Assembly: GCA_013265495.1 (NCBI GenBank)
Contig: MU058009.1
Coordinates: forward strand, 3,677,780-3,741,779
DNA length: 64,000 bases
Direction: 5' to 3'
Source: Vicugna vicugna
Taxonomy: Eukaryota
The notes beneath the pieces were generated by a model. That model worked only from the letters and a program-made list of their open reading frames with translations, did no database searches and was not told the DNA's origin. A program made the translations under genes and the position numbers. Positions within the stretch are counted from its first letter, which is position 1, and every line of letters begins with the position of its first letter. Positions 1 through 64,000 of this stretch are shown in pieces.

Positions 1-40
1 TCCCCCCCCCCGTCTTCCACCCCCCACTGCCCCCTACTCC

Positions 41-1054
41 TATCGACTGGAAAATGCACAACCTAAAAGTTGAGAGTTATTCAGCAGGCGCTCCGGAGGA
101 CTTAAGCCCGGGACGCAGCCTCTCAGGTCACTTTGAGGGGCCGCTGTAAAGGGGCAGGGGAGGAGCCAGGGTATATTGGAGTTTTAGCAACAAAGACCAG
201 GTAGTTGGAACATCAAAAGATTACTGTTAATTAAAGAAAACCAGACATCTCAAGTTAAGAAATTTAGTGCTTTTCTATGTGTGGGAAGGCGAGAAGGTCT
301 GGGCTCATTGAAATCATTCCTTTGATGTGCACCTTAGCTCTCTAGGGCCAGTGTCCTGTTCTCCCCCATCTTGAGTCCCCTCCGGGGGCGCTGTGGGGGT
401 GGGGGGGTTGGGGAGTGGGGGTCGGAGGCTGGGCTGCCTGCAGTGTAGTAGCTGATGGCTTGATGGCCGAGGCGTCCTTTATTTACTGATGTTATTGTTG
501 TGGGTGAGAAGGTTCATGTCGCAGAAAGGATTCAGAAATAAGACACAGAGGTCAGGAAAGCAAAGCGAGGATTATTAAGGGGCAGACAGTTTGCTCTCCA
601 GGGAAGAGCGGGCAGACCCAGGTGGGAGCTGCCCGAGTGCCCCCGGCAGGCTGGCTGTCGTGGGTGTGAAAGTGAGGGGGCAGAAGAGCCCCTGGTGGGG
701 AGGGGCGTGGGGGAGTCTTTCCTGGTCTCCGTCCCAGCCCCGCCTTCCCCGGGGTGGGGAGGGATTTTTGTCCTTATTTAGTCTCAGTAGGGAAGTCGGA
801 TGAGGTCATAATGAACCACAGGTCACGTTGGATGGTGGGGATTCTTGTCCTGTCCCACCCTTCAGCCTCCAGGACGCTTGACAGCCCAGGTTTTTTATCA
901 GTCCGGAGGTTCCTGGTTTTTCTGGTCTGTCCAAGAACCCCTGTTGTTCACAAGTTGTGTGACTTCCTGCCGTTTGGCCCGTGTCCCCCTTTCTCTGCTC
1001 ATATCTAGCCACCTGCTGCTCTAACAATATGGCAGGCAACATTTTTCATTCGTG
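41..1054 (-). mobile_element. Solo LTR, MER41-type (artiodactyl ERV1, MER41_BT/MER41_Vpa-like), interrupted at 493-1026 by a second LTR
   Basis: Sequence such as AATGCACAACCTAAAAGTTGAGAG...GAACATCAAAAGATTACTGTTAATTAAAGAAAACCAGACATCTCAAG...GATGGCTTGATGGCC matches my recall of the artiodactyl MER41 consensus and resumes after the insert with ATATGGCAGGCAACATTTTTCA. A 4-bp TSD, CTCC, is present at 37-40 and 1055-1058. Confidence 0.8.
493..1026 (-). mobile_element. Solo ERV1-class LTR nested in the MER41-like LTR
   Basis: Interrupts the host LTR at ACTG|ATAT|GGCAGG with TSD ATGT (489-492) / ATAT (1027-1030) and ends in ...CTAACA. It shares blocks with 48730-49385 (GTCGCAGAAAG, GAGGGATTTTTGTCCTTATTTAGTCT, CAGCCTCCAGG, GTCCCCTTT). 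Confidence 0.75.
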
Positions 1055-1061
1055 CTCCTCA

Positions 1062-1180
1062 TTGTCCCCTCCCCATCTCACCCCCATCTCCCCCCGACCC
1101 CGCCCCCCCCCCCCACTGCCCCCTCCTCAACCTCCCCCACCCCCCCCCCCATATGCATCTTCCCCACCCTCTTCCTCCCT
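1062..1180. repeat. C-rich low-complexity tract (G4 on minus strand / i-motif potential)
   Basis: Many C-runs of 4-12 nt; source of the spurious proline-rich ORFs. Confidence 0.75.
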
Positions 1181-1264
1181 CTGCTGCTGCCTGAGACCCT
1201 GTCTGCTGTGCTCGGTGCTGTGGGGATGGTTCAAAAGAGGCAGAGGTAGCTTTGACTAGACTCT

Positions 1265-1465
1265 AGGAACAGGGGCTCTGCAGGCATTCAGACTGAAGTT
1301 CCAGTCCTGGCTCCGCCCCATCCCGGTGCCTGACCTGGGACGGAGCTCAGCTTCAGTTTCCTCGTTCCCAGAGCAGAGCGAATCCCCCCCGTCTGGTGGA
1401 GCGAGCGCTGGAAGATGGATGCACATGCCACGGCAGGCAGCTCACACTTACCGAATGCTTATTAC
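1265..1465 (+). mobile_element. MIR SINE
   Basis: Degenerate MIR core: GTTCCAGTCCTGGCTCCGCC...TGACCTGGG...CTTCAGTTTCCTC, with a tail ending CTTACCGAATGCTTATTA. Confidence 0.55.
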
Positions 1466-3544
1466 CCGGTACTGAAATAGTTGTACAGTTTGGTTTGTTC
1501 TACTGATTCTGTTACTGTTATTTTTATTATGATTATTACGAGGTTCTTCTGAGTCCTGCAGACGTCTGTGCCCTCTGCCCTGGAGCCCGGGTCCTTCCCC
1601 TCCTCTTTCTCCGAAAATCCACAGCAACTGATTGCTGTTACTTCTGCTCTTTCCCTGTTGTCGGGTTTCATTAAAAATGCTAATTCCCCAGCCTGCCTCC
1701 CCATCTTGGCATCTGCATATACATGAGGGCTCATTCCCAGGCTGGAGTGGGCTGAGCGGCTTGGAAGGGAGCTCGGCCGGGGAGGGCTGGCTGGGACGCC
1801 GCCTGCGGTGGGGCTGCCAGGAGGGGCCGCTGCTCAGCTCTCGTCTGGTCTCCTTTATTCTCGCCTGCCCTTTCCTGGGGGCACCTGCTGGTGAGCAGGA
1901 GGATGCGGGCCCCTACCATGGGTGCTTGTAACTGGCATGGCCTTGCCAGGATCCGTTCCAGGCAGGAGACGTGACCTGTGCTCTTGGCGGTGCAGGAGGC
2001 TGATCCTGGCGCTGCCACTCCAGAGGTGGCATCGCCTGACCAGGTGGTCCCGCGACATTCCATTCCAGCACTAGGAGGGCACTTTGGAGCCCAGTGGAGC
2101 TTCACAATAAACACAATGATTGTTGCAGCTCATGCAGCTCTGGAAGATGTGCCCACTAAGCAGGTGTCTGTAATTTCGCAGGAGAATGTCAGGAGCATGG
2201 ATGCCATGACTTTGCACATTCGTTTTGGAGTAAGTGGTGTGGTGGACAAAGGAACCCTTCTTGGAGTCCACAGACGTGGATTCCAATAGGATCACATCTC
2301 TTGACAGCTCGGTAACCCAGACCCTCCCCTGCTCTGGGCCTCAGCTTCCTCACCTTTAGAGTGGATCCAGTGGTGACTGCCCTGCGGAGTTGGGGTGGTG
2401 TTGGCGCACATCCGGTCCTGGCCTGCAGCGCAACCCCTGTGTCTCCATCACCGCCACCTGGGCCGGGCCATGCCAGACTTCCGCTGGGACCACCCCAGCC
2501 ACCTCTGAAGTCTTCCCACAGTTCCCTGTCTCTCCTTCCAAGCCCGTCGTGGGCTGGGGGTGGCTGGGGTGGGCAGGTCCTCCATCCTCATCAGCAGCAG
2601 ATGCCCATTGAAGGAGACCCAGCCCAACCTCCCCCTATTCTTTGCTGGAATATTTTGGGGGTTGAAATTCAAAAAGAAAGAAAAAAATCAATATTTTCTC
2701 AGGCAAAAAAAAAAAAAAAGAGAAAAGAAGAAGACATACCGTGGAGAGTGTCCTGTTCTAGACACAACCTGGGTCGTGCCGTTGGCTCATTGTAAACTCT
2801 GAACTGACTGACTCTTCTTCTTGAGGCGAAGCGCGTGGAAGATTCTCTACCTGTTCTCTGGGCCCCTCCGATCTCATTTCACACACTGGCCTTTTCTAAT
2901 TTTTACAAATATGGCAAGTTCCTTCTGCATCAGGGGACAGTCCCCTTAGCCCCCAGCCCAGGTCTGAGCTCTGGGCGGGCCCTGTGCTGTCCACGTGGGC
3001 CTGTGCGGCAGGGGTCCACGGAGCTCCGGTATCGCGTCTACATCTGATTATTTTGTGAATCATTTGCCCTCTTGGAAAAGCTGTGTCACCGCAGAGGACC
3101 CCTCTGGGTGATGTGTGTTCGGGCAGGGATCACGGGTGGCAGTGCCCTGTGTCCCCGCAGGCGGGAGACAGGGTGGAATTCCCTGGGAGGCAGCCTCTGC
3201 TCCCTCCAACTGAACTCCTAGCTGGGCTCACTCCCAGCTCAGCACTGGCGGCCACCGTGGGGGCCGGACCTCCCTGTCCTCGCGGCAGCTCCGCCCTCCT
3301 GACTGCAGGGGACCCGGGGAGAGAGTGGACTGTGTAGACTCGCACTGAGAGGGCGCCACGCTGTCTTCGTCCTCTTCGGCCAGGTTGTGTGTTTCACTGG
3401 CAGAGGCAGCAGGAGCCTGTGCAGAAAGGCCTGTCTGCCTCTCCTTTAAATCTTTATCCCCGAGGGAGTCATTAGGACCCAAGAGGCACCTATTCCACAA
3501 ATATTTACTGAGCAAATATTTCCATGAAGCTCTGTTCCACATAT

Positions 3545-3720
3545 TCTATTTTTATGTATTTGTCAACCCTCACGACGTCTCTAGGAGGCAGGCATTATCA
3601 CTGCCCTCATAACACCGCTGAGATAGCCCAGGCCCAGAGAGGGGAAATCATTTGCCTGAGACCCCTCAGAGAGTAAGAGGCGCAGCTGGAAGCCGAACTC
3701 AGACCGTCTGACCCCGAGCC
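3545..3720 (-). mobile_element. MIR SINE
   Basis: AACCCTCACGAC...AGGAGGCAGGCATTATCACTGCCC...GGCCCAGAGAGGGGAAATCATTTGCCTGAG is the reverse MIR core. Confidence 0.55.
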
Positions 3721-3879
3721 TGCCGAGTTGCGCAAGCCCAGCCCAACCAGACGGGAAGCATCCTCCATGGAGGGTGCACCCTGGGGAGAGTGACAGGCAG
3801 CAAACACGTGACTTAGGACAAGAAGCAAAGCGTGTTGGCCGGGGAGCGGGGGGGAGGGGAGGGACGCGGAGTGGCGCTG

Positions 3880-5300
3880 GGGGTGCGGTGTGGTGGTGGG
3901 GAGGCAGCTGCGGGCAGAGTGGCTGGCCAGGGCCTGGGTGAGGAGGTAACCTGCTGGAGCTGGGTGAGCAGACTGCCCGAGGAAGGACAGTCCAGGCAGA
4001 GGACGGGGCGGAGGACTTGTCCTCTCTGGAACGAGGAGGGACATGGCAGGAGAAGCAGCTCTGAGCGGGCGGGGCCGTCACCAGAGGACACCAGGCCAGG
4101 TAGGGGGAGGGGAGGGGAGGCTGCTGGAGGGTTTTCAAGAGAAGAATGCTGAGATCTGACACGTATGTTAAAAAGGTCATCTGGCTCCTCTTTGGAGAGT
4201 GACCTCAGGAGGACCAGCGACCAGGTCTTTCCAGCCCAGGTAAGAGGTAGTGTTGGAGCGGAGATGACACAAAATGGAAGTAGACTCGGACTGTGGTAGG
4301 GGCCCCGTGATGACAGCGTTTGCAGTGGGACCCTACGTGGGCGGTGGGGAAGAGAAGGCGGAACCAGTGATGATCTCCAGGGCTGTGGCCTGAGCAGCTG
4401 GTGTGATGGTGACGTCGCTCATTAAGACGGGGATGAACCGAGGAGGAAGAGGTGCCTGTGTGTGTAACAGGTCATCCTGAATCACGGGTTCTGTCGTGAA
4501 CATGCTGAGTTTAAGTTCTCTGTTAGACTGGAGTGGTGATGCCATCACTGGGTCTGTGAGTTTGGAATTCAAGGCGGGGTGGAGGCTGGATACCAGCATT
4601 AGGATGGCCTTAAAGTGCTGAGCTGAACGAGAGCACAGAGAAGGTGTGTAGACGGGGGGCTGGGCAGGGATGGGGCCCTGCAGTCCTGAGGGGTCACGAG
4701 GAAGATGAGAAGCCAGCACAGGAGCTGAGCAGAGGGGAGGAGGTTCAGGGCGTGTGCCGCCCCAGCACAGCAGGGGGAGGAAGGCACGGCCAGAGGGTGA
4801 CAGTCCTCCGGGTGCCTGAGCTCTGACTCTGGTCCCTTCGCTCCCCATCACCCATTGCTTTTCTCCATCAGTCACCCTTCTGCACACGAGGCGTTTGTGC
4901 ACTTGGGCTACGGTCGGGCTTCCCCCGGGAACACAGCCTCACGGGCAGGGGTTGTGTCTCTGTTTAGGGACAGGCCGGCCCTTCATAGGTACTGAACTAA
5001 GCACCTGCTGAGTGAGTCTGTCACTAGAGGGAGAAACTGAGTAAGCTGAGAACCAAGAAGGCCCCACGGGTATTCGTGACTGAGGGAGAATCAGGGCTGA
5101 GGAGGTGCAGATGGAGAAAACAGAGAACTTTCTCGGGAGGGCTTGGGGAGACCTTTGGCTAGATGATGTCTCTGTTTCCCCGGGAGACACTGCAGGCTGA
5201 CGGGATTATCCAGGGCGGTGGGGGAAGCTGGCCGTGAGGACACAGAGGCGGGGAGGGTCAGGAACGCAGCAGGGGGTGGCAGGTGCAGGGAGGATGCACG
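3880..5300 (-). mobile_element. L2 LINE remnants (fragmented)
   Basis: L2-typical blocks: GGAGGGTTTTCAAGAGAAGAATGCTGAGATCTGACACGTATGTTAAAAAGGTCATCTGGCT, GAACATGCTGAGTTTAAG, TTGGAATTCAAGGCGGGGTGGAGGCTGGA. Confidence 0.6.
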
Positions 5301-6844
5301 TGGGACCCGAGCACAGGGGAGGGCTTGTCTTGAGGTCGAAGTGAAAACAGGACAGGTCGAGCAGACACATGTGGGCGGATTTGGGAAAGAAAGAGGCAAG
5401 TTCCTTTTCTTCTGGTTGTTTCTAGATCTTCTGAGGTGTAGGAAGTGAGGTCCCCACTGGGGGAAGGAAGGAGGTTTGGAGGCCTAAGGGGCAAGCGGGA
5501 GCTGTAAGGTGGCCGCCTGCGGGGCAGGAGGGAAGGAGAGCGGATTTGCCAGGAAACGCGTGGGGGTCCTTGGGCAGCGTTAGGCCACTTGGTATCTGAG
5601 GTCGGGAGTTTGAGCTCCAGCCACATGCATGGCTCCCCTTTTTCTCTAATCCGTTTGGAGGCTCTGTTAGAGGTGAAGTTAGCTGGGGGCTGGGAGCAAC
5701 TCAGATGCCAACCTCAGGGCTACAGAGCAGTCCATCCGAGCAGAAACGGCTGAGCCAGGGAACCGACTCCCCTGGCCGCTGTGACCCAGGCCCTGGGCCG
5801 CCTCAGACCAGCACCTGCCCACCCAGCCGGCCCTCCAGGGCACCTCTGCTGCCCCAACCAGCTGCAGACCTGCAGCTGGTCCCCACACACCCGGCCCACC
5901 TGTGCCCTGTGCTCGCCCCTCCTCTGTCCTCTGGGTCCCATGGGCTCGGGTTCCCGGAAGCCAAAGCAGACCTTCTCCTGGGAAGGCCCCCCTCAGCTCA
6001 GCCTGGGCTGAGCGCTCGGGGCTTGGCAGGAATGACCTTCTCAGACAGAGGTCCGCAGCAGAGAGCCTGAGGGGTGTAAAGTGCCCGTCCACCAGCCTGT
6101 CCAGCTCCGCGTGGAGTCGGGAGTCGGTTTCACAGGGCACTGGGCTTCTCTCTCGGGTGGGTGGCCAGCAGCACGTGTCATGCTCCCTGTCTGTCTCTGG
6201 GCTGGTCCACCTCTGCCCAGACTCACCACCCTCCCCGCGCTCCCTGGCCTGTGTGCTCCACGGCTGTCTGGGTGTCAGCTGTCAGACTCCCTGGATGTCT
6301 GTCCATTTACTGATCTGGAGGTTCCCTGCCCTCGTGCGTCCTGTCAGTCTGTCCACCCCCGTCTGATGCCTCTGCCTGCGCGCGCCCACTCCAGCCTGAC
6401 GGCAGCTGTGTCTCTTCTTTGGCAGTTGGCCCTCACGTCTCAGTATCAGCATATTCAGATTGAAGTCAACCCACCCTCTCGCCAGCCACGTTGCCCCCGG
6501 CCGGACCGCAGGCAGAGGGTGTTAGCATGAAATAGGAGGCCTGTCTCCATCGTGGAGGAGCAGAAAGGCTTCTGGTCTCAGGGCCGTGCCACCTGCCTCC
6601 TCTCCTCTCTCAACCTCACTTACCGTGTCTGCGAAGTAGGGGTCATGTGCCCTGTGAGTTCAGGGTGTAGACAGGAGGTCACTGCAGCTTGAGGGCACAT
6701 AGCAGGTCTTTGAATGCTCCTGAATCTATGGTGCATGGTCTAAGTCTCAAACATGTAATACAGCCCTGTCTATTGAATAATTATTCTCACTGCATTAAAG
6801 ACTTTCTGTGCTTCATTGGGTTTAATTTTTATGAAACCCAGGGA

Positions 6845-6950
6845 CCTGCATTAGCAAAGTCTGTTCCCACAAACAGTAACGTTGATGTGACCTGGGACTT
6901 TCTTGAAAAGCAGCGTTTTGGGCCTCATCCCCAAGTCTTTTGAGCCAGGA
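6845..6950. mobile_element. MER5-like hAT-Charlie DNA transposon fragment
   Basis: ACCTGGGACTTTCTTGAAAAGCAGCGTTTTGGGCCTCATCCCCAAG resembles the MER5A interior. Confidence 0.4.
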
Positions 6951-9900
6951 AAGGAGTTTTACAAGATTTCCAAACTGTCAGAAGTACTATTGTTGATCTT
7001 CGTCCTGTAGACAAACTGAAATCTGAACTGGGTGAAGCACGTGTCCCGGCCACACCGCCGACGCGTGGTGCTTCTTGGGTTCTGAGACTGGTCTCTCTGA
7101 CTGTGGGACTTACCACCAAGGCCTGGCGTGCTTTGAGGATGGGAACACACCCACACATACACGCACCCCCACACGCAAAGCGGGTGGACGGCCCCTCAGC
7201 GCACTCGGAGACCACGGCCTGAAGTGTTCAGAGGTCAGAGACCAAACAAGTGAGACGTCTTCCCCTTCCCCTGCAAGGAAAGTGGCAGCAGGAATGCTAG
7301 ACTGGAGGTGAGGAGACTTCAGCGTGACGAGCTGTGTGGTCTTGGGTCTGTTACTTCACCTCTCTGAGCCTGTGTCGCTTCAGGGGCAAAGTGAGGGAAT
7401 GGGACCCGACGTGACTGCAGTGTCCCTTGGTTATCATCCTTTTGTTGTGCAGGGGACTCTGTTTGGACAGTCTCTGGGCATGAGACCTTGGTCAGTGTGT
7501 GTGTTCGATGCCAGTTACTGCTCCTGCAGTGGCGTTGCGTGGTAGCTGGGGCGAGGGGAGAGGAAAAAAACACGTAAGAGAGATTGTTAGAGAACAGTTG
7601 AGTTCTGAAATCCAAACCTGGCTTCTCTAAAACCATCCCCCTTCGAGCACAGACAAATCAGGCAGCCCTGTATCACGTACCCCTCGTGATTATTCTGGAG
7701 CCTGTTTGTGGGACGAGAGGCCCTTTCATGCATCATTCCCAGGACTTTCCTCGAGGGGTTTATGGACCAAGGACATCTGGAGCCTGAGGCTTTATGTCTG
7801 TCGGTGTGATCATCCAAACGGAGGAAGGGCCTATAACACTCCAAATGCCGGTGCCCGAATATCTTTAATTCCTTCTGAAGGGTCGGGGTTATTTCTCCAT
7901 CGGGAGTGCTAATGGGATTCTAATACCCTGGCAAATGGGATTTTTTACAACTGCCATTCTGCAGTTACTGACATGGCGTGTCGCCGGGACAGCCCTATAA
8001 ATCCTGCCGCGACTCTGAGGAGGGGGCGGGGAGGGGCCCCAGGGAGAGCCGGCTCTCTCCATGGTGCTGACCGCGCGTGCGGTGGGCCCGCCGCGGGGGC
8101 AGCTCTGGATCCAATTCTCAGGATGAGTTACTGACTGCACTGGAGAGTCCAGCTTAGCTGTGAAAATACGGCAGGGTCCACAGCCCCTGGGCCTAGAAGA
8201 AACAGAATTTGATGGAAACAGGGTAAAGGCCTGTAAGAGATACACTTTTCTTTTTGCCTCTTTCCCTTTGGTTTTCTAGGGCCTCTGTTTCAAGGGCTTA
8301 TGAACAGAGGACTTAAGAATATTTTCCAAAAGCAGATACCTGTGTCCTTTCAAGCTGAGTGGAAACGGGACCCCAAGAAAGGCTCATGGAGGGTATTGAA
8401 AAGAAGGAACGTGCCATGGCCCCATCTTGATGTTGGGTTAAAACGGGTGCCTTAGAGTAAAATCATTGCGAAAAACAGAGAGCGAGATACTTCATGTTCA
8501 GTCTGATTACCCTCGAAGCACGAGTTCCTTGTGAAGCTGGGCCCCCGTGTCAGCACACTGCCTACTGATAGCCTTCATCAGATCCCCGCAAGGGACGAGG
8601 CAGATAGCAGGGCAGATCACGTCCTTGCTGTTTCAGAGAAGAACGGTAGCCCTTGAAACCGGGGTACGTTGTCCCAGGACACCCCAGCTTCCTGCTGCCG
8701 AGACAGGACTCAAGCCCGGATTTCATGATTTAAACCCAGCCCGCCCCCACTCTGCCATGCTGTCTTCTCTGGGAAGATGTGAGGCAGGGTCCGCTGTCCT
8801 CCTCAAGGTCAGGCTGTCTCTGAAGGAAAGCTTCACTAAGGTGGGGTCTCAGATTGGGGGTCTGGGTTGCTTCTGAGGGGAGGGTTTGCCCACGGACCAC
8901 CTAACCGTGGTGCTGCCGCCTGTGGGTATCCCTGAGGACTCCAGTCTGAACTCCGCGGTCTGGCGTCCGTGCAGCACGCCCCGCGCGCTCTCTGGTTTCC
9001 ATCTCCTTTCCCTGACTTTGCTCGCCTGCGGCCTCTCTCCCCGCACGGGCAGTTCACTTCGCGGTGTCGTGTTGTGTCACAAGCCTGCTTTGTCCACACC
9101 AGGATGCCAGCTCCTCTCACACCAGGCTTCAGCAGGGCCCTTTTTCATGGGTAAATAACGGGTGAATAATTTACTGAGTCAATAATGTTTGCGTAACTAG
9201 ACCCCATGGAAGATGTGAAGAAGTGTAAAACCCGGTTCTAGTTTTCAAGGAGCTTACAAATTTCCGGGGGAGACAGCCGTATCCCTAAGTTGAAAGACAG
9301 CAATTTGCTGCCACTGTTTAGCTCTTTGCAGTCGCAACACGTTCACAACGGCATCTCATCCCAGCCTCCCGACAGGGAGATGAGGTTAGGATTTTAATTC
9401 CTTCTTTAAAGATGAGAAGGACAGGTAGACTGAGGTGTGTCCAAATTTATGAAGTGAGAAAGCTGTTTAACTGAGGCACCATCTTAGGCCCGTGGCTTCA
9501 AGCAGATGGAGCTGGCAAATAAGGTGATGCCAGTTTGCACGAAATAGGTGCAAATGGCACAGTCATCAGAGGAAGGACAAGATCATCAGGCAAGAAGGGG
9601 AGGAAACACCTTCACCGAGGAGGTGATGCGTAGGGGAGACCGTGTTGTCCATTTCTCTAGAGTTTCTTCTCCGTGGGCTCAAGGGGTGGGTGTCTGGCAG
9701 AGTCTTTGGAGACAGCGTGGGCCTGGTGGCCACATGGCTGTCACATCATGGGGGTCAGAACTCATAAGCTGCATGAAGCAACCCAGCCTCTCCTACTTAG
9801 GGGGACAGCTGTGCAATTCCAGTTCCAGGAGTGAGCCCTGTCCCGCAGCCCTGGTGTCACGTCCCCTCCTCCCCATGTGACCCGCCAGCCCAGCAGGCTT

Positions 9901-10074
9901 GCTGCTCTCCACTGTGGCCCTGCAGTTCCAGCCCAGAGAGATAGAGCCTGCGAAGGCGGCATCTTGCAGGTCGAGGCCGCTGGCCCTGCTCAGCACTTCT
10001 GTCTGTGTCGTTCGCTGGTGGAGACGGGAATGGACGGGCCTGCTGTGCGTTCTCCCCTCCTGGTTCCTAGCTAT

Positions 10075-10240
10075 CCAAGGAGTGGGGCTTGGAGCCAGAC
10101 AGGCCTCGATTCAAATCTGGCTGCGACTCGCAGTAGTTGTAGGACTGTGTTCAATTTACTAACTTCTTCTGAGTATCGAATACCTTCTGCCTCAATATTG
10201 TTTTCAATCTGAATAACATTTCCTACCTGCCCTATCACTG
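10075..10240 (+). mobile_element. MIR SINE
   Basis: GGAGCCAGACAGGCCTCGATTCAAATCTGGCT...TTTACTAACTTCTCTGAG. Confidence 0.6.
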
Positions 10241-10477
10241 TTGCATTTATTTTATTATCTTCAGGCCTTTCTAAAGTCCCAGGGGCGGTGTAACTGGAGG
10301 ATCTAATGAGCTACAGCGGGGCTGGCACGGGGCTCTGCCTTCTGCTCGGCCCCGGCTGGGCAGGGTCTGCGGTGCCCGCTTGGCTGTGAGAAGGGCTCTC
10401 TCCAGCAAAGCGTGCCTCCCGACTTGTGGGACGAGCCAGGACCATCTGGGTGGAAGGAACCTGGCATGTCCCGTCCT

Positions 10478-10645
10478 AACCTAGGTTCTGCCTCCAACTT
10501 CCCATGCAGTTTGGGGAAATCATTTAACCTCTCAGAAACTCCAGTTTTTCAGGACGAAAATCACTTTGAAGAGAAGATGCCTCTTCCAGGGCTACTGGTA
10601 CAATGGACGCAAAGGGTTCCCTAGAAGCACTTCATAAGCTGCCCG
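10478..10645 (+). mobile_element. MIR SINE
   Basis: GGTTCTGCCTCCAACT...TTGGGGAAATCATTTAACCTCTCAGAAACTCCAGTTTT. Confidence 0.55.
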
Positions 10646-13128
10646 GCTCTGTGGTCCAGGCCCTGGGGTCTCTAAGTGAGGCTTTCAGAAGCTCGTCATC
10701 CGTTTCTCTGAGACCCATGCACGTAGCTGTGTCTGAGCAGGGAGACCAGGTGGCTGGTGGACACAATTTCCTGGACCAGCAGCAGAAGTTCAAAAGGAAC
10801 CAAGCCAGCCCCTCAGAGTGGAGCCAAGTGGATGAGCCCAGCAGGTGAGGCTGGGCCAGCGGCCAGTGGGAAGAGTGCAGCGGTCCCAGGACCTAATTGA
10901 ATCAAAGTGAGATGGAGGCAGACTGGCTGCAGCAGCCCTGGGTCTCTGCCTGTCTCTGGCCGGGGCCCTCATGATAGTCGTGCCTTGCCCTGTAATCTCT
11001 AAAACAGCCCCTCGTCTCCCTCTGTGCTTAGGGATGGCTTGAATACAGCAAGGCCAGTGCCTCCAGCCTTTGATCTGAGGCCTAAGGCCTCATGCAAGCA
11101 GGACTTCAGGCCTGCACTTGAGAAACCAAAACTGAAACAACACAAAAACCCCGAGGTTATACATATTGCATGATTGCATCCAGTCTCCGCTTAGGGCTGA
11201 TTTTCCTCCATTGCCGATTGCAGGAAGCCAGAGAGATGGGATTATTGTCTCGGGCAATCACAAGCGGAGGCACCTGGCAGCTGAGGCCTCCACCTCCTCT
11301 CCCTGCGCACTTGTAAATAGGCCACATCGAGCTCCGTTCTGTCCCCAGAATCCTCAGCTCGCAAGGCACCAGCAGAGGCATTTACCAAATCCCATTATAA
11401 CTGCAAGCACTTTGCAAAGCCAATCTCCGAGTCAGAGGGTGACCTTTCAGAGCAGGAACTCAGAGGAGCCTGACCCACACACGGGGCCACAGGCACCTGA
11501 CCCTGGGTTTTCAGCCACGGCAAAGCCAGGCCCACCTGCTGTCCACACGGATTCCAGGGATCAGGGGAGAGAGAAAGTAGAGAGCCAGGGGCCAGAGCGC
11601 GCCACCCCTGGACGTGCAGAGACCCGCAAGTCCCTGGCAAGCTGTGCGGTCCGTGCCTGCAGCCACGCCCACTGAGACTCCGGATATGAGCAGCCTGGGG
11701 AACAGGGCCGGGGTTTTACTTTCCTGCTTCTCACTGGTGTGAGTTCCTGGTGGGCTTCTCCAGGCTCTGACTGCAGCCAGCCCAACCCCGGCTCCGAGCT
11801 CCCAAGCTAAGACAGCAGAGGGTGGAATTCACGGTGAAGTGGCAGGTGCACAAGCTCCCCCCTCAGGCCCGGCGGTGCTGCCTGGCCTGCCGTAGCGCTC
11901 TGCTTTGTCCTCTGCCCTCTCCCATCTCCTCAGCCACCGCGCGGACCCGGATCCACCAGTGTGTGGAAGGGTCACGTGTGTCGTCCCCGAAGGGAAGCCC
12001 CACACCCTCTGCGCTCTCCCTGTACTGGCCCAGGTGTGCCTTCTGGAAAGTTTCCCGTCCTTGATCTTGGTAATTTGCCCAATTCAGCATTCAGTTACAC
12101 TCACCCTGCACTTGGCTCCACCGAGGTTGGAGGCCTGGTTCTGAGCCTGCACTAGAGGCCGGTCCCTGTGTCCCGTCTTGTCCTCTCTGGCCCTTTTCTC
12201 CAGCTGCGCTCAGTCCCTTGTTCTGTTCTGTGGCCACGTCACCTCTGCCCACGATGCTGTGTCCTCCTCCCTTCCTCCAGGAAGGCCCCATCGGCCCGGC
12301 CCGCAGTCTGGACCTTATACGCCGGGCATCGCACCCACCCTGCACAGCGTCAGTGCCCAAGCAGGGCCCCGTTCACTGCTGAGGGTGTGGCCCCAAACCT
12401 CCTTTCTAGAAGGAAACAGCCTACCCAGAGAGTGCTGTCACCAGCGTATTGGAGGGACCAGCCTGCAGAGAGCCCAGCCTGTGAGGTTTGCACGCGGACA
12501 ACAGAGAGGGTGATACGCCACGGGGAGGACCAAGTGCATCAGACCAGAAATACGGAACAAACCCCAAGAAGGACCTTGGAACACAAGTCAAGGGTTTGCT
12601 CCTCCGTCAGCCACGATGAGAGGGGAAGGAGCAGCCGTCTCAAGTGTGTGGGAGCCGGGACTGGGGAAGGGCAGCAGCTTCCTTCCTGAAATCCTCCTCC
12701 GTCTGTCACAGGTGGTGAGGAGAGAATGAAAGAATCAATGTGAAGGTGCTTTGAACTTTTTTAGGCTCAAAAGTGCTGTAAGGATCTAAAGTATTATGAT
12801 TGTCTTTTGACCGTGTGATGATCTTGATTCCATGGGGCACGGTGGGGTGTCTGCGGCTGCCTGGGTGGGGCTCTTGGCAGCTGCGATTCAGAGGGAGATT
12901 TATAGACGAGGGTAGAGGGTCAGAGGTGAGGTTTTATCTTAATTACGTGCTGGCAAGTAGCCTTCCGCCAAGTCACAGCCCAGGAGGAGGAGAATCAAAT
13001 GTCCCTTTCCCCACAGCACCATCCCCGCCTAACAGACACCATGACTTTGTGCCGTTTTCACCGTGGCTCCCAGCTCAGGCATGTGCTCCCAAGCCATCAT
13101 CGGGTGCCACGAGGAAAAATTATTATTA

Positions 13129-13157
13129 ATGATGATGATGATGATGATGATGATGAT
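13129..13157. repeat. (GAT)n microsatellite at left breakpoint of tandem duplication
   Basis: AT followed by (GAT)9, directly visible. Confidence 0.95.
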
Positions 13158-13289
13158 GGCAAGTCAGCTGACACCAGCACTGATGTCCCAGAAGAGAAAG
13201 TATTAAAAATTTATCCCGAACATCAACACTTTGATCTCACTTCCTAAGTTAGGATTCTGCTGCAGCTGACAAGGTACAAAGACCACAGA

Positions 13290-13725
13290 TCACAAAGCCC
13301 GAGAAAACGGGGCTGGAATCCTGCCCTGACGTGTGCCAGTCGTGGAGTCTTCGGCAAAGCCCTTGACTCTTCTGGGTCTCAGGTTCTTTAAGTGAGGATA
13401 ACGTTACTGTCCGCCTCGTCTTGCTGTTTAAATGCAGCTGGGAAGGGGCAGGAGAGACATTCAGCCGACTGCCTGGCCCGTGGTGACTCCCGAGTACTGT
13501 CGGCTGTTGTGGACGTCGGTGTCACTGCCGGGCTTTGAAAAGCCTCAGGATCCCCTCTCGATGTGTGCCAACTGCAGATACAGGGCTCGTCCCCCAAGAC
13601 TAATGAATCAGTCTCCTTTTCACCAAAAGTGAGAACCGCTGGGCTGACCTAGAGTTCTGTGCGGATTAACTTAGATGAGGCGCTTCGAGTGTCTGGCATG
13701 GTGGCCAGCACACAGAGGGCCTCAG
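13290..13725 (+). mobile_element. MIR SINE interrupted by MER5-like fragment (duplicated at 18668-19103)
   Basis: MIR 5'/core (GGAATCCTGCCCTGAC...GGCAAAGCCCTTGACTCTTCTGGGTCTCAG) and MIR 3' (GGATTAACTTAGATGAGG...TCTGGCATG) flank a MER5-like piece (CCCCAAGACTAATGAATCAG...GTGAGAACCGCTG). Confidence 0.5.
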
Positions 13726-16029
13726 GACTCGCTGGCACCCGGACTCAGGCTCAGGGAGGCAGTGGCGTCAGAGAGCCAAGCAGGAACAGGGATCTACACC
13801 CCTGGCTCGCGGCTCTTCCTGCCTCCCTTTGAACCTTGCTCACCTGCTGAGCAGTTCGGCGCTGTGGGTCCTCTTTATCACTAACACAAGCCCTTGAATG
13901 CTGGGATAATTCAGGAGCGTCGCAGACCCGGACAGAGCCACCTATCCAGAGAGCAGGTAACAGATGAGGTAGGAGTCCTCCCTGAGTTCAAGGTGAGGCT
14001 TCCGAAGGCCATTTTCTGCTGGCGTCAGGCACGCTATTTTAGGAATGTGCGATTCCGGCCTTGGAAGCCAAGCCTGGTTCAAAACAATCATTCACAGTTA
14101 ATGAACTTACAGAATTACGGCCCTCGGATCAGAGCTTTCCTCTCGCTCGTTTGGCCAGCTTGCCTGGATCAGGTGTTGAAGCACAGAATTGAGAAACGTT
14201 TCAGAGAAATGGCACACATCAACCTCCCTGTGAACGGCCAGGCTAATTTAGGCCACTTCTGTTTAATTGTACTACGTACCGCCACGCGAGGGATGTGCAA
14301 GCTAACATCCTCTCCCCATGTCCAGGCGGGGAAACGGCCACCAGGAGAAGACCCCTGTGGAGTCTGGGTTTAGAAGAGGTGGACAACTTGCCAATCTTCG
14401 TAGCATTTCCAACGAGCTAAATAGAACCTACTCATCCCATTGATAGCAATGCATACTTTTTTAAAAAATAAATACGTTCGATATAGAGAAAGCACCGTTT
14501 GATTGAGTAGATTTCCTTTAATCGATGTTTTATTTCCAGAGTGTGCTTTTAATTTCTCGAAGTGCTTTTACTGTGTCACCTCGTTTGATTTGCGCCCGGG
14601 CTCTGCATGGCGGGACGCAGGCATTATTTCACTTCACTGAGCAGGTGGCGAAGCCGAGGCTTGAACTGCGCAGGCAGTTAGTCCAGGGGACAGGGTGGCG
14701 TTGTTAGAGCCGGAACCTCCGCTTCTGAGCCTCCAACCTGCGCCCTTTCCACACGATGACCCTGTCTCTCCTGAAAAGTCACACCGTGCACCGTGAGAAA
14801 ATATGTAGCGTATTAACTTGCCACGGGGGGCTGGAGACCTCGGAAAACAGCGTCGAAGAATTTCCTGCATCACTGCCCTGGGAGAAGGTCGTCTCTCTTT
14901 GTCTCTCGCTATCTCTTGCTGTTCTGTAATGTAAAAAAGATTTTTTTTTTTGCCTCCTGCTGGGCGCTTTTAAGTAGTTTCCACAGAAGGAGATGTAGAG
15001 GGTCTCTAGATTGCATTTCAGGGTTGGTTGCTGGAGCAGGAAAGGTGACCATGGCAGACCAGGTGGCCATCTATCTTGATCCGGTGGCGTGGGCTCAGGA
15101 GAAGGGCCACCCTGGAAGCAGCTGTGTGCGTGCTCACGGGGGAATAAGCGGCCAGACTGCGAAGTCTTTCCCTCTTTTGTCACAGACTCGAATTTTGGGG
15201 GCAGACATCAGAAAGTCTGACGTCTCATCACTAATGCTGTGGCCAAGGTCTGAGCTGCTGACTGCGTCTTAATCTACAGAAATCCCAGCCATGCCCTGCA
15301 AGGGGCCTGATGGTGGCTGCACCCAAGACGCTGGGGAAAGATTCTGAACGGTGTATAGAAAAACCGGAATCTGGCTGCTCGAGTCACGTGCCAAGCAAAG
15401 CCTCCACGGTCACCGCACTGGGGACTCTTCCTCTCAATGTCAGCTCTGCCCTTTCTCTGCTGCTTGGCCTGGACATTAGCACTGAGAGCATCCCTGCGGC
15501 TTAATCACAGGAGTCGTTAGTAAGAGGCAGACAGGCGGGGGCGCAGGGTGGTCTGACTGAGTTCTGCTTTATTCTGCTTACATGTGAAATCCTGGGTCTC
15601 ACACGTGCCCTTTCGATATCCTTCCTAATTGGTTGCCCAAGCGTCACTTTTCTTTTCAGCCGACTGGGGTGGAATCGGCCTCTCTGGTCTGCCTCTGCTC
15701 TGTTTCTGCCTCAGGCAGCACGGCCTTCCAGTCCTTGGCCCGGTCCCTGGAGAGACTTCACAGGACCCCTGTACCTGCGCTCTCCTGCCTAGACCCGCCT
15801 CGGCCTAATGAGCTGGTTTTCCAGCCCAGGTCCCCGCTCTCGGAACTTCCCTGGCTTGCTTTCCCCTTGTCCACTCCCCCCGACCCGGCGCTGCCGCTCC
15901 CAGGGCTGCGGGGCCCATCGGCGCCACTCAGTATTCTGGGTGTCGGTTCAGCCGTTCGGATTAGCGCGACGCAAACATCCTCATTTACATGGAATTCACA
16001 GAAGGTGACATTCTGTCTGTAACAATAGG

Positions 16030-16380
16030 TTGTAATTATCATGGCTCTCATTTGTATTCCATTTTACAGCTTCTTGAATTGTTTTCACATGCGTTACCCT
16101 GTTTGATTCTGCTTGCAATGCTGGGATGTGGGCGATTGTTCATTCATTCCTTCACTCACCGAATATTTATCAAGGGGCCAGGGAAGGCGAGGAGATTGCG
16201 GCAGGCGTGGTCCTGCCCTGGTGGGGCTTCTATTCTAGGCCACGTACGTGTTACCTTTTGCATTTTACCGCTGACCCAACTGCGGCCCAGGGACGTTAAA
16301 AGACTCTAGTCACTCACGTAGCAAGTGCAAGAGTGAGGGCCGGACCCAGCTGTGTGGCCCTTTGTCCCGCGCTGCCTCCT
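16030..16380 (-). mobile_element. MIR SINE with nested L2 3' tail (~16137-16240); duplicated at 21408-21758
   Basis: The MIR reverse core is split by TTCATTCATTCCTTCACTCACCGAATATTTATC...GTCCTGCCCTGGTGGGGCTTCTATTCTAG. Confidence 0.5.
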
Positions 16381-17504
16381 TCACCTGGCTGAGGATGCAG
16401 AAGTCCTCATCGCACACAGAGGCTGTGCTTCAGGAGCTGAGAACCTGGAACTCAGGACGCATTCTCCCATAGAAATTACGTTATAAACGGTTAGCATGTT
16501 ACAAGTCCATTCAGCAAAAGCCCGGCTAACCCGTGTAACCCATCACGTAACTGAAGCATGCGGCTAACGGGGCGGTCCCTCCCCTGCCGCGCCGCTGGGG
16601 ACGCGTCTCCCAGGCTCGTTCAACTTGATGCCGTGTGAATACCGTCCACTTTTGGCCTCTGGGCTTCCTCATTTTCCTCGCTCCTCACTGTAGACAGGGC
16701 ACCGTCCGGTGTAACAGGCCTACTTTCCTCCCTTGGTTTAATTTCCTTGTATTTTCTGCTCTCTAATTTTGTGTGTGCTGCGAGGAGCTAACGTGTGGAA
16801 GCAGCAAGCTCAGTTTGTGTGGAGGGTGTGCTATTAAATGGGTAAGTGATTGTCTGGCTTGAGGACGGATGTGTGGCTGTTTCCATAGACACCCGATCAC
16901 AATAACTAATTAGGCCAACATGCTTTCCGAAGCCTATTTCAGGGGCGTTTCGGACGTAACGTACTCCGAACACCCTATGTTGCAGGTATGTGTTTCTTTC
17001 TGTCTCTTTGGTAGCAGCCAGGAGTAACCTCTGAGGCCTCTGATAGAGACTGAATGAACAGACGGCAGGAGCTTTGCCATTCGCCGTGTAGAAGCCGCCT
17101 GAGTAATGATTATCTCTCACCCACGTTTCTGAACTGTGATCCATTGAACTGCTTCTGGGGTTTCTCCATGAGGAAGAGTCTTGAGTTCAAAATCGAGACC
17201 CAAGGGAAGTACCTCCCCTTCCCTTCCCCTGCGCCCTCCTCCCATCTGAGGCTTCCTGAGGACCTGCAACCTGCATGGGGTTAGTGACGACCAACCCAAG
17301 TCTTCTTTACCTGTGGGCCTTCAGAAGAGGCAGCATCTTGTTTCTGTTTCTGCGTTAGTACCTGGGAGGTGGGGGATAAAGGCTTCAACCTCCTATGTCC
17401 CTATGCACAGTTGCATCATAGAATCACCAGAGAATAAAACGTCAAATTTATGAGTGGTCCTAGAATCCCTCTAGCGTTGCTAAAGTAGGAGCTGCCAGTA
17501 CTGT

Positions 17505-17545
17505 TATGATGATGATGATGATGATGATGACGATGATGATGATGA
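17505..17545. repeat. (GAT)n microsatellite at MIR tail (copy at 22883-22923)
   Basis: About 13 GAT units with one GAC interruption, identical in both duplicate copies. Followed by a minus-strand MIR to ~17740. Confidence 0.9.
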
Positions 17546-18512
17546 TTCAGCATCCAGCATGTAGACGCACTGTTCTGGTTACTTGATAAAGATTCTTTTG
17601 AATCCTCCCGACAATCAGGTATCATCACAGTTCTGAGACCAACAAACTGAGCTTGAAAAGTGTAGGTTATTCGCCTAAGACCATGCAGCTTACAGACGGT
17701 AGGGTGGGCTTGGAAACCAGGAGTCTGCTGACTTCACTGCACCGAGAGGTTCAAAGGGCACCCATTCTCGCCAGGACCTGTCCCCCATCCTTAGGTGGTG
17801 TCCAAGAGGGCAGCTTGATTTACGAATGTCCTTCCGCCTTGACTCTTTCTTAGAAATGCAGGGAGCAGGAAAGGCTTTTCTAAAAATCCTTCCAAATGGG
17901 AGTGAGTCATGATGATTAACTCCAGTTTTCTGCTTTGCGTCTTGGGACAGCTCAGTCCTTTTGCTATGCCATGATCCTAACTTTAGCTTGATGACTTAAT
18001 GAGTTAAAAGCTTCATATGTATGTTACCCAAAGGGAGGAAGACACGTCCCTGAGATCTACCACTTAGCACCCCTCCCTCCAAGCAGGTGTGAAAAGGAAT
18101 CTGCACATCCGTGAGTTCAAACACGCTTGCTTCTTCTCCGAATGTCACTGAGACCCCCGTATCCACACCTCACCACCTCCTGCTTTCCCTTTGTAATCTC
18201 TGAAGATCTTTATGCCTGGAATTTTTCATAGATCCATGTTTTGCTCATTTCTAATGTAATAATAGGTCAAATGTCTTTTGGAATCATAAGCAAATTAAAA
18301 TTTAAATTGATGTGCTTTGCGTGAAAGGACAGCCATGCAGATATATATGAAAAGACAGCGTGGAGAGGGAGTGGCTCTGGGTTCCTGGATTAGAGAGTTG
18401 AGCAATTTTATGATTGCTAACCAGGAGCCAGGGTGTACGTGGATTCCCGGATCCCTCTCCTCCCAAATCCAGCATCCACAGGTGAACTTTTGAGCAAATC
18501 TCTTTTTTTTTT

Positions 18513-21500
18513 ATGATGATGATGATGATGATAATGGCAAGTCAGCTGACACCAGCACTGATGTCCCAGAAGAGAAAGTATTAAAAATTTATCCCGAACA
18601 TCAACACTTTGATCTCACTTCCTAAGTTAGGATTCTGCTGCAGCTGACAAGGTACAAAGACCACAGATCACAAAGCCCGAGAAAACGGGGCTGGAATCCT
18701 GCCCTGACGTGTGCCAGTCGTGGAGTCTTCGGCAAAGCCCTTGACTCTTCTGGGTCTCAGGTTCTTTAAGTGAGGATAACGTTACTGTCCGCCTCGTCTT
18801 GCTGTTTAAATGCAGCTGGGAAGGGGCAGGAGAGACATTCAGCCGACTGCCTGGCCCGTGGTGACTCCCGAGTACTGTCGGCTGTTGTGGACGTCGGTGT
18901 CACTGCCGGGCTTTGAAAAGCCTCAGGATCCCCTCTCGATGTGTGCCAACTGCAGATACAGGGCTCGTCCCCCAAGACTAATGAATCAGTCTCCTTTTCA
19001 CCAAAAGTGAGAACCGCTGGGCTGACCTAGAGTTCTGTGCGGATTAACTTAGATGAGGCGCTTCGAGTGTCTGGCATGGTGGCCAGCACACAGAGGGCCT
19101 CAGGACTCGCTGGCACCCGGACTCAGGCTCAGGGAGGCAGTGGTGTCAGAGAGCCAAGCAGGAACAGGGATCTACACCCCTGGCTCGCGGCTCTTCCTGC
19201 CTCCCTTTGAACCTTGCTCACCTGCTGAGCAGTTCGGCGCTGTGGGTCCTCTTTATCACTAACACAAGCCCTTGAATGCTGGGATAATTCAGGAGCGTCG
19301 CAGACCCGGACAGAGCCACCTATCCAGAGAGCAGGTAACAGATGAGGTAGGAGTCCTCCCTGAGTTCAAGGTGAGGCTTCCGAAGGCCATTTTCTGCTGG
19401 CGTCAGGCACGCTATTTTAGGAATGTGCGATTCCGGCCTTGGAAGCCAAGCCTGGTTCAAAACAATCATTCACAGTTAATGAACTTACAGAATTACGGCC
19501 CTCGGATCAGAGCTTTCCTCTCGCTCGTTTGGCCAGCTTGCCTGGATCAGGTGTTGAAGCACAGAATTGAGAAATGTTTCAGAGAAATGGCACACATCAA
19601 CCTCCCTGTGAACGGCCAGGCTAATTTAGGCCACTTCTGTTTAATTGTACTACGTACCGCCACGCGAGGGATGTGCAAGCTAACATCCTCTCCCCATGTC
19701 CAGGCGGGGAAACGGCCACCAGGAGAAGACCCCTGTGGAGTCTGGGTTTAGAAGAGGTGGACAACTTGCCAATCTTCGTAGCATTTCCAACGAGCTAAAT
19801 AGAACCTACTCATCCCATTGATAGCAATGCATACTTTTTTAAAAAATAAATACGTTCGATATAGAGAAAGCACCGTTTGATTGAGTAGATTTCCTTTAAT
19901 CGATGTTTTATTTCCAGAGTGTGCTTTTAATTTCTCGAAGTGCTTTTACTGTGTCACCTCGTTTGATCTGCGCCCGGGCTCTGCATGGCGGGATGCAGGC
20001 ATTATTTCACTTCACTGAGCAGGTGGCGAAGCCGAGGCTTGAACTGCGCAGGCAGTTAGTCCAGGGGACAGGGTGGCGTTGTTAGAGCCGGAACCTCCGC
20101 TTCTGAGCCTCCAACCTGCGCCCTTTCCACACGATGACCCTGTCTCTCCTGAAAAGTCACACCGTGCACCGTGAGAAAATATGTAGCGTATTAACTTGCC
20201 ACGGGGGGCTGGAGACCTCGGAAAACAGCGTCGAAGAATTTCCTGCATCACTGCCCTGGGAGAAGGTCGTCTCTCTTTGTCTCTCGCTATCTCTTGCTGT
20301 TCTGTAATGTAAAAAAGATTTTTTTTTTTGCCTCCTGCTGGGCGCTTTTAAGTAGTTTCCACAGAAGGAGATGTAGAGGGTCTCTAGATTGCATTTCAGG
20401 GTTGGTTGCTGGAGCAGGAAAGGTGACCATGGCAGACCAGGTGGCCATCTATCTTGATCCGGTGGCGTGGGCTCAGGAGAAGGGCCACCCTGGAAGCAGC
20501 TGTGTGCGTGCTCACGGGGGAATAAGCGGCCAGACTGCGAAGTCTTTCCCTCTTTTGTCACAGACTCGAATTTTGGGGGCAGATATCAGAAAGTCTGACG
20601 TCTCATCACTAATGCTGTGGCCAAGGTCTGAGCTGCTGACTGCGTCTTAATCTACAGAAATCCCAGCCATGCCCTGCAAGGGGCCTGATGGTGGCTGCAC
20701 CCAAGACGCTGGGGAAAGATTCTGAACGGTGTATAGAAAAACCGGAATCTGGCTGCTCGAGTCACGTGCCAAGCAAAGCCTCCACGGTCACCGCACTGGG
20801 GACTCTTCCTCTCAATGTCAGCTCTGCCCTTTCTCTGCTGCTTGGCCTGGACATTAGCACTGAGAGCATCCCTGCGGCTTAATCACAGGAGTCGTTAGTA
20901 AGAGGCAGACAGGCGGGGGCGCAGGGTGGTCTGACTGAGTTCTGCTTTATTCTGCTTACATGTGAAATCCTGGGTCTCACACGTGCCCTTTCGATATCCT
21001 TCCTAATTGGTTGCCCAAGCGTCACTTTTCTTTTCAGCCGACTGGGGTGGAATCGGCCTCTCTGGTCTGCCTCTGCTCTGTTTCTGCCTCAGGCAGCACG
21101 GCCTTCCAGTCCTTGGCCCGGTCCCTGGAGAGACTTCACAGGACCCCTGTACCTGCGCTCTCCTGCCTAGACCCGCCTCGGCCTAATGAGCTGGTTTTCC
21201 AGCCCAGGTCCCCGCTCTCGGAACTTCCCTGGCTTGCTTTCCCCTTGTCCACTCCCCCCGACCCGGCGCTGCCGCTCCCAGGGCTGCGGGGCCCATCGGC
21301 GCCACTCAGTATTCTGGGTGTCGGTTCAGCCGTTCGGATTAGCGCGACGCAAACATCCTCATTTACATGGAATTCACAGAAGGTGACATTCTGTCTGTAA
21401 CAATAGGTTGTAATTATCATGGCTCTCATTTGTATTCCATTTTACAGCTTCTTGAATTGTTTTCACATGCGTTACCCTGTTTGATTCTGCTTGCAATGCT

Positions 21501-23890
21501 GGGATGTGGGCGATTGTTCATTCATTCCTTCACTCACCGAATATTTATCAAGGGGCCAGGGAAGGCGAGGAGATTGCGGCAGGCGTGGTCCTGCCCTGGT
21601 GGGGCTTCTATTCTAGGCCACGTACGTGTTACCTTTTGCATTTTACCGCTGACCCAACTGCGGCCCAGGGACGTTAAAAGACTCTAGTCACTCACGTAGC
21701 AAGTGCAAGAGTGAGGGCCGGACCCAGCTGTGTGGCCCTTTGTCCCGCGCTGCCTCCTTCACCTGGCTGAGGATGCAGAAGTCCTCATCGCACACAGAGG
21801 CTGTGCTTCAGGAGCTGAGAACCTGGAACTCAGGACGCATTCTCCCATAGAAATTACGTTATAAACGGTTAGCATGTTACAAGTCCATTCAGCAAAAGCC
21901 CGGCTAACCCGTGTAACCCATCACGTAACTGAAGCATGCGGCTAACGGGGCGGTCCCTCCCCTGCCGCGCCGCTGGGGACGCGTCTCCCAGGCTCGTTCA
22001 ACTTGATGCCGTGTGAATACCGTCCACTTTTGGCCTCTGGGCTTCCTCATTTTCCTCGCTCCTCACTGTAGACAGGGCACCGTCCGGTGTAACAGGCCTA
22101 CTTTCCTCCCTTGGTTTAATTTCCTTGTATTTTCTGCTCTCTAATTTTGTGTGTGCTGCGAGGAGCTAACGTGTGGAAGCAGCAAGCTCAGTTTGTGTGG
22201 AGGGTGTGCTATTAAATGGGTAAGTGATTGTCTGGCTTGAGGACGGATGTGTGGCTGTTTCCATAGACACCCGATCACAATAACTAATTAGGCCAACATG
22301 CTTTCCGAAGCCTATTTCAGGGGCGTTTCGGACGTAACGTACTCCGAACACCCTATGTTGCAGGTATGTGTTTCTTTCTGTCTCTTTGGTAGCAGCCAGG
22401 AGTAACCTCTGAGGCCTCTGATAGAGACTGAATGAACAGACGGCAGGAGCTTTGCCATTCGCCGTGTAGAAGCCGCCTGAGTAATGATTATCTCTCACCC
22501 ACGTTTCTGAACTGTGATCCATTGAACTGCTTCTGGGGTTTCTCCATGAGGAAGAGTCTTGAGTTCAAAATCGAGACCCAAGGGAAGTACCTCCCCTTCC
22601 CTTCCCCTGCGCCCTCCTCCCATCTGAGGCTTCCTGAGGACCTGCAACCTGCATGGGGTTAGTGACGACCAACCCAAGTCTTCTTTACCTGTGGGCCTTC
22701 AGAAGAGGCAGCATCTTGTTTCTGTTTCTGCGTTAGTACCTGGGAGGTGGGGGATAAAGGCTTCAACCTCCTATGTCCCTATGCACAGTTGCATCATAGA
22801 ATCACCAGAGAATAAAACGTCAAATTTATGAGTGGTCCTAGAATCCCTCTAGCGTTGCTAAAGTAGGAGCTGCCAGTACTGTTATGATGATGATGATGAT
22901 GATGATGACGATGATGATGATGATTCAGCATCCAGCATGTAGACGCACTGTTCTGGTTACTTGATAAAGATTCTTTTGAATCCTCCCGACAATCAGGTAT
23001 CATCACAGTTCTGAGACCAACAAACTGAGCTTGAAAAGTGTAGGTTATTCGCCTAAGACCATGCAGCTTACAGACGGTAGGGTGGGCTTGGAAACCAGGA
23101 GTCTGCTGACTTCACTGCACCGAGAGGTTCAAAGGGCACCCATTCTCGCCAGGACCTGTCCCCCATCCTTAGGTGGTGTCCAAGAGGGCAGCTTGATTTA
23201 CGAATGTCCTTCCGCCTTGACTCTTTCTTAGAAATGCAGGGAGCAGGAAAGGCTTTTCTAAAAATCCTTCCAAATGGGAGTGAGTCATGATGATTAACTC
23301 CAGTTTTCTGCTTTGCGTCTTGGGACAGCTCAGTCCTTTTGCTATGCCATGATCCTAACTTTAGCTTGATGACTTAATGAGTTAAAAGCTTCATATGTAT
23401 GTTACCCAAAGGGAGGAAGACACGTCCCTGAGATCTACCACTTAGCACCCCTCCCTCCAAGCAGGTGTGAAAAGGAATCTGCACATCCGTGAGTTCAAAC
23501 ACGCTTGCTTCTTCTCCGAATGTCACTGAGACCCCCGTATCCACACCTCACCACCTCCTGCTTTCCCTTTGTAATCTCTGAAGATCTTTATGCCTGGAAT
23601 TTTTCATAGATCCATGTTTTGCTCATTTCTAATGTAATAATAGGTCAAATGTCTTTTGGAATCATAAGCAAATTAAAATTTAAATTGATGTGCTTTGCGT
23701 GAAAGGACAGCCATGCAGATATATATGAAAAGACAGCGTGGAGAGGGAGTGGCTCTGGGTTCCTGGATTAGAGAGTTGAGCAATTTTATGATTGCTAACC
23801 AGGAGCCAGGGTGTACGTGGATTCCCGGATCCCTCTCCTCCCAAATCCAGCATCCACAGGTGAACTTTTGAGCAAATCTCTTTTTTTTTT
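18513..23890 (+). repeat. Tandem segmental duplication, copy 2 (5,378 bp)
   Basis: Starts directly after GAGCAAATCTC(T)10 with ATGATGATG... and ends at the second GAGCAAATCTC(T)10. I found six substitutions versus copy 1 by eye. Confidence 0.98.
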
Positions 23891-24455
23891 CCTTAGGACC
23901 ATTGATAACTGCAGTTCCTGGGAGAAGGAGAGAGGATTTGGGAGAACCGAAATTGAGCCTTGTGCAGATCAGTTGATGCATGACTTAGATGACCAAAGGC
24001 ATTGCTAGCAGTATTTGCAGGACAACAGAGAAGAGCCCCCTTGTTGCTCTGTGTGGGGCTTCATTTTTAACTAATCTCAGTGTAGGAATAAAGCAAAGTG
24101 ATTAACTGAGATCTTTCCTGGTAAGCATTTCATAACAACTACTGTGCTATTCACAGCTGAATTGACGAGCCGTCAGGGGGATGCGCTTCTGTAAGACAGA
24201 GACCTCTAACTTGGAAAAGCTTTCTCCAGGGAAACACTAAATCAAAACAAAATTAAGGAGCAATTAAAGTGCTGCAAATAAGACCTGTGTGGAAAGGTTG
24301 GGGAGCTGGGATTACGGAACTTGGGGCAGAAAAGCTGCAGAGATTTCAGGGAAACTTCAAGTGTCCAAAACGTCCTCCAACCACTGTTTTCCACTGTCTC
24401 CACAGAGCACAGAACAGGAGGGCTGATCTTAAGCTGTATTATTAGGGATTTAGGT

Positions 24456-24652
24456 CAGTCAATGGCTCTCAAGCCCCAGCTGCACGTTCAGATCACTCAG
24501 CCACTGTCTCAGCCCTGCTGCTGCCTGGGTCTTGCCCTGGGTGGTGACTCCCCAGAGGTGAGACCCAAGCGTAAGTTTTGTTTTTGTTTTTGTTTTTGTT
24601 TTTTTAAGTTATGCTGTCTATTCTAGTATGTAGCCAGGGCTGAGAACTACTC
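24456..24652. mobile_element. MER5A-like hAT-Charlie DNA transposon
   Basis: Termini CAATGGCTCTCAAG ... CAGGGCTGAGAACTACT, with TGCACGTTCAGATCAC inside and a (TTTTTG)n expansion at 24575-24605. Confidence 0.6.
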
Positions 24653-25371
24653 AGTTGACTAAGGGGGCTGATTTTCTGACAACATGCATCTCAGAAACTG
24701 ATTGGGAAAGCACCTATAGATGTCTTTAAAATCTAGGTGAGTCATATTTGAGCTGGACAGGTTCCAGCTAGGCCAGTGGACTTGCTAAACCCACATCTGA
24801 CTTGGCTATTTTTTTTTTTTTTTGCTACTGAGTGGCCTGGGTGCCTCAAGCCACAGGGGGTACCTCAGCACAGACTCGCAGTCAGTATTTGTTGAGTGGA
24901 TGAGTGAATGAATGAATGCTAAAAGACCTCAGAAGAGGGCAGCTGGTGGTTTGTGATGCTGGCCTGCAGAGGTGAATTTCTGGAATGGCTTCCTCGAAGC
25001 AAGCGATGCTTAAATTAAGAAAATGCCGCTAGACTTTGTGATTCAAAAGTATCTGTTAAACTCCAAGACTTTTATACGAAGGAGTCATAGAGATGGAAGG
25101 CAGAATTCAAAGGACAACAAGGAAGTGGGTGGTAGAGAAGTGGTGGAAGTACATGTTGAGAAGCCACTTGTGAGGTTTGGAAGTGGAGTGGAGAGACAGT
25201 AAAGTACAGCTGGAGGTGACACATTTTCTGTGCAAGCTTGAAGATGGAGAGGAAGGATGGGGTCGGGGTAGGTTTAAGATGCTGGGCAGGTAGCACAGCT
25301 GAGAAAAGGCTCCAACGGAGATAAGCCTGAAGACAGAGGTAGAAGACAGAGTAATTCAGGTGGAGCAGCTC

Positions 25372-25835
25372 TGCTCTAGTTAGCTATTGCTGTGTAACAA
25401 ATGAGCCTAAAACTTATATCCTGACTTGTGGATTAGGAATTTGGTCAGAATGGGGCTGGGTGAGTCTCCTGCTCCTTGGAGATCAACTAGAGTCAGTGGG
25501 TGGTGTTTGGCTGGTGACTGCATTGGCCTAGAGGGCCCAAGACAGCTTACACTGTGTTCCTTGTTGCCCTGGAAGGCCGTGCTCACGTGGGCTCCCTTTC
25601 CTCTCTCTGCAGACTCAGACCATTCTCCAGTACGGGTGGTGGCCTGGTGCTCCAGGGGCCCCAGGGGGAAGCTGCCGGTCTGCTCAGGCTGGGCCTGGGC
25701 TCCTGGGACAGTGTGACCTCTGCTGCACTCCTCTGGGCTGGCAGGGCTCTGAGGCTGGCCCAGGCTCAGAGGGAGGGGAACACCCTCAACCGTAGGACTA
25801 TCAAATCACATGAGGCCACCTTTAATCTGCCACAG
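25372..25835. mobile_element. MLT1-type MaLR solo LTR
   Basis: AGTTAGCTATTGCTGTGTAACAAAT...AAAACTTA start and ...TTTAATCTGCCACA end, typical of MLT1 LTRs. Confidence 0.65.
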
Positions 25836-26859
25836 CCACTCCCCAGAAACAACCAAAGTTCACAGAAAGGAAATGTGGAGGCAGAAAATCGTGCAAATTC
25901 AGTCAGACCTCTGTCAATGGCCTTCCACATTAGTAAAAGAGGGGTTGAGGCAAAAGAGCGTGTGGGGGGCTCTGGCTTAAGACTAATCTGGTTTCTAATC
26001 CTAGTTATTTGTTAGCCAACTAATCTTGGACTGTTTTCTCATCTGTAAAGTGTGGTTAATGGTAGGACCTACCTAAGTCTGAAGCTGGGTTCTTCAGGAA
26101 GCAAACCTGAGACAAAATGGAGCAAAATGTTCGTTGGGGAGCACCCTTGAAATTGCCACCAGCAGAAAGGGCAGGACGGGGAGGCGGGAGGAAGGAGGAC
26201 AGCGGTGCAGGCTGATAATCACCCCGCCGGACCCCAGGGGGCAAGGCTCCGGAGTGAGAATGGCCCTTTGGGCTAACTGCGGAGACGGAGGTTGCCGGAT
26301 CTCTACTGAGTCATTGGACGTGGCCACCCGGGGAGGGGACTGGGCCCTTGAGTGAGATGGCTCTCTCAGGCTGAGGGATCCCTGGAGGGCCGACAGCCCA
26401 CGGGATCTGCCAGTAACACTCCTGGCGGCTGGAACAAGCGCTCCCTGGAGGGGGACCAGGATGAGCACCCCATGCTCACGTGGTTAGTGGTGCTCCTGGG
26501 CACAGCGCAGCCCTTGCACGCTGTGAGCGCTGTCTGCACGCCAGCTGTCATCTGCCAGCAGTGGTTGGAGGCCGGCGACAGAAGCAGTGTGCTGGCGGGT
26601 GAAGTAGAGAAGGACCCGGAGATTGCACGTGAGGGGGCCAAGGGCTGCCTCCGCATTTAACAGAGTCAGAGGGAGCCAGGAAGAGGTTTGCTAACGGACT
26701 GGGCAAATTTGCAAAACTGCTAATGCATTCGCAGGCCAGTGTCAGTAAGGTGGCCCTCTCATCACTGCACGAACGAACGAGAAGGTCGTGGGACCACGTG
26801 TCTCCTCTCTCCCGAGGCAGCTCGGCACCGCCGGGGCACGAGGCACTGGGAGGATGACG

Positions 26860-27060
26860 CGCTCTGGGTTCAGATCCCGGCTCTGCTGTCCGCTGGATGC
26901 ATGAACTTTCATAAGTTAATTAATCTCTCTGATCCACAGCTTCATTTTAGGACAGAGATCATAGGGGCACACTTGCAGGGTACTTTGCAGTCATGTTTGT
27001 CTAAGTTGCCTGGAATGGAGGCCTGTGATCCACAAGCAGGGATGTTTTTGGTAAATGGGG
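26860..27060 (+). mobile_element. MIR SINE
   Basis: CTGGGTTCAGATCCCGGCTCTGC...AAGTTAATTAATCTCTCTGATCCACAGCTTC. Confidence 0.6.
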
Positions 27061-27214
27061 TCACCTGTGAACAGCCTCCTTTCCCCTCACTCAGAGTTGT
27101 CTAGGATGAATTCCAGAGCCTTGGCGTTCAACCTGGACACGGATTAAGTGTGCCTTGTGTCAGCTTCTGGACTGCACACTTGTCCGCGCGTGCTCTCCCT
27201 GGCGCCTCACGGTC

Positions 27215-27360
27215 ATGACTCGGGCAGCATTATTGCCCCCTTTCACAGATGAGGCAACCGAGGCTCAGAAAAGCTGAGGGTCGAAGCAGTCAAGTAGCAC
27301 AGTAAGTGGTCACGAACCCACGGTTCTGGCTCCAGGTCCATCTTTCCCACTGCATCACCG
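27215..27360 (-). mobile_element. MIR SINE
   Basis: ATTATTGCCCCTTTCACAGATGAGGCAACCGAGGCTCAGA. Confidence 0.65.
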
Positions 27361-30300
27361 TCACTGCTCCGAGCTGAGGCCTAGGCTAAGTACGTCTCTG
27401 GGCCCGGCATCTAGCGGGTGCTGGGCCTGCAGGGGCGCTCACGCCATGCCGGCTACACGGGCACCTCAGGATGGCTCGTCGCCCCAGGCTGGAGCATGCG
27501 TCTCCGTCAGCTGAGACTGTCAGCTTTCTCCGGAATGATTAAAAGCAGGTAAAGGAGGAGGAAAAAGACTAAAGAAATCATCTTTGTACATTTTAATCGG
27601 AGCCATTCTGAGCGGTCTGATAAGGCGGGTTGTGGAAATGTCAGCTTCTCCTTATCTCTAATTGACTTAAGTTGAGGCGGCTCTAATCCTTGTGTGCACA
27701 GCAGCCTGGAATAGAGCGATGAGGCCAATCGATTCCTACTTTTTAATTAACACATGAGCTGCTTTAAAACAATAGCATACTGGGGGCAGCGAGGGAGCAG
27801 GAGGGAATGTGAGACGGGTCCTCTCCCCGGCGGTGACATTTAGAGCTGTATTGACAAGTGTCAGCATCTGCTCTGAGTCAGGGACGGTGGACTAAGTATG
27901 CCTCGTGCCTGGGTGTGGTCCCTGAAGGCTGTGGCCGAGGTGGCAAGGGAGTCCCTCCAGGCACTAACAGGGCGACTCTTCCATTCACTAAGCTTTGTGG
28001 GGGGGCCCAAGGTGTGTGTTTGTGAAACTGGTCCTTGCACTGTCCTCTGTGCTGGTGCTTGGCCAGGGGCAGTTAATAAGTCAGTGGCTCAGTTCTGTTT
28101 GGTCCCAAGTCCTGAAAACCCAGTTTCACTGTGTGTCGGACGTCTCGTGTCCACGAGCAAGTGGAGTCTGGAGTGATTTCACCCACATCGCGGCCTCTGT
28201 GTCCATGTGTAAATCCCCAGGCACTCGGCGCTGACCCCCTAATCTCATCTTATGCGCCTGGCTTAAAGGGTTAGGCTTTTGTCTCCATCCCTGTGGCGTT
28301 TCCTTAGGCCAGCCTCCAGCTTGGTTGACCGCTGTCCTTGTCTCCTACAGAATGACTTCCACTTGCCCAGCCCTGGGAGCTGGGTTTCGCCCCCGGTGCC
28401 CTGCTCCCTCACTTCTGCACTCGTCTTACATCAGCTTCATCCAGGCTGTGGTCACGGCTTGTCTTCCGCCCCCGGTGGGTTCCATCGCTCCCCGGACAGT
28501 CCACCCTGTTCCCCAAGTTAGCTCCCTGGCGTCCTGTTACCTGCGGCCTGAGCTTTCCTTGGCATCTTAGACCCTGATGTTTGAGCTCTTCCCTGCCCTC
28601 GTTCTGGGGAGAGGAAGGAGCAACACACCCCACTGCTGAATTGGCTTCCCCAGACCCATCCCTGTGAGAGCCACGTCTGGTGCTGTCTCCTTCCTGGGCT
28701 GTTTTCAAGATTGCAGCCCTCCAGAGAGGTTCAGCGCCAAGTGGCCACGGTTGTGGTCCTTGTAGCATTCCTGGAGTGTGCGCTAGAGGGCAACAGGCTT
28801 CTAACTGGCCTCTTAATATATTAACAGATGGAAGACAGGAGCATGGGTGAGGGGGCTCTGAGTACTTCCCACTGCAGGCTGTAAAGATCTGACTGTTTCG
28901 GAGGTGTGGAAGGCAATAAATGAAACGGCTGTTTATAATGCTCTGCCCGGGCCCTCGTGTTAAACGTGCACCGCTCTCTCTTTCCTCTTGTTTGCATTTT
29001 GTTTGTTTTCATGTTTTCTGTGTCTCCCCCGAAGCTCTGGCCTCAGGGAGACACACTGACCTGGGAACATGCCCTTTTCCCTGTTAGAATTCGTATGTCT
29101 CTTAAGGAGAGGGACCATATTTTGCCCGGTGAGGTGGCTCCACGCTAATAAGACGAGGTGACATTAAGCACTTACTTTGTGTCCCAGACCACACTCTGCC
29201 CTTTATGTGTCTACTGCTTTGAAAGCTCCCCTCGCTCACTTGCTCACTTGGTAACTGAGGGAAGGGAAGTGGGAGATGTTGAGAAACAGCCTCGGGCAGG
29301 TCCCGGCAGCCGGGTGAGTGTCCGAGGCGCTCAGTCCGTCTGCGGCGCAGCCTCTCCACATCCGTCCCGGGGCCTGACACACAGAGGTTCCCTGTCAGGT
29401 GAGCTGAATGGATGATGAATTCAGACAAGAATTCCGTGTCCAGTTCTGCTACTGACTTGAACATTTTCTCTAAATCGCTGAACTTTGTTCTCCTATCTAC
29501 CAACTTCCATGAGGCCCAGGCCGTAGCAAGCGTGCAGTAGATACTGAATGAGTGACCGCTACATAAGGCGAAAAGTGAACTGGTGATGCTGGAGCGCTTT
29601 TCTAGGTCAGCAGTCTGCAAGCGCGGCCTAGGGTGAGCCCTCGTCTCTGACCTCTGCACCACGCTCTGCCCTCGACATTTTGACTACGTGCCACGCTCGT
29701 TGGCTGTGACTGCTCAGTGTGTGTGTCCCTCATTCCCCAGTGACTGAAGTCTGCTTCCCTGTCGCCCCTGGAGCCCCGCCCGGTGCCCAGAGGAGAATGC
29801 GAGTTCAGTAAACACAGGGTGAGATGGAACTGAGCGTTGCTTGCGCACACTTCAAGCCGGAGGAGCACTCAAGTAGCAGCGCCCTCTGGGCTATTGTTTT
29901 AGTTTGCAGAGAAGCTGCCACATGGTTTCTGCTAAACAGGTGCTTTTAACAGGTCAGGGAGCAGCACGCAGGCCGCGGGCTGGAGGCGCAGTTTGACCTC
30001 CTGCCGCAGTGCACTTACCATCCGCCCGTGAGTGCAGGTATCCAGAGAGGCCCCTGCAGCTTTTAGGAAATCCAGAGCGATGGTCTGAGAGAGAGACCCC
30101 CACGGAAACTGATGAAACCCCACTAACTGAATGAATGTTGCCCTGAGATGTTTGCAGACACACACACACACAGAAGACCCAACTTAATTCTTTCTGACCC
30201 TCAAGCTACTTTCAAAGTTGAGGGCAACATTAGACTCTCAGTCGTACTCCTTCCTGGAAGTGGGGTGCAAAACAGTTTTCAGAGGGCAACTAGGATGGGG

Positions 30301-31869
30301 AGACGCAGATCGGCTCCCAGTGCCCAAGGGAAGCACGAAGAGCCACGAGAGTCAGTCAGCATCGAGAGGGGCCTGGAAGATCGTGGCTCCCGTCAGCATC
30401 TGAGATGCAGGACTTAACGAGCACCTGCTTAAAGCTGAGGCCGGTGGGCGTGTTGGCTTCAGGGTGTTTGTCGGAAGATCGCAGACTCCCTAAGAAGTGA
30501 TTAAGAGAAAAGCCAAGAGGAAGATGGAACAGTGTGACCATGCGCCCCCCCCTTCGTTATCCCGCTGCACCTAACCTGCTTGGCATTCTTTACAAAAAGG
30601 CAGAGTCCTTCCTTTTTTTTTTTCCAATCGTGAATAATTTACTCCTGGAGGGCATAAAGCCTTATCCTGCTCTGCCTGCATCCTCAGACCCCCGCATACC
30701 TGTGCTCTACGCGTCCACCAGACACTCCTTCAGGGCAGGGATCGTGTCTCAGTGATTTGGGGCCCTCTCGTGCTAACACAGTGTCCTGTGCCTAGTGGAC
30801 ATTCAGTGAGCGGTTGCTGAATACACCAATCACAGAAATCCTACATGGGGCTGAGATATCCCCAGACTACCATGATAGAGTCTTTATATTCTTTTTTAAT
30901 TTATTTTTCCCCCATAAGAAGTTTTAATGTATGAGCGTTCAAGGGCAACAGAAAGAGAGAGAGAGAAAGAATACATTTACCATGGAAGTCACCCAGCGAA
31001 GTTTAGAGCTTTTCACAAAGAAAACGTACCAGTTATTTAATTGGGGGACTTGAAAGCTCACAAAAGGGAAAGGAGGGTGGGAAAACAGGAGGGGAGAAAA
31101 AGTACTTTCCCACTCGAGGGAGGACTGGGACAGGAACAAAAGCCCTGTGATTCGCCCAAGAATAGAGCTTAAAGGACCACAGCTACGTGCCAAGGCTCCC
31201 GCGGTCCTGCCAACCTCGGCTCACGCGGGGAGCCTGCTCTCTGACGCGGCCAAGGAAAGGGATTTGAGCAGGCAAACGGTGACCTTAGGCCAGCTGCACT
31301 GCAAGGCCGTTTCGGAGAGAAGAGGCACCCTGTCCTCCCCGCTCCCTAATTCTCGCCCCTCTCCCTGAGCGTGGAAGGAAGCAAAAAAAAAAAAAGAGTT
31401 AATTATTAGACTAGAAAGAACAAGACCGAGTGCACTGATGGGATAACTTGTGCAGAAAAAATACGGAGGCGATGAAGGAAGAAGCCTGGGTGGAGGGTGG
31501 GGAAGGAGAAAAGTGGTGGGAGGAGAGATGGCCGGGAGCAGGGCCATCAGGGGACCAGCCTGCAGCCAGCGGCACAGCCCGCCAGGGGCAAAGGCACAGG
31601 GCAAGGGCGTCCCCGGATCAGCTCCCCGAAGCCTCACCATCAGCACTGGCTGAGGACCCGCTCCCTCACACACAGGTGTGGGAGCCAGGTTGCAAGCAGG
31701 TCAGATAGGAAGACAGGAAGCCAAGGCTTCAGCTCCCAGGGGCCAGATGCCCCAGCCCGCCCGGAGTCCGGGCTTCACGTGCAATGGAAGCAGAGCCTGC
31801 GGCGGAGGGAGGCCGCGCTCTCTGCCCCCCACCCCAGAGCCAAAACCAAACTTCTAAGACCAACCGTGC

Positions 31870-32245
31870 AATGAAACATTCACTGAGCTCCCACTATGAG
31901 TTAGGAATGCCACCGGGCGCCGGGGACACAGAAGTGAGTGAGACATTGTCCCTCGCACGGGAAACTCTCGTCCGCGTAAGGAATCGCTATAAAACAAGGT
32001 AGTGGTTAATGAGGCACGTGCAAATCTTCATGGAAACAAGGAGGGAAACCCCAAGACCCCCGGTGTCTGGGGAACTGGCTCAGCCCATGTGAGGGGCTGA
32101 CAGTCTTGAGGGGAGGGTGGGCCGGGCATCCGGGACAGAGGAGCAGCAGCACCGAGGCCCAGACCCTGATGTTCGGGGAGGGGAGTCGGCCCGGCTGTTT
32201 GGTGGGGAGAAAGCAGAGACCAGAGTCAGCCTTCGAGATCTGCTG
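31870..32245 (-). mobile_element. L2 LINE 3' remnant
   Basis: AACATTCACTGAGCTCCCACTATG...GGGGACACAGAAGTGAGTGAGACATTGTCCCTC. Confidence 0.55.
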
Positions 32246-32269
32246 CCTTAACATTTTTTGGGGGGAGGT

Positions 32270-33440
32270 GTTTTTGTTTTGTTTTTTAAATTGTGGCAAA
32301 ACATGCATTAAAAAAAGAAACTTGCCATCTTACCTGGACCTGGAAGGCCTTGTGCTGAATGGAGTTAAGTCAGACAGAGAAAGGCAGAAACCGTGTGCTC
32401 TCGCTCCTGCATGAAACCTAACGGCAAACGGACAAGCTCGCAGACGCAGATCACAGGTCAGTGGTTGCTGGGGTGGGGGTGGGAGACGCGGGTAGACTGT
32501 TCTCATTCTCAGTTTAAATAAATTGAAACCCGAAATAAAGCTTATCATCTTAACTGTTTTTCATCGTACAGTTCTTTGACCTTTACTCCATTCATAATGT
32601 TGAATGGGCAAAAAAAGAGAGAGAGAGAAGTACATTTACCATAGAAAGATTCACCCCATCCGTCTCCAGGATGTTTCCATCATCCCAAACAGAGACTCTT
32701 CACCCACTCATCAGCAACTCCCATCTGCCCTGCCCTCCAGCCCCTGGACACCTAGATTCCACGTCCCGTCTCCGTGATAGTCTGTCAGTTCTTCATGTGA
32801 GGAGAAGCACACGATATCTGTCCTTTTGTGCCTATTTATTTCACTTAGCATAACGTTTCCAAGGTTCATCCAGGTCGTGGCATGCATCAGAATTTCATCT
32901 CTTCTTGTGGCTGAATAATAATTCCGTTGCATGTACGCACCACATTGTGTTTATCCACTCATCTGTTGATGGACAGTTGGGTCTTTTCCACCTTCCGGCC
33001 GCTGTGATCGTGGGTGTCCACGTGCCTATTGGAGTCCCTGCTTTCAGCTCCGTAAGGTCTGTACTTAGAAGCGGAATTGCCGCATTGCGTGTGCAGGTTT
33101 TTGAGGAACCGCTTCAATGCTGCCCACAGTGACTGCACCATTTTGCATTCTCACCAGCGACGCACACAGCTTCCAGTGTCTCCACACCCTCACCAGCGTT
33201 TGTTGTTTTCTGTTTTGTTTTGTTTGCCTTTACTTACAGCCGTCCTAATGTGAGTGAGCTGTTACTCGGGTTTAATTTGCATCCCCAGTGATCGGTGCTG
33301 CTGGCACCTTTTATGCGCCTGTTGGCCCTTGACAGGTCTTCCCCGGAGAAATGTCTGTTTAAGTCTTCTGTCCATTTTCGAATTGGGTTTTTTTGTTTGT
33401 TTTGGGGTTGAATATATGAGTTTTGAGTATTGGGGACTAT
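32270..33440 (-). mobile_element. Old L1 (L1M/L1MB-like) 3' fragment with ORF2 C-terminal remnants
   Basis: Minus-strand translations YYSATRRDEILMHATTWMNLGNVMLSEI and KQKNPIRKWTEDLNRHFS are L1 ORF2p C-terminal motifs. A T-rich tail lies at 32271-32287. Confidence 0.85.
32333..32537 (+). mobile_element. Short L1 3' insert (L1_Art-like) nested in opposite orientation in the older L1
   Basis: GGACCTGGAAGGCCTTGTGCTGAATGGAGTTAAGTCAGACAGAGAAAG...AGTTTAAATAAATTGAA, flanked by the degenerate TSD AAACTTGCCATCTTA (32318-32332) / AAGCTTATCATCTTA (32538-32552). Confidence 0.65.
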
Positions 33441-33761
33441 GGGACAGGAGCTAAATGTGACCAATAATGTTATAACCTTATTTGCCTTGAAGTTTAGTGA
33501 AACACAGTGGGGCCTGGCTGGGGCGGGAGACCAGGGAAGTGCTTCCAAGCCTCGGTGCTGTCATTGTGTGTCTTCTCGTATCTCTTGAGTAAGCAGCACC
33601 CCGCGCTCTCCTAGGGCCAAAGGTCATAAAACTCAGAGCAGGTGTGGGAGAGCCAGCTTTACAAAACCCCAGAAAGCCCCCAGGAAGCAGCCTGCGGTGT
33701 GAGTCACGCACGGTGAAAGCCTTGGGTTAGAGACCCAGTGCCCTTGTGTGGCGCTCCAGGG

Positions 33762-33797
33762 CCCGCACGCTCCCCGCACGCTCCCCGCACGCTCCCC
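33762..33797. repeat. Tandem 11-mer (CCCGCACGCTC) x3
   Basis: Directly visible. Confidence 0.9.
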
Positions 33798-34274
33798 ATG
33801 TGATGTGCATCCCAGCACTGGAGGAAGTGGGAAAGCGTGGCCTGGCCTGGCCCTGCAGCGTGCCTCTGCCTGTCTGGAAGTCCGGCCCTGGAGAACGTTG
33901 CAGGAGATGTCCCCGTCATGTCAGCGGGGGACCCGGGCCAAGGAGGACCGTGCCGTCAGCTCAGGGCTTCTCCGCCTGCCCTGACGGCGTCCTCCTGCTG
34001 GCTCTAAGGGGTCTCGTCCAGGATTGGTGGGCAGAATTCCCGCCTTCCGATCTGAGCTCTGCCCTGCTGCTCGGGTGACCTTGGGGGACCCTGAACCTTA
34101 GGTTTCCCTTCTGCACAACAGGGAAGGGAGTTGTAGCTGGAGGACTGTAGGAGGATTCCTATGAAACACAGCATGTTCTGCACACGGTGGATCTGGTGGG
34201 AAACAGGGTTTGAGAGGTGCCAGGGAAGATGGAAAAACTCAAAAGCACCGCCTATGTGTATAGAAAACAAACAG

Positions 34275-34320
34275 CAGCCCGGTCCAGTCCGGTCCAGCCC
34301 GGTCCAGCCTGGTCCAGCCC
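34275..34320. repeat. Tandem 10-mer (GGTCCAGCCC) x~4.5
   Basis: Directly visible, with two variant units. Confidence 0.9.
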
Positions 34321-36929
34321 AGAGGCAGGTGTCATCTCGCAGGTGGAATGCTCTGTGCTGTGTTTTCTTGCAGGTTTGAAGGCCCCTCCCCCAAGGCACA
34401 GACCCTGTTCCACGCCTGCCTCCCACCACGGAGCCCCCTCCCCACCCCACCCCTCCCTACCCCCCCAGGGCCTGGAGTTACCAGGCCATCCTGCTCCATC
34501 AGCATCATTCCCTGCGGTCCCCCTCGGAGGAGGGAGGTTTAGCTGCATTCATGAACTCAGAGTTAAGTGCCTCACAGCCCCCAGTCCAAGTGAACAGCTG
34601 GTCGCAGATACTGACGGCGAGAAAGGAAGTCATCAGTGTGCTGGGCGTTTCCCTGAATAGCAAGTGAACCGCTTATGACGTTTCTGACAGCACCTGACAC
34701 CCTGTCCCCAGGCCTGACCTCCCCCTGCCATCCGGCAGAGTGGCCCGGCTCTTCCCCGTTTGAAATGGGGGGGACGTGCAGCGTCTCCTGATGCTCACGT
34801 GGAACTTGTGTAAGTGGTGACGCTGGACCAGAGCCAGGGTCTGGGGACAGCACGGGAAGCAGACAGACAGGCACACGCGGAGGCTTTAGAATCAAGTTTT
34901 CGTCATTAGGTCATGACCTTAGGCGAGTTTCTCTGAACCATGGTTCCCTCCTCTGTGAAACGGGGCAGGTGCCTTTCCCCAGGTCCCTGGGTGGGCAAAC
35001 AGGACAGTATCTGAGAGGGTCCCCGGCACTTCGTTAGTACTTAATAAAGTTCTTCAGTTTCTAGTTCAACATAGAAGAAAACCTTTGCTTCTATCTTTGT
35101 CCAAATAAAAAGTCTAGGATGGTGTTTTGGGGAGAGGACAGGAGTGGGAGGGAGAAAAGGCACTTTCCCCGTGGCTGCACAGGCATCCTCCATGGGCACA
35201 GGGCCAGGATGGGAACGTCGCTTCTTGAAGGGGTGGCACAGTGGCCGGGGCAGGAGCAGGCTGTGCTCCGCCCGAGCCCGGCCGCCTGAGCGTCTGGAGC
35301 TCAAACCCGCCAGACGGGGCTGAGCCCATGGCAGCCGGTGTGAAGCCTGCCCCCCCGCCCGCCCGGCTGCGGCACCCGTCCCAGCATTGTCGGTGGAAGG
35401 AGCTGCCCTGGTGGCCCTGCAGAGAGGAGGAAAAAGGCCTTTCCTTGCAAGCATGTTTGCACTGCAGCCACACCGAGCGTGGTTTTAAAATTCACACTGT
35501 GTTTGCTTCCCAGGGTGCTTGATGCTTCTCACAGAGGAGGGAGGGAAGGCAAAGCTCATTTGTCTGTGCCCCGGTGGCCAGGGGTGGTCCAGGTGCCAGC
35601 TGCTGGCTCTGGAGCATGATGGCCTCAGGCAGGAGGAGGACTTAATCAATCAGTGCATTGACCGCGCCTGCTGAGAGCCGGGCACTGCACTAGGCGCCGT
35701 GGGGGATAGAAAACAAGGCAGAGTCTTTCCTTCTGGTGTCTTAAGTTCTAGCCAAGGGCGTTAACACGTAAGTGAGTGAAAAGTTAAATAGAAAAAACGA
35801 GATAAGTAACAGCTCAATTCAGTAGCATTGACGATGTCACTTGATACCCCGGCCCATGACTGATCACCGCAGGAGGGGCGTGGCCACTGCGCGCCTAGCG
35901 GGGAGTCAATCCGCGCGTGGTCATGCCTGCCTCCCGGAGGTCTGCGGCCACGCCCCCGGCCCTGGCCTCCTCCCAGCGCTGTTCTGAGGTTCTTGGTGGT
36001 CCATGGAGTGCTGGGCAAATGGCTAGGACCCTTATCAGAAGCCCTCCCCCGGCCCGTGCCAGGTGTTCAAGGTCAGGGCGTAAGTCCCAAGGGAAGGAGG
36101 GAAGGAAGACAGTGACTGCAACAGAGGTGAGCACCACGCCCTCCGTGGGCACCTCCCTTGGAGGACTCATCACAGAGCCCAGAAGCTGCTCCCGCTGTGT
36201 GTCCCACGAGCCATCCAAAGACAGAGCCTTGTCCTGCCTCCCGGCTTTTGGAGCTTCCTCTTCGCCACTGCTCACAATGCTGATGACACACAGAAACGCC
36301 CCCCAAAGCACGGCTGACTGGGTGTTTACGGAACACTGTGACTCAGGGCATTGCTACCGCCAGAGACGCCTGGTGTCCATGACGTGCCCCTCGGGGGGAC
36401 CACGGTGCCCTGGAAGGAATGACTCTTTCCTTGTCAAACAGCTGATGCTTATAATAAAGGTAGCGTTTGAAGGTTTGGGGCCAACTCTCAACTTACGGCC
36501 TGTTTTCCTTGGGAGAGAACTTGGAGGAGGGCGTCTTGCTCAAGTAAATCTTCCCTGAGACAGTCCTGGGGCAGGTGGGTCACTCGCGCCCCACGCGTGG
36601 TGGGAGCAGGCTGGTTCTCCTTCAGGATGGGGCGTGGGAGGTGGGCAGCATCCATGAGAGTAGGATGCAGCCTAACCTGGTACCCCTACAGCTTCCCAAG
36701 CCTCGAAGTGAATGTTGTCCAGCCCTGATGGTGAACCAGGAGGTGGGTGCGGCATGCAAGGTGAGCGGGGGCAGGTGAGTGCGCAGGACCGGGGATTTGC
36801 GGTCGTCGGCTGAGCACCCTCTGCACCCGGCAGTCAGAGGACGTGTGCACGTGGAGTTCGGAGCCCAGAATGTAGCATTTACTCAGTCACAAGCACTTAC
36901 TCAAGATTGATGAGTGGAGCAGACGATAA

Positions 36930-37140
36930 GAAACTTTTAAATGTTTTTCCACATTTTCCTACAAAAGTCATCAAACATACAGAAAAGATGGATTTTACAG
37001 TGAGTACCCACTAACTCATCGCTAGAATCTACAATTAACATTTTATTCAATTTTCTTTATCAGAAATTCATCTATCTATCTGTTATCCATCCATCAACCT
37101 GACGCTTTTGATTTTATAAAGGATATATTCCACTTAAGGA
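36930..37140 (-). mobile_element. Ancient L1 (L1ME/L1MC-like) 3' end fragment
   Basis: AT-rich TCAAACATACAGAAAAG...TACAGTGAGTACCCA...ACAATTAACATTTT pattern. Confidence 0.5.
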
Positions 37141-40100
37141 AACAAGACATGTACGAGGCGACAGTTACTCAGAGGTTTACAGGACAGTGCTGCACAGTGA
37201 GATATAGGCAGACATGTGATCGGGGCTGAGGAGGAGATCTTCCACGAGGAATAAAATATCTGGAGACCATTTCGTGGGGGGAAGTGGGACTTGAACTGGG
37301 CCAGCAGGAACATGTGAGCTTTGGACAGTAGACGGAGGCAGTCTCAGGTCATCACTCCACACCTAGTTAGTGGCATCCTCAAGACCAGTAGAATCCCAGG
37401 GCAAAGGTGAGAGGCATTGTTGGAGGGGCGCTGAACCACCCCTTCCCTCCTGCCTGATGCTGTCCTGGGGTCACCATCAGAGCTGAGGACAAAGCTGGAT
37501 ACGAATGCCGCACGGGCTGCAGGCCCTGGCGGAGCTGGGTATTCGTCTTGTTGAGGGGCCCATAGTGGGATTCAAGAGACTAGTCCAGAGGGATGAGCAC
37601 TTTTTGCCCAGAATGGAGTTAAAGAACAAAGGCTGGATTGGGTATAGGTGGGACGCTGGAACTTGAGAGAATGTTTACTAAGTAGGAGGGGGACCTGGGG
37701 ACATCCTTGGAGGGACCTGGTGAAGAACTGAGAGTTTGTCCACCTGCCTCCTTGGCAGGGACAGTAGCACAGACCAGCCAGAGGGTGAGTGTGTCAGCCT
37801 TTGGAAGAGCTGCCACTTTCCAGTGAACCAGGGGGAGCAGGCGTGGCGTTGTGTTGATGTGGGTCGGGGAGGGAGCAGCGGACGGACCCACTAAATGCCA
37901 GGCATCCACCTGGCACCATCTTGGGGGAAGGTTTCTGAACATCAGCTTTCAAAGGCCCTTAATCCGTAGGTTTCTTCCTGGGACCTTTGCTGGTGATGGA
38001 GTCAGATGCAGCCCTGGCTCATGCTTAAAAGGCTCACAGAGAAGGTGCAGAGCAATTCCCCGGTAGTCAGCAGGGCTTTTAGAGCAGCTGACATATCCCC
38101 CTGCAGGAGATGGTTTGGCCGCCTGCAGCTGGATGGAACACCCTGCCTTGCCTGGTTTTTCCCTCTTTTCCTCCACGCATTGCCCGAACTGCCCTCCCCT
38201 TTCACCTGCACTGTGTCTGTCCCCTTTGAATTGTTTTTATGAGCCTGGATCCAGTCCACGTGGGGCTCCCTGGGGGAGGAATGTGGCACCCTCCCTCTGC
38301 CGAGGTGCACAGGCTGGAGCAGGGCATTTGCAGAACAATAGGTACCTGTCCTGTGAGTGATCCAGCCTCGCTCAGCCTGGAGGAGCCCCTGCCCGTGCAG
38401 GGGAGGTTCAGCCCATTCATTGTGTGATGCAGCCTCTGTGTACTTTGTCAGCAAGACAGAGAACACACACGATTTTCTCTGGCTTTTAGGATTTCCATAT
38501 TTATTGCTTGTTTGCTACCACCAGGGAGAAGAGAAGGGGGAAACAGCAACTTTCTCCATTTGAAATTTTAAACATGAGCATGTGAGTCCCCCCCACCCCC
38601 ACCCCATCCCCTACAGATCCAGAGATGCACAGAAATGTGGAGTATTCGAGCTGGAAGCAGTTGAGAAATCCAAACCGCATTTCCTCACTTCACACGCAAG
38701 GAAGCCCCGGGTAGGGGTGAGGGACTTGGTCATCACCCCATACCTGGTTAGTGGCATCCCTGAGACCAGCATTTATCCCCTGAATCTGAAGTTACTTCCC
38801 CGCCACTGCACCACGCAGGCTTTTTTTCTATTCATATCACAGTCCTACTCTGTGCAGATCCCTCGGTGCGGAAGGTGCTGTGTGGCTGGCCTGTGTGTTT
38901 CCTGCTTTCATCCTCACAAGGGTGGAGATTTATCTTCAATGGTCCAGATGTTGAAATACTGGGATCACAGAGCAGGTGAAACAGCCAGGGCAGGAGGTGG
39001 CCGCTGCCCTCCAGGATGGCACCATCCAGGGGAGGCGAGGACACAGAGCAGGTGCGACCCAATCGGAACGAAGCATTTGGGAGCTGAAGCCCCCAGTGCC
39101 TGGCGTGCGGTACAAGCTAGATGTTTGCTGGTGGACAAGAGGGGCCAGGAAAGGCTTTTCAAGAGAGTGGTACTGAGGTTAGCTTCCAGAAGAATTTCAG
39201 CTGATGGCCATGTGGGAAGGCATCTCCAGCAAACAAAAGGCAGAACATGACCTAGGATGTGTTCAGGGAACAGCGCGTGGGCAAGCGTGTGTGGGGGGCG
39301 AGTGTGTGTGCAGAGGGAGTGAAGGCGGGACTAGAAAGGTCGTTCTGCCGTTCATGGGGTGGATGTAACCGCGGGTCCGCTGTAGGTGGCGGGCACCATT
39401 GTGGGCTTACGGTTCTGCAGCCAGTAAGTCAGGTTGAGGACAAGAGGCACTTACCCGCACACAGACTGTGAGGTGCAGCGAGTCCCCGGGAGTCCATGGC
39501 GACGGATAACAAGGGAAAGCCAGCGTGGGAAAAATCAGGGTCAGGAGCCCCCCAAGCAAGGGAGAGGCAACAGGGAGGCTTTGCGGCAAGAACACACTTG
39601 GCACATTTGAGAAAGAGAAAATAAAGGGCCCGTGTGAAATACGTTTTGGGAAGTCTACCAGCGGGAGCAGAGTTTGGGGTCGGATTGTTTAGGGCCATCT
39701 AATCCACGGCCGGGAGATTGAATTTCATTCCAAGTGCGATGCAATGAAGCCTAGCCTCCTTCCCCGCATGAGCTGGCCTTGGCCTCTGTCTCCATGGGAG
39801 CGGCGCGCCCACGATGTCCCCCACGGCAGCACTGAAAGCCGGCCTCCCATGCGCATCGTGCCGGGCGAGGGGCCCGACCTCCCACTCTCGCTTATGACAG
39901 CCCTGCCACAGTCTGGGGGGCATGCTGTGGAGCCCCTGGGAAATCTCTGGCTGATCCCTTAGAAAATAGATGGCCATTCAACATGTCTGAGGCTGGGAGT
40001 AACATAATTCAAGCTATTTAAGCATTTTTTAAGATACTGAAAACCTCTAGGGACATTCAAGTTACATGAAGATGCCTCTCTGTTGAAATCTGGGATCCAT

Positions 40101-43100
40101 TTAGATGTGGAAAGGCTAACGGGCCAACAGGCGTGCCTTCCTTGGGCATAAGAAGAGGTTGTCTGCATCCAGATGCTCCTGTCAACACTCTCTCTTGCAG
40201 AATTGATTGGACTCTTCAGTCCTCATTCTCCAAGACTCGAAGGTGCGAACTCAGAATACATCCACAGTGAGCAGAACTTAAAGGCACAGGCTACCACGTG
40301 ACAGCCCCAGCCGAGCCTGCAGCATCGCTGGGATGATCTAAAGCTGGTTGTGGGGGACGTACAGCGGCCTCTGTGCTCCTCACCCCCAGGGTTCATCTTC
40401 CGGCTTCTCATGAGTTAGGTGTGAAATCAAAATAGTGCCTCGCTCCTTTAAGACTCCTTCCCAGGATAATGGAATTTGTGATCTCACAATTGCATGAATC
40501 ACTGCCAGCCCCCTTCAGTCAATTCATATTTCTAGAGTTCGTTAGTGGCTCAGGAGGAAATTGCATTTATTATAATTGCTTCTAATTGCACCAGATTAGT
40601 GATTACAATTATTGATGGCAGCTGATTATTCATTAAGCATCAAATCAATTCCCGTACTTATCATTACTCGAAACAGTGACTCTGATGAGGAGAGGTCTTA
40701 CAGGAGGCCGCGTCCACCCTCTCCCCTTCCTGCCGGGCCACCTCGCCATGCTGTCTCTAAACGAGCACCTGAGAACAATTCAGGGCGTAAAGTGACAGAG
40801 AGGCATCCATCCCCTTCCCATCCAGCGCCCAGGGCCGAGCCCGGCACTGGCTGACGACGCCGTGGAGTCTGTTAAACATCACCAAAGGCTATTTGGAGGC
40901 CCCGGAATGCTCCGGGCCTGACAGGCTCTTCCAGGAAGTCCTTCTCGGTTGCATGGTGGAAACATCAGAGTTCCCTGGCCCACCTCTTCTGAGACATGTG
41001 TCACCCAGAGTGTGAAACTAGGCCAGAGAGCCACACGGATCAGACTGGAAGTTCTGGCCCCAGGGGAGCTACACGGAGCCCGGCCAGATGCCTGCCACGC
41101 CTGGGCCGGAGAGTCCCCTGTGGGTTGTAGGTGAACAGGGAGGAGATCTCTGGTCCCCTTGCTTCCCACCTGGAATCTCTCACTGAGAATGATGCTGACA
41201 GAGAGGAAGAGCCAATACTCACGTGAGGACTGAGTCCCTCCCTTAGAGGGCTGTGCTGACGGCTGAATTAGGTAACATGTCTAAAGACCTTGTCTTGCCA
41301 GGTAGAGTAGTCACTCAATGAACGTCACTTCCACATCACCTTCAACAGTTTTATTCCTCGTCTCGTCCTGCGCTGGCTCAATATTAACTGTGAATTCACT
41401 GTCGCTGCAGTTTCTTGCCCAAACCAGGGCGTTTGTAATAGAAGAGCAGCTTCCAGAAGACCTTCCCGTGAGGGTTTCCGTTCTTTGGCTCATTCATCGG
41501 TCCCTACAGCGTGCCGGGCACTGGATCTCGAGGAGCTGAGGGATAAATAAATCATAGGAACTGACCTGGAGCAGCTCGCAGCCAGATAGGAAAGACTGTC
41601 CATTCTGTTGCCAAGGCTTTGTTTCATTCAAGGAATGTGCAAGGTCTGATATGCCCACAGAGGCTGGAGAGGCCCAGCGCAGCTCAGAGGGTCAAGAAAG
41701 GCTCGAAGAGCTGGGATTTGAGATGGGCCTTGAAACTGTGTGAATCTCTTCAAACGCCTGGTGGAGTGGCTAGACTTCCAACAGGGCAAGCAGCACCAGG
41801 AAATCCAGAGGCAGGGAGGGGAGGCGTTGTGGAGCGGGGCCGCGTGACCACTGTGATGACGCCAGGTGCTGTCCCCAGAAGCCCCCGCGGACAGAAACCT
41901 CCATGACCAAGGGGCCTTCCCTTCCTGAGCGGCTGAGGCCTCAGAGCTGTGGAGTTGTCGGAGGGTTTCCCTGTGGACTCCCTGAGACCATCGCCTCTGA
42001 TGACGCAGAATGCTAACCCGTGCTTTCCCCAGACTTCCGAGTCACTCAGATCTGCCCCCGTCCCCGTGCCCTCAACCGTCATCCTCGTCCCTCCCCTGCT
42101 TTTCACAATACCCCTCATACACCTGTGACTCAGTTCACAGGGCGTAAGTGTCCACAGGGAGAGAGGTGTTCGGACGCGCTGTTGCCTACACAGACACAGA
42201 CGGGAGAGGGCAGGAGGAGGCGCGCAGGTCAGGTCTGATCTAGTCCCAGGCCCTCTGGGGAGGTGAACAGTGGTCCCCACACCACCCAGAGGATGGGGCC
42301 CAGAGCCTGGATGTCACGGCTCCGGTGCCTTTCTCTCACGGGTCTTGCCCACCTGGTTGCCAACCTCTCTGCCTCTTTCAGGGAAGCTGGAGGGGAACGT
42401 GTGACTTCTCTGGGCAGAATGCATCTCTCTCCTGCCTTAAGTCTCTTGTGCATCCTACTTCTGAGCGAGCGGACACTTGCTTTTGTCCTGAGCCCTCTCC
42501 AGTCCCAGGCTATTTATCCATGCAGGAGGAGACCAACTTTCCTCTCCAGCTGATGCCTCCTTTGCCTCCCATCTGCTAAATGTCCCATATGGTGGGTCTC
42601 CTCTCTGAAGGCTGATCTTTTAGGGGGACGAAATACATAAGTGTGTAATCACTTCCAGAGAAACCGGAGAATATGAATGTTCTGTGGTCGGTCAGATCCC
42701 CAGACCATGCTCTCTCTCTCTAGGCAGCTGCATCCACTCTCAGCCTCTTGCCGAGACCCACTGGAGGTCAGTCCCTGATCAGGTGCAGCAGTGGGGATGC
42801 TCACCCGCTGACTTGGAAACGGGGGTGTGTTTGGCAGTTTTCCGACTGAGGAGAAAGCTACTGTGGCCAGAACCAGAAGGAAGTTCTGTGTGGTGACCAA
42901 GAGCCACAGGGATTTGCCTGGGCTGCTCTGGGAGGCCACCTTGAGTCTGCCGGCAGCTCCCACGTGGGGTAAGGACAGGCCCTGCTCTGCCCCGGCAGCT
43001 CGAAGCTTCAGACAAAGAGCCCCTGCCCCTGTCCAGCCCTCTGCCAGCCAGCGCCCGTGGTCCTGTATCGTCCCGGTAACAGTTGGTAAACGAGTCCCAG

Positions 43101-43708
43101 GCTAGCCGCTCGCGCAGGATGGCTGTGCGGTAAGAGCCTTCATCCTTATGGCAGGCACATTAATGCCAAGTTTGCTCATTCTAATTAATAACAGTCAGTA
43201 AACACCAAAGAGAGCTAATGATGATTGCAGGCCGCAGCTCCTGCGTGTTAGCAAACACACACAGGCAGGTGGTCCCCTCCCTCCCAGGAAGGGGCTGGGC
43301 CTGCTGCTTGCAGAGATGCCATCCCGTCCTCACCAGAGCCCTGCCTCACGTGGAATACATCTCAGGTTGCTTCTCACCCCAGTCCCTGGCAAATAAGAGA
43401 GGAACGAGGTCCATGCAGCCCAGGCACGTGGCAAGGACCGGCTTCGAGAAAGAGGGCCGGGAGGCAGGGCCTTGGGTCGTCTGGGTTCTGAGACAGGTCT
43501 CCCCGGCACTTGGGATTGAACCATTTCTTTCTGTGTTTTTCCCTTATTTTTAAAGTATTTTTTCCAATTCCCAAAGTAATGCAGTTTGCTTTGAAAATTA
43601 CAATACTGCAGATGTGGGTAAAGAAGGGAGTGCCTCCCTCATCCTGCTCCAGAGGCGGGTTTGTCACCTGCGGGTCATCCACATCCCCGTCCTCCGTCTC
43701 CCCTCCCC

Positions 43709-43940
43709 GTGTCCCTCCCTGCCCGGTGCCCCTCCCTGGCCGGTGCCCCTCCCATGGCTGGTGCCCCTCCCTGGCCGGTGCCCCTCCCTGGCCGGTGCCC
43801 CTCCCTGGCCGGTGCCCCTCCCATGGCTGGTGCCCCTCCCTGGCCGGTGCCCCTCCCATGGCTGGTGCCCCTCCCTGCCCGGTGCCCCTCCCATGACTGG
43901 TGCCCCTCCCTGCCCGGTGCCCCTCCCATGGCTGGTGCCC
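43709..43940. repeat. GC-rich minisatellite, 17/18-bp variant units GGTGCCCCTCCC+(TGGCC|TGCCC|ATGGCT|ATGACT)
   Basis: 12 complete units plus partial flanking units, counted directly. Confidence 0.95.
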
Positions 43941-44924
43941 TGTGGTTTCATCCCACCACTCGGTGACCCCTGTGATGAGCCCTTCCCTCCTGGTCCAGCA
44001 GAGCTTTCCCCGCCCTCCAGCCCTAGCTCTACCCCGTTTCCTGGTCCACGGGTTCTTCCTGTGGTCATATTTCCAGGGCAAAGAAGAAGGAATGACGAGG
44101 GGGGGAAGCTCTGCAGGGCCCCGAAGACACCTCATCCTGGAGTATTTTCTTTGAGTTCCAGGAGTCAGGGCGGTTAAACATAGTCACATAAACACCTTCT
44201 CCTTTGGGTCTGAATCTAAATTTAGAGTGTATCACTTCTCAAAATGGTCCCTGACCTGGTGCCCCGGGGTGTGCGTGCAGCTGCCAAGAGCATCCCTGGT
44301 GGGTTTGGAAGATCCTCCTCTGGGATCCTGTCACTGCCTGTGGTCCCCTGGCCGCCCAGCAAGGCGGCCCCACAGCAGTGGCTGGGCCCCGGGGCACAGA
44401 GCAGCCCACTGCGGTGGAGTCAGGAGCCCATCTATGGTCTGGTGTTTGGCTGGAGGACCCCGGCCCCTCGCAGTCTGTCATGTTCTCCTTCGTTCACCCG
44501 ACTCTCCTCCTTGCAGATGCTAGTCATTTGGCTACAAGGGTAACATTTCTTTTATCAGCATCCCTGCAATTCAGACAATACTTTCTTTCTCAAAGGACCA
44601 TTTGATCTGCCCCCTGCCCCAGAAGAGGCTCTCTGCAAGTTGAAGAGCGAAGAGAGTAGAAAGGACGGTGAGGCGTGGCCACGGGCCCTTTCTGAGGGTG
44701 CTAATGATCAGATCCAAAGAAATAACAGCGTGTGAGTGGACTGGCTTGCCTTTTAAATGGACGGGACCTTACACCTTGTTTCTTTTTTTCTTTTTTCTTT
44801 TCTGTCTCCCTTTCTATGGCTGTTAGTCTTTCTGCCATTTTTTTTTCTCTCCCTCCCTCCTCTCCTCTCCTTTTGATTAGAATAAGGAAAGAAAGGCATT
44901 TCTAAATTCAGTTCGGTGCATCCT

Positions 44925-45610
44925 GGGCCTTCATTTGTCCACCTATTCGTTCCTTCCCCCGACATTCTCGGAGCCCTTACCCTGCATCCATGTCTTGGCT
45001 AGTTTCTCGGAACAGAGAGACGGACAGACACTCTCTGCTCGGGGGCAGCACTGATTCAGCAAGGGGAGGGAGTCGTGAAGTTGAAAAACTATTAAATACA
45101 CGCAGGAGACGCGGGAGCTTAAAGAAGCCGATAGGCAGGTCTGCGGGTCGCATCAGGGGAAGCTTCGCAGGGGACGTGCCATTTGGGCGGAATATTAAGC
45201 TGTGTTGAGGGTGTCACCAAGTAGCTGCTGGGAGCACGGCTGCAGGTGGAGGGAGTTGCCTGAGCGAAGGCCTAGAGTCAAGGGCTGCCCCACCTTGGGA
45301 CGTTTGAGTGTCCAAAAGCCGTCTGACCCGGCTGGGAGGGTGGCCATGAGAGCCGGTCATGGGGTTGCTCAGCAGGGACCCGGCAGGATCCTGGAAAATG
45401 CACGCAGTATGTCAGCTGAGCGGCGGAGCGGAGGCATTTGTGTTTCACCTGCTGCCCTGCTGGAGTGTTTGAACTTTTGTCTCACTTCTATTAAAATGTA
45501 ACACTAGCAGATTAGAGCCTCGTGCACTGAGCTAAGGCTCTGGTCTCCGCCTCTTTGAGAGCAGGGGGCAGGGAGGGTTTACGCAGGACAGTGGTGCGTT
45601 GGGGGTTCTG
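44925..45610 (-). mobile_element. L2 LINE remnant
   Basis: TCATTTGTCCACCTATTCGTTCCTTCCCCGACATT...AGACGGACAGACACTCTCTGCTC...CATCAGGGGAAGCTTC. Confidence 0.45.
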
Positions 45611-48600
45611 TGACTGTCTCTGTTTCCTGTCCCTTCGATTTAAAATAGGTGAGTGTAAGCTCTTTATGTATTTCTTGAAAATCTAAACCAGGCATTTTTT
45701 TACCCCTGAGTAACACTTGGTTGATCTTGCTGTCTGTTGGTCAGTGACCCTCCGTGGATGGAGCAGGGCTCCCGCTGCTCCATCAGCAGCTCCACTCTGT
45801 CCCTGGTAGCGGCCCCATTCCCCTGTCCTCCTGGCTCCCGACACCTGCCTTTCCTCTCACGTTCTGCACAGCGGGGATTTCTGCTAAGGCTGGAGAATTG
45901 CCTGTCACCCCCTGGCCGACATAAACCGTGTCAGGTCTTCCAGACTCAGGAGCCATCCGTGCTCCCTGCACCGGCCGATGCGCGGGGCACCCGGCTCCTC
46001 TCCCTGGGCCTTCCCCGTCTGGCCTCACCGTGTGCCCAGGTAGCAGGAGATGCCCGGCAGCCTCTGCAGCCGCCTCCACCACTGGGGAGAGTAAATGCGG
46101 GACCACAGCAGCCAGGAGGGCCAGGCACCGCGCTGGCCTCTCTGCAAAGTGCCCAGTGACTCTGGGAGGGAATGAGAAAGCAGTTGGCCTTGGGATCCTC
46201 GAGGAAAGCGGGGGCCCAGAGGCAGTAGCTTCCTCCCTCTTTTCCCTGCTTCTCAAGCTTTCTCCTCCTCTGAATCCGTCTTCCAGGCCTCAGAACCCCT
46301 GTGCCTGTCTCCCCTGGGCGGCCCTGGTCTTCCAGGCAGGGCTGCTTTCTCCCTGTCCCTGCAGCCCTTGTCCCGTCCTGGGGCTTCGTGCGTCCTGCTG
46401 TCCTTCGTGGTGTTTGCCCCTCGGTGGCCCTGGTCTGTGAGCTCCGGCGCCAACCCGCCTCCTCCAGGCAGGCTTTCCTGGGACTGTAGTTCTTACTTAT
46501 CTCCTGTCACCTCGGCTCCCACAGACCTCGCCGTGTGACTTCACACCTCATTCACCTCGCTCATGGACTGGGTGCTCTTGGAGTCTGTGCATCAATCCTG
46601 TTTGTTCTTTGGAAAGTCTTTGAGGGTGGGAGCCAGCATTTATAAGTCGCCAGTGTCTCCCCAACCTCAGAGCATGCTACGAGGCAGCAGGTGGCCAGGA
46701 GGCATCGTTTGAGAGCACAGACTTGTTTTCAAGGTCACACCGAAACAGCAGGAGCTCTGGAAAGAGGCAGGCAGGTTCCAGCTCAGCCTGGACCGCGTGT
46801 CAGTTAAATGATCTTGGGCACCTGAATTTAAAGGGGCTTCTCCTCCTGTGACTATGAAATCGGGAGAGTAACACTTCTCTGAGAATTTTAGTGGCTGTTA
46901 CGTTAGAAGCGTAAAGGAAGTGACGTGGGGACTAGGTTTTACTAGGCCGGTGATGCAGCGGCGTTCCTTCTCAGACCGTGGCAAGGACTTTTTTTCCCTT
47001 TGGACACAAACATGTTTTGCCTCTACCATCACCCACCCCTGCTGCATTTTTTCTAAGTCAGTCCCGCCCAGGGAAGAAATAGCCCCCAGGCAGTGCGCAC
47101 ACCGGGGTGATGCCTCGAGGAGTGAGTTGGGAGAAGGCAGAAAACGAATTAAAAAAAAAACGTGTTCTGTCTCCCAAGACAGGAGGGATAAAAGCTGATC
47201 GTCTTTTATATTCACGGGGCTTTTCTTTTCCTTCCCCTCCTCAGAGACTCAGTGTATATAAATGTAAAGTTATAGTAATTATAACGTGCAGATTAAATGC
47301 AGTATGGACAAGGCTTCAGGAGATACAGAACTTTGCTGATTCCCACTGGAATGGGGAGAGCACAGTCAGCTCTCCCACCCGCTGACTTCTCCTTTCTGAT
47401 CCAGGGGGACTGCCTGGAGGAGGTGGGGAGGGATGAGAGGCTGACCCCTGGCTGCTTTGCTTATTCATGTGGAAGACCCCACTGCCTCCGGGCCTCTGGG
47501 TGTATCTGCATCCAGCAGTTTGCATGTAGCTTAAATGAAAAGAGAGAAGCTGGCCGCAAGCTTGCTATGGACCAGTCACTGAAAGTCAGTTGCTGGATAG
47601 CTGGGAATTCGGAACGCTGGCACGGAAAGGGTGGCAGGAAGAAGTCTAGAGTAATGAGGGCTTCATAACCGGCGATCTGAGTGCCCTCACAATCGGGGGT
47701 CCTTGAAGCCAGAATTCATGGCTCGTGCATCTTGTTTCACACCTGACACCTGTGCATATATGACGATTAAAAGGACGAATGAATGTATGAATGACCAGAG
47801 GCAGAGAAGCTCCTCGTCCCCACCACTCACTACTCTTCCTAGTGTCCAAGAAGACATTCCAAGAAAGCATGGTAACCGTTCAGAGGCAGACCGGAGAAGG
47901 GAGCTTTCTCCCAGTCCGGAATACCCTCAAATCCTATCCTAGAGTTTGCCAGCAGAAGCATAGAAGCGTCAGAGCACGGAAGTTGGGACATCTCAGCGGG
48001 AAGGAGCCTGTGTTTACCTGAGATGGTGCCGCAGTGTATTGCAGTCAGTTGAATAAGGAAATACATGTCTCGGTCACACCCTGTGTAGAAGGAACTCCAG
48101 GAGAACAGGGACAGAAGGAGAGACAGTGAAGGGCTCTCGACGGCCCACAAGGTGCCAGGCACTAAGCTGAGCCTTCATGCTTATTATCCCACAACGAGCC
48201 CTAGAGCAGTGATCGAACCCATAATTTCCCAGGAAAACAACACAGAGCAAAATAAAGTGAGATCCAAGAATGGGAGGTAGTCCTCCCCCAGCCACAAAGA
48301 GCTCTGTTTTCTGTACCCAAAGCTTCTTGACCCCCCATGTTCCTGTGCCTTGGACACTAAGGCAGGGTATTCATTCAAGGACACACTATTGGAGGTGATG
48401 CAAAGCCATTCCTTGCAGCCTTTCAAAAATCTTCATTAGTGAAGAGTTGGAAAGTGGGAGAGGGTGGGGATGGCGGGACAAAATAGTCACAGGAGGAAAT
48501 TAAATTCTGCCCCAGAGATGATTACCATCTAGCACCAATGACAGAGGCCCCATCCTTCAAAACGACGACACACAGTTTAAGGTCGAGTCCTTTTCATATG

Positions 48601-48729
48601 CCCCTATGCCCACCGTGAATGATGTCGACTTAACACAAGAACAACAAAGAAAACCCTGTGAAAGAGACATTGTTGTGTTTCTTTTTTAGGTGAGGGAACT
48701 GAGGCTAAGATTGTAGCATTTGTTAATGC

Positions 48730-49385
48730 TGCTGCTGGTAGACGTGGCTGGTGTCCAGGTTCTTGTCCCGTCGCAGAAAGAATTCAGAGACGGGACGTGG
48801 GGGTTAGGAAAGTAAAGTTGGAATTTATTAAGGGGTGGATGGCATACTCTCAAGGGGAGAGCAGGCAGGCTCAGATGAGCACCTGCCCTGACTTTCTTTG
48901 GCACGTTGGTTACACAGGGTGTAGAAATGAGTGGGCGGAACAGTCACTGGGGAGGGAAGGGTCTGGGGTCGCATCCCCTGATTTTCCTCCCAGCTCCCCC
49001 TTCCCGAGGGGAGGAGGGATTTTTGTCCTTATTTAGTCTGGATTGGAAGTGTCATGGTGTCGGTGCATGGTGGGTACCTCTAATCTGCAAGGCTGATTTT
49101 ATTGAAATGAGGGCACAATGAGCAAGAAGTTACATTTGGACCCTGGAGATCCCTGCCTTTCCCCACCTTTCTTTGTCAGCCTCCAGGGCACTTGTCACCC
49201 CAAAATGTGTGATTTCCTATCAGCCCAGAGGTTCCTGCTTTTCTTTCTCTGCCCGGGGACCCCTGGTGCTTATGTGATGCAGGGTTTCCTGCATGTGGCC
49301 GGTGCCCCTCCTTCCTGCCCAGTTCCTGCATGTGGCCTGCGTCCCCTTTTCTCTGCCCATACCTAGCTGTCCACCTGCGCTAACG
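48730..49385 (-). mobile_element. Solo ERV1-class LTR (related to 493-1026) inserted into a MIR
   Basis: 4-bp TSD ATGC (48726-48729 / 49386-49389), termini TG...TAACG and TTTATT (AATAAA on minus) at ~48824. The host MIR continues on both sides (GGGAACTGAGGCT ... GGTGGCAGAGCCTGGATCAGACCCAAG). Confidence 0.8.
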
Positions 49386-50599
49386 ATGCTACTGGTGATG
49401 GTGGCAGAGCCTGGATCAGACCCAAGCCTTTCACTCTGGAGCCCTGTCTTTAGCCTCTGTCCCCGGTACACCCTGTGCCATTTTGTGGAGAGGAGGGATG
49501 TGGGCATCCTTCAGAGAGCAGAGTGATAACCTTAGAGGGAAGACAGTGGCTTATAAAGGAAACACTTCTCAGGAGAGTCAGTAAACCTGGCAGAACTATG
49601 TAAACAAAAACAAACAAGTGGACCTTGAAGGTGAAGGGAGAACATTTAGTGTGGAAATATCATGAGATATTCCTCAAAAAATAAATAAACGCAGAGTCTC
49701 ATGATTGCAGCGGTCACAGAGGTTTGAGAACATGGTGTCTCCCCTTTTCACCCTCTTGGGAATTCAATCCTCAGTATACACAAAGGCTCCAGAAAAGAAA
49801 TCAATTTAACGTTGTTAAAACTGATGTGTTTCAAGCACATGGAACCACGAGCCAACGTGTCCATCATTTATTCTTTACATCTTTTGTTACCATCCTTGCT
49901 GGTGTTCCAGAATCCTCTGTCTGCTGGTTAGATGTGTGTTTCCCAAGGTCTTTTTTCTGCCTGCCCTGCCCCTGAGAGGACCCACAGGTGTCCTGGTGGG
50001 GACTCCGTCTGGGTGCTGAGAGGCAGGGACACGTACCAGAAGCTGCGGCTGCAACAGCAGACCCGGAGCCCTCAGGTGGGAGAAGAAAGCAGGTCCGCAG
50101 CCCGCCAGCTGGAAAGGTGCAGCCCGAAAATAGCTCGTTTTCTGAGGTCAGGCTCTCACCTTGGACGTCAAGGCTCCTGCACACCGGGCGCAGGCGGGAG
50201 GAGGGCCAGGGCCCCTTTGGCCATCCATCGCCGTTAAAGAACAGGTGCAAAGACTGAGGGTTTCCGTGGGCTCGGACTGCTGCAAATACCTTTTTAGTAT
50301 GTGTCCCTCAATTCCTGTGTCTTGATCAGAGTCTGAATGCTTAGACAATCCGGCAGACTCCAGTGAGGCAAAGACTGAGGCGTTTTATGATAGAACCCCC
50401 AAAAGGACAGTTCAGCATCGTCAGGTATTGGGGAGACGTCAGTCAAGACCAGGCTGAGATGCTAAGACACGCTCCTAGACTGGGGACGGAGGAAGGAGTG
50501 GGCGGGGGGAGGGAGAGGGAGGGGGAGGGAAGAGAGGAGACAAGAAACCCTCAGAACCCAGTGTGGGTGAGGCCAGAGTGAGGCCCACCTCACACACAG

Positions 50600-51240
50600 C
50601 AAGGGGGACTGCAAACTGAGGCAGGCACTTTGGAAAACAGGCTGCCTTTATCTACCAGAGCCCTGCACGCCGTATGACCCGGAAATCACACTCCTCGGTA
50701 TGAGAAACGTGCACACACGTGCGCCAGGGACCGTGTGCAGCAGCGCTCCTGCCGGCGCTGTTCAGGGCGGCCTCGGGATGGAGGCCGAGCACGGTGGCGG
50801 GTAGAGTGAAGACCCTCCGTTCCCTGGGATGCCAGGCAGCACGGAAAAGTGATCGGTTCCAACCACACGTGACAAGGCGACTCGCACACGTCACACTGCA
50901 CTGCAGTAGCTGGACGCAGATCACCCCCCGGGGGACATTCCAGAACAGACACAATGAGACCCCTGTGTTAAAGGCGGCAGACCTCCGTGGTAAAACTAGC
51001 AAAACAAACAACACAAACAAAAAAACCCCAAGGAAGTGGCCACAATGTGGTTTGGGAGGGGGCCAAGCTCGGTGAGAGAGAGGAGCGTGCAATGGGGGAG
51101 GGGCGCCCGCGTTCTGGGCGCCACCTGGGTGGCGGGGACAAGGGCTTCAGTTGACGAGAGTCCGTCAAGTTGCACAGGTGTGTTTCACGCATCTTTTGTA
51201 TTTTATATTCTACAATTAAAAACTACTTTAAAAAATATCT
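50600..51240 (+). mobile_element. Ancient L1 (L1ME-like) 3' fragment, unusually GC/CpG-rich
   Basis: CACTTTGGAAAACAG...TATGACCCGGAAATCACACTCCTCGGTAT...TTTTGTATTTTATATTCTACAATTAAAA follow the L1M 3' layout. Confidence 0.65.
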
Positions 51241-51619
51241 AAACGCGAGCAGAGACCAAGTCTCCGCTCCTGAGTGCTGGGTGAACCTACGGCGGCCCCC
51301 GACCGCGCCACCGCAGTCCCGGTGACCCTCAGCTCCAAGGGCAGCAATTCAGCTCGTCGCTCTGGCCTCCAGTTCTGCTCCTTCTTCTGTGCCTCCTGAT
51401 TTTACGCATCACAGCGCCGTCTTATTCTAGAAAGCTGGGGGCCCTCCTCTCCTCCCATATGTTCGTGTCCAGTTACTTCCTAAACCCAATTTATTATTAT
51501 TATTATTAATTTTATTATTTTAATTTCCATTCTGTATTTCACTTACATTATATATTTACTTACGATTATTTATTATTATTATGAAGTCCTACACAGTTAA
51601 GATCGCCACGCCCCCATCA

Positions 51620-52135
51620 CAGCCTTCGCCAGAACTGCACAGCCCCTGACCGTATGGTACTAACACTGCCGCGCGTTTTGTTTCTCTTCTCCTGCCATTG
51701 CTTCCGTTGGCTTCCCTGACCCCAGAGAGATCTTCCTCAAACGCGGGTCTTGTTAGGTTGGATCGTCATGGGAAGGTCCACCATTTCTCCACCATCTGTA
51801 AAATCGAGTTCTGACCTCCCTGTAAGACACACGTTTATCTAAAACCTGGCACCCGCGTCTCGGTGTTCACTCCCATTTCTGGCGAGCTTGACCGCTCGCT
51901 CTTTTCCTTCCTCTTCACCACGTGCCCGCTGTGTTCTCTGCTGCCAGTGGCGTCATTCCTTTTTTTTTTTTGCCCCGTCGGTCCCACTCCTTGATTAATT
52001 ATTCAAAGTCCAAGTCAAATGGTACCTCCTCTACGGCTCTTCTCTCCCTTCCGTTAAATCCTGTAAGGGTTAGCCTTTCCTTCTTTTAGCTGCTCTGGTA
52101 GCTTGGGCTGTGTGATTTTGCTACTAAACGTGCTC
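51620..52135 (+). mobile_element. L2 LINE remnant
   Basis: CCAGAGAGATCTTCCTCAAAC...TTCAAAGTCCAAGTCAAATGGTACCTCCTCT pattern. Confidence 0.45.
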
Positions 52136-54229
52136 TCAGGACATTACATGTTGGCGTAATGTCAGATCACGGGGACCTCTGAACAGCTTTGTTGTATCTG
52201 TGTCCATAGTTCTTAGGACAACGCTCGGAGTTGCTGAATGAGTGAGTGAACAGTAAATGGCTTGCAGGGTGACCTTGTGACCGTCTGAGGCTGAAGGCAC
52301 CACCTGTAGGAGACAAGTCCCTCTGGTATTTGGTGGCACAGCCCTCGTGGACCCAATGCAAGATTCATCACTTACGGCTTTTGGCAGGGAAGATCAAGAT
52401 TTCAAGGTTGTAACAACTTAAAAACAAGTATTATTGCAAATTCTTTCTTTATACGGCATATCAAGTTTACTTAGGGCACCATCAAACACGCACACATGTG
52501 CGTGCACGCGTACAAACACACACACTCATCTCATCATCTGCGGGGGGTAACTCGTGCGTACAAAGGCAGATGGGATATACGTCTTGACGCCCTCTTCTGC
52601 TGCTTCCCCCTGGCTTGTCCATCGCTTGGGACTCTGCTGCTTTAGCTAGTTCACAGGTGAGAAGCAACACCGTCTCCAGGAATACGTTTTCTATTAACAC
52701 TGCTTGGCTGTATACCAAGAGCATTGACGTTTCAGAAATTTTTTTTAAATCACGTGGGCTTGTTTTCCCCTTATTTCTTGAAGAAACCCAACGTCTGCTT
52801 GGATGTGCTTTGCTCCTCCTTCTGAAGGGACCCCGCCTCCCACCTCTCCTCCTGCTCGGGGAGTAGAGCTGTTGAAGGTGTGACTTCAGCCCCAGCTGCT
52901 CTTTCAAATTCAACCGCCCGGGGTATCTGGGTGACCAGCTTAGCAAGACATAAGAACCCAGCTCTGTTGCATTTTCTAAGTCACCAAAATGTGTTTAACC
53001 CAGTTAAGTCCACACGTTCTGAATATAAGATAAATACAAACATTTTCCCCAACCTGTGGTCAAAGTCAAGTTTATGCCCTGTGCCATTTTGTTTGGTTCC
53101 TTCTTGGTTGGTTCTCTGGGGAAAGACGGGATAAACTGAGGAGGATCCAATTAGAAAAGGTGGTCTCTTGGTCTTTATGAGTAAATCTATGTGGGAGATA
53201 GTCTTCTAAGGGTGAAAACCTTTGAGACCTGTTGACAGCTCCCAAGTCATTTCTTGGTGATGATGGGGATTATAGAGCGGTGCCCCCAGCACAGGAGAAT
53301 TAACGAACGGTCCTGAACTGCCTGCATGTCCCTAAAGCTTGCAGCCAGTGGAAACCCAGCTGCAGGTAGATTAGGAAGGAACGAAGCAAGGAGCCGGGCA
53401 GGTACATTTCCCAGGGGCTCTTTCCTCGCTTTCTTTAGTTCTTCCCAGCCCAGAGGTCAGCCCTGCTTTTCAGATGGTGTCCGGGGAGAGGAACGGTTCC
53501 AGCACTGCCCCAGGGGGCGAACGTCCCTGCTGCCACCTTCTCTTTCCTTCCTTAGGAAGGTGACAACCCCATGGGGCACAGAACGCAATTTCTCCTCCAG
53601 CATCTGTTCCTCAGAGCAGCCACTACCCTGAGGGGATGGACTTAGTAGAACATTTTTAAATGCCAAGCAGTGACAAAGCAGTGTGAGCCCCCAGCCCCAG
53701 GCCCCTGGGTAGCGATAAGGAAGAATGACATACAGCAGAGGGGCAAGGCCCTGCCCCTCCGGCCTCTGGGGGAATAAAGTCCAAGGAAAGCCTCCTGCTC
53801 TCCTCCTGCCAGGAAATGATGGTTTAGCATTCTGTGGGTGGGCAGTCTGTGTTGTAAGAGCTTCGTGGTGGGGAAAACGTTCTGGGGGCTGAAGGCAACA
53901 AGCAAACAGAGGGAGACTTGGGAACAGGAGTGGAAGCCAACGCAAGTGGGAGATGAAAAACCCAGGTGCCTCCGATGTCAGCCTCCCATCGATGTCCTTC
54001 CCTCACCCTGCCGGTCACCTTCCCACATCCACAGTCAAGCCAGCAAGATACACAGAAGTCGCCACCACCTCCCCACCCCACCGCCAGAGTGAGCCAGGTG
54101 GAAAACGGTCGATCACTGTAAATTTGGAAAAACAACCTGTGATGCATAGACGATGTTAAAAGCAGAGTATTAGCACTCAAGGCTTCAGACCTCACTCCTA
54201 CTGAAAATGGAGTTTAATCACAGATAATC

Positions 54230-54420
54230 AGAGTATCTGGGTCAAAAGCCCAGATCTGCCACTTACACGGTGTGGCTCCGCGGGGAAGTGACTTTGCCTC
54301 TCAGCCTCCTCCTCTGTGAAAAAGCCTAGAAAAGCTGCACCTGTCTCAGGGAATTTTGAGGGTTTAGTGAACAACATCTGTCTGTCTTAGAAGGCCGTGC
54401 TGTAGATGTTAGTGATGGTT
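54230..54420 (+). mobile_element. MIR SINE
   Basis: CTGGGTCAAAAGCCCAGATCTGCCACTTAC...AAGTGACTTTGCCTCTCAGCCTCCTCCTCTGTGAAA. Confidence 0.65.
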
Positions 54421-54605
54421 GTCACTTCTTTTTACACCCTCCTGGGGCAGAGAGCTCACGCCAGGATGCCCGACAGCCTGTCCTGGTGGCCATGTTTGTG
54501 CGCTCGTGTGACTCCAAAGCGGAGGGAGGGTCCAGGTGATTTGTTACTTAGGTTTTAAAAATCAGTGCATCGTGACAGGCAGAGGCAGCTCATTCTAGTG
54601 TTTTG

Positions 54606-55250
54606 TTTCTTTTTTTCCTCCATTTTTTCTATTGAAGCACAGTCAGTTTACGATGCTGTGTCAATGTCTGGCGCACAGCGGGATGCTTCAGTCACGCATA
54701 CGCACACATACATTCCTTTTCACACTCTTTTTGTTTTCAGTTACTACAACGTGTTGAATGTAGTTCCCTGTGCTCTACAGTAGAAACTTTTTCATCGATT
54801 TTATATATAGTAGTTAGTATCTGTAAATCTTGAACTCCCAACTTATCCCTTCCCACCCCTTCCCCCTCTGGTAACCATAAGTTTGTTTTCTATGTCTGTG
54901 AGTCGGTTTCTACTTTGTAAATATATTCATTTGTGTCTTTTTTTTTAGGTTCCACATATAAGGGATATACGGTATTTTTTTTCTCTGTCTGGCTTACTTC
55001 ACTTAGAATGATGTTCTGTGGGTCCATCCATGTTGCTGCAAATGGCATTATTTCATTCTTTTTTGTGGCTGAGTAGTATTCCCTTGTATAAATATACCAC
55101 AGCTTCTTTACGCAGTCCTCTGTCTCTGGACATTTAGGTTGTTTCCATGTCTTGGCTGTTACAAATAGTGCTGCTGTGAACAGTTGGGTGCATGTATCTT
55201 TTTGAATTAGAGTTCTCTCCAATATATGCGTAGGAGTGGGATTGCTGGGT
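54606..55250 (-). mobile_element. Young 5'-truncated L1 (camelid-type 3' end) with perfect TSD
   Basis: TSD (T)CATTCTAGTGTTTTG at 54590-54605 and 55250-55265. ORF 54890-55222 encodes L1 ORF2p C-terminal motifs (AALFVTAKTWKQPKCP...YYSATKKNEIMPFAATWMD). T-rich tail on the left. Confidence 0.92.
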
Positions 55251-55338
55251 CATTCTAGTGTTTTGAAGCAAATATTTCTTTTGGTTTTTTTGTGGGTTCC
55301 CCCGGAAGGGAAGCAGGGGACGGTTGGAGCTCTCAGGC

Positions 55339-55358
55339 TGTGTGTGTGTGTGTGCGTG
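55339..55358. repeat. (TG)n microsatellite
   Basis: Directly visible. Confidence 0.8.
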
Positions 55359-57291
55359 TCGGTGGCAGGGGGGGGCAGTACATGCTGGTCCAGGTGGAGG
55401 GCAAGGTGAGGGTGGGCTGGGATGCTCTGAGCTTCAGGGAAGGCTTCAGAGGACAGTAGAGTCTGGCCCCAGAAGCTGCAGTGATGACCACTCTTCCTGA
55501 AGCAAATATGTAGATGAATCTTCTCTCTCCAGCTGAGCCGCTGACCTTGGGGTGGAAGGAGGAAGCTGGGTTAATAGTACGTAGGTGACCGCTGCACAGG
55601 CCTTTGTGGCTGAGGCATGGGTTGTTCTGGGAAGGGTGAGTCGGCTCAGAGGACAGAAAAGGGAGGTGGGGTTCAGAGAGCCCTGGCCATCACCTCCATC
55701 CCAGCACAGACTCCTGGCCCAATAAGAGCCACCTCGCCTCCTGGGGCTTCAAGCGCGTCCTTTGAAAACACAGTGGAGACTCAAATCACCTTTTACAGAC
55801 AGAGAGATTTCCCTTCTTCTGTCATCACGACTGAATCACAGCATCGTGCTCGTCCAATGCTTGAATGTTTATAAGCCCTCTTCCTTCAGGAAGCCTAGGC
55901 TCCCTGACTTCAAGCCGGTAGGAGATTTACGTTGCTTCACTCTACTTCTCCTTGGAAGGCACCTTTCACAGTGAAGCTGACTGTGGTTCCTCAGCTTTGT
56001 CATGAGGCGCATGGATGCGTGTGGGTCTTGGCTTTGGACCATCTCCTCCCGGAATGTAGGGGGTTCTGTGGGTGGTCCAACTGTGATTCATTAGTTGCTT
56101 CTTGGGGCATCTTGATGAGGGGGCAAGAGTGGTACAGGGCAGGGCAGTGACGTGGGAGGTGGGAGGTGGGAGAGAGGGCTGGGGGCAGCCAGTGCTTGCC
56201 TGTCAAGCCTGTGTCTCTGAGCCAACGGCAAACGTCAGCGTAGATGAGCAAATCAGAAGAGCTGAGCCCCAGGGCCCAGCACGTAACTCACTTTGCGGCA
56301 TGCAGCTTGGCTCTGGGGGCTGGCGCCACTGCTGCTACCCGGAGATTCTGCCTCCAGGCCACTGAAAAGAAAAAGTCACCCACCAGGGAAGCCCCATCCC
56401 CTCCTGCCTTGCCCTGACGTGCTCCGTTCAGTGCTGACATCCAAACACAGACCACCGTAAAGAACAGGACCAGAGGTTCTTTATACTTGGAGATTTTTCC
56501 TTTCTGAGTCCAACCACCTGGAAACAGAAACCATCACTTCCAGGATGGGCTGGACTGGAGCTTGCCCTCTTTTGTGTGGTTAGGCCCTCTGTTTGTGCCT
56601 CGGGAGCAGCCGAGTGCCCTGTGGTCCTCTCCGGGGCTTCCCCACCTGGCCCCGGACTCTGCAGAGCTGCCCTGAGAGATGGCAGACCCACTCTGGTGGG
56701 CTTAAGACTCAGGGGCCGGGAGCATCATTAACTGTCCCACAGCTGATGATCATTCAGACTGTCAGGAAATCAAAGGACAAGTCTGTTCCCTAACCCTCAG
56801 AGTTTTATGTAAAAATGCTACTGATTTTTATATAAAAATGCGACTTATTCCCAAAGCCTCAGCTGCCTCTTTCCTTTTGCCTGGAGCTACCTGTGTGCTT
56901 GTTCTCACGTTGTCAGGATTGCCTCCCTTCTTGTGTATATTCCCATCCTGTTACTAACACAGTTCCAAGGAGATCCCTTGAGATTTTTAGAATATCCTTT
57001 GCTAATGGGGTTGGCGATATTCTAATAATCCGAGCAGTTCCTTCCTCAGCCTGACGGCTGGGAATTGGAATGTTAGCCAAGCACCGTCAGGATGGCTGGA
57101 CATGATGCTCCTGCCTTCAGGAGGACAGTGGTCCACCTGCGGGGAAGGGATGCTGTCCGCTCCCCTCCTGGGATTCCCATAACTGGCTGTGCGGCACTGA
57201 CGAGAACGTCAGCCTGAAGGAGAGAGAATTCAGGTTTCTGGTTTCTGATGAATCATTACTTGTATATGACTCACGCTGATTTCAGAAAATG

Positions 57292-57415
57292 AAAAAAAAG
57301 AAAGAGAGAGAGAGAAAAAAAGGAGGAGGAGGAGAGGGAGAAGGGGAGGGAGGAGGAGGTAGCAGGGACGAGGAGGTGGGGGGACGAAGAAGAGGAAGAA
57401 GAAAGAAACCAAAAA
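57292..57415. repeat. Purine-rich (GA/GGA/GAA) low-complexity tract
   Basis: About 120 nt that is almost entirely A/G. Confidence 0.85.
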
Positions 57416-57651
57416 GATGGATAAACAAGTGTAGCAAACCTGGATGATTGTTCAATCTGTTGGATGTGTGGGTTTGTTTTGTCATTTTCTGTTAATGTTT
57501 GAACATCTTAATAAAAAATAAGCCCAAAATATAACTGAAGGGATAATTATGAAGTATATACTAAGACAAAAATGAAGATTGTTTTTGTTCTTATTTCACC
57601 TAACCAGCACTTCTTCTGGTTGACTTGGATTTCTCTTGATAAGCCAACCTC

Positions 57652-58233
57652 TGTGTGTGTGTGTGTTTATTGTATTTATTTATTTGTTTGTTTATTTATT
57701 GAAGTACAGTCAGTTACAGTGTGTCAATTTCTGGTGCAGAGCGTAATGTCCCAGTCTGCATAAATATGCATGTATTTGTTTTCATACTCTTTTTCATTAA
57801 AGGTTGTTACAAGATACTGAATATAGCTCTCTGTGCTACACAGAAGAAATTTGTTTATCTATTTTTATAAATAGTGATTAACATTTGCAAATCTCAAGCT
57901 CCCCAGTTTATCCCTTCCCATCCCTTTTCCCCTAGTAACTGTGAGATTATTTACTATGTCTACTATGTCTGCAACCATAAGATTATTTACGAAGTCTGTT
58001 TCTGCTTTTTAATTGAGTTCATTAATGTCCTCTTTTTGCTTCTTTTTTTTTTTAGATTCCACCTCTGAGTGATATCATATGGTATTTTTCTTTCTTTTTC
58101 TGGCTTACTTCACTTAGAATGACCATCTCCAGGTCCATCCATGTTGCTGCAAATGGCATTATTTTAGTCTTTTTTGTGGCTGAGTAGTATTCCATTGTAC
58201 AGATATACCACAGCTTCTTTACCCAGTCCTCTG
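57652..58233 (-). mobile_element. 5'-truncated L1 (camelid-type 3' end), tail converted to microsatellite
   Basis: TSD AGCCAACCTC (57642-57651) / AGCCAACTTC (58234-58243). ORF 58052-58246 has ORF2p motifs (KKLWYICTMEYYSATKKTKIMPFAATWMDLE). The 3' end ATTGAAGTACAGTCAGTTAC is shared with 54606-55250. Confidence 0.9.
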
Positions 58234-58616
58234 AGCCAACTTCCATTTTGGTACACTTTCAGACTTGTATCCAAAGGCCTGATCTAAAACTTTTCTTCTT
58301 AAGTGAAACATGTCACTACTACAAGCAATATTCCTCATGTTACACCAAAAAGGCTGGCAGCTGCTCCCGGTGTCTCGGCGTGGGGCTCCGTCACAGCTCT
58401 CTGTAAAGCAACACTGACTTTCTTTTTTCCCTGCGAGGTCACTGCTTTGCTTCTCTTCCTTGTTCTTATCCTTCTCCTTGACATCTGTGGGACGAGCATG
58501 GTATGTCTGCTTCACAGTCTCTCTACAGTCCTGACCCTCAAGACTCTGTGTTCAAAAACCAGGGGTAAAATGTGTAAAATAATGTCTTAGTTTCCAAGGC
58601 CATTATAAATGAGATC

Positions 58617-59015
58617 TGTGTTAGTCAAGAAAACAAATGCTTTCCCAAGGCAACCCCAAATACAGCAGCTTAATCAAGGTAGAAGTGCATTTCTCTTTCT
58701 AGGAAGTTGATGGCCTTGGCCTGGTGGGGTGGTCCTGATAGCCACAGCTCTTACCGCCAACTTCAAAGTGGCTGTTTCAGCACTTGCCATCCCATCTGTA
58801 ACCCAAACAGCAGAGAGGAGTAAGGAAACAAGGGAATCACACATTCATTCCTTCTAAAAGCATGGCCTGAAAGTGGTTCACATCACTTCTGCTCTCATCC
58901 CATTGCTCAGAACAGTGTCACATGCAGATGTGACTCTAAGAGTGGTTGGAAAATGTTGACTAGCTATTAAAACAGGAAAAGAAAATATTGGTGAAAACTA
59001 GAATTTTCTGCTGCA
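58617..59015. mobile_element. Old MLT1 (J/K-like) MaLR LTR
   Basis: TGTGTTAGTCAAG...AACCCCAAATACAGCAGCTTAA...CATCACTTCTGCTCTCATCCCATTGCTCAGAAC...GTGGTTGGAAAATGT. Confidence 0.6.
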
Positions 59016-62000
59016 GCCAGCAAGTGGCGTGACCCACCAGGGCTCAGGTTCAGGTGTTCTGACTCTGTGTATGGTGCTATTTAAGACATAAAACATCAAG
59101 TTAAAAGTGATCTGCCCACCCCCAGCCCCGCGCCGGCAAAAAAAAAGGATGAGCACAGTTGTTACGCTGCGTGGATTTAAGGGCCCTTGCAGGTAAAAGT
59201 CTCGGGTGAATCCTGTGACTCAGCTGGTCCTTGCAAATCTTGGACAGAGGTGACTTTGCTACGCTGGCACACTTTTTGCTTGGTCTTGTCTTTCACGGGA
59301 GACTAGGGAGTTTTCCAGGTTCCTACGTGGAAAGCCCTGGCTTTTCCTCACTTAGGAATTACAGTGACAGCCGCAACTAACATAGATCCTCGTAGTTGCA
59401 AAAACAGTCGCAGAAATTTTCATTCAAAAATCCATTATACAGGGTCAGGGCCAGAATATATGTTCCAACATGCCATAAATTCTCTGGTAATCATAGAGTA
59501 TTTTTTAAAAAATCAATACTGTGGAGTCAGCCTGTGGTATAACGTCCAAGGAAGGGAACCTTCTGCTGAATTTATTTTCCATTAAATTTTTGTTCCTTGG
59601 ATGCCCTGTCTTCCAGAAGAAGTTACCATCTTCTTGCCCTCTTCATTATTCTGCTGGCCCCTCCCTTCCCCCTTTCCTCAAGTCGCATCTTTTGAATATG
59701 TAAAGCTATATTCAACACTTAATGTATTCTTCCCGAAGAACCTTTAAGGCCATCTTCATAAGCACAACCATTTCTTACTTAATAAACAATCACTGTCTCA
59801 TTAAATGTAAATGAGTTCTTTATCCCGGGCTGTGTTTGTTGAATCTCTTACTTACTGTGTTTACCAATTTTGTTTCCTTTGGCTGGAAAGCTTTCTGTAA
59901 ACTACTCACAAATATAAAGTTGAAATGAAGGCACTTTCTCTATGTTTAAGCACCTGCGTTAGGCAGCTTGAACGGCCCTGTCCTGGAAGTCTGCGGTCTT
60001 CCCCGTGCCCCCCTGTGCTGATGGTCCCGTCCACTGGTCCCCTGGAAATGGCTTCGGGCAATCCCACCCCAGCCCTTTGTCTCCCAGGAATGTCGATGTC
60101 CACCTTCCTGGGTCTGTGTGTGGAGTCAGAGGACTTGCTGCAGGTGGGAAATGGGCAATCATTGAAAAGCACTTTTAGCGGGTGCAAAATGAGTTCTCTG
60201 TAGCAGCAGCACCATTTGGTGCTTTGATTCGCTCTGTCCTAACGTGTCCAAGTTTCCTGGCTTGTAGGGCACAGTGCAAGGCCCATCTGTTCCAGCAGGC
60301 TATCCCTGATTAGATGGGCTGCTTGGCAAACAAGAGTCTCAGATAATGGATATTTGAATATTTTTGTAATTTCCATGCTTGCGCCTAACAGCTTAGCAGT
60401 TGGCCCTGTGTTTAAAGAAAATGGGTAATAATCATGAGTAATGTAGCAATTTCCATTCAGAAATTTCAAATGGTGCTTAATTAAATCTTCCAATAACATT
60501 TGGAAGCAAAGGTTCACCCTGCCCATGCTGTGTCCACGAAGGAAAAGAGAGGATAATGGATGGGGAATCTTCGGAAACTGGTGGTGGTGAGACCAGCCAG
60601 GCACCAAAGCTGGGACCCCACAGTTAATCACAGCCCCTCCGTGGCTCGCCACAACCCATCCTTTCCGCGGGAATGAGCGATGGCAGCCTGGCTGGGAAAC
60701 AGTCCCACCATGGGCAGGCTCCTTCGCGTGGGCACTTACTTCCTTGGTGTCTATTTCCACGGTGTCTACGAGAATGGATGCCCCACCCCTGACCGGACTG
60801 CCTTGGGGAGTGGTGACACAGCCCCAGAGGGCTGTTCTCCTGACCCTGTCCTGGTGGCGAGAAGACGTGCCACTGTCCAGATCCCAGGGGTGCTGCTGGC
60901 CGGCCAGCTGGGCTCATTCAGAGCTTGTCCTAGATTGCAGAGAATCCCTCATCAAAACCTTCCCACAATGGACGCTTATTTTGGTTTTAAGCACCTGCAC
61001 TCTAACAGCATTCCTTAACCCTTCTCGGCAGTTTTTAGTGTCCAGAACCCTGTTCACAATAACATCGAAGAGTTTTCATATTCGGAGAGGACCTAGAAGT
61101 CTCCCCACCAGACCGCTCATTTTAGAAACGAGACCTTGAGTGTCCCAGCCCCACTCACCCAAAGGCTAAACACTTACCAAAACTCATTTCTGCAGCCTGC
61201 ATCCCCGCTGGGCCAGGGCCCTTGGTCTCCAGACTCCCAGTCCAGCGACTTTTGCTTCAGCATTGCAAATGGATTTTTCCCTCTGTTAACACCTGCATCT
61301 ATTTTTACTCCTTCAGGTCCCACTGGGGGACCAGCAGGAGGAGGAGTGACAGGACCTGCTTGTACCCACTGCCCCGACCACACAACAGCATTGCTCCATC
61401 GCCCCTCCAGTCCCCTCTCCCCATCCCCTGGCCTTCCGTTGGAACCTGGCTTCTTCCCCTCCGTGGGTCTCATCTTCTCAACCTGCAAAATCAGGCAAAT
61501 CGGATTCACCCTTTACCCTCCAGGGGTGTTTGAAGATTGATAACATGCCAAGCAAAAGACTGGACTTATTAGAATTTCACAATATCCCATTTAAACAGAG
61601 AGTAGTCCACTCAGAAAAAAAATTTGGAAATAACGTTCTCTTAATTATTTTTAAAATTCACTTTCCCCCTCCTATTATTATTATTAGTGTGTTTGTTTTT
61701 TAATTTTTGGTTCTGGTTCTACTACAATTTGAAGTCTTTCACAAAGGTCTTGACTGTTCCCAAGAAAGCAGGCCATGCACTGAAGCAGGGCAGAGAGAAG
61801 GATGATTCAGTGAGCCCAGCCTGGGGACCGACAGCCTTGTCACGCTGACTTATGATGGATGGGGGTGAAGTCTATTTCTCATCTGTGGTGGGGGGAGGTG
61901 GGGTGTAAAGAAAGATGCACTGGGAGTCTCTGGGCGATTCATCTTGCAACAGATAAACTCTCAGAAGCCGAAGAGTTTTGAGGGGCAGAGAGAAAGAACA

Positions 62001-62721
62001 GAAGAATCAGATTCATTATGTGAAGTGTAATCTCACGAGGAAATATCCAAATATGTCAGCAACACCCAGGACGGGAGGGTGGGGGAGAGGGTGGGCAGTT
62101 CAGGGATGGCGTTTGTCGGCTGCTAAACCAGGCGTAGAGGCAGAGAGGCGCTGGGCTCTGAGGCTCCGATGGCAAACAGCCTTCCTTCCGGATTCTGGAG
62201 GAGGCCAGGCGAGTGGTGGGGGGGGGGCTTCCTGGAGAAGGAAACTGGGGACTCAGCAGACGCAGGGGACCTCTCCAAAGGCCCCCTTCTTCGTCTGAAA
62301 TTCATCTCGGCGATCCTTTCCTCTGTGCTTCTGGCTTTCAGGCTCTGCCCAGACGTCAAGTATAAATTATCCCCCGAGAAGTGTCCTAGGGTGCTTTCTT
62401 TCCAGAACATTCTGTAATCATGTCTCCCCTGAACACTCCCGGTTCCTTTCCAGATTTTAGCGGAGCACTGCCTCCTCCCAAGCAGCCTGAATCTTGCGAG
62501 TAAAAATACACAGTTCGGGGAGCCTTTCCTGTCACTTGAAACGTGCCTGGTGGGCTGTCACTGTCTTCCTCCTGCACGCACAGGAGGCACGGGGGCTCCT
62601 TCCCCGCACCCCCGCGGACGTGGCCCCGCCAGCACCCCAGGGGGAGGCACTGCGGAGCGCTTCAGCGCCGGGCCCACGGCAGGCTTTGCAATTTCCATCT
62701 CTGTCCCGCTTCTCATTCCCA

Positions 62722-62900
62722 GAGTGACCTTGGGCAAATCCCTTTCACCTCCCTGAGACTCAGTTTCCACATCTGGAAAGCCGAGATAATAGCTACCTGC
62801 CTCCTGGGGGGGATCTGCGAGGCTTAATTAATTAATGTTTGGCAGAGCTTCCGAGACCTTCGCTTGAAAGCAGCCTTATGAGCGCAAATTATTATTATTC
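62722..62900 (+). mobile_element. Ancient CORE-SINE (MIR3/MIR1_Amn-like)
   Basis: GTGACCTTGGGCAAATC...CTCAGTTTCCACATCTGGAAA...GAGGCTTAATTAATTAATGTTTG...GAAAG...ATTATTATT. Confidence 0.65.
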
Positions 62901-63029
62901 TATCACAGAAGCCTTCACTCGTTTTGCTGCTGAGGCTAATGATTATTTCTTTCCTGAAGGAAAAAAAAATATTAATTTTAACTCCGAGTAATTTATCAGG
63001 TAGTGGAGAAAAACGTATCCTTTGGCAAG

Positions 63030-64000
63030 GTCAACGCTGACTGTCTAAGTGGACGTTCCCCAGCCCGTGTCAGGGGAGGCTTGCAGGACGGTCTTTGTGT
63101 TTTGTCGTCTCCCCTGGGCGTCCTCTGTCCCTGCCCTCCTTCTGTCCCTGCCCGGGCTGTCTCTCCGGGTCACGGTGCCGGCCTGGGTGGGCCGGGGCGA
63201 CACCTCTGCTGAATGTGCTTTTGATTTCCGGGCGGAGGGGTCCTGGCCCCGGCGCTGAGCTCCGCCCGCTGCCCTTTCCAGCGGCAGCACCCCCCGCTCT
63301 GGACGTTTCCTCTGGCTCAGCAGCGAAGCCAAATGCCAAGTGTTTTTAAGAAACAAGACTTCAGACAGACCCTTGGACGCATTTCAAATAACCGGGCACC
63401 GTCTCTGTTAAAAGCATCAAGCTGACTTACTGTGTCAGACGACCTGCCTCCCCCGAGACGGTGGCCCGCGTTTCCCACGGGGTACAGGGACGCAGGACTT
63501 GGCAGCCGTTTCCTCATCTTCTCGCTTCTTGCCTGTCCCCGGGGCTGAGCGGACCCCGGGCCCCTGAGGCCGGGAGCTTGCCCGCCCCTCCAGCAGGCTC
63601 CCAGGAGTCCCCCACTTTGCTGTTTCTCAAAACTGCCTCCCAGGGCGCCTGCTGGCGCCTGGCGTGTCCTTGCTCCTGGCCTCGCCCTGCCCTGCCACCC
63701 GGCAGAGTGGTCCGGGCACTCTGTGACGGGGAGCCGGCTCCGGAGCCCGAGGGGGCATTTGGCGTGAGGCTCTCCCTCCCGGTGGCTCACGCCCCGTGTT
63801 GCTGCCTGGGCTTCCCGGATTCCACGGTTAGAGTTAGTGTTGACGCTCTTTCACTGAGGAAGGAACCGAGGAAGAGAAAAATCGCTGTCCGCTGGTTCTT
63901 CCTTCCATCCTGGTACAGGCAGTGCCTCGGCCGCACCCTCCCCGCAAAGCTCAGTCCTCCTACGGCCTCCCTTCGAGAACACCCTCCACACACACTCACA
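63030..64000. promoter_or_regulatory. CpG/GC-rich segment, possible CpG island edge
   Basis: Visibly elevated CpG density in non-repeat sequence running to the window end. The observed/expected ratio was not computed. Confidence 0.35.

Follow-up and report, generated by a model that had tools for sequence, protein, structure and literature searches.

Described Systems

False duplication by an assembler and neutral tandem copy-number variation (CNV) are both well-known kinds of event, and both have described counterparts with which a pair of adjacent, near-identical copies in a camelid assembly can be compared. Heterotype false duplications, as set out in passages of Ko et al. 2022 (PMC9516828), are adjacent near-identical copies with allele-like differences and have a heterozygous stretch next to a homozygous one; read depth, discordant read pairs and single-copy k-mers serve there as diagnostics. 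In the same passages, most false copies have a gap between them and some are linked by sequence that lacks support, whereas a duplication that was truly tandem and allele-specific sat within one contig. The pair described here likewise has adjacent near-identical copies, with differences that look allelic and what may be a heterozygous stretch beside a homozygous one, but it lacks the assembly gap of the common form. Negative and overfilled gaps, which are defined in part of the PBJelly description (PMC3504050), involve neighbouring contigs that overlap and are left unmerged. In an excerpt of the Meraculous description (PMC3158087), de Bruijn paths end at forks that arise from repeat exits and polymorphisms, and short microsatellites give rise to negative gaps. 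Our pair would share with them the unmerged overlap and the location of contig ends at forks and at short microsatellites, whereas the validated overlaps in those excerpts span 1-43 bases and ours spans 5,378, closed without Ns.

Real duplications offer two further comparisons. Polymorphic mammalian tandem duplications, in what an extract of PMC10904011 says of them, place the copy beside its template, as here, and may do so with little or no homology. The CNVs of a recent camelid map (bioRxiv 10.1101/2025.08.28.672513) belong to this group, of which the present pair is a candidate member. In Grey horses, 4.6 kb of STX17 intron 6 is duplicated head-to-tail, and for this allele the portion of PMC11362437 used here gives a 6-bp breakpoint microhomology, a conserved MITF-bound enhancer, proof from long reads and pedigrees, and a phenotype. 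Our pair is likewise head-to-tail, about 5 kb in size and non-coding, but has no microhomology at its breakpoints. A literature search, with most subscription papers outside its scope, returned no published camelid report of such a duplication.

The Tandem Pair

The window, by which we mean the whole 64-kb stretch of DNA that was analysed, contains two directly adjoining copies of a 5,378-bp unit. Self-BLAST aligns them on the same strand over 5,378 columns at 99.888% identity, with 6 mismatches and 0 gaps, and an offset scan returns the identical six sites (13155, 13766, 14197, 14590, 14616 and 15206). The parts of the pair are as follows.

13135-18512, + strand: copy 1, non-coding, 51% G+C, running on from the left flank unbroken
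18513-23890, + strand: copy 2, directly adjoining copy 1 in the same orientation and running on into the right flank
13135-15206, + strand: 5' segment of 2,072 bp, which holds all six differences (offset scan)
15207-18512, + strand: 3' segment of 3,306 bp, letter-identical to 20585-23890 (offset scan)
17506-17546, + strand: ATG microsatellite inside the unit, interrupted, with an identical counterpart at 22884-22924

Adjacency and shared orientation are what a real tandem duplication would display, and both are present. No third copy of the unit occurs within the 64-kb window, and no N letter occurs anywhere in it. Repeats that might be expected to vary are of equal length in the two copies, namely a T11 run (14941 and 20319), a T10 run (18503 and 23881) and the internal ATG microsatellite. 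The initial annotation had described adjacent copies at an exact 5,378 offset with six substitutions and with matching microsatellite and T10 tract, and self-BLAST, the offset scan and the measured repeat lengths bear out each of these points.

The Six Differences

The differences, given as copy 1/copy 2 from the offset scan, fall into two groups.

13155 G/A, 14590 T/C and 15206 C/T, + strand: differences outside CpG
13766 C/T, 14197 C/T and 14616 C/T, + strand: CpG differences

All six are transitions and three of the six are CpG to TpG changes, with all three CpG losses on copy 2; the differences therefore look like germline variants. Under random base error, the chance of six transitions out of six would be 0.0014 and that of three out of six at CpG 0.007, both calculated with assumed one-third and transition/transversion figures, and random sequencing error is ruled out on these chances as the origin of the differences.

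Their distribution is uneven. All six differences fall within the first 2,072 bp (0.29%), leaving the remaining 3,306 bp without any; for six randomly placed sites, a terminal run free of differences and as long as this has P ~0.007, and any such run has P = 0.023. The allelic yardstick against which these densities can be set was taken from word shares (see below), since no published per-base heterozygosity was found for these species: the best share in other animals, 0.92, converts to a per-base difference of at most 0.27%, which is an upper bound. At 0.27%, 5.6 differences would be predicted in the 5' segment, where 6 are found, and 8.9 in the 3' segment, where 0 are found. The closeness of 0.29% to this yardstick supports the view that the copies are allelic, and judged from their sequences they look like two alleles with a recent common ancestor over the 3' part.

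Ends and Junction

The outer ends and the internal junction are as follows.

13129-13158, + strand: (ATG)10 microsatellite enclosing the left end, with a short (TTA)3 run before it
18503-18538, + strand: junction, T10 abutting (ATG)6 ATA ATG, blunt, with no inserted bases, no N and a microhomology of 0
23881-23890, + strand: T10 tract; its final T forms the right end, and its length equals that of the T run at the junction

The gap-free alignment requires the left end to be placed two triplets into the (ATG)10 tract that spans 13129-13158. The earlier claim of no indels holds with that placement; the start of copy 2, (ATG)6 ATA ATG, can be read just as well as an allele of the (ATG)10 tract that is shorter and interrupted, and on that alternative the claim falls.

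The two ends share 0 bases of microhomology in any of the seven possible registers, and the best local alignment between the 600-bp end regions covers 16 columns, away from the breakpoints. The end homology that a microhomology- or homology-mediated duplication requires is thus absent. Repeat-mediated unequal recombination is ruled out by end regions without homology, and a transposon with target-site duplication is ruled out because such ends were not seen. Simple repeats touch 0.62% of window positions and yet mark two ends out of two, for which the chance would be 3.8e-5 if the ends were independent, a figure that overstates the case since the pattern was spotted post hoc. The T count at the junction is exactly the ten T of the right flank.

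Origin of the Pair

We consider a haplotype false duplication by the assembly to be the best reading of the pair, at a probability of roughly 0.6. Three features together favour it: differences that resemble allelic variants and crowd towards one end of the unit, a simple repeat at either end, and the lack of microhomology. A single-copy, non-coding 5.4-kb region that was heterozygous in the source animal would have been written twice: a left contig carrying allele A would have extended rightwards until a fork where the T tract ends, and a right contig carrying allele B would have extended leftwards until a fork in the ATG tract. The resulting 5,378-bp overlap would amount to a negative gap, which the allelic differences would have kept from being merged, and the contig ends would later have been joined without Ns. 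Assembly paths fork on leaving simple repeats of variable length, and we infer that the repeats at the two ends of the unit acted in this way. The animal itself would have one copy per chromosome and there would be no dosage effect.

If the pair is an artefact of this kind, the reads of every resequenced camelid mapped to this assembly should cover the pair at half the normal depth and with low mapping quality, a 5.4-kb deletion would be called there falsely, and true SNPs in the 5.4-kb region would be masked.

Several points count against a false duplication. The junction is free of gaps and of Ns, which favours a real tandem CNV; the published negative gaps, in the excerpts cited above, measure 1-43 bases as opposed to 5,378; and we have identified no assembly step that overshoots by ~5 kb. 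Two further simple repeats within the unit stopped neither path, the identical homopolymer lengths indicate that the sequence is accurate on both copies, and tandem duplications with little or no homology are real, according to the extract of PMC10904011. The gap-free junction, the small size of published negative gaps and the unstopped internal repeats are the reasons for which confidence in a false duplication is held where it is.

The alternative that survives best, and which we regard as possible if doubtful, is a tandem duplication that exists in the animal, is probably neutral and polymorphic, and has a different allele in each copy. Two routes would lead to it. In the first, a strand that had broken or stalled would have resumed on the homologous chromosome; in the second, a young duplication from a single template would have undergone a later crossover with a single-copy allele, located in copy 1 between 15206 and 18512. 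On both routes the ends would lie at simple repeats because these stall or slip replication. A contiguous junction without N is what such a duplication would leave, one crossover within copy 1 would yield precisely the observed restriction of differences to the 5' part and the identity of the 3' part, and germline-type substitutions fit it equally well. CNVs are moreover common in these species (4,247 calls including 1,265 duplications in 24 animals; bioRxiv 10.1101/2025.08.28.672513), and the little or no homology with which duplication can proceed (PMC10904011, in the extract cited) would accommodate ends such as these; on a hypothetical allele with a left-flank run one base shorter, a 2-bp TT microhomology would appear. 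Set against this, an extra event is required, whether an inter-homolog origin or a later crossover, microhomology is absent in all seven registers of the sequence as assembled, and a break within the T tract would in most cases shorten it below the ten T that are found. Nor did an independent instance of the junction turn up, in word shares too coarse to show one. If real but neutral, the pair would be one further CNV, with a readable inter-allelic history.

The initial annotation had named a polymorphic CNV and a haplotype false duplication as its two candidates. Both were apt choices, but it had put the regulatory CNV in the lead, and the anatomy of the pair leans the opposite way, towards a false duplication.

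Representation in Public Sequencing Runs

Words sampled from positions 10600-20599 were compared with public sequencing runs. Of the 24 listed, 20 contain 0.82-0.92 of the words, and none has a share near 1.0; these 20 come from 8 studies and represent 4 coded organisms. These shares show that the DNA of the locus is camelid-type and widespread. Junction words make up 30 of the 8,069 (0.4%), and copy-2 and junction words together 186 of the 8,069 (2.3%), so few that word shares cannot resolve them. A search of metagenome contigs for an exact 27-base pattern taken from the end of the unit gave 0 matches, a result that is uninformative about the junction.

One run, X16, holds 0.87 of the words in 1 million letters, compared with ~2,000 million letters in the other holders; its data may come from a clone or from targeted sequencing of the region.

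Coding and Possible Regulatory Content

Across the unit, 131 frames of at least 30 aa gave no Pfam match above cut-off and one weak sub-threshold match; in the flanks, where the scan covered all but ~0.8 kb, 389 frames of 50-72 aa or more likewise gave none above cut-off and one weak one. The two weak matches are taken as chance. No Rfam family matched within the 64-kb window. A duplication of coding or structured-RNA sequence is ruled out in the absence of any above-cut-off Pfam match and of any Rfam match, and the earlier statement that the unit contains no exon stands for the frames scanned. From its sequence the window looks like a long intron or intergenic DNA, as seen by a scan that may miss short or non-coding exons.

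Four stretches of the unit, all unstranded, have a composition of potential regulatory interest.

14365-14604: AT-rich block, also at 19743-19980
15973-16122: AT-rich block, by eye like a conserved non-coding element, also at 21351-21500
18153-18379: AT-rich block, also at 23531-23757
15476-16825: CpG-rich stretch of 1.35 kb, within numeric CpG-island criteria (500 bp, G+C 55%, observed/expected 0.65)

Eight other CpG-rich stretches elsewhere in the window pass the same thresholds. The density of TAAT/ATTA is 7.1 per kb in the unit versus 4.7 in the remainder of the window; among 107 overlapping windows as long as the unit, 16 are at least as dense, and the densest blocks lie outside the unit. 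The description of the unit as enhancer-like finds support only in its composition, which is compatible with regulatory DNA but only mildly above the rest of the window, and which does not single the unit out.

Two AT-rich, TAAT/ATTA-dense blocks elsewhere in the window, at 40463-40709 (10 hits) and 62823-63044 (13 hits), resemble conserved non-coding elements by eye, and 27535-27790 resembles both. By their sequence, these three blocks suggest the neighbourhood of a developmental gene.

The initial annotation had likened the pair to the STX17 duplication, an analogy that extends no further than size, orientation and the non-coding character of a unit of several kilobases and fails at the breakpoints, which have no microhomology. 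It invites the reading that a real duplication doubles an enhancer and alters the expression of a neighbouring gene, as the Grey allele would have it, and this we hold to be very improbable. The size is alike (5.4 versus 4.6 kb), the arrangement is head-to-tail and non-coding, and the higher TAAT/ATTA density, the three AT-rich blocks and the CpG-rich stretch count in its favour; the high share of words in the small run X16 may also reflect targeting of the region. Such an effect nevertheless presupposes that the duplication is real, the motif density is matched by other same-size windows and the strongest blocks fall outside the unit, no gene was found in the frames scanned across the 64 kb, and no camelid phenotype linked to such a duplication emerged from the literature search. 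The fully developed form of this idea, in which a segregating two-allele duplication with simple-repeat ends doubles a developmental enhancer and governs a dose-dependent trait of fibre, colour or form in a South American camelid, seems to us far-fetched. A Grey-like breeding locus would require both that the duplication is real and that the enhancer it doubles is active.

Age under a Single Template

If both copies derived from one template, the 6 differences in 5,378 positions (0.11%) would have taken 223-254 thousand years to accumulate if rates of 2.2-2.5e-9 per year are assumed. A rate of 0.7e-8, printed in a part of PMC11102080, would give ~80 thousand years if it is per year and ~400 thousand if it is per five-year generation. 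The pair had initially been called very recent; a one-template age of ~220-250 thousand years contradicts this, and the description would hold only if the differences predate the duplication. An old same-template duplication, dating back some hundred thousand years and homogenised later in its 3' part by gene conversion, would account for six transitions, three of them at CpG, as expected from its age, but it is the least credible of the readings, given that the clustering demands a 3.3-kb conversion, that unstable internal repeats kept equal length and that all three CpG losses fall on copy 2.

Other Features of the Window

Self-BLAST also revealed more distant relationships within the window. 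The segments 518-784 and 48770-49039 are related elements, 72% identical over 271 bp, which by their appearance may be retroviral LTR-type repeats. Another pair, 54624-55122 and 57691-58233, consists of related AT-rich elements that are 72% identical over 549 columns and look like LINE-1 3' ends. The CpG observed/expected ratio over the whole window is 0.46, which is high for mammalian non-coding DNA. Finally, a G+C-rich minisatellite occupies 43698-43940, with ~13 units of 17/18 bp and a higher period of 35 bp.
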